Below, one piece after another: positions 1 to 64,000 of a DNA stretch of 64,000 nucleotides. The notes beneath the pieces are model-generated. The model searched no databases. It saw only the letters and a program-made list of their open reading frames with translations, and had not been told where the DNA came from. The DNA lies in assembly GCA_963709015.1 (NCBI GenBank), contig CAVPUU010000058.1, positions 9,658 through 73,657 of the forward strand, given 5' to 3'. Positions within the stretch are counted from its first letter, which is position 1; the number at the start of each line of letters is the position of its first letter. This stretch comes from an uncultured Alphaproteobacteria bacterium. GTDB lineage: Bacteria > Pseudomonadota > Alphaproteobacteria > Rhizobiales > Xanthobacteraceae. The translations under genes and the position numbers were made by a program.

Positions 1-185
1 AAGGCCTTCTGGCCATGCACCGCGACGTTGTAGCCGAGGCTCTCGAACGCCTCCCGTGGGAAGGCCTCATCCACACACTTGATTTCCTGAAGGCAGACGA
101 TGTCGGGCGCGCTTTCCTTGAGCCAGGCCAGCATATTGTCCAGCCGCTGACGGATCGAATTAACGTTCCAGGTGGCGATGCGCAT
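1..185 (-). CDS. xth: Exodeoxyribonuclease III, 5' part (runs off the window)
   Basis: Manual translation from ATG at 185: MRIATWNVNSIRQRLDNMLAWLKESAPDIVCLQEIKCVDEAFP; WNVNS and LQE motifs of ExoIII. Confidence 0.93.
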   Translation of the reverse strand, partial: MRIATWNVNSIRQRLDNMLAWLKESAPDIVCLQEIKCVDEAFPREAFESLGYNVAVHGQKA

Positions 186-382
186 GCGCGGCTCCGGCGG
201 GGCAGACCCGAATAAAACCAGTGTTTTGCGTGTTTACCAGTGAGCGCAGGGATATGCACCGAGCGCCGTTTATATGCTAGAAGGCGGCCAACGCGGCCCC
301 CTTTAATGTGGTTAAAACAAAAGTTCCGCGGAATTAGGGAGCGCCTGGACAGGGCCTTAACAGTCCAGGCCGACATTTGCCG

Positions 383-1513
383 ATGACGAAGCGAAAGTGG
401 CTATTTGGGGTGGCGGCGCTCGCCCTGATTGGCATCGTCTTGCTTATGCGCGGTACGTGGACCAGCGACGGCGCCGCCGCGCGCTCGCAAGGCGGGGCCC
501 GCGTGGCGCCGGTCGAAGTCGCGACCGCCGAGCGCAAGAAAGTGCCGGTGCGCGTCGAATCGCTCGGCAACGTCACCCCGATCGCCAGCGTTGCCCTCAA
601 GGCGCGCGTCGATACCAATATCGTGGCCGTCCATTTCCGCGACGGCGCCGAAGTGAAAAAGGGCGATCTGCTGTTCACCCTCGATGGCCGCGCCATCGAA
701 GCGCAAATCGCGCAGACCGAAGGCATGGTCGCCCGCGATAAGGCGCAACTCGCCGGCGCCGAGCGCGACGTCGCGCGCTATACCGATCTGGTCGCCAAGG
801 GCGCCACGCCGGTGGTCAATCTCGACAATGCCAAGACCCAGGCCGACGTTTACCGCGCCGCCATCAAATCCGATGAAGGCTTGCTTGAGAATCTGAAAGT
901 ACAGTTGGGATATTGCACCGTCACGGCGCCGATTGACGGCCGCATCAGCGCCGCCGCAGTCAAGATCGGCAATTTCGTGCGGCAGGCCGATACGGCACCG
1001 ATGGCGATCATCAACCAGATGGCGCCGGTTTATGTGACCTTCACGGTACCGCAGAAGGTTCTGCCCGAAATCCGCCATGCGCTGGCGGCGGAAACCGCCA
1101 CCATCGAAGCGGTGATTCCGGGCGAGCAAAAACACGCCACTGGCCAGGTGACGATGATCGAGAATACCATCGACCCGGCGACGGGCATGGCGACCATCCG
1201 CGCCACCATGCCCAACAAAGACGAAGTGCTTTGGCCCGGCACGCTGGTGACCACCGAATTGACGTTGCGGGAAGAAGAGGCCGTGGCCGTTCCCACCGCC
1301 GCAATTCAGGTGAGCCAAACCGGCAATTTCGTGTTCGTGATCAATGACGGCGTCGCCAAAGTTCAGCCGGTGAAAGTCGAGCGCGCCGTCGGTAATGTCA
1401 CAGTGATTGCCTCCGGCCTGTCGGGCGGCGAAACGGTCGTCACCGACGGCCAATTGCTGCTGTCAAACGGTACGCGCGTGAATGTGCGCACGGCAAAGAC
1501 CGCCGGCAGCTGA
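383..1513 (+). CDS. RND efflux periplasmic adaptor (membrane fusion protein), MdtA-like
   Basis: N-terminal TM anchor, lipoyl-like GAEVKKGDLLFTLD, APIDGRI, LWPG motifs; directly upstream of the RND permease. Confidence 0.9.
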   Translation: MTKRKWLFGVAALALIGIVLLMRGTWTSDGAAARSQGGARVAPVEVATAERKKVPVRVESLGNVTPIASVALKARVDTNIVAVHFRDGAEVKKGDLLFTLDGRAIEAQIAQTEGMVARDKAQLAGAERDVARYTDLVAKGATPVVNLDNAKTQADVYRAAIKSDEGLLENLKVQLGYCTVTAPIDGRISAAAVKIGNFVRQADTAPMAIINQMAPVYVTFTVPQKVLPEIRHALAAETATIEAVIPGEQKHATGQVTMIENTIDPATGMATIRATMPNKDEVLWPGTLVTTELTLREEEAVAVPTAAIQVSQTGNFVFVINDGVAKVQPVKVERAVGNVTVIASGLSGGETVVTDGQLLLSNGTRVNVRTAKTAGS

Positions 1514-1516
1514 ACT

Positions 1517-4500
1517 ATGAATATTTCGGAAACCTGCATTCGCCGGCCGGTGTTGACGACGCTGATGACGGCGTCGCTGATCGTGTTCGGCGCTTTCGCC
1601 TACCGGCTGCTGCCGGTGGCGGCGCTGCCGGCGGTGGATTTCCCGACCATCCAGATCACCGCGCTGTTGCCCGGCGCCAGCCCCGAAACAATGGCGTCAT
1701 CCGTTGCTTCGCCGATCGAGCGTCAACTCTCCACGATCGCCGGCATCTCCACGATGAATTCGTCGTCGTCGCTCGGCCAATCGCAGATCACCATCCAGTT
1801 TGACCTCGGCCGAAACATCGACGGCGCGGCGCTCGACGTGCAGACCGCGCTCGCTACGGCCGCGCGGCGGCTGCCGGTCGAAATGACCACGCCGCCGTAC
1901 TTCCGCAAGGTCAATCCGGGCGACTTTCCGGTGCTCTATTTGAGCTTGCGGTCCGATACCATCCCGCTGTCGACGGTGGACGACTATGCCGAGACGCTTC
2001 TGGCACCGCAGATATCGCAGATGCCGGGCATCGCCCAGGTGCTGGTCTACGGCGCGCAGAAATTCGCGGTGCGGGTGCAGGTTAATCCGGTTGAGGCGGC
2101 GGCGCGCAATATAGCCCTATCCGACGTCGGCAGCGTCGTGGCCAAGGCCAATTCCAGCACGCCGGTCGGCACCCTGACCGGCAGCGACCGGAATGTGACG
2201 CTGCTCGCCACCGGCGCGATCGAACACGCGGCGGATTATCGTGACGTCGTCGTCGCGTATCGCAACGGCGCGCCGGTCAAGCTCAATCAGATCGCGCGCG
2301 TGATCGACAGCGTCGAAAACGATCAGGTTGCGACCTGGTTTAACGACGCCCGCGCCATTGTGCTGGCGATTCAGCGCCAGCCCGACGCCAATACCGTCGA
2401 CGTGGTGGACCGAGTGCGCAACGCGCTGCCGGCCATGCGCGCCCAGGTGCCGCCGTCGGTGCAGATGCAGCCGCTGTTCGACCGCTCGACCTCGATCCGC
2501 AACGCGGTCGTCGACGTGCAGGAAACCTTAATGATCGCGGTTTCGCTGGTGATCATGGTGATCTTCCTGTTCCTGCGCAAAGTCTCCGCGACGATCATTC
2601 CGGCGCTGGCAGTGCCGGTGTCGCTGATCGGCACCTGCGCGGCGATGTACGCCTTCGGTTTCTCCATCAACAATATGACGCTGCTGGCGCTCACGCTATC
2701 GGTAGGCTTTGTGGTCGACGACGCCATCGTCATGCTTGAGAACATCGTGCGCCACATCGAAGGCGGCATGCGCCCGTTTGAGGCCGCGCTGAAAGGCTCG
2801 CGCGAAATCGGCTTCACCATCGTATCGATCACCTTTTCGCTGATCGCCGTGTTCATCCCGGTGCTGCTGATGGGCGGCATGGTGGGCCGCGTATTCCGCG
2901 AGTTCGCGGTGTCGATCGCGGTGGCGATCATCGTCTCCGGCTTCGTTTCGCTGACGCTGACCCCCATGCTGTGCGCGCGCGTGCTCAAGAGCCATCACCC
3001 CGGCGAAGTGGAGAAACAGAATTTCGTGCTGCGCGCATTCGAGCGCCTGTTCGAGACGATGCTCAACGGCTATCAGTGGTCGCTCGACAAGGTGCTGCGC
3101 TATAAATCGATCACGCTGATTTTCACGCTGGCCACCATCGGCGCTACGATCTGGCTCTACATCGTCGTACCGAAGGGTTTCTTCCCGATTGAAGATACCG
3201 GTTACGTGCTCGGGATAACCGAGGGCAATACAGATATCGGATTTGGCGCGATGACCGAGCGCCAGCGCAAGGTCGCCGACATCATCCGCGCGGACCCGGC
3301 GGTGGACTACGTCAACTCGACCGTCGGCGCCGGCGGTCCGAATTCCCTTCCGAACAGCGGCCGCATGCTGGTCGCGCTCAAGCCGCAAAAGACACGCGAC
3401 AAGCTCGGCGTCGTGCTGGCTCGGTTGAAGCGCGAATTGAACGTCGTCACCGGGATGGAGATATTTTTCCAGCCGATTCAGAACATCAATCTCGGCGGCA
3501 AGCTGGCCAAGAGCGCGTATCAATACACGCTGCAATCCAACGACACGGCGACGCTCTACCGGCTGGCGCCGGAGTTGCGCGACCGTATTTCCAAGATCCC
3601 CGGCCTGCTCGATGTCACGACCGACCTCTACATAAAGAATCCGCAAATCAGCATCGATGTCGATCGCGAAAAGTCGGCCGTCTACGGCGTGAGCGTCGAT
3701 CAGGTTCGGCAAGAACTCTACAACGCGTTCGGGACGCGGCAGGTCGCCACCATCTATACGCCGGCGAACGACTACCAGGTCATTCTGGAAACCTTGCCGG
3801 AGTACCGCGCCAAGCCGAACGATCTCAACCGCCTCTATCTCAAGACGACGAACGGCACCACGGTTCCGCTCTCGGCGGTGACGCGTTTTGTGCCGTCGGT
3901 CGGGCCGTTGCAGGTCAATCACCAGGGCCAGCAGCCGGCGGTGACGATCTCGTTCAACCTCGGGCCCGGCTTCTCGCTCGGCCAGGCGGTCGATGCGATC
4001 CAGAATTTGGAGCGCGAAGAGCGCTTGCCGGCCACTATCACGACCGGTTTCCAGGGCACCGCGCAGGTGTTCCAGGATTTATTGCGTGGACAGGGCATCT
4101 TGATTTTGGCCGCGATCTTCGCGGCCTATGTGGTGCTCGGAATCTTGTATGAAAGTTTTATCCATCCGATCACCATCATATCCGGCCTGCCGTCTGCCGG
4201 CATCGGCGCGATCCTGACCTTGATGCTGTTCAGGATGGATCTGTCGGTGATCGCCATGATCGGCATCGTGATGCTGGTCGGCATCGTGAAGAAGAACGCC
4301 ATCATGATGATCGACTTCGCGATTGAGCGCCGCCGCGTCGGCCTTTCCGCGGAAGCGGCGATCCGCGAAGCCGCGACCTTGCGCTTCCGCCCGATCATGA
4401 TGACGACCTTCGCCGCCATCTTCGGTTCGCTGCCGATCGCGTTCGGCACCGGATCGGGCGCCGAACTGCGTCAGCCGCTCGGCGTCGCGGTGGTCGGTGG

Positions 4501-4645
4501 CCTGTGCTTGTCGCAGCTGCTCACGCTCTACATTACGCCGGTGATTTATCTCTACCTCGATCGGGTCGACCGCCTGATCAAGCGCCGGCTCGAGCCGCGG
4601 CTGGAAGAAGTGGCGGAAGCGCCGCCCGCGGTGGCGGCGGAGTGA
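1517..4645 (+). CDS. RND efflux permease, HAE1 family, MdtB/MdtC-like
   Basis: 1042 aa; IRRPVLT start, GFVVDDAIVMLENI, GIVKKNAIMMIDFA, RFRPIMMTT motifs. Confidence 0.93.
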   Translation: MNISETCIRRPVLTTLMTASLIVFGAFAYRLLPVAALPAVDFPTIQITALLPGASPETMASSVASPIERQLSTIAGISTMNSSSSLGQSQITIQFDLGRNIDGAALDVQTALATAARRLPVEMTTPPYFRKVNPGDFPVLYLSLRSDTIPLSTVDDYAETLLAPQISQMPGIAQVLVYGAQKFAVRVQVNPVEAAARNIALSDVGSVVAKANSSTPVGTLTGSDRNVTLLATGAIEHAADYRDVVVAYRNGAPVKLNQIARVIDSVENDQVATWFNDARAIVLAIQRQPDANTVDVVDRVRNALPAMRAQVPPSVQMQPLFDRSTSIRNAVVDVQETLMIAVSLVIMVIFLFLRKVSATIIPALAVPVSLIGTCAAMYAFGFSINNMTLLALTLSVGFVVDDAIVMLENIVRHIEGGMRPFEAALKGSREIGFTIVSITFSLIAVFIPVLLMGGMVGRVFREFAVSIAVAIIVSGFVSLTLTPMLCARVLKSHHPGEVEKQNFVLRAFERLFETMLNGYQWSLDKVLRYKSITLIFTLATIGATIWLYIVVPKGFFPIEDTGYVLGITEGNTDIGFGAMTERQRKVADIIRADPAVDYVNSTVGAGGPNSLPNSGRMLVALKPQKTRDKLGVVLARLKRELNVVTGMEIFFQPIQNINLGGKLAKSAYQYTLQSNDTATLYRLAPELRDRISKIPGLLDVTTDLYIKNPQISIDVDREKSAVYGVSVDQVRQELYNAFGTRQVATIYTPANDYQVILETLPEYRAKPNDLNRLYLKTTNGTTVPLSAVTRFVPSVGPLQVNHQGQQPAVTISFNLGPGFSLGQAVDAIQNLEREERLPATITTGFQGTAQVFQDLLRGQGILILAAIFAAYVVLGILYESFIHPITIISGLPSAGIGAILTLMLFRMDLSVIAMIGIVMLVGIVKKNAIMMIDFAIERRRVGLSAEAAIREAATLRFRPIMMTTFAAIFGSLPIAFGTGSGAELRQPLGVAVVGGLCLSQLLTLYITPVIYLYLDRVDRLIKRRLEPRLEEVAEAPPAVAAE

Positions 4646-4663
4646 AGCCTTGCTCCAACGGTC

Positions 4664-4721
4664 CGGGCCGTGCATCCTTCGAGGCTCGCGTGCTACGCAC
4701 ACTCGCACCTCAGGATGACGG
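4664..4721. repeat. Half copy of the GTCATCCTGAGG/CATCCTTCGAG palindromic repeat family
   Basis: CATCCTTCGAGGCTCGCG...CACCTCAGGATGACGG matches the arms at 24296-24401 and 52369-52483; lies between convergent genes. Confidence 0.75.
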
Positions 4722-4745
4722 ATTGAGTTGATCCGGCCGAAAAAT

Positions 4746-5075
4746 CTAAAGCGCGAAGCTGGTGCCGCAGCCGCAGGATGCGGTAGCCTTCGGGTTCTTC
4801 ACCTTGAACGAGGCGCCGATCAGGTCGTCGACGAAGTCGATCTCCGATCCGGCCATGTAATTGACCGAGACCGGATCGATCAGCACGACCGCGTCTTCGC
4901 GCGCAATGACGATGTCATCGTCGGCCTTGGCGTGCTCGACGCCGAACTTGTACTGGAAGCCTGAGCAACCGCCGCCTTCCACGGAGACGCGCAGCATCGA
5001 GCCTTCCGGCTCCCCCTTGAGGATCTCGCCGATCCGCCGTGCCGCGCGTTCGCTGACCGTGACGTTTAAGCCCAT
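4746..5075 (-). CDS. erpA: Fe-S cluster insertion protein, ErpA/IscA (HesB family)
   Basis: GGGCSGFQY and SCGCGTSF motifs; divergent from dgt as in alphaproteobacterial synteny. Confidence 0.88.
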   Translation of the reverse strand: MGLNVTVSERAARRIGEILKGEPEGSMLRVSVEGGGCSGFQYKFGVEHAKADDDIVIAREDAVVLIDPVSVNYMAGSEIDFVDDLIGASFKVKNPKATASCGCGTSFAL

Positions 5076-5157
5076 TCGTTCACCCTTGCGGCCCAGATGC
5101 TATTGGCAAGCGGCCTTCTGAATAGTTAAGTGCGCCGACCAGCGAGGTCAATGCGGC

Positions 5158-6363
5158 ATGGCGATCGAAACCGGGCGCGGGCGGGCCGCTTATGCCGCCG
5201 ATCCGGCCCACAGCCGGGGCCGGCGTTATGCCGAGCCGACGAGCCCGACCCGCAATGCCTTCCGGCGCGATTGCGACAGGATCATCCACTCCAGCGCATT
5301 CCGGCGGCTGGCGCACAAGACGCAAGTTTTCGTCTATCACGAGGGCGATCATTACCGCACACGGCTCACTCACACGCTGGAAGTTGCCCAGATCGCCCGC
5401 TCGCTGGCGCGTGCGCTCGGCCTCGACGAGGACCTCGCCGAAGCGCTGGCGCTGGCGCACGACCTCGGCCACCCGCCATTCGGCCATGCCGGTGAGCGCG
5501 CGCTCGACGAGGCGCTCGGTCGCTTCGGCGGCTTCGATCACAACGCGCAGGCGCTGCGCATCGTCACCGAGCTCGAGCGCCGTTATGCCGCTTTCGACGG
5601 ACTCAACCTCACGTGGGAAACGCTGGAGGGCCTGGTCAAGCACAACGGCCCGCTCACCGGTCGCGACGGCAACGCAGTTGGTCGCCATCGTGAGCATGGG
5701 GTAGCGGCCGCGATCCTGGCGTACAATAGGATTCAAGATCTGGAACTATGGTCGCAGCCGAGCGCGGAAGCGCAAGCAGCGGCGCTGTCCGACGATATCG
5801 CCTATGACGCCCACGACATCGACGACGGCTTGCGCGCCGATCTGTTCACGCTCGACGATATCGCCACCGTGCCGATCATCGGCGACATCGTCGCCGAAAT
5901 TGACGCGCAATTTCCCGGTCTTGAACCGGCGCGCCGCGCGCACGAAACCGTACGCGGCCTGATCACCCGCATGATCGAGGATGTCATTGCCGAGACCAGC
6001 CGCCGCGTTGATGCGCACAAGCCCTCGGCGGTCGAGGTGCGCCACGCCGCGGGGCCGCTAATTGCATTTTCGTCGGCCATGCAAAAGGCTGACGCCGCCA
6101 TCAAGGGCTTTCTCTATCCGCGCATGTACCGGCACGAGCGGGTGATGCGCGTGATGGAGGAAGCTGAAAACGTCGTGCGCGACCTGTTCGCACATTATGT
6201 GGCGGTGCCAGCCGAGCTACCGGCGGAATGGGCGCACGCGGCCGCGCTTACCGATGCGCGCGCGCGCACCCGCCACATCGCCGACTACATTGCCGGCATG
6301 ACCGACCGCTACGCGCTGGTCGAACACGCCAGATACTTCAAAACGACGCCGGAATTGCGCTAG
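5158..6363 (+). CDS. dgt: Deoxyguanosinetriphosphate triphosphohydrolase
   Basis: [44 protein letters not shown] motifs. Confidence 0.93.
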
Positions 6364-6462
6364 CCGGGCGGGTTCCAACGCCGGAACGATCCCGGGAAAG
6401 CCGCGTTCCATCCTGCAAGGGCGATCCGACGCGGTCGATCGCGCACCTTGGAGGATATCGAC

Positions 6463-6927
6463 ATGAACAGAAGAGCCGCGGTCTTGCTCGGCGGCGTTGC
6501 CGCCTTGTTGACCTTGAACACAGCGCAGGCCGCACCGGCGGCGCCCATTCCGGCAGCCACGCCGTCCGCGCAGTCTTATGCCGACCTGCTTCAGCCGGTC
6601 CCCGATGCGGTCATGGCTTTGCAAGCCGATGATGCGGCACGCGTGCAGGCGCCCGCCCGCCTGGAACTTGCGCAGTTCCGTGGCCATCACCATCATCATC
6701 ATGGCTTTTTCGGCGGCGGTCCCCGCTTCGGGTTTGGCTTCTGGGGCGGGCCCTATGCCGCGGAACCGTATTACGACGACGGCTATGGCTACGGCCCGCC
6801 AGTGGTCTACGCCGCGCCGGCCCCGGGCGGTCCTGATGTCGCCTACTGCATGCGCCGCTTCCGGTCCTACGATCCGAACAGCGGCACGTATCTCGGGTTC
6901 GACGGCAACCGGCATCCGTGCCCGTGA
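6463..6927 (+). CDS. BA14K family secreted protein
   Basis: Signal peptide; C-terminal YCMRRFRSYDPNSGTYLGFDGNRHPCP; GGAGG RBS upstream. Confidence 0.88.
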   Translation: MNRRAAVLLGGVAALLTLNTAQAAPAAPIPAATPSAQSYADLLQPVPDAVMALQADDAARVQAPARLELAQFRGHHHHHHGFFGGGPRFGFGFWGGPYAAEPYYDDGYGYGPPVVYAAPAPGGPDVAYCMRRFRSYDPNSGTYLGFDGNRHPCP

Positions 6928-7034
6928 CAAGCTGACAGCCTAGATTCCAAACGATCCCCTTGGGCGGTCCGGCGCGGCAACGCGCCGCGCCTGCCTTGCG
7001 GGCAAGGCCCGCGGCCTAATATCCTGCCGGCGGC

Positions 7035-7802
7035 ATGGCGCGTTTGGCCGGGAAAGTTGCGTTTATCACGGGTGGCGGCGGCGGCATCGGTCGCGCCACC
7101 ATGCAGCGCTTTGTCGAAGAGGGCGCCAAGGTCGTCATCGCCGAGATCGACGCGAAGACCGGCGCGGCGGCAGCAGGGTCCGCCCGCGCGCGCGCCGGGA
7201 ATTCCGGCGGCGACGCTCATTTCGTTCAGTGCAATGTCAGCGAGCGCGCAAGCGTCGAAGCCGCCCTGGCCGAGACAATCGGGCGCTTCGGCAAGCTCGA
7301 CATTCTGCACAACAATGCCGGCGGCTCCTCGCCCGACGACGGGCCAGTCACCGAGGTCAGCGAGGAAGAATTCTGGCGCACGATGACGCTCGACGTGTTC
7401 GGCACCTTCCTGTGCTCGAAGCTCGGCATCCCGCACCTCATCGCTGCCGGCGGCGGCTCGATCATCAACATGTCGTCGATCGTCGCCTTGCGCGCGCTGC
7501 CAGGCCGCGATTGCTACACCGCCGCCAAGGGCGCCATCGCCGCAATGACGCGGTCGATGGCGGTGGAATACGCGCCGCACAAAATTCGTGTGAACGCCAT
7601 CGCGCCCGGCGTCGTGCTCACCGACCGCGTCAAGAAGCTGATGGAAAGCGCCAAGGACATCACCAAGCTTGCCTCGACCCATCTGCTCGGCCTCGGCCTG
7701 CCGATCCACATAGCCGATATGGCGGTGTATCTCGCTTCGGACGAGTCGGCGATTACGACCGGGCAGGTTTTATCGGTCGATAGCGGCGCGACGATCTGTT
7801 AG
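7035..7802 (+). CDS. SDR family oxidoreductase
   Basis: TGGGGGIG, NNAG, YTAAK, RVNAIAPG motifs. Confidence 0.9.
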   Translation: MARLAGKVAFITGGGGGIGRATMQRFVEEGAKVVIAEIDAKTGAAAAGSARARAGNSGGDAHFVQCNVSERASVEAALAETIGRFGKLDILHNNAGGSSPDDGPVTEVSEEEFWRTMTLDVFGTFLCSKLGIPHLIAAGGGSIINMSSIVALRALPGRDCYTAAKGAIAAMTRSMAVEYAPHKIRVNAIAPGVVLTDRVKKLMESAKDITKLASTHLLGLGLPIHIADMAVYLASDESAITTGQVLSVDSGATIC

Positions 7803-7828
7803 CGTGGTTTCCGCCGCCGGGTGTAGAA

Positions 7829-9541
7829 ATGAATGCTGACCGCGAGGTCGATCTGTTGATCGCGGGGACGGGGCCGGCCGGAATGACGGCCGCGCTGGTA
7901 GCCTCGCTCGAAGGCCTCGATGTACTTTTGTGCGAGAAGTCGGATCAGGTCGGCGGCACCGGATCGACCTCCGCCGGGACGCTCTGGATTCCGGGCAATC
8001 ATCAGAGCCGGGCCGCCGGCTTTTCCGACAGCGCCGAACAGGCCGACGCCTATCTGAGCGCGCTGATCGGGCAAGCGACCAACCGCGAACTGCGCGACGC
8101 CTATTTGCGGACCGGCCCGGCGGCGATCGATTATTTGTGCGCACACACAGATGTGCAGTTTCTTCCCTGCGGGCCGCACCCGGACTACCGCAGCAACATG
8201 CCGGGCGCCGCCGTCGCCGGCCGTGCGATCGTGCCCGTGCCGTTCGACGGCCGGCTGCTCGGCGGCGAATTCCGGCGCATTCGTCCGCCGATTCCGGAGT
8301 TCATGGTGTTCGGCGGCATGATGGTTGGCAAGGCGGATATCGCGCCGCTCATCGGGCGGTTCCGGTCGATCGGCAATTTCATCCATTCGGCGCGCTTGTT
8401 CGCCCGCTACCTGGCCGACCGCACGAAATATCCGCGTGGCACGCGGCTCACGATGGGCAATGCGCTCATCGGCCGGTTGTATTACAGCCTGCGTCGGCGC
8501 GGGGTGCCGATTTTGTTCGGCGCGTCGGTCGTCAACGTCATGGGCGACCGGCACGGTGTCGTTGGCGCGCGGCTGAGCGCCGGAGGAAAGGAAATCCAAG
8601 TCAAAGCCCGCAAGGGCGTCGTGCTGGCGACGGGCGGCTACGCGCATAACAAACGCTTTCGCGAAGCGTTCATGCCGCGGCCGGTTCCCGCGCATTCGAT
8701 GAGCTACGAGGGCAACCACGGCGACGGCGTCGAAATCGCCCGGCGGCTGGGCGCGTCGATCGCGCCCGAACGCGGCACCGGCGGATTGTGGACGCCGGTG
8801 TCGATCACCAAGCGGGCGGACGGGAGCGAGGGCCTGTTTCCGCATCTCGTGCTTGACCGCGCCAAACCAGGACTGATCGCGGTGAACGCAGCGGGTCGCC
8901 GTTTCGTCAACGAGGCCGTTTCCTATCATGACTTCGCGCTGGCAATGTTCGAGAGCCACAAGACCGTGCCGACGATCCCGGCTTTTTTGATCTGCGATTC
9001 CGCCTTCATCAAAAAATACGGCTTGGGCGTCATCTATCCCGGACATTCCAATGTCGCCAAATTCGCCGACAGCGGTTATCTCGCGCGCGGCCGCACGCTC
9101 GACGAGCTTGCTGCCAAGATCGCGGTCGATCCCGCGCAACTGCAAAAGACCGTCGCGCGGCATAACGGCTTTGCCGAGACCGGCGTCGATATCGATTTCG
9201 GCAAAGGCGAAACCGAGCTCAACCGCTTCAACGGCGACACGACCCATCGGCCGAACCCGTGCATCGGGTCGCTTGCCGCGCCGCCGTTCTATGCGGTCGC
9301 GGTCTGGCCGGCCGACATCGCGGTGAGCACCGGTCTCACGACCGACGCCGATGCGCGCGTGCTGGACGCCGACGGGAGAGCCATTCCGGGCCTCTATGCC
9401 TGCGGCAACGACATGGCGTCGGTCATGGCGGGGAGCTATCCGGGGCCCGGCACTACTTTGGGGCCGGCGATTGTGTTCGCCTATCGGGCGGCGATGCACG
9501 CGCGCGGCGCGCAGGCGCGTCACGGACTGTCGAGCAGATAG
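7829..9541 (+). CDS. FAD-dependent oxidoreductase (FAD_binding_2; KstD/fumarate reductase flavoprotein-like)
   Basis: GTGPAG, GGTGSTSAG, VVLATGG, GLYACGN, YPGPGTTLG motifs. Confidence 0.85.
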   Translation: MNADREVDLLIAGTGPAGMTAALVASLEGLDVLLCEKSDQVGGTGSTSAGTLWIPGNHQSRAAGFSDSAEQADAYLSALIGQATNRELRDAYLRTGPAAIDYLCAHTDVQFLPCGPHPDYRSNMPGAAVAGRAIVPVPFDGRLLGGEFRRIRPPIPEFMVFGGMMVGKADIAPLIGRFRSIGNFIHSARLFARYLADRTKYPRGTRLTMGNALIGRLYYSLRRRGVPILFGASVVNVMGDRHGVVGARLSAGGKEIQVKARKGVVLATGGYAHNKRFREAFMPRPVPAHSMSYEGNHGDGVEIARRLGASIAPERGTGGLWTPVSITKRADGSEGLFPHLVLDRAKPGLIAVNAAGRRFVNEAVSYHDFALAMFESHKTVPTIPAFLICDSAFIKKYGLGVIYPGHSNVAKFADSGYLARGRTLDELAAKIAVDPAQLQKTVARHNGFAETGVDIDFGKGETELNRFNGDTTHRPNPCIGSLAAPPFYAVAVWPADIAVSTGLTTDADARVLDADGRAIPGLYACGNDMASVMAGSYPGPGTTLGPAIVFAYRAAMHARGAQARHGLSSR

Positions 9542-10833
9542 ACCAGCCCGAGCCGCGCATAGTGGAATTGCGCGTGGGCATCGACCGTGCCCGCGCCGAA
9601 CGGGCCGAAATCGACTGCGATATCGTGCAGCGAGGCGGTGAAGGCATATTGATAATCGAAGCGCGCGAGCCAGTGGTTTGTGACCGCGGTTTCGATGCCG
9701 CCGCCCATGGCCAGCGCGTTCACACGTTGGCTTGAAATCGTGACGACGCCGCTGATGATCGAGGTGGTGCGGATGCCGGTGGTGACCCAGCCGGCGCTGC
9801 CGTAAATCATGGTCGCCGGCGTCAGCAGATAACCGACGCGGCCGCGCAGCGCCGCCGTCCAGTCGACTTGGAAATCGGCGGTGGAAAGGCCGGGCGCCAC
9901 TTCGCCCTCCACGCCGAGCACCCAGCGTGGCGCAACGCGCCAGTCATAGCCGATCATCGCCGTCGGGAGCACGCCCGAAATGCCAACGCCGTCGATCGAA
10001 TTGGGATTGCTGCCGGTGAACTCGACCTTGGCATTGGCGACGCCGGCCCCCAGCGCGGCTCCGGCATAGACGCCGTTCCATGACGGCGTGGCTGCCGGCG
10101 TCTGCCAGGGCGATGACGCGCCCGGCCCGAAATTATAGATCAAGGCGAGCCGCCCGACACCGATCGATGGCCTCGCCGCGATATCGCTACCGAAGAAGCC
10201 GTTGACGATCGGCGAGTTGAAGGCGCGGCTGTTGTAGAAGCTGTGCAGATATTCCAGGCGCGCGATCCAACCTGGCGCGACCACTGTCTCGATGCCGCCG
10301 CCGACCTGCGGGCCGTTGAACCACTGCGTGTCGTTGTCGGCGCCCAGGCCGGTAAAATCGAGCGCAAAGCTGAATTGCGACCACGACCAGCCGGCGGTGC
10401 CGTAGAGCAGCGTCTCCGGCGCAAGCAGATAACCGAAGCGCGCGCGCAGCGAATACGCCTGCTTCTGCGTAATCTTCATGTCAAACGAGTCGCCGAGGCT
10501 ATCTTGCGCCGTATCGGTATGTGTGATGTTTCCCCAATTGGCGTCACCCTCGATGCCAATGAGAGTGCGCGGCATCACCATGTAGTTGTAGCCGGCGAGC
10601 AAACCGCCGGTGAAGCCGCGGCCGCCGAAGAAATCGGTGTCCAACGGCTCCGTCCCCAGCGACCCGCTGGCTTTGGCAACGCCGAAACCGTAGCCGGCGT
10701 GGGCGCCGACGTAAAAGCCTTGCCAGGAGAATGCGGGTGGGGGAGGCGGCGCGGCGGCAACCGGCCCGATACCGAGCGGGACCAGCGCCATCAAAACGCG
10801 GCCCGCTATGGCAGAACGCGTTGCGGCTTTCAC
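9520..10833 (-). CDS. Outer membrane protein with two tandem Omp25/31-like beta-barrel domains
   Basis: Two repeated units: [62 protein letters not shown]. Confidence 0.8.
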
Positions 10834-11014
10834 GGCTGGTATCCCCCGGAACCGTTACCGCCTTCTGCGGTGCTTTGCCGTAACGGTTCGCCGAAAGAGT
10901 ATCGGCGCCCTCGATGCAACGCAAGACGATCCAGATTTGCCCCCGTCGATCATGCCGCCGCCGGCGCGCAAAATTTTGACTCGCCACTTAAAATCCCTTA
11001 CCCGCAGCCCCACC

Positions 11015-12784
11015 ATGGCCGCCGCGCCCAAACACCTCTTCGCTAAAATGCTCGATCGCGTGCGCGCGGCATGCGCAAGCGTGCTCGGGCCGGGCGCGGA
11101 CGCGTCGCGCGTGGTGGTCGAGCCGCCGCGGGACCCGACGCATGGCGATCTCGCGACCAATGCCGCCATGGTGCTGGCGAAAGACGCCGGGAAAAAGCCG
11201 CGCGAACTGGCCGACAAAATCGCCGAAGCGCTGCGTGGCGACGATCTTGTGGCCAAAGCCGAGGTGGCGGGCGCCGGTTTCATCAATCTCACTTTGAAGC
11301 CCCGGGTCTGGGGAGAGGAGTTGCGCGTCGTGCTGGCGGCGGGCAAGGATTACGGCCGCAGCGGCATCGGGCAGGGCGAGAAGATCAACGTCGAATATGT
11401 CTCGGCCAACCCGACCGGGCCGATGCATGTCGGGCACGGCCGCGGCGCGGTATTCGGCGATACGCTCGCCAACCTGCTGGCCTTCGCCGGCTACGAGGTG
11501 ACGCGCGAATATTACATCAACGACGCCGGGGCGCAGGTCGACGTATTGGCGCGCTCGGCCTACCTGCGCTATCGCAAAGCTCTCGGCGAGGACATCGGGC
11601 CGATCCCGGAGGGACTTTATCCCGGCGACTATCTCGTGCCGGTCGGCGGCGCGTTAGCCGCCGAGCATGGCGCGGCGCTCAGCGCGCAACCGGAATCCGA
11701 ATGGCTGCCGGTCGTGCGCGCCAAGGCCATAGGCATGATGATGGATATGATCCGCGACGATCTCGCCGCGCTCAACGTGCGCCACGATGTGTTCTTCTCC
11801 GAGCGCTCGCTGATCGAGGAGGGCGACCGGGTCGGCGCAACCATCGCGTCGTTGCGCGCGAGCGGGGAAGTCTATAAGGGCCGCCTGCCGCCGCCCAAGG
11901 GCGGCAATCCGGAGGATTGGGAGGACCGAGAGCAGACTTTGTTTCGCTCGACCGATTTCGGCGACGACGTCGACCGCCCGCTGTTGAAGTCGGACGGCGG
12001 CTACACCTATTTCGCCAGCGATATCGCCTATCACAAGTCCAAATTCGACCGCGGCTTCCGCAACCTGATCGACGTTTGGGGCGCCGATCACGGCGGCTAC
12101 ATCAAGCGCATGCAGGCGGCGGTGAAGGCAGTGAGCGCCGGCAAGGCCGCGCTCGACGTCGAACTCGTTCAGCTCGTGCGGCTGCTGCGCGCGGGCGAGC
12201 CGGTGAAAATGTCGAAGCGGGCGGGTGAGTTCGTCACGTTGCGCGAGGTGGTGGACGAGGTCGGCCGCGATGCGGTGCGCTTCGACATGCTCTACCGCAA
12301 GAACGATGCCGTGCTCGACTTTGATCTCGCCAAGGTCATCGAACATAGCCGCGAGAACCCGGTGTTCTACGTCCAGTACGGCCACGCCCGGGGGGAATCG
12401 GTGTTCCGCAATGCGCGCGCCGAGTTGCCCGATGCGCCGGCCGGACCGCAAGAGCGCGCGCGCTGGCTGAAAGATGCGCCGCTCGACCGGCTCACCGATT
12501 CCGGCGAACTTTCGATATTGCGCCGGATCGCGCTTTATCCGCGCCTCGTCGAGGCCGCGGCTCAGGCCCACGAGCCGCACCGGGTTGCATTCTATCTCTA
12601 TGAATTAGCAAGCGAATTTCACGCCCACTGGACGCGCGGAAAAGACTTGCCTCATTTACGCTTCATTATCCAGAATGATCGAGAAACGACGATGGCCCGG
12701 TTGGCTTTGGTGCAGGGTATCGTCACCGTTCTCGCCTCGGGCTTGGCGCTGCTCGGGGTCGAAGCGCCGGAAAAAATGCGGTAA
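11015..12784 (+). CDS. argS: Arginine--tRNA ligase
   Basis: [25 protein letters not shown] (HIGH motif), [13 protein letters not shown]. Confidence 0.96.
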
Positions 12785-12861
12785 ATCTCGCTTCCGTAAA
12801 TCGCGCTTGACGCAGGTTTGCGAATGACGGGGCGAAGGCGCACTCAGTAACCGGGGACCGA

Positions 12862-14259
12862 ATGGCGGACGATCAAAACCAGAAAATCTACCGCACGAAC
12901 CAACCGCCGGTGCGCCGCGCGCCGGCCGCCACCGCCACTTCCGGCAGCGATCCGCTCGCCGAACTTGCCCGACTGATCGGACAGACCGACCCGTTCGGCG
13001 AATTCGGCCGCGACAATGCGCGGCGCGCCGCCGCGCCGCAAGCCGCGCCGAGTTTCGGCGCCGACGATTATTTCGGCGCCGCCGCGCCACCCCCGCATCC
13101 GTCGACGCCGCCGGTCGCGCCCTATGGCGCTCCTGGCGCCACGCGCGCGCCTCATCCCGCCGGCGGTCTCTATCAGGACGACGCCATGGCGCTGAGCCAT
13201 CCGTCGGCCGAGAGCGAGGAGTTCGAGCACGAAGCGTATCCGGCGAGCAACGGCGAGCTGGCGCCCGAGGAGGAGGATTTCTACGACGATACCCCGCCTT
13301 CGAAATCGGCGCATGGGCGTCATGGCGATCGCCGCCTTATTTGTGCTTGTGGTGATCGGCACCGCCGGCGCTTTCGGCTATCGCGCGCTGTTCGGCGCAT
13401 CGCATTCTTCTGCCCGCCGCCGGTCATCAAGGCCGACACCGCCCCGAGCAAGATCGTGCCGGCGACTGCCAGCAAGACGCCGAACAAGCTGATCACCGAT
13501 CGTATCGCCGATCACGCGCAGGACGAAAAACTGGTTTCGCGCGAAGAACAGCCGGTCGAGTTGAAAAACAACCCGGCGGTTGCGCCGATGCCGCAGCCAC
13601 AGCCGCAAGGTAGCGCCCCGCCGGCTGCTACCCAGGCGGCGCTCGGCAGTGGCGTAATTTCCAGCGAACCCAAGAAAGTCCACACCATCGCCATCCGCCC
13701 CGATCAGGCAAGCGCGGGCGAAGGCCAGCCGGCTGTTGCTGCACCGCTGTCACCACAACCACAAGCGGCACCCGCGCCGGCAAGGCAGGCGGCTCCGCCT
13801 CCGCCGCGGGTCGCCAGCACGGCGCCTCCCGCGGTCAATCCGGACCCGCCGCCGCCGCGCCAGGCAGAAGAGCGCGCCGCTGCTCCGGCCCGTCGCACCG
13901 CGTCGACGCCGAGGAACGCGCCTCTCTCGCTGAGCCCGGACGCGCCCGCGCGGGCGCCGGCGCGAACGGCGTCGGTGGCTAGCGCGCCGGCTAAAACCGC
14001 CTCCGTATCAGGCAGTTATGCGGTGCAGTTGTCGTCGCAGCGGAGCGAAGCCGATGCGCAGGCGGCGTTCCGTAGCCTGCAGGCCAAATATCCGAGCCAA
14101 CTCGGCGGCCGCGAGGTCTTGATTCATAAGGTCGAATTGGGCGCCAAGGGTACTTACTACCGCGCCATGGTCGGCCCCTTCGCCAGCGCCAATGAGGCGA
14201 GCACGCTTTGCAGCGGCCTCAAGGCGGCCGGCGGACAGTGCATTGTCCAAAGAAATTAG
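12862..14259 (+). CDS. SPOR domain cell-envelope protein (compensating frameshifts around the TM helix, ~13300-13410)
   Basis: DPLAELARLIGQTDPF N-terminus, Pro/Ala-rich linker, C-terminal SPOR (YAVQLSSQRSE...YYRAMVGPF...C..LKAAGGQC); the TM helix MAIAALFVLVVIG is in another frame. Confidence 0.85.
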   Translation: MADDQNQKIYRTNQPPVRRAPAATATSGSDPLAELARLIGQTDPFGEFGRDNARRAAAPQAAPSFGADDYFGAAAPPPHPSTPPVAPYGAPGATRAPHPAGGLYQDDAMALSHPSAESEEFEHEAYPASNGELAPEEEDFYDDTPPSKSAHGRHGDRRLICACGDRHRRRFRLSRAVRRIAFFCPPPVIKADTAPSKIVPATASKTPNKLITDRIADHAQDEKLVSREEQPVELKNNPAVAPMPQPQPQGSAPPAATQAALGSGVISSEPKKVHTIAIRPDQASAGEGQPAVAAPLSPQPQAAPAPARQAAPPPPRVASTAPPAVNPDPPPPRQAEERAAAPARRTASTPRNAPLSLSPDAPARAPARTASVASAPAKTASVSGSYAVQLSSQRSEADAQAAFRSLQAKYPSQLGGREVLIHKVELGAKGTYYRAMVGPFASANEASTLCSGLKAAGGQCIVQRN

Positions 14260-14305
14260 GGCGACATTCCTTGCACTTAGGGCGGGTGCGGGCTAATCCG
14301 CGCCG

Positions 14306-15346
14306 ATGGCGGCGCGCGCATTCATCACCGGATTGAGCGGGCTTACGATTACCGCCAATGAGCGCGCGTTTCTCCGCGAGGCTCAGCCGTGGGGCCTGAT
14401 CATCTTCAAGCGAAACATGAGTGTACCGGAGCAAGTAACGGAATTAACCAGCACTTTTCGTGACATCGTCGGCTGGGAAGCGCCCGTTCTGGTGGACCAG
14501 GAAGGTGGCCGCGTGCAACGGCTCGGCCCGCCGCATTGGCCGGCTTTTCCGCCCGGAGCACGCTACGGCGCGATCTACGATCGAGACGTTGCCTCTGGTC
14601 TTGCGGTTGCTCGGCTCGGCGGTCGTTTGATCGCGGCAGAACTCAATGTTCTTCGGATTGATGTCGATTGCTTTCCTCTGGCCGATGTTCCAGTTCCCCG
14701 TGGCGATCCGGTGATCGGCGACCGTGCCTATGGAACCGAGCCGGGCAAGGTCGCTGCCATCGCCGGGGCGATCGCCGAGGGCCTCACGGCCGGCGGGGTG
14801 CTGCCGGTTCTCAAGCACCTGCCGGGGCATGGCCGGGCGACCGCCGACAGCCACCACAAGCTGCCGATGGTCGATACCGACCGGGCTACTCTGGAGGCGA
14901 CCGATTTTGCCGCTTTCCGGCCGTTGGCCGGGCTGCCGATGGGGATGACGGCGCATGTCGTATTTTCCGCCATCGACCCTGATGCGCCGGCCACAACTTC
15001 GGTCACAATAGTGCGCGAAGTGATTCGCGGGTTTATTGGATTCCGGGGCCTACTGATGAGCGACGACGTCTCGATGAAGGCGCTGTCCGGCACGATCGCG
15101 GAGCGCAGCCGCTCCGCATTTGCCGCCGGCTGCGATGTCGTGCTCCACTGCAACGGGGGCTTAGTCGAAATGGCCGCGGTCGCGGGCGTCGCGCCGGAAC
15201 TCGCAGGCGAGGCGGAACAGCGCGCCGCGGCGGCGCTCGCCCAGCGCAAGGCGCCGGAGGAATTCGACGTGGATGCCGCGCGCAGGATTTTCACGCAGAT
15301 GGTGGACGCCGACGGGCCGCCGTCGCAACGGAAGACCGGCTCATGA
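14306..15346 (+). CDS. nagZ: Beta-N-acetylhexosaminidase
   Basis: VDQEGGRVQR, KHLPGHGRATADSH, MTAHV, MSDD motifs. Confidence 0.93.
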   Translation: MAARAFITGLSGLTITANERAFLREAQPWGLIIFKRNMSVPEQVTELTSTFRDIVGWEAPVLVDQEGGRVQRLGPPHWPAFPPGARYGAIYDRDVASGLAVARLGGRLIAAELNVLRIDVDCFPLADVPVPRGDPVIGDRAYGTEPGKVAAIAGAIAEGLTAGGVLPVLKHLPGHGRATADSHHKLPMVDTDRATLEATDFAAFRPLAGLPMGMTAHVVFSAIDPDAPATTSVTIVREVIRGFIGFRGLLMSDDVSMKALSGTIAERSRSAFAAGCDVVLHCNGGLVEMAAVAGVAPELAGEAEQRAAAALAQRKAPEEFDVDAARRIFTQMVDADGPPSQRKTGS

Positions 15347-16161
15347 CGCCTGACGACTTCGACACCACGCTGGAAACGGATCGCGGCACCACCGAGCCGG
15401 CGATGATCGTGGATGTGGAGGGCTTTGAGGGCCCGCTCGATCTTCTGCTCGCGCTCGCGCGCACGCAGAAAGTCGATCTGGCGAAAATTTCAATTCTGGC
15501 GCTCGCCGACCAGTATCTCACTTTCATCGAAGCGGCGCGGCAGTTGCGGCTCGAACTCGCCGCCGATTATCTGGTGATGGCGGCTTGGCTCGCCTATCTG
15601 AAATCGCGGCTGCTGTTGCCGGATTCCGGCCCGGGCGAGGGGCCGAGCGCCGAGGACATGGCGCTGGCGCTGGCCCATCGCCTGCGCCGGCTCGAGGCGC
15701 TGCGCGACGTCGCGCAGCGAACTGATGGAGCGGCCGCAGCTCAACCGCGATGTATTCCCGCGCGGCAGCCGGAGCCGATCGACGAGATCAAGCAGCCGGA
15801 ATGGACGGCGACGCTGTACGATCTGCTCAGCGCCTACGCCACGCAGCGCGCGCGCAGCGCGCTGTCGCGCGTGCGCTTCAAGAAGCGCACGGTGTGGTCG
15901 CTGGCCGAGGCGCGCGCTGCGCTCGAGCGGCTGATCGGCATGTCGAGCGACTGGTCGCGCATCGACGCGTTCCTGATTTCCTACGTGGTCGAGCCGGCGC
16001 TGGCGGCGACCGTGATGGCGTCCTCGTTCGCCTCCGCGCTCGAATTGGTGCGCGAGGGGTCGCCGAATTCATCAGAAGAGTCGTTCGCGCCGCTCTACAT
16101 GCGCAAGCGGGTCGGTGTGAATGGAAGTGCTTTGACCTATGACGCGCAAGAAAACACATAA
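15343..16161 (+). CDS. scpA: Segregation/condensation protein A (local frameshifts)
   Basis: FEGPLDLLL, AADYLVMAAWLAYLKSRLLLP, ASSFASALELVREG. Confidence 0.9.
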   Translation: MTPDDFDTTLETDRGTTEPAMIVDVEGFEGPLDLLLALARTQKVDLAKISILALADQYLTFIEAARQLRLELAADYLVMAAWLAYLKSRLLLPDSGPGEGPSAEDMALALAHRLRRLEALRDVAQRTDGAAAAQPRCIPARQPEPIDEIKQPEWTATLYDLLSAYATQRARSALSRVRFKKRTVWSLAEARAALERLIGMSSDWSRIDAFLISYVVEPALAATVMASSFASALELVREGSPNSSEESFAPLYMRKRVGVNGSALTYDAQENT

Positions 16162-16174
16162 GGGGACGAACTCG

Positions 16175-16905
16175 ATGCCGAGCGTGGCGAAGAAGCTCGT
16201 TATTGTCCAAAACAACGACGCGCCGGCCGCAGCGGCGGCTGCGCCCGCCGCGGAAGCGCGGCCGGAGGAGCTGCGCGCTGCTGGAAGCGCTGCTGTTCGC
16301 CGCCGGTCAGCCGCTCGACGAGGCGACGCTCAAGCGGCGCTTGCCGGACGGCGTCGACGTGAAGGAGGCGCTTGCGCGCGCTCAAGGCCGAGTACGCGAC
16401 GCGCGGCGTCAATCTGGTGCGCGTCGGCAAGAAATGGATGTTCCGTACCGCCGACGATCTTTCCTGGCTGCTCACCAAGGAGACGGTGGAGACGCGCAAG
16501 CTGTCGCGCGCGGCGATCGAGACGCTCGCCATCATCGCCTATCACCAGCCGGTCACCCGCGCCGAGATCGAGGAAATCCGCGGCGTGGTGGCGGCGGCCG
16601 GCACGCTCGACGTGCTGCTGCGGACGGGGTGGATTCGCCCGCGCGGGCGGCGCAAAGCGCCGGGGCGGCCGATCACCTACGGCACCACGGAGCAGTTCCT
16701 CACCCATTTCGGGCTGGAGGAAGTGGGCGATCTGCCCGGGCTCGACGAGCTCAAAGGCGCGGGGCTGCTCGAAGGCAATCTGCCGCCGGGCTTTGCGGTG
16801 CCGATGCCGTCGGACGACAGCACGTTGCGCGACGACGAGGATCCGCTGGAACCCGGCGATCTCGACTTAGGCTTAGCGCCGCCGCCTTCGCGCGGCGAGA
16901 CGTAA
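16175..16905 (+). CDS. scpB: Segregation/condensation protein B (frameshifted)
   Basis: LLEALLFAAGQPL and LSRAAIETLAIIAYHQPVTRAEIEEIRGV, GRPITYGTT in successive frames. Confidence 0.9.
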
Positions 16906-16936
16906 TCGAAGCGGCCCATCGAAGCGGCCCATCATT

Positions 16937-17130
16937 GTCTTGTTATGGCCGCCGGGCTTGTCACCGCAAGTCGGGTATATCCGACTTGCGGCACTTTAAG
17001 ATGCGGAAGTCGGGCAAGCCCGACTTCCGATGCCATCCACGCCCTGCTATACGGAGGAAAGACGTGGATGCCCGGCACAAGGCATGTGCTCGGGCCGGCG
17101 AAGCCGGACCCGAGTGCCGGGCATGACGGG
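16937..17130. repeat. Composite repeat: GTCATGGCCGGGCTTG...GCCCGGCACAAGGCCGGGCATGAC host with two nested hairpin inserts
   Basis: Host arms are interrupted by CAAGTCGGG..CCGACTTG/GAAGTCGGGCAAGCCCGACTTC and by CTCGGGCCGGCGAAGCCGGACCCGAG; partial host copy at 45429-45445. Confidence 0.7.
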
Positions 17131-17313
17131 TTTGGCATGTCGGCGATTGCCGTAAGAACTCGGGAACTTAAAGTAAATATCGCCGCCGCCGCCGGCATTA
17201 CGGTGGCATTACAAAGGACGGAAGTCCTTGTTTTTGCCGCTTCCGGAGCCTAGTTTCATATCAAATCAAAGGCGGGGCAGGCAAACGCCGCCGCCGCCGC
17301 GGAGGGTTCGCCA

Positions 17314-17571
17314 ATGGGTTCGTTGAGCATATGGCACTGGATGATCGTCATCGTCGTGGTGATGCTTCTGTTCGGCGGCCGCGGGAAATTGTCCAACCTG
17401 ATGGGCGATTTCGCGCAAGGGATAAAGGCCTTCAAGAAGGGCATGTCGGAAGACGACAAGGTGGCGGAGCCGGTCCAGACGGAGCCGGCCAAGACCATCG
17501 ATCACCAGGCGGCGGCCGGCGCGCCGCCGAAGACGGAAACCGAGCGGCGTGCCGAGGGCGCGCGCTCTTAA
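17314..17571 (+). CDS. tatA: Twin-arginine translocase TatA
   Basis: [12 protein letters not shown]...[27 protein letters not shown]. Confidence 0.95.
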
Positions 17572-17624
17572 TCTTGGTAGCGGCGGCGTGACGCGAGAGA
17601 CGGTGGTCGAGACAGTTTTTGCTT

Positions 17625-17712
17625 GCGCATGATCTTGTCCGACCTTGCTTCGCCCGCCGAAGCGGGCTTCGCGAAGGCGGGAAACCGGTTCCCACTTTTC
17701 GGGATCATGCGC
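17625..17712. repeat. 88-bp GCGCATGATC...GATCATGCGC element
   Basis: 10-bp terminal inverted repeats; its reverse complement matches 58649-58736 with 3 mismatches. Confidence 0.88.
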
Positions 17713-17728
17713 TGGAGTTGATCTATCC

Positions 17729-18233
17729 ATGTTCGGTCTCAGGTTGGGGCGAGCTGGTCGTCATCGGCATCGTCGCGCTGATCGCGATCGGGCCCAAAGA
17801 GCTGCCAACCGTTCTGCGCACGCTCGGCCAGTGGATGGGCAAAGTCCGCCGCATGGCCAACGAATTCCAGGGCCAGTTCCAGGAAGCGCTGCGCGAGGCC
17901 GAATTCGCCGACCTCAAGAAGCACGCCGACGATATTTCAAGCTCGGTGAGCGAATTCTCCAACATCGATCCGCTCGCCGACGCGCAGAAGGACGTCGAGC
18001 GCGCGTTCGCGGAGACGCCGGCGGCGGACGCACAGTCTGCCGAGACATCGAGCGCGGCCACGCCGGCGGATGCAGCGCACATGACGCCGCCAGCTTGCCG
18101 GCCGGCGTTGTGCCGCCGCGCGAATCGACGTGCCGCTGCCTTCGCCGGTGACCGAGAAAGATTTCGCGCCGGCCGAACCGGCGGCATCCAGCGCTGCGGC
18201 GTCGCCGCCAAAAAGGCCGGGAGCGGCGGATGA
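17729..18233 (+). CDS. tatB: Twin-arginine translocase TatB (frameshifted)
   Basis: [46 protein letters not shown]; between tatA and tatC. Confidence 0.9.
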
Positions 18234-19053
18234 GCGACAAGGACGAGGACGAGATCGAGGCCATCGAAGGCGCCGCTGATCGAGCACCTGATCGAGCTGC
18301 GCTCGCGGCTGATCAAGGCGGTGATCGCCTTCGGCGTGATGTTCGCGCTCTGCTTTCTGTTCGCCAAGGACATCTACAATATCCTGGTGTGGCCCTTCGT
18401 GTGGGTGGCGGGGCCGGAGAATTCGAAATTCATCTACACCGCGCTGCTCGAATATTTCATCACGCAATTGAAGCTGGCGATGTTCGGCGCCGCCTTCCTG
18501 TCGTTCCCGGTGGTGGCGACGCAGATCTACATGTTCGTCGCGCCCGGGCTCTACCGCAACGAGCGCAAGGCGTTCCTGCCCTATCTGATCGCGACGCCGT
18601 TTTTCTTCACGCTCGGTGCGCTGGTGGTCTATTTCCTGGTGCTGCCGATGCTGATCCGCTTCTCGCTGCACATGCAGCAGCCGGGAACGGCGAACGAAGC
18701 GACGCATCGCGCTGCTGCCCAAGGTCGGCGAATACCTTTCGCTGATGATGACGCTGGTGCTGGCCTTCGGCGTGGCGTTCCAACTGCCGGTGATCCTGAC
18801 GCTGCTCGGCCGCATCGGGCTGATCACCGCCGACCAGCTCAAGGCCAAGCGGCGCTATTTCATCGTCGGCGCCTTCGTGCTGGCCGCCATCCTGACGCCG
18901 CCCGACGTGCTCAGCCAGATGTCGCTCGCGGTGCCGCTGATGCTGCTCTACGAGGGCTCGATCTGGTCGGTGCGCATCGTGGAGAAGAAGGTGAAGGCCG
19001 AGGAGGCCGCCAAGGCCGCGGCCGAGGCGGCGGCGGGCAAGCCGGCGGAGTAG
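18230..19053 (+). CDS. tatC: Twin-arginine translocase TatC (frameshifted)
   Basis: [43 protein letters not shown] across frames. Confidence 0.92.
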
Positions 19054-19065
19054 GGTGTTTTCTTT

Positions 19066-19202
19066 CCCTCTCCCCGCAATTGCGGGGAGAGGTCGACTTT
19101 CGAGCGGAGCGAGGAAGTCGGGTGAGGGGCCGTGCACAGCCCCTCACCCGGCTCGGACCTGCCGGTCCTCGCCACCCTCTCCCCGTAAAACGGGGAGAGG
19201 GA
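19066..19202. repeat. CCCTCTCCCC...GGGGAGAGGG palindromic doublet repeat
   Basis: CCCTCTCCCCGCAATTGCGGGGAGAGG ... CCCTCTCCCCGTAAAACGGGGAGAGGG; related copies at 20739-20860 and 43237-43368. Confidence 0.8.
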
Positions 19203-19256
19203 AGCAGGCACCGTCCTTACTTTCGCATCCCCCCGATTCCGACTAAGAAGCCCGCC

Positions 19257-20709
<1,453 letters not shown>

Positions 20710-20738
20710 GGAATCGTGCGTCGTGCTCTGTGCTCTCC

Positions 20739-20860
20739 GCTCCCTCCCCCCTTGTGGGGGAGGGTTGGGGAGGGGGGTGGTTCTTGGGCGCGCGCGCCAC
20801 AATTCTCATTCCGACTCTTTCGACCCCCACCCCTAACCCCTCCCCACAAGGGGGAGGGGA
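20739..20860. repeat. CCCTCCCCCTTG...CAAGGGGGAGGG palindromic doublet repeat
   Basis: TCCCTCCCCCTTGTGGGGGAGGGTTGGGGAGGGGGG pairs with CCCCCACCCCTAACCCCTCCCCACAAGGGGGAGGGGA. Confidence 0.8.
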
Positions 20861-20884
20861 ACCGGCTGCGGCGCGGGGCGCCTG

Positions 20885-21646
20885 ATGCGTATCCTCATCA
20901 CCAATGACGACGGCATCCACGCAGCCGGTCTCGATGCCTGCGAGAAAATCGCGCGCGAATTGTCGGACGAAGTGTGGATCGTGGCGCCGGAAAGCGATCA
21001 GTCCGGCGTGTCGCATTCGCTTTCGCTCAACGACCCGCTGCGCCTGCGCGAAGTCGCCGAGCGGCACTTCGCGGTGCAGGGCACGCCGACCGATTGTGTC
21101 ATCATGGGCGTGCGCTATCTCATGAAAGACGCGCCGGACCTGGTGCTGTCCGGCGTCAACCGCGGGCGCAATTGCGCCGAGGACGTGACTTACTCGGGCA
21201 CGGTCGCCGGTGCGATGGAAGGCACCGTCCTGGGCATTCCGTCGTTTGCGCTGTCGCAGGCTTATGCGTCCGCGAACAAGCACAAGCCCTATTGGGACAC
21301 GGCGATCAAATTCGCGCCCGATCTGATCAAGCGCGTGCTCAAAGCCGGCATGCCGCGCGACGTGCTGGTCAACGTGAATTTTCCCGATTGTCCGCCGGGC
21401 GAGGTCGCCGGCACGGCCATCGTCACGCAGGGCAAGCGCGACCAGGAGCTTCTGCACATCGACGCGCGCCGCGACGGGCGCGGCAATCCCTATTACTGGA
21501 TCGCGTTCGGGCGCGGCGGCATCGCCGGCGCGGCGCAAGGCAGCGATCTCGCCGCGCTCAACGACAAGCGCATTGCGATCACGCCGCTGCGGCTCGATCT
21601 CACCGACGAGCCGTTCATGACCAAACTGGCAAAAATTTTCGATTAG
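20885..21646 (+). CDS. surE: 5'/3'-nucleotidase SurE
   Basis: [35 protein letters not shown]. Confidence 0.96.
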
Positions 21647-22015
21647 GCCGCGGCCAGCAGACCGTCGAGCACGGCCTTGAGCTGCTCGGCCTGGAACGGT
21701 TTCTGCAACGCCGGGCGGTCGCGATAGGGGTCGGGCAGGCTGCGCTCGCCATAACCGGTGACGAAGACGAAGGGCAGGCCGCGGCCGGCGAGAATTTCCG
21801 CGACCGGAAAAATCTGCTGGCCTTCGAGATTGACGTCGAGAATGGCGGCCCTGAAGTCGCCCTTGGCCGCGAGCGCGCTCGCTTCCGCAATGGTGCCGAC
21901 CGCCGCCGCCGACCTCGTAGCCGAGATCGGTAAGCATGTCCTCCATCAGCATGCGGATCAGATATTCATCCTCGACCACGAGAAGGCGTGGCCCCGAATT
22001 CGAGGAATCGCTCAT
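21643..22015 (-). CDS. Single-domain response regulator (one frameshift)
   Basis: [19 protein letters not shown]-terminus; [21 protein letters not shown] in the second frame. Confidence 0.82.
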
Positions 22016-22146
22016 CGCCAGCTCCTGCTCCACAACGCCCGTGCGCGCGGCCGGGTTCCATCCGCTCCGGCACGCGGTCTGCCCCGGGGCAAGCTTACAT
22101 GAATTGCGGGCAAACGTGCTAAATTCGCGGCAACCGGGGTGGGAAT

Positions 22147-22821
22147 GTGGCGAAACGACCGCAAGACGGGCAACAAGACGGACAAGACGACGGCCGCATG
22201 GAATTCCTGCTGACGCTGCGCCGGCGCGGCATCGGCGACCAAGCGGTGCTCCGGGCCATGGACGAGGTGCCGCGCGGGCAATTTGTCGCTGTAGAGTTTG
22301 CCGGGCGTGCCTACGCCGACCAGGCGCTGCCGATCGAATGCGGGCAGACCATCAGCCAGCCCTACGTGGTCGCCTATATGACCGAGCGGCTCGCTTTACG
22401 CCCGCACCATCGGGTGCTGGAGGTGGGCACCGGCTCGGGCTACCAAGCGGCGGTGCTCTCGCGGCTCGCGCGCGAAGTGGTCACCATCGAGCGCTATCGC
22501 ACGCTCGCCGAGCAGGCGAGGGCGCGTTTGCGCGATCTCGGCTACGACAACGTCGAGGTCGTCACCGGTGACGGCTTTGCCGGCGTGCCCGCCAAGGCGC
22601 CCTACGACCGCATCATCGTCACCGCCGCCGCCGAGGAGGTGCCGCAGACATTGCTCGACCAGCTTGCCGACGATGACGGTGTGACGATCCTGCCGCTCGG
22701 GCCGCACGGCGGAGCGCAACACATTATCAAGCTTACCAAATCGCAAACGGGACTGGCGCGCGAAAACCTGATTGCGGTGCGTTTCGTGCCGTTGTTGCCG
22801 GGGCAGGCGCAGGAACTCTGA
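22147..22821 (+). CDS. pcm: Protein-L-isoaspartate O-methyltransferase
   Basis: [40 protein letters not shown]. Confidence 0.95.
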
Positions 22822-22988
22822 TATTCGGCGCGTTGCGCGCGCTCCCTTCCCACAACAGTACGCGTGCAGTGTGACATTTATGCCGGACTCAAAAGCGCGC
22901 GTAACGATCCGCTAATTCTTAAAACCTTATTTACTCGCTGCTGCTTTATTTCGAAGTCTAGTTTTGTTGCGTATGAGTGAGTAACCAC

Positions 22989-24247
22989 ATGCCGCGCTTC
23001 AACGTGCCGTCTCGCTCGCGTGTCTGGCTGCGCGTTGCAGTCCCCGCTCTGCTGGGCATTGCCGCCGCCGGTTGTTCGGATAGCGCGCGCTTCGATTCAA
23101 ATCCATACGCCTCCAACCGCCGCTCGCCGCCGCAAGAGACGACCGGCTCGATCTCGCAGCGCCCAGCCTATAGCCGGGTTGAATTGCAGCCGTTGCCGGC
23201 GCCCGGCCGGCCGGCGATGGTCGCTTCCGGCGGCGTCGCCACCGGCGCGCCGGGCCTCGGCGCTTACCGGCCCGCGACGCCGGAGATCACCGGATCGGCC
23301 GCCGCGCATCGCGCGCCCGCGGCGGCCGGGCATTGGACCTGGGACGGCGGTTCGCCGGTGACGGTCGGCTACGGCGAAACGGTCGAGAGCATCGCGCGCA
23401 AATACGGCGTGCCGGCCGCGGCCATCAGAGAGACCAACGGTTTCCGCGAAGGCGCGTCGTTGCAACCGGGCCAGCGCGTCGTCATTCCGCGCTACATCTC
23501 GGCGAGCGCAAGCCACGCGCCGTCCCCGCGGCAGTCGGTGCCCGCGCGCGCGGCCGAAAACGTCCACATCGTCGAGCCGGGCGAAAGCCTAATGGGTATT
23601 GCGCACAAGCACGGCGTTACGCTCGTGGCGCTGGCGCGCGCGAACAACATGCAGCCCTATGCCAAGATCAGTATCGGCGACCGCCTGACCATTCCCGGCG
23701 GCCGTCACGTCGCCGAACGGCAGACAGCGGCGCCGCAGGTGGCGCAGCCGCGTACGGTTCCGGCCGAGAAGGTTGCCAGCGCCCCGGTTCAGACAGCGCG
23801 CGCATCGCCACGCCCGAGCGCCAGACCACCGAAAGCGTCACCCACACTGCGGAAGCGGCCGGCAGCATGCCGTCGTTCCGCTGGCCGGTGAAGGGCCGCA
23901 TCATCGCCGGCTTCGGCGCCAAGGCGAACGGCGCGCAAAACGATGGCATCAATCTGGCGGTGCCGGAGGGCACGCCGATCAAGGCAGCCGATGACGGCGT
24001 CGTCGCCTATGCGGGCAATGAGCTCAAGGGCTACGGCAACCTGGTGCTGATCCGCCACGCCAACGGCTTCGTGTCCGCTTACGCCAATGCGAGCGAACTC
24101 CTGGTCAAGCGCGGCGACAGCATCAAGCGCGGGCAGGTGATCGCGCATGCCGGACAGACCGGCAACGTGACCTCGCCGCAACTGCATTTCGAAATCCGCA
24201 AGGGCTCGACGCCGGTCGATCCGACCAAATATCTCGGCGGGGCGTGA
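22989..24247 (+). CDS. nlpD: LysM/M23 peptidase lipoprotein, NlpD/DipM-like (one frameshift ~23800)
   Basis: Lipobox AAAGC, two LysM repeats, M23 domain FRWPVKG...NDGINLAVPEGTP...PQLHFEIRKG. Confidence 0.85.
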
Positions 24248-25344
24248 TTGCCACATTCATGTCCCGGATGCGGCGCAGCACGTAAAGCGATTGATCCGTC
24301 ATCCTGAGGCGCGAGCGCGACGCGCGAGCACTCGAAGGATGAGCGTCCCCGGCCGTCGCCCTTCGAGGGCTTCGCTTCGCGAAGCCACCTCAGGGTGACG
24401 GATTGATACGGCGGCGCGTTCTGATCCGTCAATTCCACCCCAAGCCGTCCCGCCAGATCCTGCACGAACTGCCAGGCGACGCGGCCGGAGCGCGAGCCGC
24501 GCGTCGTCGACCATTCCAGCGCGTCGCGGCGCAGCGCTTCGCCGCGCGCCGGAATTTTGTAATGCGCGACGTAGCTGTCGACCATCGCAAGATATTCGTC
24601 CTGGCTACAGCGGTGGAAACCAAGCCAGAGCCCGAAGCGGTCTGACAATGACACCTTCTCCTCGACGGTCTCGCCCGGATTGATCGCGGTCGAGCGCTCG
24701 TTCTCCATCATGTCGCGCGACATCAGATGGCGGCGATTCGAGGTGGCGTAGAAGATCACATTGTCGGGCCGGCCCTCGATACCGCCTTCCAGCAGCGCCT
24801 TGAGCGATTTGTAGGTGGTGTCCTCGGCGTCGAACGAAAGGTCGTCGCAGAACACGATGAAGCGATAGATCGAGCCGCGGATGATGGTCATCAAATCGGG
24901 CAGGCTCTGGATGTCCTCGCGGTGGATTTCGATCAGTTTGAGCGGCGCGCTCTTGCCCGCGCGCGCGGCGTTGACGCCGGCGTGGGACGCCTTCACCAGC
25001 GACGACTTGCCCATGCCGCGCGCGCCCCACAGCAGCGCGTTATTGGCCGGCAGACCCTTGGCGAAACGCTCGGTATTTTCCACCAGCACGTCGCGCACGC
25101 GGTCGATGCCCTTGAGCAGCGACATCTCGACGCGATTGACGCGCTTGACCGATGCAAGACGCCGTCCGTCCGGATGCCAAATGAAGGCGTCGGCGCCGGC
25201 GAAATCGGGCGCGGCGGCGCGTTGCGGCGCCAGCCGCTCGAGCGCGTCGGCGATGCGCACAAGGACCTCGCCGCCGGCCGCCGTGGCAGGCGCCGTGGAC
25301 TTCGATGGCGATTTGGACTTCGATTTGGGCTTCGATTTGGCCAT
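24079..25344 (-). CDS. DUF815 family ATP-binding protein (the ORF runs past the usual end into the repeats)
   Basis: PANNALLWGARGMGKSS (Walker A), FCDDLSF, YATSNRRHL, EEKVSLSDRFGL, GSRSGRVAWQF. Confidence 0.88.
   Translation of the reverse strand: MAKSKPKSKSKSPSKSTAPATAAGGEVLVRIADALERLAPQRAAAPDFAGADAFIWHPDGRRLASVKRVNRVEMSLLKGIDRVRDVLVENTERFAKGLPANNALLWGARGMGKSSLVKASHAGVNAARAGKSAPLKLIEIHREDIQSLPDLMTIIRGSIYRFIVFCDDLSFDAEDTTYKSLKALLEGGIEGRPDNVIFYATSNRRHLMSRDMMENERSTAINPGETVEEKVSLSDRFGLWLGFHRCSQDEYLAMVDSYVAHYKIPARGEALRRDALEWSTTRGSRSGRVAWQFVQDLAGRLGVELTDQNAPPYQSVTLRWLREAKPSKGDGRGRSSFECSRVALAPQDDGSIALRAAPHPGHECGNHAPPRYLVGSTGVEPLRISKCSCGEVTLPVCPACAITCPRLMLSPRLTRSSLALA
24296..24401. repeat. GTCATCCTGAGG...CCTCAGGGTGAC palindromic doublet repeat
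   Basis: Terminal inverted arms CCGTCATCCTGAGG / CCTCAGGGTGACGG, inner TCGAAGG/CCTTCGA; between convergent genes. Confidence 0.82.
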
Positions 25345-25560
25345 TGGGGACTGCTTTTCAAAAGTGCGCTGCTCTTAGCGGTCCTGTATTGCTCCGGCAA
25401 GCGGGCTTGCCGGAAATAGGCCAAAACCGTCCCGTTTTCAGGGGTCTAGCGGCGTTGCAATTGGGGCTACGGCCGCTATAGTCCGCGCGAAATTGCGCCA
25501 GTGAGCCGGGCCGGGGACGCGCGCCTGGCGTGTCCCTTCAAACCGCTAAGGAAGCTTTCG

Positions 25561-25917
25561 ATGTTCATTTCGACCGCGTTCGCGCAAGGGTCGCTGTTCG
25601 GCGGGGCCGGCGGCGACAGCGGCAACATGATGATGTCGCTACTGCCGTTCGCGCTGATCTTCGTCATCATGTATTTCCTGATTTTGCGTCCGCAGCAGAA
25701 GAGGGTGAAGCAGCACGCGGAACTGGTCAAGAACGTTCGGCGGGGCGACACCGTCATCACCAATGGCGGGCTGGTCGGCAAGGTCACCAAGGTGATCGAC
25801 GACGACCAGATCGAAATCGAGATCGCGGACGAGGTGCGCATCCGCCAGATAAGGTCGATGATCACCGATGTTCGCGCCAAGGGCGAACCGGTGAAGGACG
25901 AGGCGGCGGCCGGCTGA
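25561..25917 (+). CDS. yajC: Preprotein translocase subunit YajC
   Basis: MYFLILRPQQKR, RRGDTVITNGGLVGKV. Confidence 0.95.
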   Translation: MFISTAFAQGSLFGGAGGDSGNMMMSLLPFALIFVIMYFLILRPQQKRVKQHAELVKNVRRGDTVITNGGLVGKVTKVIDDDQIEIEIADEVRIRQIRSMITDVRAKGEPVKDEAAAG

Positions 25918-25970
25918 TCGTCGGGCTCCAAGTTTTTCAACCCTAGTTTTCCGGACTAAGTCGGGACGTC

Positions 25971-27571
25971 ATGCTTTATTTCACGCGCTGGAAGGCGGCG
26001 GCGATCGCTCTCACGGCATTGTTCATTTGCCTGTTCGCCGTTCCCAATTTCCTGCCCGAAAAGATGGTGGCGAGCTGGCCGAAATGGGCGCAGCGCCATG
26101 TCGTTCTCGGCCTCGATTTGCAGGGCGGCTCGCACATCCTGCTCGAAGTCGACACCAAGGCGGTGCGCAAGGAAATGCTGGAGACGCTGCGCGACGACAT
26201 GCGCCGCGTGCTGCGCGAGGCGCGCATCGGCTATACCGGGCTGGTGGTGCGCGGCAACAGCGTGGAAGTGCGCATCCGCGAGGGTGCCAATGCCAATCAG
26301 GCGCTGGAAAAGCTCCGAACTTTGTCGCAGCCGCTCGGCGGCCTTCTCACCGCCGCCGGCCAGCGCAACGTCGACGTTAGCAGCGAGGCCGGCGGGCTGA
26401 TCCGGCTGACGCTAAGCGATCCCGCGATCGTCGAGCGGGTGCGCCAGTCGGTCGATCAATCGATCCAGATCATCGAGCGGCGCGTCAACGAGCTCGGCAC
26501 GGTCGAGCCGCTGATCCAGCGCGAGGGCACCGACCGTATCCTGGTGCAGGTCCCCGGTTTGCAGGACCCGACCCGGCTCAAGCAGCTGCTGGGCAAGACC
26601 GCCAAGCTCGATTTCCGCATGGTCGATACCGGCGCGTCGGCCGAGCAGGCGGTGCAAGGCCAGGTGCCGCCGGACGACGAACTGCTCTACAGCGGAGCCA
26701 GCCGAAGACGCCCTATCTGGTCGAGAAACGCGTGCTGGTCTCGGGCGCCGATTTGACCGACGCGCAGCCCGGCTTCGACCAGCGCACCAGCGAGCCGATC
26801 GTTTCGTTTCGCTTCAACACGTCGGGCGCACGCAAATTCGCGGAAGTGACGCAGCAAAATGTCGGCAAGCCTTTCGCCATCGTGCTCGACAACGAGGTGA
26901 TCTCGGCGCCGGTGATCCGCGAGCCAATTCTCGGCGGCTCGGGGCAGATTTCCGGCAGCTTCACGGTGCAGAGCGCCAACGATCTCGCCATCCTTCTGCG
27001 CGCCGGCGCGCTGCCGGCCCCGCTCACCATCATCGAGGAGCGCACCGTCGGCCCCGGGCTCGGCGCCGACTCGATCGCCAAAGGCAAGGTCAGTTCCTAC
27101 GTCGGCGCCGCCATGGTGGTCCTGTTCATGCTGGCCACCTACGGGCTGTTCGGCCTGTTCGCCAATATCGCGGTCGCGATCAACGTCGCCATGATCTTCG
27201 GCGTATTGTCGATGCTCAACGCCACGCTGACGCTGCCTGGCATCGCCGGCGTCGTGCTCACAGTCGGCATCGCGGTGGACTCGAACGTTCTGATCTATGA
27301 GCGCATCCGCGAGGAGGTGCGCCATGGCCGAACACCAATCAACGCCATCGACGCCGGCTTCAGCCGCGCGCTCGCCACCATTCTCAATTCCAACATCACC
27401 ACCTTCATCGCCGCCGCGGTGCTGTTCTATATCGGCACCGGACCGGTGCGAGGCTTTGCCGTGACGCTCGGCATCGGCATCATCACCACGGTGTTCACCG
27501 CCTTCACGCTGACGCGGCTGATTGTCGCCACCTGGGTGCGCTGGCGGCGCCCGCAGCGCGTGCCGATCTAA
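25971..27571 (+). CDS. secD: Protein translocase subunit SecD (frameshift ~26700)
   Basis: LGLDLQGGSH, RRVNELGTVEP, LRAGALPAP, RTVGPGLG, AVDSNVLIYERIREE. Confidence 0.94.
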
Positions 27572-27583
27572 GGGGGTTCACCG

Positions 27584-28528
27584 TTGCGCCTGCTTCGCAT
27601 CGTACCCGACGACACCAAATTCGATTTCATGCGCTTCCGGCGCATCAGCTTTCCTGTTTCCGCGCTGATGTCGATCCTGGCGATTTCGCTCTATTTCTTT
27701 CACGGGCTGAATTTCGGCATCGACTTCAAGGGCGGCACGCTGATCGAGGTGCAGACCAAGGCCGGCGACGCCGACCTCGCCAAGATGCGCGCCGCGCTCG
27801 GCACGCTGGGTTTGGGCGAGGTGCAGTTGCAGCAATTCGGCGCGCCCAACGACGTGCTGATCCGCATCGCCGAGCAGCCGGGCGGCGACGCGGCCCAGCA
27901 GGAGGCGGTGGCGAAGGCGCGCGGCGCATTGGGCGATGCCTATACTTATCGCCGGGTCGAGGTGGTGGGCCCGCGCGTGTCGGGCGAATTGCTTTCGTAC
28001 GGCGTCGTCGGGCTGGGTTTGGCGATTTTCTGCATTCTTATTTATTTGTGGTTCCGGTTCGAATGGCAGTTCGCGCTCGGCGCCATGATCGCCAACGTGC
28101 ACGACATCGTTCTCACCATCGGCTTCATGTCGGTGACGCAGATCGACTTCGACCTGACCAGCATCGCGGCGCTGCTCACCATCCTTGGCTATTCGCTCAA
28201 CGATACGGTGGTGATCTACGACCGGATTCGCGAGATGCTGCGGCGCTACAAGAAGATGCCGATGCCGGAGTTGCTCAATGCCTCGGTGAACCAGACGCTG
28301 TCGCGCTCGGTGATCACGCACGTCACGGTGTCGCTGGCTTTGCTGGCGCTGCTGTTGTTCGGCGGGCAGGCGATCCACTCCTTCACCGCCACCATGATGT
28401 TCGGCGTGGTGTTGGTCGGCACCTACACTTCGGTGTTCATCGCCTCGCCGATCCTGATCTATCTCGGGGTTGGCCGCGGCGGCGACGCGCTCACGCGCGC
28501 GGCCGAGACGAAGAAAGAAAAGCCCTGA
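27584..28528 (+). CDS. secF: Protein translocase subunit SecF
   Basis: NFGIDFKGG, VGPRVS, HDIV, GYSLNDTVVIYDRIRE. Confidence 0.96.
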   Translation: MRLLRIVPDDTKFDFMRFRRISFPVSALMSILAISLYFFHGLNFGIDFKGGTLIEVQTKAGDADLAKMRAALGTLGLGEVQLQQFGAPNDVLIRIAEQPGGDAAQQEAVAKARGALGDAYTYRRVEVVGPRVSGELLSYGVVGLGLAIFCILIYLWFRFEWQFALGAMIANVHDIVLTIGFMSVTQIDFDLTSIAALLTILGYSLNDTVVIYDRIREMLRRYKKMPMPELLNASVNQTLSRSVITHVTVSLALLALLLFGGQAIHSFTATMMFGVVLVGTYTSVFIASPILIYLGVGRGGDALTRAAETKKEKP

Positions 28529-28530
28529 CG

Positions 28531-28914
28531 ATGGCGGCCGGCGTGGACGCCCCGCATCTGCCTTACCCGGTAACGATCGATGCCTATGGCAACGGCGGCT
28601 TCCGCTTCGGCGCCATGTCGCACCGCGGATCGCTGCTCTGCCTGCCGGATGGCATCTGGGCCTGGCCGGTCGGAAACGTCGGCGAACTCACCGAAGCGGC
28701 GCTGGCGCCGGTTTTCGCGCGGACACAGGCGCTCGATTTGTTCTTGATCGGGGTCGGGCGCGACCCTTGCGCGTTGCCGGAAGCATTGCGGGCGCGCTTC
28801 CGCGCTTTGTCGATTTCGGTCGATTGTCTGGGTACCGGGCCGGCGGCGCAGATCTACAATATCCTGCTGGGCGAGAAGCGCCGGGTCGGTGCCGGATTGA
28901 TTGCGGTCGAATAA
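28531..28914 (+). CDS. Mth938-like domain protein
   Basis: IDAYGNGGFRF, HRGSLLCLPDG, YNILLGEKRRVGAGL; typical position after secF. Confidence 0.85.
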   Translation: MAAGVDAPHLPYPVTIDAYGNGGFRFGAMSHRGSLLCLPDGIWAWPVGNVGELTEAALAPVFARTQALDLFLIGVGRDPCALPEALRARFRALSISVDCLGTGPAAQIYNILLGEKRRVGAGLIAVE

Positions 28915-28928
28915 TCTAGGCTGTGCCG

Positions 28929-29773
28929 ATGAACAATTTCGAGCACTGCGCGGCGCTGGTGCGCGAGGCCGACCGGGACCGCTATCTCGCCACGTTGTTC
29001 GCGCCGGCCGCGCAGCGCAACGCGCTGTTTGCGCTCTACGCCTTCAATGTGGAGATTACGCGCGTGCGGGACCTTGCGCGCGAGCCGATGCCCGGCGAGA
29101 TCCGCCTGCAATGGTGGCGCGAAGCCCTGACCGGCGAGCGCGAAGGCGAGGCGGCCGCGCATCCGGTCGCGGCGGCGTTGCGCGAGATCTGGCGCGTTAC
29201 GCGATCGCGGGCGACCGGCTCATCGCCTTGATCGATGCGCACGCATTCGACCTTTACGACGAACCGATGGCGACGGTGACCGATCTGGAGATTTACGGCA
29301 TCAGGACGCAGTCCACGCTGTTCGCCGTGGCCGCCGAGATGCTCGGCGGCGGTAAGGCGACCGAACTGGTTGCCTTGGATACCGGCATTGCTTATGCAAT
29401 TGCGGGAATTCTGCACGGGCTGCCGCGGCACGCCGCGCGCCGGCAGCTTTACCTGCCGCTCGATCTGCTCAAACGCCATCGCGCCGACCCGAACGAGATT
29501 TTCGCCGGGCAGATGGGCGATCCATTGCGCGGCGCGCTCGACGAGATGCGCGCGCTTGCGCGCCGGCATTTGGCAACGGCGCAAGCGCGATTGCCATCTG
29601 CGCCGCCCGCTATTCTACCGGCCTTGCTGCCGGCCGCGCTAGTTGGACCGGCACTGCGGCGGATGGAGCGCGCCGGTTACGAGCCGTTGCAGGTTGAGCC
29701 GGCATCGCCGTGGCGGCGGCAATGGCAGTTGTGGCGCGCGGCGCGCGACCCGGGTCGCATTTTCAGGACGTGA
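28929..29773 (+). CDS. Phytoene/squalene synthase family protein (frameshift ~29190)
   Basis: DRDRYLATLFAP, LYAFNVEI, EPMPGEIRLQWWRE, LYLPLD. Confidence 0.85.
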
Positions 29774-31188
29774 TTATTCCGCCGCGGCGGCCGGCAACTC
29801 GCCGGCAATCCAGCGATCGAGATCGATCAGCGCCCGCTCGCTGAGCGCGCTCTTGCGCGCAAGGTTCTTGGCTGAGCCGCGGCCGAATTTGCGGCCTTCG
29901 AGTGCGGGAGGCGCAGCGATCGGCGGGAACAGGCCGAAATTCACGTTCATGGGCTGGAACGAGGAAGGCCCGGCATCGATGGTCTCGATATGACCGCCGG
30001 TGATGTGGGCGAGCAGCGCGCCATGCGCCGTAGTCGATGGTGGCGGCACGATCGGCTCATCGCGGCGTTCGGCGGCGGCAAAACGCGCCGCGAGCAAACC
30101 GATTGCCGCGGATTCCACATAGCCCTCGCAGCCGGTAATCTGGCCGGCGAAGCGCCAGCGTGGATTGGCTTTGAGCCTCAGCCTCTCGTCGAGCAGCTTC
30201 GGCGAATTGAGGAAGGTATTACGGTGCAGCCCGCCGAGGCGGGCGAATTCCGCGTTTTGCAGACCCGGAATGCTGCGGAAGATCCGTACCTGCTCGCCGT
30301 GTTTCAGCTTGGTCTGGAAGCCGACCATGTTGAATAACGTGCCGAGTCCGTTGTCTTGGCGTAGCTGCACGACCGCATAGGGTTTCACGTCCGGCTGTCG
30401 CGGATCAGTCAGGCCGAAGGGTTTCATCGGGCCGTGGCGTAACGTCTCACGCCCGCGCTCGGCCATCACCTCGATCGGCAAGCAGCCGTCGAAATAGGGC
30501 GTAGAAGCTTCCCAGTCGCGGAACACGGTCTTGTCGCCGGCGAGCAGCGCATCGATGAAGCCGTCGTATTGCTCGCGCGACAGCGGACAATTGATGTAGT
30601 CGGCGCCGGAGCCGCCCGGACCGGCCTTGTCGTAGCGCGATTGGAACCAGGCCTGATCGAGATCGATGCTGTCGCGATGCACGATCGGCGCGATGGCATC
30701 GAAAAAGGCGAGCGCGTCCTCAGCCGTCAGCGTGCGGACCGTGGTCGCCAGATCGGGCGAGGTGAGCGGGCCGGTGGCGATGATGACGCTGTCCCATTCC
30801 TCCGGCGGCACCGCGACTTCGCCGCGCAGCAGCGTGATGAGCGGCTGCGACGCGAGCGCCGCCGATACGGCGCTGGAAAATCCGTCGCGATCGACCGCCA
30901 GTGCGCCGCCGGCGGGAACTTGGTTGGCGTCCGCCGCGCGCATCACCAGCGAACCCAGCCGGCGCATCTCGGCGTGCAGCAGGCCGACCGCGTTGTGATT
31001 TTTGTCGTCGGAGCGGAAAGAATTCGAGCAGACCAGTTCGGCGTAGCCGTCGGTCTTGTGTGCGGCGGTCGGTCCGCGAGTGGCCGCATTTCATGCAGAG
31101 CCGCGGGAACACCGGCTTGCGCCAATTGCCAGGCGGCCTCCGAGCCGGCGAGGCCGCCGCCGATGACATGGACGGGCTTCAGGATCAT
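29774..31188 (-). CDS. trmFO: tRNA m5U54 methyltransferase TrmFO (frameshifts near the 5' end)
   Basis: [66 protein letters not shown]. Confidence 0.94.
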
Positions 31189-31278
31189 GCGCCGAACCTA
31201 GGCGTGGACCTGGCCGACGGCAACCACATGCCGAATTTCTATGTGGCGCATGGCCTAATTAGCTCGATGACCCAAACG

Positions 31279-31308
31279 AAAACGCCCGCGACGAGCGCGG
31301 GCGCTTTT
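31279..31308 (-). terminator. Intrinsic terminator downstream of the DUF1127 gene
   Basis: AAAA-CGCCCGCG-acgag-CGCGGGCG hairpin with a T-run on the minus strand. Confidence 0.65.
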
Positions 31309-31327
31309 CAGGCAGATATCGTAGCGC

Positions 31328-31480
31328 CTAGCGGTGCGCGGCGTTCCACGCCACCCGATGAATATCGGAACGGCTGATGCCGATATCAGCAAGCTCGCGG
31401 TCACCCAGGCGGGACAGTTCGGTCAGGCTCCGGTTGTAACGCTTCCACTGCCGGATCAGGCGGACAATATTGGCAAACAT
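31328..31480 (-). CDS. DUF1127 small protein
   Basis: MFANIVRLIRQWKRYNRSLTELSRLGDRELADIGISRSDI; ELxxLxDxELxDIG signature. Confidence 0.9.
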   Translation of the reverse strand: MFANIVRLIRQWKRYNRSLTELSRLGDRELADIGISRSDIHRVAWNAAHR

Positions 31481-31752
31481 AGCGGTCTCTTTCTTTCGGA
31501 ATCCGGCGCCGCGCCGGCGGTTTGAGTTGACGCCAAAATAGGGATGCTCGGCCGATTGAAAAGCAATAATGTTGCGTCGCAGCAATGCAAAAATCGCATA
31601 GCTTAAGTAATTGATTGTTAAATGAAACAGCCCGTCGGAACCCGATTTCTCTTCGATCTTGTCGCCGGCATGGTGCCCGTTTCGGCCCGGCCAACCGGAT
31701 CCCAAAATGGGCCGGATTGTGTAGATTGCCGACCCGCCACCGGAGGTAATCC

Positions 31753-33574
31753 ATGAAGACGATTGCATGCGACCCGCCGATGGTGCGGCACAAGAGGCTT
31801 CGATGAATTGCAAGATGCGGCGTGCTGCGGTGACCGGCAGAAACCGCCGTACTGCGTCGCCGCTGGCAGCCGTCGAACCGGACTTTCAAGCGACCTCCTG
31901 GCGCACGGCTGGCAACTGCTCGCCGAGGGCCGCGACGAGCAGGCCATGGAGGTCGGAGTACAGGCATTGCGCCTACGGGAGACCGACGACAGTAAGGCGT
32001 TCTTTGTTCAATGCGTGCGGCGCTGGTCCTACTTTCCCGGCGCCGAAAAATTGCGCGATGTTTTCGTCCGTGCGCTTCGAGAAGCATGGGCCAAGCCGAG
32101 CGACATCATCGGCACCGTCAGAGGATTGCTCGATCATGACCCGGTAATCGGACCAGCGATACGGCGCGCCTTTGCCGCGTGGCCGCGCCGGCTTTCACTC
32201 CTAGACCTTCTAGATGGGCGGAATGTTGCCGCTATTGAAGACGATCCGCTGTTGCTGGCAATCCTTGAATCCAGCAAGTTTGTCGGCGTCAGCCTTGAGT
32301 ATTTTCTCACGTCGGTCCGCGCCGGTCTGCTCGACATAATCTCGGGGGGCGCGCTGACTACAGCGAAGGCACGGTAAGACTGTGTTGCGCGCTCGCCCGC
32401 CAATGCTACATCACCGAATACGTTTTCGATTTATCACCAGACGAATACGATCGCGTCAAACGCCTGCGTGACAGGGTCAACGCTGCGATTGCTTCAAAAG
32501 GAAAAATTTCACCGTTCGATCTAGCCGTTTTAGCCGCGTACGAGAGTTCTCGACCGCTTGCCTGAGCGTGAATCTCTACTCAAACGTTCTTGGCCCGAAA
32601 GTGTTGGCGATTTGCTGAATCAGCAAATCCGTGAGCCCTCCATCGAGCGGCGGCATCGCAATTCCATCCCGAAGATCACCGCTATCACGGACGGCACGTC
32701 AATCAGCGTCCGACAGCAATACGAAGATAATCCATATCCTCGATGGAATAACATGCATGCAAGCGCTCCGCCCGTGCCGATCGACGAATTGATCGCCAGG
32801 GATTATCCGTTCAGCAACTACCGCAAGACGGACAAGATCGTGGGCTTCGATATTTTAGTCGCCGGTTGCGGCACCGGTTATCATTCGATTCTGTTCGCAC
32901 ATAGTCTTCCCGACGTAAAAATGTTGGCCATCGATCTCAGTCTATCTAGTCTCTGTTATGCAAAACGAAAGACGCGAGAGCTAGGCCTGACTGATATAGA
33001 ATATGCTCAGGCTGATATCCTTGAGCTTGGGAGTTTAGGACGAACCTTTGATGTTATTTCTTCCAGCGGGGTACTGCATCATCTCGCCGATCCGGAACAG
33101 GGATGGGGCACTCTACTGTCGTTGCTGCGGCCCAATGGCTGTATGCACATCGGCCTCTACAGTGAATTTGCGCGTCGGAAGCTCGCCGTGGCACAGAATT
33201 GGTTGCATACGCGGGGCTACGGCGCAATTACCGAGGACATTCGCCGCGCCCGGCAGGATTTAATAGCCGCCGCCGCCGACGAGCCAACATTCAACGACGT
33301 GCTCAACTTTCCCGACTTCTTTACGATGAGCGAGTGCCGCGATCTACTGTTTCACAGTCAGGAGCAAAGCTTTACGATACCGCGTATTCACTCGTTCATC
33401 GAGAGAAACGAGTTGCGGTTCTTGGGCTTCCAAATCGACACTGTTTTCCGCGACCAGTTTGCAAAACGCTTCTCCCGCGAGCGAGAGGCGGACCTCATGC
33501 TTTGGCACGAATTCGAGATCGAAAATCCCGATGTCTTCAGAGGCATGTATCAATTCTTGGTACAAAACGCTTAA
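31753..33574 (+). CDS. Class I SAM-dependent methyltransferase with a helical/TPR-like N-terminus (broken into 3-4 frames; error or pseudogene)
   Basis: GGAGG RBS before ATG 31753; ALARQCYITEYVF in the bridging frame; VRQQYEDNPYPRW, ILVAGCGTG, SSGVLHHL, SECRDLLFH. Confidence 0.75.
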
Positions 33575-33607
33575 GCGGTTTAGCTCATTCAAATCGGAGA
33601 AAGTGCC

Positions 33608-34376
33608 ATGGTAAAAAAAGCGAACGCAGCGATTTGGATTGTCGCGGGGATGATCGCTCTAGCGACGCCGGCCAATGCTGCCGAGGTCAAAGTGCTGACC
33701 GCCGGCGCCTTCAAGCAGGTGGTGCTGGCGCTGGCGCCCAATTACGAGCGGCAGACCGGTAACAAAGTCGTCGTGGACAACGGCACCACCGGCCAACTGA
33801 AGGCGCGCATTAATGGCGGCGAGGGCTTCGACGTCGTGGTGATCACCCCGGCGGTCGTCGACGAAATGATCGCAAGCGGCAAGGTCGCCGCTGGCAGCCA
33901 GGTGAAACTCGCGGGCGTCGGCATCGGCGTGGTGGTGAAAGAAGGCGCGCCTAAACCGGACATCAGCACCGTCGAGAAATTCAAAGCGGCACTGCTGAAG
34001 GCAAAATCGGTCGCCTATATCGATCCGGCGAGCGGCGGCTCGAGCGGCATCTACATCGACAAGCTGCTTGAGAAAGCTCGGCATCGCCGACCGGATCCGC
34101 CCGAAGGCCAAGCTGAAGAAAGGCGGCTACGTCGCCGACTTCGTCGTCAGCGGCGAGGCAGAACTCGGCATTCACCAGATCAGCGAAATCGTGCCGGTGA
34201 AAGGCGCCGCGCTGGTCGGGCCGCTGCCGAAGGCGATTCAGAACACTACGATCTATGCAGCGGGCTTGAGCGCATCCACCAAGGAAAAGGACGCGGCCAA
34301 GGAATTGATCGATTACCTCTCGGGTCCCGACGCCGCCGCGGTGCTCAGGTCCAAGGGCATGGAGCCGGCGAAATAA
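33608..34376 (+). CDS. ModA-like ABC substrate-binding protein (one frameshift)
   Basis: Signal peptide, YIDPASGGSSG, GEAELGIHQISEI, VGPLP. Confidence 0.82.
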
Positions 34377-34386
34377 GGATGCCGCT

Positions 34387-35604
34387 TTGTCATCGGAAGT
34401 AGAGGGGCGTCCGCTCGACCGCCGCGTCGTCATCAGCGCGCTCGGCATTGCGCAAATCCTGGCCTGGGGCACGTCGTTCTATTTTCCCGCCGTGTTCGCC
34501 GGGCCGATCGTCGCCGATACCGGCTGGTCGCTCGGCTTTGTGGTCGGCGGCACTTCGATCGGCCTGCTGGTCGCCGGGCTGATCTCGCCGCAGGTCGGCA
34601 AAATCATCGAGGTGCACGGCGGCCGGCCGGTTCTGCTGGCGAGTTCGCTGTTCTATGCGGCCGGATTGATCGGCATCGGTCTCGCGCCCGTTTTGCCGGT
34701 CTATTTGTTCGCTTGGGGGCTGCTCGGCATCGGCATGGGCGCCGGACTCTATGACGCAGTGTTTTCCGCGCTTGGGCGAATTTATGGGAAAGAGGCGCGC
34801 GGGCCGATCACCAACCTGACGCTATTCGGCGGCTTCGCCAGCACGATCTGCTGGCCGCTGAGCGCCTTCATGATCGAGCATATTGGCTGGCGCGAAGCGT
34901 GCTTCGTCTATGCGGCGCTACATTTCTTCTTGGCCTTGCCGCTGGTCATGGCGGTGATTGGCCGCGCGCCAAAGACGGCCAGCGTAAGCAAGACGGCGGC
35001 CGATGCGATGCAAGCTGCTTTTCCCGCGCGGATACCCAAAGAAACGCTGATCTTCACGTTGCTGGCGCTGGTGCTGTCGCTCGCCGCGGGGATCGGCTCG
35101 ATCGTGGTCGTGCATCTGCTGATCTTCCTGCAGGCGAGGGGCGTCGACTTCGCGCTGGCCGTGAGCCTCGGCACTTTGTTCGGCCCCGCGCAAGTCAGCG
35201 CGCGCGTGGTGGAACGGCTATTCGGAAGCCGTTATCACCCGATCTGGACCATGATCGGCTCCTGCATGCTGATGGCGGCCGGCCTGCTGCTGCTGGCCGG
35301 CCGATTTCCGATCCTGGTGCTGGTCATCCTGCTCTACGGCGCCGGCTACGGAATTTCCTGGATCGGCCGCGGCACGCTGCCGTTGGCGCTGTTCGGGCCG
35401 CTGCGGTTTCCGCGGCTGATGGGCAAACTGGCGTTTCCGAGCTTGATCGTGCAGGCGTTGGCGCCTTCGGCCGGCGCGCTGGCGATCGAAGCGAGTGGTG
35501 CCGACGCGACCATCGGCGTATTGACGGTGCTGGCGCTGATCAACGTGCTGCTGATCGGCCTGCTGTGGGCGGTGTGCCGGCCGCGGCTATCCAAGGGCGC
35601 GTGA
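34387..35604 (+). CDS. MFS transporter
   Basis: About 12 hydrophobic segments; QILAWGTSFY, LYDAVF, GGFASTICWP, GPAQVSAR. Confidence 0.85.
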   Translation: MSSEVEGRPLDRRVVISALGIAQILAWGTSFYFPAVFAGPIVADTGWSLGFVVGGTSIGLLVAGLISPQVGKIIEVHGGRPVLLASSLFYAAGLIGIGLAPVLPVYLFAWGLLGIGMGAGLYDAVFSALGRIYGKEARGPITNLTLFGGFASTICWPLSAFMIEHIGWREACFVYAALHFFLALPLVMAVIGRAPKTASVSKTAADAMQAAFPARIPKETLIFTLLALVLSLAAGIGSIVVVHLLIFLQARGVDFALAVSLGTLFGPAQVSARVVERLFGSRYHPIWTMIGSCMLMAAGLLLLAGRFPILVLVILLYGAGYGISWIGRGTLPLALFGPLRFPRLMGKLAFPSLIVQALAPSAGALAIEASGADATIGVLTVLALINVLLIGLLWAVCRPRLSKGA

Positions 35605-35606
35605 CG

Positions 35607-36062
35607 ATGCTGACCTTGCGCACGCTGTTTTTCGAAGACCTCTCGGTCGGCATGACCGAGCGGTTCGCCAAGACCGTGGCGTCGGTCGACGTGGTCGGCT
35701 TTGCGGAAGTCACCGGCGACCGCAATCCGATTTATTTGTCCGAGCACTTTGCGGCCAAGACGCCGTTCGGCACGCGTATCGCTCACGGGCTCTACACCGC
35801 GAGCTTGATTTCGGCCGTGCTCGGCACGCGGCTGCCGGGGCCGGGCGCCGTCTATATCTCGCAGACGCTGAATTTCCGCGCGCCGGTGAAGATCGGCGAT
35901 ACCGTCGAGGTGAGCGTCGCGGTGGTGGAACTGCTGCCGAAGAAATCCCGCGCGCGGCTCGCCTGCACCTGCACGGTCGACGGCGAAACCGTGCTCGACG
36001 GCGAAGCCTGGGTGAAGGTACCGTCGAAAAAGAGCGGCGGACGGCCGCCGCCGCGCTTGTGA
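35607..36062 (+). CDS. MaoC/PhaJ family (R)-enoyl-CoA hydratase
   Basis: FAEVTGDRNPI, RIAHG, LPGPGAVY, FRAPVKIGD. Confidence 0.87.
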   Translation: MLTLRTLFFEDLSVGMTERFAKTVASVDVVGFAEVTGDRNPIYLSEHFAAKTPFGTRIAHGLYTASLISAVLGTRLPGPGAVYISQTLNFRAPVKIGDTVEVSVAVVELLPKKSRARLACTCTVDGETVLDGEAWVKVPSKKSGGRPPPRL

Positions 36063-36086
36063 ACGCCCAAAACGTACGGTGATCCG

Positions 36087-36464
36087 CTAGCTCCCCGGCG
36101 GCGGCGCGAAAAAGCAGCGCGGCGAGCCGTCCGGCCGCTTACAACGCCAATAGGCACCGTCGGGCGAAGGCAGCGACTGGCTATAAGGCACCATCTCGTT
36201 GACGTTTTCCTGATGCGTCGGCCCGTCCGCCTCGTTGCCGGTCACGCCCATGCCGTAGGTGACCGGGCCGCGCAGCGAATAGCCGCCGATGCCGGCTTTC
36301 ACAGCGCCAGGCGCGACCACGCCGCAATCCTCGGCGCCGCAGCACCATTCGCCGGCAGGATTCTTGTAAGCACCGCGGTTGATCCACGCGTCGTGGGCAA
36401 GCGCGGCGAAACTAAATACCGACAGAGCGAGCACGAGCAGCGAGCGTACCAAGTTTCGCAACAT
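36087..36464 (-). CDS. Secreted Cys-rich hypothetical protein
   Basis: Signal peptide; WCCGAEDC, SPDGAYWRC, RCFFAPP. Confidence 0.7.
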   Translation of the reverse strand: MLRNLVRSLLVLALSVFSFAALAHDAWINRGAYKNPAGEWCCGAEDCGVVAPGAVKAGIGGYSLRGPVTYGMGVTGNEADGPTHQENVNEMVPYSQSLPSPDGAYWRCKRPDGSPRCFFAPPPGS

Positions 36465-36736
36465 CGGCGGCCTCCTCGAAGTGGCCCGGCGTGGCGTAAC
36501 TCAAGGTTTCTTCTCTGCCCTTCCTTCTCCCGAATTTGACTGCCGCTGGTCGTTGCCCGATCGGCAGGCGTATCATGCCCGGTCTTGCGATGGCCGTGGC
36601 AAATCGATCCACCCCGAAATTTTAACACGCGGCCGCATAAAGCGAGGATAAATGTGCGCCGCGACAATGCCGCTATGCGCTTGGCGGGGATCAAAAAAGT
36701 TCCATCAATGCAGGCAGTATTGTGGTACGCGCGGAC

Positions 36737-37558
36737 ATGAATTCAGCGGCGAGAGCTTCCTGGCAAGTCTGGCGCGACCGGCGCGGACGGCTGTCGCCGT
36801 TGCGCATTGGGGCGCTGGCCTTGCTGCTTTTCCCGCTCGCCAAGGCGCTCTTCGATGCGCAAGCAATCGTGCACGGCGCGCGCCCGCTCAACGACGCGAT
36901 CCATCGCGCCGGCTTTTGGGCGCTGGCGTTTCTTGGCATCACGCTGGCGGTGACGCCGCTGCGCTGCATTGCGCGCTACGGCAATCTGATCGACGTGCGC
37001 CGCATGCTCGGCGTCGGGACCTTTTGCTACATCGCGGCGCATCTGACGCTTTTCATCGCCGACCAAATGTTCGATCTCGGCAAGGCCGTGCACGAGATCA
37101 CCCACCGCTGGTATCTCATCGTCGGCGGCGCGGCCTGGCTCGGCCTGGCGATCCTGGCCGCCACCTCGACCGACGGCATGGTGCGCCGGCTCGGCGGTCT
37201 GCGCTGGCGGTTGCTGCACCAGGTCGTCTACGGCATCGCGCTGTTGGCGTTGATCCACTATTTCCAGCAAACCAAAGCCGATATCACGGTGCCGGTATTC
37301 GCCGCCAGCCTGTTCCTGTGGCTGATGGCTTACCGGGTGGTTGCATGGCGGCAGGGAACCGGTGAATTGTCCACGCTGACGCTGCTGGCGCTGAGCGTCG
37401 TGGTGTCGGTTTTCACATTCGTCGGCGAGGCCGTCGGCATCGGCATCGCCTATCACGTCTCGCCGATGCGTGTGCTCGACGTGGCGCTGGATTTTTCCGT
37501 CGGCATCAGACCGGGTTGGGAAGTGCTGGCGGCGGGAATTCGTCGTGGTCGCGATTGA
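36737..37558 (+). CDS. Ferric reductase-like membrane protein, MsrQ/YedZ family
   Basis: LAVTPLR, RRMLGV, LAATSTDG, WRLLHQVVY, ALIHY. Confidence 0.82.
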   Translation: MNSAARASWQVWRDRRGRLSPLRIGALALLLFPLAKALFDAQAIVHGARPLNDAIHRAGFWALAFLGITLAVTPLRCIARYGNLIDVRRMLGVGTFCYIAAHLTLFIADQMFDLGKAVHEITHRWYLIVGGAAWLGLAILAATSTDGMVRRLGGLRWRLLHQVVYGIALLALIHYFQQTKADITVPVFAASLFLWLMAYRVVAWRQGTGELSTLTLLALSVVVSVFTFVGEAVGIGIAYHVSPMRVLDVALDFSVGIRPGWEVLAAGIRRGRD

Positions 37559-37626
37559 TTTCATCCGCGGCCGGGCGGATGAAAGCGCACGCCACCGGCG
37601 CGCCGTTGCGGCGGAATAGAGGAGCC

Positions 37627-38322
37627 ATGGCCACCTTCGTCGTCGCGCATGGCGCCTGGAGCGCCGGCTGGGGCTGGAAGAGGATGCACCCGCTGATGAA
37701 CGCGCGCGGGCATCGCCTGGCCACGCCGACTTATACGGGCCTCGGCGAGCGCGGCCATCTGGCGCGCCCCGATATCGATCTCGAGACGCACGTCGCCGAC
37801 ATCCTCGGCGTGCTCACGTTCGAGGACCTGACCGATGTGAACCTGATCGGCCATTCCTACGGCGGCATGGTCGCGACCGGCGTCGCCGATCGCGCGCGCG
37901 AACGCATCGCCCGGCTCATTTATATCGACGCCTTTGCGCCGTGTGACGGAGACAGCGTGATCGATCTTCTGCCGCCTGCTGCGCGGGCGCAGCGCCAAGC
38001 GACGGCCGACGGCATGATCCCGCCGGTGGGCATGCCGCCGGATACGTCGCCGGAGGACCGCGCCTGGTGCGATCCGTTGCGGCTGCCGCAGCCGGCCCGG
38101 ACGTTCGAGCAGAAACTGAAGTTTCACGGCGGCGCGCTGACGCTGCCGCGGCATTACATCTACTGCACGCGCAATGCGCCTGACGACCGCTTCCGGCAAT
38201 TCTATGAGCGCGCCAAACGGGAAGGCTGGGGTGCAAGCGCGATCGATTCAAGCCACAACCCGCATATCACGTGTCCCGACGTACTGGCCGATTTGCTCGA
38301 CCGCATCGCCCGGCAAGCTTGA
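37627..38322 (+). CDS. Alpha/beta hydrolase
   Basis: VAHGAWSAGW, PTYTGLGER, GHSYGG. Confidence 0.88.
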   Translation: MATFVVAHGAWSAGWGWKRMHPLMNARGHRLATPTYTGLGERGHLARPDIDLETHVADILGVLTFEDLTDVNLIGHSYGGMVATGVADRARERIARLIYIDAFAPCDGDSVIDLLPPAARAQRQATADGMIPPVGMPPDTSPEDRAWCDPLRLPQPARTFEQKLKFHGGALTLPRHYIYCTRNAPDDRFRQFYERAKREGWGASAIDSSHNPHITCPDVLADLLDRIARQA

Positions 38323-38332
38323 AACCGCGCGG

Positions 38333-39385
38333 CTATTTCACGCCGCCCTTTTTCTGCACCGGTCCGGTCAACGCCTCGAAGCGCTTGCGCAGATAGACCA
38401 CCAGCGCGGTATTGCTGATGAAGGCCGGGTATTTGTTGGCGAGTTTGAGCGAGAACAGCAACGGCAATCCAGCCGGCGGCGGCACGTCCTTGCGCGGCGA
38501 CCAGGTGTCGAGCTTGCTCTGCTGTTCCTTGTCCAGGAACCAGGTGAGGAACAGCCGCGCCGCATTCGGATGCGGCGAATCTCTGAAGGTGGCGGCAGTC
38601 TGTGCCCAGACCGGCGTCGGGTCGATCTTGGAGAATGAAATCTCGATCGGCTTGCCGGCGCGCTGCTCGCGCAGCGAAAAGTTCGGATTGGAGTCGATCG
38701 ACACCATGTTCTCGCCGGCGGCGAGGCTGCGCGACACACCGAGATGGCCCTGCACGAATTGCGCGCCGTTGGCCATGTACTTGTTTACCCAGTCCCAGCC
38801 GTAGCGATCGATGAGCGTGTAGAACAGATAGAGCGTGATGTCGTCGTCGTGCGGATAGCAGGTAATCATCTTGCCCTTGAATTCGGGCTTGAGAAAATCC
38901 TTCGCGGACTGCGGTGCGTCGCCGGGCTTCACCAGATCCTTGTTGTAGGCGTAGGACACCGAGGTGACGAACACGCCGACGTAATAGCCGTCGCGGTCCT
39001 TGAACGACTTGTCGATCTTGCGCCAGCCGGCCGGCTTGAAGCGGGCAAGCACCACTTCTTTTTTCCAGCGGATGAAATCCTGCACCGTCTGCAGGATGGC
39101 GAGGTCGACATCCAACTTCTTGTTCTTGATTTGCTGGTCGATTTGCTGGTCGAGCACGTTGCTGAAGCCGGCGTGGATGGTGACTTTGATGCCGGGATAT
39201 TTCTGTTCGAAGGCCTTCGCCGGCACTTCATAGAGCGAAGTCGGCCCACCGCCGTATATGACGAGCTCCTTCTCAAGCTTCGCTTTCTCGTAAAGCTGAT
39301 CCATGCTTTGCGCATGCGCAGAGCCTGCGGCGCACACAGTCGCGCCGAAAGTGATGGCCGCAAGGACGCAAAGATGCCGGTTCAT
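38333..39385 (-). CDS. ABC substrate-binding protein (Fe3+/thiamine/polyamine-type)
   Basis: Signal peptide, LYEKAKLEKELVIYG, FLKPEFKGK, PHPNAARLF. Confidence 0.8.
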   Translation of the reverse strand: MNRHLCVLAAITFGATVCAAGSAHAQSMDQLYEKAKLEKELVIYGGGPTSLYEVPAKAFEQKYPGIKVTIHAGFSNVLDQQIDQQIKNKKLDVDLAILQTVQDFIRWKKEVVLARFKPAGWRKIDKSFKDRDGYYVGVFVTSVSYAYNKDLVKPGDAPQSAKDFLKPEFKGKMITCYPHDDDITLYLFYTLIDRYGWDWVNKYMANGAQFVQGHLGVSRSLAAGENMVSIDSNPNFSLREQRAGKPIEISFSKIDPTPVWAQTAATFRDSPHPNAARLFLTWFLDKEQQSKLDTWSPRKDVPPPAGLPLLFSLKLANKYPAFISNTALVVYLRKRFEALTGPVQKKGGVK

Positions 39386-39523
39386 GTCGTCTCCCCCTGC
39401 CATGCTTGTCCTATAGATTGAGGGAATTGTAGACTCGGCTCCGTTGCAAGTAAATCGTTGCCTGCGGGCGGATCAGAGTTTGCGCCTGTCACCAGCCCAG
39501 CGCGGTTGTATGGCGCCTTTTAA

Positions 39524-40546
39524 CTAGGCGTGCTTGCGTTCTACAACCGGCACCGCGGGGATATCGGGGGCGCGATTGGGCAGCAGCGATTTGAGACGAC
39601 CGGCGGCGTTGATCAGCGGCTCGACCAGCTCGCCCTTTACGGTGTGCGCGTTCGGGTGATCGGAGAAGCCGAACACCAGCGGTTCACGCTCCTTTGCCGG
39701 CACGTAGAGCGTGCCGAACATCCAGTCCCACAGCGCCAGGCAACTACCGAAATTTTTGTTGAAGTGTTTTGGATTGCCGGAGTGGTGCACCTGATGATGC
39801 GCAGGCGACACGAAGATGCGGCCGGCCAGCCCACGGAACGATATCCACATATGCGAGTGCTGAAGATGGATGTAAGCGTGGATGAACAGCACCAAAATGA
39901 TGTTGGTGTCGCTGAGCGCGTATTGATAGGCGGTTTCGCCGAACACGTAATGGCACAGACCGTTGGCGACTGCGGACATGACGGCGAGAGTATTGGCGAA
40001 GATCCAGCCGTCGACCGGATGGACGCGGAAATTAGTGAGCGGGGTGAGCACCTCGGCGGTGTGATGCACCTTGTGGAATTCCCACAGCACCGGCACCTTG
40101 TGGCTGAGCCAATGGTTGAACCAGTAGCCGAGTTCATAAGCGAGAAACAGCATGAGCGTGATGACAGTGCGCGTGACGTAAGGCGGCAACGTCGAGGACG
40201 CGACGGGCCCCGCGAGCGCAACAAGCCCGGCAATGATGCCGTTGGAGACGAACTGATAAGATAGGATCGCCCAGCCGAACAGCACGCTGAACATGAACAC
40301 GTTGAACAACAGATAGAAGATATCGGCCTGATTCGAGCTATGACGCATGATGCGGCGCGGGAACAGCGCGCGTACGATTGTTTTCACGCGGATGCGGCGG
40401 CCGCGCTTATAACGCTGCCAGGCGAAATAGAGCGCCGAGATGACAAACGCCGCCGCCAGCGAGGTCAGCGAGAATTGCGAGCCAAGCGAGAAAAACAGCC
40501 TGCCCAGCTGGCCGAAGAAAAATCCGATGCCGGCGGAAAAATCCAA
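39524..40546 (-). CDS. Sterol desaturase / fatty acid hydroxylase family protein
   Basis: His boxes HWLSH, FHKVHH, HLQHSH, HHQVHH; NFG...WDWMFGT. Confidence 0.88.
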   Translation of the reverse strand: MDFSAGIGFFFGQLGRLFFSLGSQFSLTSLAAAFVISALYFAWQRYKRGRRIRVKTIVRALFPRRIMRHSSNQADIFYLLFNVFMFSVLFGWAILSYQFVSNGIIAGLVALAGPVASSTLPPYVTRTVITLMLFLAYELGYWFNHWLSHKVPVLWEFHKVHHTAEVLTPLTNFRVHPVDGWIFANTLAVMSAVANGLCHYVFGETAYQYALSDTNIILVLFIHAYIHLQHSHMWISFRGLAGRIFVSPAHHQVHHSGNPKHFNKNFGSCLALWDWMFGTLYVPAKEREPLVFGFSDHPNAHTVKGELVEPLINAAGRLKSLLPNRAPDIPAVPVVERKHA

Positions 40547-40638
40547 CGCGAACTCCTGATAGCTAGCGAGGAGCGCAATGTCTTACCAAAGGGTAAATAT
40601 TGCGTTTCCCCTTATCCCACTTCAGGGGGCCAAACAAA

Positions 40639-40917
40639 TTAGCGCAGTAAATCCGAGTATTCCGGATGCTTGGCGATGTAGCCGGCGACGAAGGGGCAAA
40701 GCGGCACGACCTTCAGCTTTTGCGCGCGCACGATGTCGAGCAGGCCCCGCACCAGCGCCGAGCCGATGCCGCGGCCGTTGAGTTCCTTCGGCACTTCGGT
40801 GTGCAGGATGGTGATGACGCCACTGTCGCGCTTGTAGTTCGAGAATGCCACGTGGCCATCGGCGTCGAGCTCGAAGCGGTGGCGTTCGGTATTGTCACGC
40901 ACGGCGGACATGGTCAT
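40639..40917 (-). CDS. Small GNAT acetyltransferase, YjdJ-like
   Basis: HTEVPKELNGRGIGSAL, VVPLCPFV. Confidence 0.88.
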   Translation of the reverse strand: MTMSAVRDNTERHRFELDADGHVAFSNYKRDSGVITILHTEVPKELNGRGIGSALVRGLLDIVRAQKLKVVPLCPFVAGYIAKHPEYSDLLR

Positions 40918-40983
40918 GATCCCTGCACATTTCCGATCTAGCGGTTAAAGTCGTTTGGACCCGCTCATTTTGCAAGGTGCCAT

Positions 40984-41607
40984 ATGCCCGAACTCACGCT
41001 CTATCATGCTTCGCCGTCGCGTTCTTCCGTCGTGCTGTGGATGCTGGAGGAACTCGGCCAGCCCTACGACATCAAGCTCTTGAGCCTGAAGCAGGGCGAC
41101 AACATGAAGCCGGACTTTCTCGCGATCAATCCGATGGGCAAGGTGCCGACGCTCAGGCATCGCGACACGATCGTCACCGAGCTTGCCGCGATCTGCACCT
41201 ATCTCGCCGACGAATTTCCCGACGCCAAGCTGAACGTGCCCGTAGGCGCGCCGCGCCGCGGGGTCTATCTCAAATGGCTGTTCTTCAATCCCGGCTGCCT
41301 GGAGCCTGCGCTGATCGACCGCGCCGCGCCGCGCAAGGAGCCGCCGCGCCGCGGCATGCTCGGTTACGGCGATTTCGACACGGTGATGAACGTGCTGGTC
41401 AAGGCGATCGAGAAAGGGCCATGGCTGATGGGCGAGCAATTCACCGCCGCCGACGTGGTGATCGGCGCCAATATCCGCTGGGGCATGGTGTTCAAGATGC
41501 TGCCGGAGCGCAAGGAATTCACCGACTACGCCGCGCGCATCGCGGCGCGCCCGGCCGCTCAGCGCGCGCAGGCGAAAGACAAGGAGATGGAAGCGAAGGC
41601 GGCGTGA
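40984..41607 (+). CDS. Glutathione S-transferase family protein
   Basis: INPMGKVPTL, ELAAICTYLAD, GEQFTAADV. Confidence 0.9.
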   Translation: MPELTLYHASPSRSSVVLWMLEELGQPYDIKLLSLKQGDNMKPDFLAINPMGKVPTLRHRDTIVTELAAICTYLADEFPDAKLNVPVGAPRRGVYLKWLFFNPGCLEPALIDRAAPRKEPPRRGMLGYGDFDTVMNVLVKAIEKGPWLMGEQFTAADVVIGANIRWGMVFKMLPERKEFTDYAARIAARPAAQRAQAKDKEMEAKAA

Positions 41608-41738
41608 CATTTCCGTTTTTCTGCGTGCGCCCGATGATTGAACTTTTTGTGTGAAGATTTGACGGCCGGCGTCCGCCGCAAGGTTGACGGCGCCCAACCC
41701 GGTTGCGGCCGGGCTGGGCGATTCCTTTTGCCGCAATC

Positions 41739-42248
41739 TTATTTGAGGCCGGTCAGCGTGACCCCACGCACCGCCTGATTGAGCGCGGCGGTCTGCGCGG
41801 CGTTGATCTGCTGCGAGATCAACAGCGTTTCCGTCGCCCACAGATCCGGCTCGAGCGGAATGATGATCATCTTTACGTCGAGCAAGATGCCGCTGGCGTT
41901 TTTCATCTGCCCGAAGAAGACCTCGCCCTTCTTGCCCGAGACCGCGGCGGGCTCTTGCTTGGGAAATTGCGTGATGTTCGACGGCTTGCCGATCGCCAAG
42001 GCCAATTCCATGAGCGGCTTGCCGGCATAGTTCTGGTCGCGCACCATCGACAGATAGATCGAGCTGCGGTGATCGGCGGGCAGCAGCTGCATGCCGTTGT
42101 ACCGGTCCTCCTTCGCGGTCCAGCCGGTCGGCAGGTTGACCAGGAAGGCGGGCGCCCCCGCCTTGGGAAAGCGGATCTCGGCCGCCTGAACGGACCCCGC
42201 CAGCACGCAACTGAGAATAAAAAGAAACGCGACGGCGTGACGACGCAT
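41739..42248 (-). CDS. Secreted hypothetical protein (paralog A)
   Basis: Signal peptide ending VQA, then AEIRFPKAGAPAFLVNLPTGW, similar to 42615-43148. Confidence 0.72.
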   Translation of the reverse strand: MRRHAVAFLFILSCVLAGSVQAAEIRFPKAGAPAFLVNLPTGWTAKEDRYNGMQLLPADHRSSIYLSMVRDQNYAGKPLMELALAIGKPSNITQFPKQEPAAVSGKKGEVFFGQMKNASGILLDVKMIIIPLEPDLWATETLLISQQINAAQTAALNQAVRGVTLTGLK

Positions 42249-42406
42249 GATGCCCCCGAACGATGATGCTTCGACCGGCGCCGAGCCTAGCGGCTTCCCG
42301 ACGCCGCTCAAAGCCGGGGACAGCGGCGGAATCCGGTTCTCATTTGAGGGGCGCTTGCTAGACTTTGCCGCGTCGCCTGAGATTTCATCCATAGGGAACT
42401 CCCGCA

Positions 42407-42607
42407 ATGAAGCTTATCCTGAGCGCGCTCGGTGTCGCTTTGCTTGTCGCCGCCACGATGTACTTTTTGCTGCCGGCCGACCAATTGCCGGGCTTTTTTC
42501 CCGGGCATGAAGCGGGCATGACGCGCGTCCACGCCAAACACGGGATGGTGGCGGGCGCCGCCGGCGTCGTGCTGCTGGCGCTCGGTTGGTTCATGGGACG
42601 GCGATAG
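42407..42607 (+). CDS. Small two-TM membrane protein
   Basis: 66 aa, two hydrophobic helices around PADQLPGFFPGH. Confidence 0.7.
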   Translation: MKLILSALGVALLVAATMYFLLPADQLPGFFPGHEAGMTRVHAKHGMVAGAAGVVLLALGWFMGRR

Positions 42608-42614
42608 GCGCGGC

Positions 42615-43148
42615 CTATTCGCGCGTGAGCGTGATGCTGTTGAGCACGCGGTCGACCGCCTCGTACTCGACGTGGTCCATGCCCGGCTGCGTCACCGTCC
42701 AGGCATGCGCCCAGGCGTTCGGCTCCACCTGGAAGATCACGATGCGCGCCTTGCGGTATAGCCCGCGCTTTTCCGGAACCTTGCCGTAAAACGCCGTGCC
42801 CCGGATGATCGCGCCGTCCGGACCGGTCATGCGCGCCGGCTCCTCCTTGTCGAATGCCGTGACGCCGGCCGATTTGGCGACTTCGGCGGCGACGGCGCGC
42901 GCCGGCTGGCCGCGCAATTTGTCGTCCACCAGCATGCCGAGATAGATCATCGTGTGCTGGCTCTGCGACGGCGGCACCAGCAGCAGCCCGCCGCGCGCGT
43001 CCGGCAGCGAACGCCAGCCTTTCGGCAGATCGACCAGAAAGGCATGTTTGCCGGATTTCGGAAAGCGGATTTGGCCGGCCTGTGCCGGCAGCGCGACGAC
43101 GCCAAGCAGACAAAGAGCGGCAAAAAGAACGACAAAGAGACGGTGCAT
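42615..43148 (-). CDS. Secreted hypothetical protein (paralog B)
   Basis: Signal peptide ending AQA, then GQIRFPKSGKHAFLVDLPKGW. Confidence 0.72.
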   Translation of the reverse strand: MHRLFVVLFAALCLLGVVALPAQAGQIRFPKSGKHAFLVDLPKGWRSLPDARGGLLLVPPSQSQHTMIYLGMLVDDKLRGQPARAVAAEVAKSAGVTAFDKEEPARMTGPDGAIIRGTAFYGKVPEKRGLYRKARIVIFQVEPNAWAHAWTVTQPGMDHVEYEAVDRVLNSITLTRE

Positions 43149-43236
43149 CCCGGGCCCTACGATCATTCCTAGGCGAGCATGATCGCCAGTTTTGACGGTG
43201 GAGTCTATTATTCCGCTTTTCCGTTCCGTCTTCCTT

Positions 43237-43368
43237 TGTGGGAGAGGGTGCCCGAGCGAAGCGGGGGCGGGTGAGGGGTCGGTATTCGATTGAAAAGTCC
43301 GGACCCCTCTCCCGGCTCGCGCTCGGATTCCCTCCGCGCTCGCCACCCTCTCCCACAAGGGGAGAGGG
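43237..43368. repeat. GGGAGAGGG...CCCTCTCCC doublet repeat
   Basis: TGTGGGAGAGGGTG...GGGTGAGGGG / CCCCTCTCCCG...CACCCTCTCCCACAAGGGAGAGGG. Confidence 0.75.
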
Positions 43369-43397
43369 AAGTGTGAGTGCCGCACGTGCCGTTCCGT

Positions 43398-43733
43398 TCA
43401 TTCAGCCACGCTCGCCCGCTTCTTCGGCGCTAACGCGCTTTTATCGACCCGCGCGATCCAGTCCTCGACGGCGGCGATCTCGTCCGGTGCGTCCTCGCGC
43501 ACCTCGTCATAGCTCAGGCCGTAATCGAGGCCTTCGAGCATGGCCTTGACGCCCTCGCGCGCGTCTTCCGGCACCAGCGGCGCGTAGCGCGCCAGACAAT
43601 CGCGCGGATCGCGCTTGCAGGCGCGGGCGCGCCGGCAGGCGGGCTTGGCGCAAAAGCCCCACAGGCAGATCATGTTGGACATCCAACGATAAGCCTCGGT
43701 GAGGGCGGCAGATTGGGCATCGTTGGTTTTCAT
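43398..43733 (-). CDS. Hypothetical protein with a Cys cluster (CxxxxCRRxxxC...C)
   Basis: MKTNDAQ...ICLWGFCAKPACRRARACKRDPRDCLARY; host-like codon usage. Confidence 0.68.
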   Translation of the reverse strand: MKTNDAQSAALTEAYRWMSNMICLWGFCAKPACRRARACKRDPRDCLARYAPLVPEDAREGVKAMLEGLDYGLSYDEVREDAPDEIAAVEDWIARVDKSALAPKKRASVAE

Positions 43734-44270
43734 CGCATGTTTTTCATTCTGCATTTCAGGCAAGCTCCACCGTTCTCGCGGCGCGGCAGCGCCCGAGGTT
43801 TGGGGCACCGGATGCCGGGCCTGCCCGGTATCCGGCACGTTCAAGTCCCTCGCCAAAAAGGCGAGGGGGACGGCGCGCCAAGCGGCGCTACCGTTTCTTA
43901 TGTGCACGCGTTCTCGCGAACGCGTGGCGCCTTTCGGCGCGCCGTCTCGGCGTTTTCCTTGCGGCGCCGGGCCGCGCTTTCGGCTCGGCTCTTGGCGTGC
44001 CGTCGGGCTTTTGCCCTCCGGCCGGCCGAGCCGACCACCGTCAGCGAGCTCCTCGCGGGCGGCCCGTAGTGGCCACCGGGCGGAGCCCCGGCGCCGCCCG
44101 GGTGCAAGGCCTGCTTAGCCTTGCCCGCGGGCGCCGGCCCGAACCCCACGAGCCGGAGCAACCGGTTCGCGTCCCCTCGGGGGATCGGACGGGACAGAAT
44201 AAAATCCTAGACTGTGGCGGAATTTTGTCCTAGGACGGCATTGTTGAAAAATTCGGCGTCAAAGTTGGAT

Positions 44271-44398
44271 CGTGTCCCGGGCGCAGCGCAGCACGAAGTG
44301 ATGAGCTGCAGACCCGGGACCCCGGTTTCTTAAGCTGGACCCCGGATCTGCGGCACACCACTTCGCTACGCTTCGTGCTGCGCCGCGTCCGGGGAACG
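44271..44398. repeat. GTCCCGG(A/G)CGCAGCGCAGCAC...GTGCTGCGCCGCGTCCGGG doublet repeat
   Basis: Inverted arms with inner GCAGACCCGGG/CCCGGATCTGC; partial copy at 24260-24283. Confidence 0.75.
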
Positions 44399-44446
44399 CG
44401 CCCGGGTCAGGGCCGCACATGACGGAGAATGTGGTATGTTCTCGCC

Positions 44447-44518
44447 ATGAAACGAGCGACTTCACATCCCGGCCGCCTGCTCAAGCGCGAACTGGCTGCG
44501 CGCAAGCCGAGGACATGA
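44447..44518 (+). pseudogene. Truncated HigA-like antitoxin (23 codons)
   Basis: MKRATSHPGRLLKRELAARKPRT*; HPGxxL start typical of HigA, HTH missing. Confidence 0.6.
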
Positions 44519-44521
44519 AGC

Positions 44522-44821
44522 ATGGCTAGTCAGGTGATCGAAATTGCCCGCCGCGATGGAGCCGAGTTTCGCTCCGTGCGCCTGACCGTTGATGACGGCG
44601 GCGTCATCACGATGGATGCGCAGGATATGGGTCCCACCGTCAGCAAAATATGGGGTGACGACGACTATGAGTTTTGGACGCGCGTAGAACCGGCCTCGCT
44701 TCCCAAACTCGCCTTTGAGCTGTTACGCGAGAAGTTCGCAGGCCGGTTGGACGCGGTCGACGCATTCCGGGACTGGTGCAAGGCGCACGACATCGAGCAC
44801 GAATCCGGTTCTTGGGTCTGA
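44522..44821 (+). CDS. Hypothetical protein
   Basis: 99-aa ORF; WGDDDYEFW and FRDWCKAHDI; flanked by repeats. Confidence 0.7.
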   Translation: MASQVIEIARRDGAEFRSVRLTVDDGGVITMDAQDMGPTVSKIWGDDDYEFWTRVEPASLPKLAFELLREKFAGRLDAVDAFRDWCKAHDIEHESGSWV

Positions 44822-44833
44822 AGCTTGTGGTGT

Positions 44834-44983
44834 GTAGGGCGGGTTGCCGACCTGTCCGCCGACCTGTCCGCCGAAGCCCGGAGGGCGAAGGCGGAAGCTC
44901 GGAGAGCGGAGGCGGGAGGCATAACCCGCCGATTCGTTGAAGCGGCCGGAATGGCGGATTACGCTTCGCTAATCCGCCCTACG
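44834..44983. repeat. GTAG-type REP doublet with two nested 33-nt mini-elements
   Basis: GTAGGGCGGGTTGCCGA[inserts 44851-44916]AGGCATAACCCGCC ... GGCGGATTACGCTTCGCTAATCCGCCCTAC. Confidence 0.85.
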
Positions 44984-44985
44984 GG

Positions 44986-45198
44986 CTACAAATCGTCCGT
45001 CGTCAGGCCGGTGTGCTTGGCGATGCGCGCCAGCATGCGCGGGCCGATTTCGTCGCCGTCGTGAAATGCGAAAACGAAATCGGGCGACCCCGGCCGCTGC
45101 AAGGTGCGATGCGATCCGCTCTGTCGTTTGACGATCCAGCCGATCCGCAACAGCGCCGCGAGCACCCGCGACGCCTTGGCGGCCGGCCAGCAACTCAT
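44986..45198 (-). CDS. hicA: HicA family toxin
   Basis: 70 aa; RIGW..KRQSGSHRTL (GSH motif), FHDGDEIGPRMLARIAK. Confidence 0.88.
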   Translation of the reverse strand: MSCWPAAKASRVLAALLRIGWIVKRQSGSHRTLQRPGSPDFVFAFHDGDEIGPRMLARIAKHTGLTTDDL

Positions 45199-45398
45199 GC
45201 AAGCTGGAACATGCCGGCGAGGTCTTGCGGCAGCGCTTCGCCGTTCTCGACCCGCTCGGCGATCACGCGAAGCGCGAGTGCCGTAGCCTTGGAGCGCGCC
45301 TCTGTGTCGGATGCCCCGTAACTGAGGACGCCGGGCAGGGCCGGCACTTCCGCCAGCCAGCGGCCATCGTCCTCGCGTTCGGTTTCAATGCGCAGCAT
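45195..45398 (-). CDS. hicB: Short HicB family antitoxin
   Basis: EREDDGRWLAEVPALPGVLSYG; 4-nt overlap with the hicA start. Confidence 0.86.
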   Translation of the reverse strand: MLRIETEREDDGRWLAEVPALPGVLSYGASDTEARSKATALALRVIAERVENGEALPQDLAGMFQLA

Positions 45399-45470
45399 GC
45401 GGGATAGATAGCATTGCAGGCGCGGTTTGTCATGGCCGGGCTTGCCGAATGCGCCGGGCGCGTCAGTCCA

Positions 45471-45542
45471 TCCGCTCGTCCCCGCGAAAGCGGGGACCCA
45501 GGTGCCAAGAACTGGATTCCCGCTTGCGCGGGAATGAACGGA
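45471..45542. repeat. CCCGCGAAAGCGGG...CCCGCTTGCGCGGG doublet repeat
   Basis: CGTCCCCGCGAAAGCGGGGACCCAG / CTGGATTCCCGCTTGCGCGGGAATGAACG; related copy at 56080-56176. Confidence 0.8.
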
Positions 45543-45553
45543 GCAGGGCGGGT

Positions 45554-45619
45554 TAACACGAGCGTATCCACTGACTTCTTCAAGGCATCAATCTTCTTTT
45601 CCAAACCGTCAGTAGCCAT
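45554..45619 (-). pseudogene. 5' half (22 codons) of small HTH-like gene 2, split by an inversion
   Basis: MATDGLEKKIDALKKSVDTLVL; joins in frame with 46652-46771 after re-inversion. Confidence 0.78.
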
Positions 45620-45621
45620 AG

Positions 45622-45837
45622 CTATTTCTTTCTTTTTTTCAGACGCGAACGGATGACGCTGACGGTGTTGGTCGAGGTACTAAGTATCTCTGCGATCTCC
45701 GTCGGAGAAAGACCCAAGCGAGTTAGAAGATCTACTCCTTCGGACACCGAAAAGTTTTCGGAGTGGTCCTTAATGTGAAGCGCGATCAAAACGCCTAGGC
45801 GCTTGGAGATAGATTCAAGTAGCTTGGTACTTTCCAT
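45622..45837 (-). CDS. Small HTH protein 1 (71 aa)
   Basis: MESTKLLESISKRLGVLIALHIK...LGLSPTEIAEILSTSTNTVSVIRSRLKKRKK; AT-rich. Confidence 0.8.
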   Translation of the reverse strand: MESTKLLESISKRLGVLIALHIKDHSENFSVSEGVDLLTRLGLSPTEIAEILSTSTNTVSVIRSRLKKRKK

Positions 45838-45844
45838 AGTTGCA

Positions 45845-45870
45845 TTACGCCCTCGGCTAACCCGCCCCAC
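45845..45870 (-). repeat. Truncated GTAG-type REP
   Basis: Minus strand reads GTGGGGCGGGTTAGCCGAGGGCGTAA and stops before CCCGCC; the HTH1 ATG follows 7 nt later. Confidence 0.72.
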
Positions 45871-45918
45871 GCGTTATTTTTCTAGCGGTGTAAGCAGCGA
45901 GCGCAGCGCCCTCCCTCG

Positions 45919-46498
45919 TCAATGAAACTTCTCTCCCCTCCCCAACATCTCCAAAATCGCCTTCATCCGTTTCTCGCGCGTCTCCGGCTTTTTCGCCGTC
46001 TGCAATCGAAACGTGATCGCATAGACATTGGCACGGTTGAGCGTGGCGAAGAACGCCTTGGCCTTCGCGTTCCTTGAAAGCGCCGTCAGGAAGTCCTTCG
46101 GCAGTTCCGACTTGCTCGGCGCGTCATAGGCAACCTTCAGACGTCCGTCGGCCTTCGCGGTCTCAACGGCCTTCAAGCCGGCGGCTTTCATCTTGCCGGC
46201 CTTGGTCAGGCGCGCAACGTGTTCGAGGTTTTTCTTCGACCAGATGCTTTTGGCGCGGCGCGGCGTGAATTTGCGCAGCCACGATTGTGCGTCGTAACTT
46301 TTCAGTTGTCCGTCGATCCAGCCGTAACACAGCGCCGCGTCGAGCGCTTCGGCGTAACTCACGGAAGGCGTGGCCGAGGTCTTTTTGAACAGCCGCAGCC
46401 AGAATTCCATCCGACGTCCCGTGATGCTTCGCGAGCCATTGCTGCCATGCTTTTGCAGATGCAAAGGCGAGGATTGGAATTTCGGCGGTGACTTTCAT
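45919..46498 (-). CDS. YdeI/OmpD-associated family protein (one frameshift)
   Basis: WQQWLAKHH, YAEALDAALCYGWIDG, FTPRRAKSIWS, AKKPETREKR. Confidence 0.87.
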
Positions 46499-46541
46499 GA
46501 AGCAATCCTTGGCGCCCGGCTTGCCCGGCCGCGACCAGCCC

Positions 46542-46652
46542 GTAAGGTGGATTGGCGAAGCGTAATCCGCCAATTAATTTCCGTCCAAATGCAAATCGGC
46601 GGGTTACGCATCCCGCCTACGCTCTGCGAGCTTCGGTGGGCAGGTCGGCTAA
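46542..46652. repeat. GTAG-type REP doublet with a nested 33-nt mini-element, cut by the inversion breakpoint
   Basis: GTAAGGTGGATTGGCGAAGCGTAATCCGCC ... GGCGGGTTACGCAT[46612-46644]TCGGCTAA; the missing end GCAGGGCGGG lies at 45543-45552. Confidence 0.8.
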
Positions 46653-46771
46653 TCGAAGTGGCAAAGTCGGGTGCCACTAGGGATCAAGCGCGCCGGGCGC
46701 TTGGTTCGTTGGACAATAACGCGGACTCGCAGATAAGCGCTCTATTCAACGATCCTAAAGGCAAAAAATAA
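46652..46771 (+). pseudogene. 3' half of small HTH-like gene 2
   Basis: IEVAKSGATRDQARRALGSLDNNADSQISALFNDPKGKK*; stop is 1 nt before the next ATG. Confidence 0.75.
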
Positions 46772-46772
46772 A

Positions 46773-46946
46773 ATGGCGAAATCACAAAAGGCTTCTGAGA
46801 AGGAGCGAACCATCGACCTTCTGGAGCGCATTGGTGCGGCGCTCCTTTATACGAAGACAAACCTAAGTCAGACTGCGGTGGCAAAAGTCTTAGGTGTCGA
46901 TAACAACCGCATCAACAAAATATTAAAAGGCGTTGAGAAGGACTAA
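46773..46946 (+). CDS. Small HTH protein 3 (57 aa; absent from the ORF track)
   Basis: MAKSQKASEKERTIDLLERIGAALLYTKTNLSQTAVAKVLGVDNNRINKILKGVEKD*. Confidence 0.78.
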   Translation: MAKSQKASEKERTIDLLERIGAALLYTKTNLSQTAVAKVLGVDNNRINKILKGVEKD

Positions 46947-46951
46947 TAATC

Positions 46952-47111
46952 ATGGGTAAAAAAAAGTCTGACAAGTTGGAGCCGATGGAGGAGATCAAGA
47001 GACTTCTTGGTTCTCGGGCTAATTAATCAGGGGGTGAAGGGAAAAGACATCGCGGCCGTGTTACAGGTCGACCCTGCAATTATCAGCCGAATGATTTCTG
47101 GCAAGAATTAA
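46952..47111 (+). CDS. Small HTH protein 4 (52 aa after removing one extra base at ~47008)
   Basis: MGKKKSDKLEPMEEIKRLL/VLGLINQGVKGKDIAAVLQVDPAIISRMISGKN*. Confidence 0.7.
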
Positions 47112-47115
47112 AAAT

Positions 47116-47694
47116 ATGGCTGATAGGCTCAACCCCAGCATTTTGGAAACATTGGTCACGAAGACTGGCAAAACGGCTCAGCAGATCCGGCCAAGGCTGT
47201 CGGAGCTGCGCCGAAAGCATAGTGGGTTGACGATGAACGCTGCAGCGCAGATGTACGCTCGGACGCACGGGACTTCTATAATGGCGAAGCTCGATCAGAC
47301 GGATAGACAATCACTTGCTACCGTGCAGTCTATTACTCAGGTGAGCGTCTCCACCGTATCGAAGGTCGACAAGCGCACGTTGAACATCAACAACTCGCCA
47401 ATCCACAATCTCTCATTTGGCGATCGAAATACGCTTAGCCAGAGCGTGATCGCGCTAGACGACCACCTAGCCAAGTTGTCAAAGAAGATAGAGCAAAGCG
47501 CCGCGTTAAAGCCAGAAGAGAAAGCTGACTATAAGTCTGATATACAAACCATCGCTAGCCAGATCGGGAAGAGCAAACCAAGTAGGACAATTATTAAGAC
47601 AGCATGGAACGGCGTTAAGGCTTTGGCCGAGATTGAAGGATTTGCACAGTTGATCAGCCGAATTACTCCTCTCATCGCGGGCTTTTTCTCGTAG
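47116..47694 (+). CDS. 192-aa two-domain hypothetical protein, putative effector
   Basis: Intact AT-rich ORF 4 nt after HTH4; helical N-domain, N/S-rich linker, amphipathic helical C-domain. Confidence 0.8.
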   Translation: MADRLNPSILETLVTKTGKTAQQIRPRLSELRRKHSGLTMNAAAQMYARTHGTSIMAKLDQTDRQSLATVQSITQVSVSTVSKVDKRTLNINNSPIHNLSFGDRNTLSQSVIALDDHLAKLSKKIEQSAALKPEEKADYKSDIQTIASQIGKSKPSRTIIKTAWNGVKALAEIEGFAQLISRITPLIAGFFS

Positions 47695-47708
47695 AGAGGT
47701 ATCCGCGG

Positions 47709-50640
<2,932 letters not shown>

Positions 50641-50718
50641 TGGGCTTAAATTGGAACCCGAGCAAACGCCCCACGCGCGGCGCCGCGGATTTGCGGGTCG
50701 CCGGGGGCGCGCAGCCCG

Positions 50719-50733
50719 GAACGTAGTGAGAAC
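50719..50733. promoter_or_regulatory. Alphaproteobacterial LexA (SOS) box upstream of uvrA
   Basis: GAAC-GTAGTGA-GAAC fits GAAC-N7-GAAC; about 80 nt upstream of the uvrA start. Confidence 0.8.
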
Positions 50734-50786
50734 GACGGCTTTTCGCCAGTCCCTGAGGAGGCCCGATCGGCGCAGTGGGGATAACC

Positions 50787-50821
50787 AAAAACGCAGGGCC
50801 GGCGCTCAGGCCGGCCCGTGC
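50787..50821 (-). terminator. Probable intrinsic terminator of the omp gene
   Basis: GGGCCGGC-gctcag-GCCGGCCC hairpin followed by a T-run on the minus strand. Confidence 0.6.
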
Positions 50822-50843
50822 AGTCGTTGTGCTGGCGCAGGAC

Positions 50844-51506
50844 TTAGAAGTGGTAGTTCACGCCGCCGCGCACGATGCTGGTCTTGAAGTTGACGTCGGT
50901 GGCGAGCGCGCAGGTGGCCGCGCTGCAATTCGCCTTGCCGAGATCGGCATAGAGATATTCGACCTTGGCCGACCAGGCGCCCTGAAACGCGTATTCGAGA
51001 CCGCCGCCGGCGGTCCAGCCGATTTTGGTTTCGGTCTCGGACGGCAAGCCGCCCGGCGTCATCTTCACGTCGGCAAAGGCCGCGCCGCCGGTGACGAAAG
51101 GCATCCAGCGATCGAAGGCATAGCCGACGCGGGCGCGCGCCGTCGCGAACCAGTCGTTTTTGGTCTCGCAGCAGGCGGTGGCGTCCGTGCCCTTGATCCA
51201 ACTGGCGTCGATGTCGCCTTCCGCGCCCAGCACGAACTGGCTGGTTTGCAGGTTGTAGCCGATCGTGCCGCCGACCATGCCGCCCCTGACGTTGAAGTTG
51301 CCGGTGGCGGCGCCGGTTGAATCGGTCCAGTTCGATGTGCCCCAGGCGTAGCCGCCGTTGATGCCGACGTAGAAGCCGGTCCAGTTGAACGGCGCGCTGG
51401 CGGCGGGCGCCTTAAAGGCGGGGCGCGACAGGTCGGCGGCGAGCGATGGCCCCGCCACCGCGCAAGCCAGCAGGCCCGCACACGCCGCGAGAGTGAAACG
51501 CTGCAT
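50844..51506 (-). CDS. Omp25/Omp31-like outer membrane protein
   Basis: [35 protein letters not shown], terminal NYHF. Confidence 0.9.
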
Positions 51507-51655
51507 CTATTCCCTCCTGATGATTTCGGCCGAAGCGAACTCCGGGACAGGGGGCGGACGCTATATGTTGTGGATGATTCGAACTGTGATCTTTATACAA
51601 CAGAAAGAGCGAATTATTGAGCCGAATCAGTTGCCTAATTGGTTAATATCCACTA

Positions 51656-51670
51656 GAACAAAAAAAGAAC
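51656..51670. promoter_or_regulatory. LexA (SOS) box upstream of ssb
   Basis: GAAC-AAAAAAA-GAAC fits GAAC-N7-GAAC. Confidence 0.75.
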
Positions 51671-51860
51671 AAGATTGTGGCCCGATTATTCGGTACAACC
51701 TGGGCGGCACGATAGAAGCGCTGTGGATTAAGGCCGAACGCGCTTGCCGCATCGGGGCCGACGACTAGGGTGAGAAGTTAATTTTCGGGGCGGCGCGCGG
51801 CGGGCGGCCCCATTACCGGCGAGGCCGCGCAATCGCGCGACCGCCAGCGCGGAGAGCATC

Positions 51861-52349
51861 ATGGCAGGCAGCGTCAACAAGGTGATCTTGATCGGCAATC
51901 TCGGCGCGGACCCGGAAATCCGCCGCACCCAGGACGGTCGCCCGATCGCGAATTTGCGCGTCGCAACCTCGGAGAGCTGGCGCGACAAGGCGACCGGCGA
52001 GCGCAAGGAGAAGACCGAGTGGCACCGGGTGGTCATCTTCAACGAAGGCCTGTGCAGGATCGCCGAGCAGTACTTGAAGAAGGGCGCGAAGGTTTATCTC
52101 GAAGGCGCGCTGCAGACGCGCAAATGGACCGACAAGGACGAACACGAGCGCTACTCGACCGAGGTAGTGCTGCAAGGGTTCAATTCGTCGCTCACCATGC
52201 TGGAGGCTACGCGCGGCGGCGGCGGGGCTGACGACAGGCTCCGACGGGCGGCGACGATTTCGGCGGCAGCGCGCCGCCACGCGAGCGCAAGCCGGCGATG
52301 GCGGGCGCCGGCAAGTCGCGCCGACATGGACGACGAGATTCCGTTCTGA
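51861..52349 (+). CDS. ssb: Single-stranded DNA-binding protein
   Basis: [27 protein letters not shown]-terminal MDDEIPF. Confidence 0.97.
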
Positions 52350-52368
52350 CGTTGAAGCGGCTTTTGAT

Positions 52369-52483
52369 CCGTCACCCTGAGGCGCGAGGTCGCGAAGCGA
52401 TCGAGCCTCGAAGGGCGACGGCCCGGATTTCAGCGGCCGTTATCCTTCGAGGCCCGGCTTCGCCGGGCACCTCAGAATGACGG
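52369..52483. repeat. GTCACCCTGAGG...CCTCAGAATGAC doublet repeat
   Basis: Same family as 24296-24401; between convergent ssb and marC. Confidence 0.8.
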
Positions 52484-52519
52484 GTAGAGGGCGGTGCAGT
52501 TCCAACCCTGCTGATTGCA

Positions 52520-53147
52520 TCACCCAGCCATCGCCGCGCGCACGCCGTCGATGACAAACTGAACGGCAAGCGCGGCGAGCAGCACGCCGAGCAGGCGCGA
52601 CAGAACGATATTGGCGGTGGTGCCGAGCATGCTGGCGATGCGCGCGGCCAGCAGGAACGCGACAAAACAAAGCACCATCACAGGGGCGACCACGCCGAGC
52701 AACGCGGCCAGCCGCAGCGGCTCGCCAGCGGCGCGGCCTGCGAGCAGCACGGTGGCGGTGATGGCGCCGGGTCCCGCCATCAGCGGAATGGCGAGCGGGA
52801 AGGCGGCGATGTTGCGCACGTGCTCTTCGATGGCTTCCTCGGCCTGGCGCGATTGCCGCACCGTGCGCACGCCGAACACCATTTCCGAAGCGATGGAAAA
52901 CAGCAGCAAGCCGCCGGCGATGCGGAACGCGGGCAGCCCGATCGACGAGCGTGCGCAGCAGCCAGTCGCCGATCAGCGCGCTGCCGGCGAGGATGGCGGC
53001 GGCGATCAGGCAGGCGCGCAGCGCCACGCTGCGGCGCGACCGCGCCGGCAGGCCCTGCGTGACCGCAACGAAGGTCGGCACCAGGCCGAGCGGATCGACC
53101 ACCACGGCCAGTGTCACCAGCGCGGAGATGAGGAATTCGAGCGGCAT
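52520..53147 (-). CDS. MarC family membrane protein (one frameshift)
   Basis: VVVDPLG, AFPLAIPLMAGPGAI, SRLLGVLLAALAVQF. Confidence 0.88.
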
Positions 53148-53346
53148 AAGTTCCGCGTAGCGGCGGCTTACCGGCGGGTCAAATCGAGGCGCGCATTCGC
53201 GGCCCTGCGGCGGCTTCTGAATTGATGCGTAAATCATTGAAATATCGTTGAAAAATAGGCCTGTATTACGCCGCGTTTTCGGGTGGCCATCCGAGGGTGA
53301 ATCAGTTACGAAAATTGGTCCGTAAAATACGCCGCGGGAAGTACCC

Positions 53347-56073
<2,727 letters not shown>

Positions 56074-56079
56074 ACTTTA

Positions 56080-56176
56080 CTGTCATGCCCGCGAAAGCGG
56101 GTATCCAGTACCCCGGTCTTGATGTTATCCGATAAACCGTGATTACTGGATCGTCCGCTTGCGCGGACGATGACAG
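56080..56176. repeat. GTCATGCCCGCGAAAGCGGG...GCGCGGACGATGAC doublet repeat
   Basis: CTGTCAT/ATGACAG ends, inner ATCCAGTA/TACTGGAT. Confidence 0.8.
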
Positions 56177-56185
56177 CGGCGCCCC

Positions 56186-56801
56186 ATGAACTACCAACTC
56201 TTCTCCGCCTTCCTCCTGATCACCTTGGTGCTGGTGATCGTGCCGGGGCCAATCGTAACTCTGGTGATCGCGACCGGCGCGACGCAGGGCACGCGGCCGG
56301 CTTTGATCACCGTGGCCGGCAGCACGAGCGGCAACGCGCTGCTGATCAGCGGCATTGCGCTGGGGCTGAGCATCGTCATTCAACATGCGTCGGAGATTTT
56401 CGAATGGCTGCGCTGGATCGGCGCGGCCTATCTGGTCTGGCTCGGCATGCAGGCCTGGCGGCATGCCGGCACGGCTGCCGCGCTCGCGCCGCCGCGCGGG
56501 CATGTCTATTTCCGCCGCGGGTTTCTGGCGGCGATCTCCAACCCGAAAACGATTGCCTTCTTCACGGCGTTTCTGCCGCAATTCCTCGATCCCACGCTTC
56601 CGGCGGGGCACCAGCTTCTGGTGATGTGCGCCGTGGCGATCACGATGGCGTCGCTGACGGACTGCGCCTGGGCGGTGGTCGCCGGCGCGGGCCGTAGTCT
56701 TCTTCTTGCAACGCGCCAATGCGCGATGGCTCGGCCGGCTGTCCGGGACGGCGCTGATCGGCGGCGGGGTCTGGCTGTCGCTGGCACGGCGGCCGGGATA
56801 G
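56186..56801 (+). CDS. LysE/RhtB family translocator (3' frameshift)
   Basis: VPGP, WIGAAYLVWLG, SNPKTIAFFTAFLPQF. Confidence 0.87.
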
Positions 56802-56804
56802 CCC

Positions 56805-57762
56805 TCACTTCGCCTTGAGGTTAAGCTCCGCGACGATCGGCTTCCACTTCTGCGTTTCGCTCGCCATGCGCTCGGCCAGCGCCAGCGGTGTGCCGCCGCG
56901 CGGCTGCGCGCCGAGCCGGGCGAGGATGCTTTTCATCGGCTCGCTGACGAGCGCCTTGTTGAGCGCGGCGTTGAGCTGGGCGACGATCGCGCCCGGCGTG
57001 CTGCTTGGGCGCCAGCAGCGCGGTCCAGGCACCGGTCGAGACCGTCGGGAAGCCCTGCTCGCGCATGGTCGGCACGTCCGGCAATTCGGCGACGCGCCTG
57101 GGGCCGACGACCGCCAGCGCGCGCAACTTGCCGTCGCGCGCCAGCGGCAGCGACGTGGCGAGGGTGTCGAAGGTCATCTGCGTTTCGCCGGCCACCACGG
57201 CGGTGAGCGCCGGCCCGCCGCCTTTGTAGGGCACGTGCACGATATCGGTGCCGGTGATCTTTTTGAACAGCTCGGCGGAGAGATGCGGCAGCGTGCCGAT
57301 GCCGCCGGTCGAATAATTGAGCTTGCCGGGATTGGCCTTGGCATACACAACGAGCTCCGCGACCGTCTTCACCGGCAGCTTGGGATTGACCACCAGCAAT
57401 TGCGGCGTCTCCGCGATCAGCGCGATCGGGGCGAAGCTCGACGCGTCGTAGCCCGCGTTGGAATAGATCATCGGGCTCATGATCAGCCCGCTCGCCGCCG
57501 ACACCGTCAAGGTGTAGCCGTCGGGCGCGGCCTCGGCCGCGATTTTGGAGCCGATGATATTGCCGGCGCCCGGCTTGTTCTCGACAATGACGTTCTGCCC
57601 AAGGCTCGCCGGCAACGCGGCGGCGACGAGGCGCGCCATCACGTCGACGGGGCCGCCCGCCGGCGTCGGCACGATGATGCGGACCGGACGGTCGGGGTAC
57701 GATTGCGCGAGAGCCGGCGCCGCCAACAGCAAGGCCAGGCCTGCGAGCAGAAGCCGGCGCAT
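56805..57762 (-). CDS. Bug/TctC tripartite tricarboxylate transporter substrate-binding protein (one frameshift)
   Basis: YPDRPVRIIVP, VENKPGAG, HVPYKGG. Confidence 0.88.
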
Positions 57763-57824
57763 GACGTCCTCCCTGCGGGATATCGAGGTTCCTCCGGAAA
57801 TCTAACGCGCCGGCACGCGAGCGG

Positions 57825-58046
57825 CTAGTTGAGCCGGTCGGTCGTGACCAGCCGGATACGTGGGTTGCCGAATTCCGTTCCGACGCAACGCAGATAGGGC
57901 CAGGCCCGTTGCGCGCAGGATTGCATCGGTTCGGCGGCGATCGTGGCCAAGGGACTGGCGTTCACGTGGGTGGTCGGGGTGGACAGCACGGTGACGGCGG
58001 CGGCGATTGTCGCGGCGACCATAACGGCGGTGGTGGTTTTCAGCAC
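57825..58046 (-). CDS. Small secreted hypothetical protein
   Basis: Signal-like N-terminus; CAQRAWPYLRC...IRLVTTDR. Confidence 0.6.
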   Translation of the reverse strand: MLKTTTAVMVAATIAAAVTVLSTPTTHVNASPLATIAAEPMQSCAQRAWPYLRCVGTEFGNPRIRLVTTDRLN

Positions 58047-58151
58047 GATAGCCCCCTGTTTTGGTGTCTTGGAGGTCGGTCGCGGGGGCAGCGCCGGAGG
58101 TTCAATGGAACCGGCCTTGCGGGGCATAAAAACCCGGGCTAGACCCCGCCC

Positions 58152-58649
58152 ATGCCGCGGATCGCCCTTTACGCTGGGTCATTCGACCCCGTCACCAACG
58201 GCCATCTCGACGTGGTGCGCCACGCCGTGCGGCTGGCCGACAAATTGGTGCTGGCGGTCGGCGTCAATCCCGGCAAGGCGCCGCTGTTTTCCGCCGACGA
58301 GCGGCTCGCTATGCTCAGGGACATCTGCGGGCCGCTCGCGCGCGAGGCCAAATGCGAGCTGGAATGCGTGACCTTTTCCGGCCTGGTGGTGGAAGCCGCG
58401 CGCAAGGCGGGGGCCACGCTGCTGATCCGTGGCTTACGCGACTCGACCGACTTCAACTACGAAATGCAGATGGCCGGGATGAACGAGGCGATGGCGCCCG
58501 CGATCCAGAGCGTGTTCCTGCCGGCGTCCCCGGCGGCGCGCCCGATCACCGCCACATTGGTGCGCCAGATCGCCGGCATGGGCGGCGACGTCGCCGCCTT
58601 CGTGCCGGCCGACGTGGCCGCGCGGCTGAAAAAGAAGTTCTCGCGCTAG
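58152..58649 (+). CDS. coaD: Pantetheine-phosphate adenylyltransferase
   Basis: [27 protein letters not shown]. Confidence 0.96.
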
Positions 58650-58736
58650 CGCATGATCCCGAAAAGTGGAAACCGGTTTCCCGCCTTCGCGAAGCCCGCT
58701 TCGGCGGGCGAAGGAAGGTCGGAAAAGATCATGCGC
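58649..58736. repeat. 88-bp GCGCATGATC element, second copy
   Basis: Inverted near-identical copy of 17625-17712; overlaps the coaD stop. Confidence 0.88.
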
Positions 58737-58816
58737 AAGAAAAATGTTAAGGACGCATCGTGATTCAATCTAATCGGATCACGCTCTAGGCGCCACCAAA
58801 AAAACCGGGAGAACCC

Positions 58817-59377
58817 ATGATCCGTATTCTCGCTGTCGTCGTTGCGCTCGTCTGCGCGGCATCCGCAGTTGCGCAGGTGAAGCTGCCGGCCGGCCTCGAT
58901 CTGCAGAACACCGTGCTGCTCGACACCAAATACGGCCGCGTCATCATCAAGCTGCGCAATGACATCGCGCCGCATCACGCCGAGCGCATCAAGCTGCTGA
59001 CGCGCGAGGGTTTCTACAACGACGTGCCGTTCCACCGCGTGATCGCCGGCTTCATGGCGCAGACCGGCGACGGGCAGAACCACGACGGCACCGGCGGCTC
59101 GAAATATCCGCCGCTGAAGGCGGAGTTTTCCAACGTGCCGTTCGTGCGCGGCGTGGTCGGCATGGCGCGCACCAACGATCCGAATTCGGCCAACTCGCAG
59201 TTCTTCATCATGTACGCGGAGAATTCCCGCCTGAACGGCCAATACACCGTGATCGGGCAGGTGGTGTCCGGCATGGATGTCGTCGACAAGATCAAGAAGG
59301 GGTCGCAGGAGAATAATGGCGCGGTGGAAAATCCCGACATGATTGTGAAGATGCAGGTCGCCGCCGACGCGAAGTGA
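58817..59377 (+). CDS. Cyclophilin-type PPIase with signal peptide
   Basis: FHRVIAGFMAQTGD, GMAR, SANSQFFI. Confidence 0.92.
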   Translation: MIRILAVVVALVCAASAVAQVKLPAGLDLQNTVLLDTKYGRVIIKLRNDIAPHHAERIKLLTREGFYNDVPFHRVIAGFMAQTGDGQNHDGTGGSKYPPLKAEFSNVPFVRGVVGMARTNDPNSANSQFFIMYAENSRLNGQYTVIGQVVSGMDVVDKIKKGSQENNGAVENPDMIVKMQVAADAK

Positions 59378-59401
59378 GTTAGCAACAGTAGGAATGAACC
59401 A

Positions 59402-59857
59402 ATGGCCAATCCTGAAGATACCCTCACGCTGGAAACCACCAAGGGCGAAGTGGTGATCGCCATGCGGCCGGATCTCGCGCCCGGCCACGTCGCGCGTATC
59501 AAGGAGCTGGTGAAGGAGGGCTTTTACGACGGCATCGTGTTCCACCGCGTGATCGACGGCTTCATGGCGCAGACCGGCTGCCCGCAGGGTACCGGCACCG
59601 GCGGCTCGGGCAAGAAGCTCAAGGCCGAATTCAACAAGGAGCCGCACGTGCGCGGCACGGTGTCGATGGCGCGCGCGGCAAGCCCCGATTCCGGCGACAG
59701 CCAGTTCTTCATCTGCTTCGACGACGCCCGTTTCCTCGACGGCCAATACACCGCCTGGGGCAACGTGATCGAGGGCATGGAGAACGTCGACAAGATCAAG
59801 CGCGGCGAGCCGGTGAGCAACCCGGACAAGATCGTCAAAGCGACGATGGGGGCGTAG
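59402..59857 (+). CDS. Cytoplasmic cyclophilin-type PPIase
   Basis: [24 protein letters not shown]. Confidence 0.92.
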
Positions 59858-59879
59858 TTTCCCTCCGCCGGGAGGGGCT

Positions 59880-62100
<2,221 letters not shown>

Positions 62101-62149
62101 AACGGCTTGCGGGGTTGTCAGGGGTCGGCGTCTTGGCTAAACGCGGCCC

Positions 62150-63010
62150 ATGAACGTGCAGCCGTCCTTCCTCGCCAAGCGGCGCAAGCCGCGCTTCAAG
62201 CTGCCGCGCGGCGCGACTGATGCCCACTGCCATGTGTTCGGGCCGGGCGCGGTATTTCCCTACGCGCCGCACCGCCGATACACGCCGGAGGACGCGCCCA
62301 AGGAGATGCTGCGCGCGCTGCACGACTATCTCGGCGTCTCGCGCGCGGTGATCGTGCAGGCGAGTTGCCACGGCACCGACAATGCGGCGACGCTCGACTG
62401 CATCGCGTCCGACCCCAAGCGCTATCGCGGCGTCGCCATCGTGGACGACGGCTTCAGCGATGCCGATTTCGACAGGCTCGATGCCGGCGGCGTGCGCGGT
62501 GTGCGCTTCAATTTCGTCAAGCATCTCGGCGGCGCGCCCGACATGGGCGTATTCAACCGCGTCATCGACCGCATCAAGGGTCGCCGCTGGCACGTGGTGC
62601 TGCATCTCGACGCGCCCAGCATCGTGTCGCTCTCGCCAATGATCCGCGCGCTGCCGCTACCCTTCGTGATCGATCATATGGGCCGCGTGCCTTCGACCGA
62701 CGGCGTCGATCAGCCGCCGCTGCGCGCGCTGATCGAGCTTTCGGGCCATGAAAATTGCTGGATCAAGGTGTGCGGGGCCGAGCGCATTTCGATGCCGCCT
62801 TATGCGGCGGCGGTGCCGATCGCCCGTGCGCTGGTGGAAGCGGCGCCCGAACGCGTGTTGTGGGGCACCGATTTCCCGCACCCCAACGCCACCCACGCGG
62901 CCGACGAGGCCGATCTGGTCGATCTGGTGCCGCTGTTTGCCGTGACGCCGCTGGCGCAAAAACGCCTGCTGGTGGACAATGCCGCCCGGCTTTATGGTTT
63001 CTGCCAATAA
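62150..63010 (+). CDS. Amidohydrolase_2 family protein, LigI (2-pyrone-4,6-dicarboxylate lactonase)-like
   Basis: DAHCHVFGP, VQASCHGTDN, GVRFNF, IDHMGR, WGTDFPHP. Confidence 0.83.
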   Translation: MNVQPSFLAKRRKPRFKLPRGATDAHCHVFGPGAVFPYAPHRRYTPEDAPKEMLRALHDYLGVSRAVIVQASCHGTDNAATLDCIASDPKRYRGVAIVDDGFSDADFDRLDAGGVRGVRFNFVKHLGGAPDMGVFNRVIDRIKGRRWHVVLHLDAPSIVSLSPMIRALPLPFVIDHMGRVPSTDGVDQPPLRALIELSGHENCWIKVCGAERISMPPYAAAVPIARALVEAAPERVLWGTDFPHPNATHAADEADLVDLVPLFAVTPLAQKRLLVDNAARLYGFCQ

Positions 63011-63043
63011 GAAGAAAAGCGGAAAATTCCAGGGAGGATCACA

Positions 63044-64000
63044 ATGAGGAAAATAGTTTTCGCGCTGCTGGCGCTGCCGGTTGCTTTAATATTGGGGCTG
63101 GCGCCTGTCACGCGGGCGCAGGCCAAATGGCCGGAGAAGCCGATCAAGATCGTTCTGCCGTTCGGCGCCGGCGGCGTCGCCAACGTCACTGCGCGTATTT
63201 TGGCAGCCAAGCTCAGCGACAAACTCGGCCAGCAAGTGGTGATCGAGAACATGCCTAGCCCCGGCGGCATCAATGCCGCGCGCGCGGTAATCACGGCGCC
63301 GCCGGACGGCTACACCATGGCGCTCGTCACCAACGGCACGGCGATCAGCGTCGCGGCGTTCAACAAACTGCCGTTCGATCCGGTGCAGGACTTCCAGATG
63401 GTGTCGATGGTCGGCACCTTCGATCTGGTATTCGTGGTCGACGCCGGTTCCGAGTACAAGACGCTGGGCGATTTCATCAAGGCCGCGAAGGCCAGCCCGG
63501 CAAGCTCAATATCGGCACCACGCTCCTCGGCGGCACGCAAAATCTCGGCGCCGAGCTGTTCAAGTCGATGGCCGGCCTGAATTTGCAAATCGTGGTCTAC
63601 AAGAATTCCCCCGACATCGTGGTCGCGCTGTTGCGCCACGACATCCAGATGATGATCGACTTTCCGCCGGCGGTGCAGGGCCAGGTCAACGACGGCAAGG
63701 TGCGGCTTCTGGCATCTTCGGGGCCGAAGCGCTCGCCGTTCACGCCCAAGGTGCCGACCGCAGACGAGGCCGGCGTCAAAGGCTACGAGGTGATCTCATG
63801 GAACGCCGTCGGCGCCCCCAAGGGCACGCCGAAGGAAGTCATCGACATCATGGGCAAAGCGATACACGACGTGCTGGCCATGCCGGATGTCAAGGCGGCC
63901 TACGAAAAGGTCGGCGTCGAAGCGCACGCCAGCACGCCGGCCGAATTGATGGACCGGCTCAAATCCGACATCCAGAAATGGGACGCCGTCATCGCCAAGG
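63044..64000 (+). CDS. Bug/TctC substrate-binding protein (one frameshift; runs off the window)
   Basis: WPEKPIKIVLPFGAGG, PPDGYT, GAPKGTP. Confidence 0.85.

Follow-up and report, generated by a model that had tools for sequence, protein, structure and literature searches.

Within the window, the 64,000-nt stretch of DNA analysed here, a segment of 1100 bp lies inverted with respect to what appears to be its ancestral order and is joined to its surroundings through only 3 bp of shared sequence. The inversion is proposed, at a probability of roughly 45%, to have arisen once, recently and inside a cell, through crosswise rejoining of two nearby breaks at TTA/TAA. The locus behaves as an illegitimate microhomology inversion, and it fails the tests for a RAYT product and for an invertible switch. 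The observation is single and unreplicated, and a chimera is a possible, if unlikely, origin.

The flipped segment spans positions 45553-46652 with the overlaps included, which confirms the precise inversion of about 1.1 kb with 3 bp of junction homology that the initial annotation had claimed. The two ends match in inverted orientation over exactly 3 bp (TTA at 45553-45555 and TAA at 46650-46652), with mismatches directly outside and inside, and no foreign, lost or duplicated bases were found at either junction. Reverse-complementing the segment mends both ends without gain or loss of a base, also as claimed. At the left end, the predicted REP doublet similar to that at 44834-44983 is reconstituted (84-92% likeness over the inverted matches I1-I3). 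At the right end, a single 61-codon open reading frame is restored, located 2 nt past the HTH1 stop and 1 nt ahead of the start of the next gene. This in-frame gene had been named HTH2, but no HTH match was obtained for it: the 3′ half has no Pfam match, the full-length homologue P0001 has no NCBIfam match, and the weak HTH matches belong to the neighbours of the split gene. In the un-flipped order, the REP doublet, ydeI, the REP arm, HTH1, the 61-codon gene, HTH3, the small paralogue and the 192-aa gene form one co-directional run (Table 1), in which the small genes are spaced 1-5 nt apart. In the present order, the frame of the 5′ half of the split gene runs on through 96 codons of REP and intergenic sequence.

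Table 1. Features of the inverted segment and its surroundings (window coordinates)
Feature	Position	Strand	Evidence or remark
REP doublet, intact, GTAGGGCGG(G/A)TT family, comparison copy	44834..44983	+	Inverted matches I1-I3 to 46537-46649; two long stems when folded
hicB then hicA toxin-antitoxin pair	44986..45398 (hicB 45195-45398, hicA 44986-45198)	-	Pfam HicA_toxin, E 1e-14; HicB-like below cut-off
Second REP family, genus-wide, unbroken, abutting the left junction	45472..45543	.	DNA matches in 36/36 same-genus genomes drawn, mostly via that repeat
Left junction: 5′ stub of the broken REP, ending with the TTA overlap (45553-45555)	45543..45555	+	Sequence
Inverted segment, 1100 bp including both overlaps (unique part 45556-46649)	45553..46652	.	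Opposite-strand joint 45555/46652 in X2 and X3
Split 61-codon gene, 5′ half (21 codons)	45556..45619	-	Aligns with the N-termini of 16/16 homologues
HTH1, 71 aa, first gene of the small-gene array	45622..45837	-	Pfam HTH_23, E 1.6e-4, below cut-off
Single REP arm, ydeI/HTH1 interval	45845..45870	-	X2 and X3 contigs cease matching there
YdeI/OmpD-associated family gene (ydeI)	45919..46498	-	Pfam OmdA, E 1.5e-17
Right junction: remainder of the broken REP doublet, ending with the TAA overlap (46650-46652)	46537..46652	-	Sequence, inverted matches
Split gene, 3′ half, now without a start	46653..46771	+	73-93% identity to 16 homologues
HTH3	46773-46946	+	Low-GC array (46773..47694)
Small paralogue, frameshifted	46952-47111	+	Low-GC array
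192-aa protein, no known family	47116-47694	+	Low-GC array, convergent with the uvrA 3′ end at 47709

Comparison with relatives, which the initial annotation had proposed, indicates that the window order is derived and the un-inverted order ancestral, because the un-inverted joint occurs elsewhere, the homologues of the split gene are unsplit, and the distant arrays L014-L017 are co-oriented. Contigs of two other soil studies (two of four runs) join 45555(-) to 46652(+), the un-inverted right junction; X2 (study P2, depth 3.8) extends over 149 nt and X3 (study P3, depth 2.7) over 99 nt on the short side of this joint. The window-order joint was found in none of the pieces listed from five runs. 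All 16 homologues of the 3′ half are unsplit proteins of 60-65 aa carrying both halves (lengths 22-70 searched). No close copy of the island was found in a DNA search of 60 relatives, where the matches were mostly to REP and hicAB; the run with the best word share reached 0.23 of the window, and X1, which has this best word share, covers the flanks only.

The un-inverted left junction would follow from the likeness to the REP at 44834-44983 and from record 27 of X5, which matches 45896-46652 and ends exactly there; no record bridging this junction was seen among the listed pieces. X2 and X3 cease matching at 45846, and ydeI may be absent upstream of HTH1 in these strains, apparently with other DNA in its place. 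The records of X2 and X3, from strains about 97% identical, each fail to match the window at a single letter, the central one of the overlap. The right site in these strains thus reads T-x-A, most likely as part of a TTG leucine codon, given that leucine is found here in 16/16 homologues, and the homology shared in the true ancestor may therefore have been 3 bp or merely T.A. Differences from X2 amount to 5/175 and 4/149 in the split halves versus 18/777 in the intact neighbours; as the halves are as near to the relatives as the intact neighbours are, the event is either recent or artefactual.

The inversion is probably a real molecule, perhaps a minority variant. The inverted molecule is known from this assembly alone (68 contigs, 81.6% complete; the window lies in contig C58), and the assembly may record a minority molecule rather than the population. 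An amplification or assembly chimera had been considered less expected in view of the clean two-ended junction. A simple one-junction chimera indeed does not fit an inversion that is both reciprocal and lossless, but the artefact was under-rated, as the same assembly is of low depth and contains fold-backs and many indels. In such an artefact, the backbone would have been a chimeric long read, each piece of which was polished by normal reads in split alignment without the flip being undone. Long-read assemblers tolerate gaps of about 1 kb within overlaps, and at low depth the features of a single read can be fixed in the assembly. Chimeric reads account for 1.7-8.2% of nanopore data in the available text of one study (PMC10025935). 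Three of the 68 contigs start with fold-backs of 15.2 kb (C42:1-15186), 7.9 kb (C61:1-7912) and 4.5 kb (C31:223-4516), with loops of 35-45 nt in C42 and C61 and none in C31. The C42 loop may be a nanopore adapter remnant. One-base gaps relative to G005 occur at 5.1/kb in uvrA and 9.2/kb in gyrA beside the locus, compared with 2.7/kb genome-wide, and the window uvrA is distributed over at least six pieces in three frames, whereas that of G005 is one 994-aa frame. The absence of the window order from the pieces listed elsewhere and the lack of decay in the split halves are likewise consistent with an artefact.

In contrast, an artefact would need two exactly reciprocal junctions, whereas each artefact seen in this assembly is a lone fold-back junction at the end of a contig, with a loop of 35-45 nt in two of the three. 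The locus is an internal two-junction event located about 50 kb inside C58, without a foreign or lost base at either junction, and mis-joining at the level of the assembly graph requires more than a 3-bp overlap. Furthermore, no other in-place inversion was detected in 1,838,213 bases aligned to G005, a comparison that took in 2.8 of the ~4.1 Mb of G005 and covers 47% of the genome; the island was not found in G005, so that the locus inversion itself would be undetectable there. The six strand-switch candidates relative to G005 are, by their coordinates, repeat-sized pieces of 47-136 nt or an IS edge; with no in-place inversion among them, the assembly is not riddled with inversions of the amplification type. 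On balance, a chimeric read or assembly error is an unlikely source of the flip, although clearly less so than any of the enzyme-directed routes considered below. If it were the source, low-depth long-read genomes can carry precise internal inversions beside fold-backs. Elsewhere in the window, numerous one-base indels, which are most likely consensus errors, interrupt uvrA and gyrA (47709-56100), and ydeI contains one extra base near 46403 that is absent from each of X3, X4 and X5 and is probably a consensus error.

Neither the length of the overlap nor its location in a REP is far beyond chance. An overlap of at least 3 bp is expected for 6% of random breakpoint pairs; REP copies occupy 302 of 3400 local bases (9%), and one of two ends would fall inside a REP in about 17% of cases. 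The non-random part is that a single flip mends both ends at once. A 3-bp overlap would be TTA/TAA in 0.8% of cases locally, 0.13% in the genome and 2.5% in the low-GC island. The account of a one-off event leaves the identity of the overlap to the conserved TTA of the REP and to coincidence.

In the proposed one-off event, two nearby breaks would be rejoined crosswise through the shared TTA/TAA overlap. Breakage and rejoining is favoured over polymerase template switching because two independent template switches rarely land reciprocally. When the four possible single-daughter outcomes were worked through by hand using the letters at the junctions, none agreed with a 4-nt stagger, which would limit the strand stagger to 3 nt at most. 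The ends may have been joined by host enzymes without Ku, through alternative end-joining or a topoisomerase slip, and without a dedicated recombinase. It is unusual for end-joining to leave both junctions lossless. Whereas the fold-backs of C42 and C61 contain loops of 35-45 nt, nothing was inserted or lost at the junctions of the inversion. Rearrangements with join-points in REPs and exchange mediated by gyrase are known, and the locus resembles illegitimate microhomology or REP-BIME rearrangements in its short homology, in the lack of a dedicated recombinase and in having one end in a REP; it differs in that both junctions are exactly reciprocal and lossless and that the 4-nt gyrase stagger does not fit. 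REPs bind gyrase and serve as IS targets, as described in the available text of PMC3333891.

Several other routes were considered and rejected. The 4-nt stagger of gyrase fits no single-daughter outcome unless mismatch repair acted independently at each end, and Ku-dependent joining finds no Ku match in the 81.6%-complete genome. Restriction and ligation is not supported, as the TTAA palindrome is present at one junction only per orientation and CTNAG at neither, and an integron attC-like site is not apparent because the right site has no G before TT. Fragility of a hairpin loop was also discarded: when the un-inverted left site is folded, the overlap falls within a loop of 5 nt, but the homologous hairpin does not exceed shuffled sequences in stability (z -0.9), and 11 of the 58 local TWA sites lie inside REPs. 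A tandem-inversion duplication followed by two exact deletions is compatible with the letters but needs four events.

The initial annotation had interpreted the locus as an operon knocked out by REP-directed recombination of the RAYT/HUH type. A gene and a REP are indeed broken by a reciprocal, lossless inversion, but direction by a RAYT is not borne out, and it is very improbable that REP-directed cleavage and strand transfer by a RAYT (TnpA-REP, HUH) produced the flip. The REP that contains the left junction belongs to the family found on either side of a RAYT gene at C39, it has a GTAG-type foot and a hairpin, a C|T step is located at the overlap edge on the bottom strand of the left site, and an intact RAYT is present at C24. 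However, the search of the genome for a RAYT flanked by the REP family of the locus, which had been proposed at the outset, returned a single gene, at C39, that is internally deleted and lacks residues ~37-100, including the HUH motif. The RAYTs at C24 and C13 sit between other REPs, and that at C13 contains an internal stop. The RAYTs characterized so far act on single strands, which they cleave at C|T or C|A, and no inversion product is reported for them in the available text of two studies (PMC8266576, PMC3333891); a CT-to-TT change abolishes cleavage, in the available text of the former. Only one of the four required strand cuts falls at C|T or C|A, a rule that was measured on gammaproteobacterial enzymes, and the break lies in the conserved arm at TTA. 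In addition, the REP foot at 45543 reads GCAG rather than GTAG, which may be a consensus error; no other copy of the GYAGGG arm in the genome is broken at TTA, as judged from pattern lists; and one single-strand exchange between opposite strands would give fold-backs rather than an inversion. No paper on REP- or RAYT-driven inversions was found in the literature searched. All three RAYT genes (C39, C24 and C13) were found with NF047646 in this noisy, 81.6%-complete genome, and PF01797 missed all of them. The REPtron at C39:17826-18386 belongs to the REP family of the locus, and its RAYT has an internal deletion of ~190 nt; the C24 and C13 RAYTs have REP types of their own.

The same annotation had offered an on/off switch as a second possibility and had noted that no recombinase or long inverted repeat is nearby. 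The latter observation holds: the shared repeat is 3 bp, no junction-flanking repeat is among the 25 longest inverted pairs, and the nearest tyrosine recombinase (PF00589) is ~21 kb away. These features themselves speak against the switch. A programmed, reversible inversion that turns the small-gene array on and off would resemble the systems of Hin/Gin serine and Fim-type tyrosine invertases in that the ~1-kb inversion is conservative and could re-wire transcription; the flip is lossless and formally reversible, and it parts genes 3-5 from the upstream region. In contrast to those systems, the locus has no inverted sites of ~10 bp or more at its ends and no neighbouring recombinase, and no PF00239 or PF07508 match was found in the 81.6%-complete genome. 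Among the contigs of other samples, the un-inverted joint is present in two of four runs, whereas the window order is in no listed piece of five runs. The pair of sites is also not conserved, since in X2 and X3 the DNA preceding HTH1 is apparently different and the right site differs in its middle base. A switch is the least probable of the explanations weighed here and can be regarded as extremely doubtful.

Off-target inversion by an IS110 bridge recombinase is scarcely more credible. The genome contains six IS110 matches, and the available text of PMC11208160 describes scarless inversion via a 2-bp core and the targeting of REPs by such enzymes. However, the flanks of the elements on C17 and C52 point, by eye, to other repeat families, those on C50 and C35 are unclear, and a crude 11-mer comparison of each site with four IS110 regions gave 8-10 matches at best, as did shuffles. 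The IS110 elements in other repeat families are located at C17:31246-32641, C17:41126-42521, C50:90522-91797 (interrupted) and C52:~54400-55660, and a further one, at C50:~158880, is preceded by a copy of the start of a murC-like gene.

The junctions may alternatively represent the scar of a resident IS630 transposase, which cuts at T-N-A with a 3-nt stagger. Two inverted copies would have recombined before both excised without trace, or a local hop would have been aborted with the flanks linked crosswise. The overlap is the same as the 3-bp T-N-A target duplication of this family (NF033545, PF13358), which is active in the genus, and TTA/TAA makes up only 0.13-2.5% of 3-bp inverted matches. 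Copies in the genome are up to 99.8% identical, and matching 3-bp flanks (TAA, TTA or TGA) were found for 17 of 27 copies, a set that includes 18 stretches picked from near-full-length matches. The other ten comprise three without a flank at a contig end, three whose flanks agree, by eye, once shifted by one base, and four mismatched copies. The 5-mers of both sites occur at real targets (L195 and L203; L193 and L204). If the ancestral right site was TGA, in line with the middle letter of X2 and X3, both junctions would carry the left trinucleotide, as a staggered cut followed by replication predicts. The target duplication of IS630 elements is generally given as TA, in contrast to the 3-bp T-N-A found here, and no paper on a 3-bp T-N-A duplication by IS630 was found in the literature searched.

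Against an IS630 scar, no IS copy or footprint is present at the junctions, and a strict scan around the locus revealed nothing that convincingly resembled an IS end. Inversions mediated by an IS normally retain the element at their ends, and we know of no route by which a DDE transposase could invert DNA without leaving a copy. Among the local TWA sites scored on the flank profile, which is built from only 17 sites, the left one reaches the 55th percentile, but the flanks of the right site are disfavoured (3rd percentile, below all 17 leave-one-out values of 0.33-0.98). The match was, moreover, noticed after several IS families had been looked at. An IS630 scar is therefore improbable. Equally improbable is the more general idea that the IS630 transposase inverts host DNA between two T-N-A sites without a scar, the locus with its left trinucleotide at both junctions being a captured example; if this were true, transposases would gain a scarless inversion activity, and IS630 would be a so far invisible source of small bacterial inversions. 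The element, of ~1167 bp with ends TACCAA...TTGGTA, is found at C18:7299-8465 and on C19, C20, C24, C28, C41, C59 and C17 (L053, L187-L204), and about 20 of 228 same-genus genomes contain copies of nearly full length. The flanks of the copies at C24:3339-4503 and C41:38385-39551 are apparently swapped (TTA/TAA and TAA/TTA), as after recombination or a repeat mis-join.

As a one-off event, the locus would be a clean, natural and lossless inversion with at most 3 bp shared that knocks out an accessory operon, and lossless inversions of this kind escape repeat-based inversion finders. The split gene is predicted to be dead, and genes 3-5 would be severed from the upstream promoter of the array. 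This promoter, with ydeI-HTH1, is predicted to be aimed now at hicBA, which in the window order lies downstream of the flipped genes in the same direction. A promoter scan gave two matches versus 1.0 expected, with none upstream of HTH1.

The inversion is located in an accessory stretch punctuated by REPs, from hicBA to the 3′ end of uvrA, in which the GC content falls to 47-50%. The hicBA pair has a counterpart in G018 that is 90-95% identical, and HTH1 has relatives of 59-68% within the co-oriented arrays L014-L017. Family searches (Pfam and NCBIfam) of the small-gene array yielded weak HTH matches only, and a scan of genome contigs with HTH3 gave a single weak locus. The 192-aa protein used as a query was found in none of 227 other same-genus genomes, and in the ESM Atlas it matched only unnamed clusters, below 0.9. 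An Rfam scan gave one sub-threshold match, on a palindrome.

Window positions 45622-47694 and L014-L017 consist of arrays of four to five tandem, translationally coupled proteins of 55-80 aa, followed by a larger unknown protein. Several members are weakly HTH-like and paralogous, and such arrays, which have no family name, recur in distant low-GC genomes and metagenomes. The region past the 3′ end of uvrA (window 44834-47709, L002, L022 and L187) differs among relatives in the manner of a cassette-like hot spot, containing hicAB, ydeI, the small-gene array or, in G210, an IS630 copy, with REPs between the genes. In X5, ydeI has REPs on either side. At window positions 43398-44220, a cysteine-rich 111-aa open reading frame without a Pfam match follows a GC-rich, palindrome-rich non-coding stretch of ~480 nt. 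This region resembles, by eye, an element of ~520 nt that has no Rfam match at E 0.1 and is present at six places in the genome (C32, C42, C64, C40, C15 and C27).
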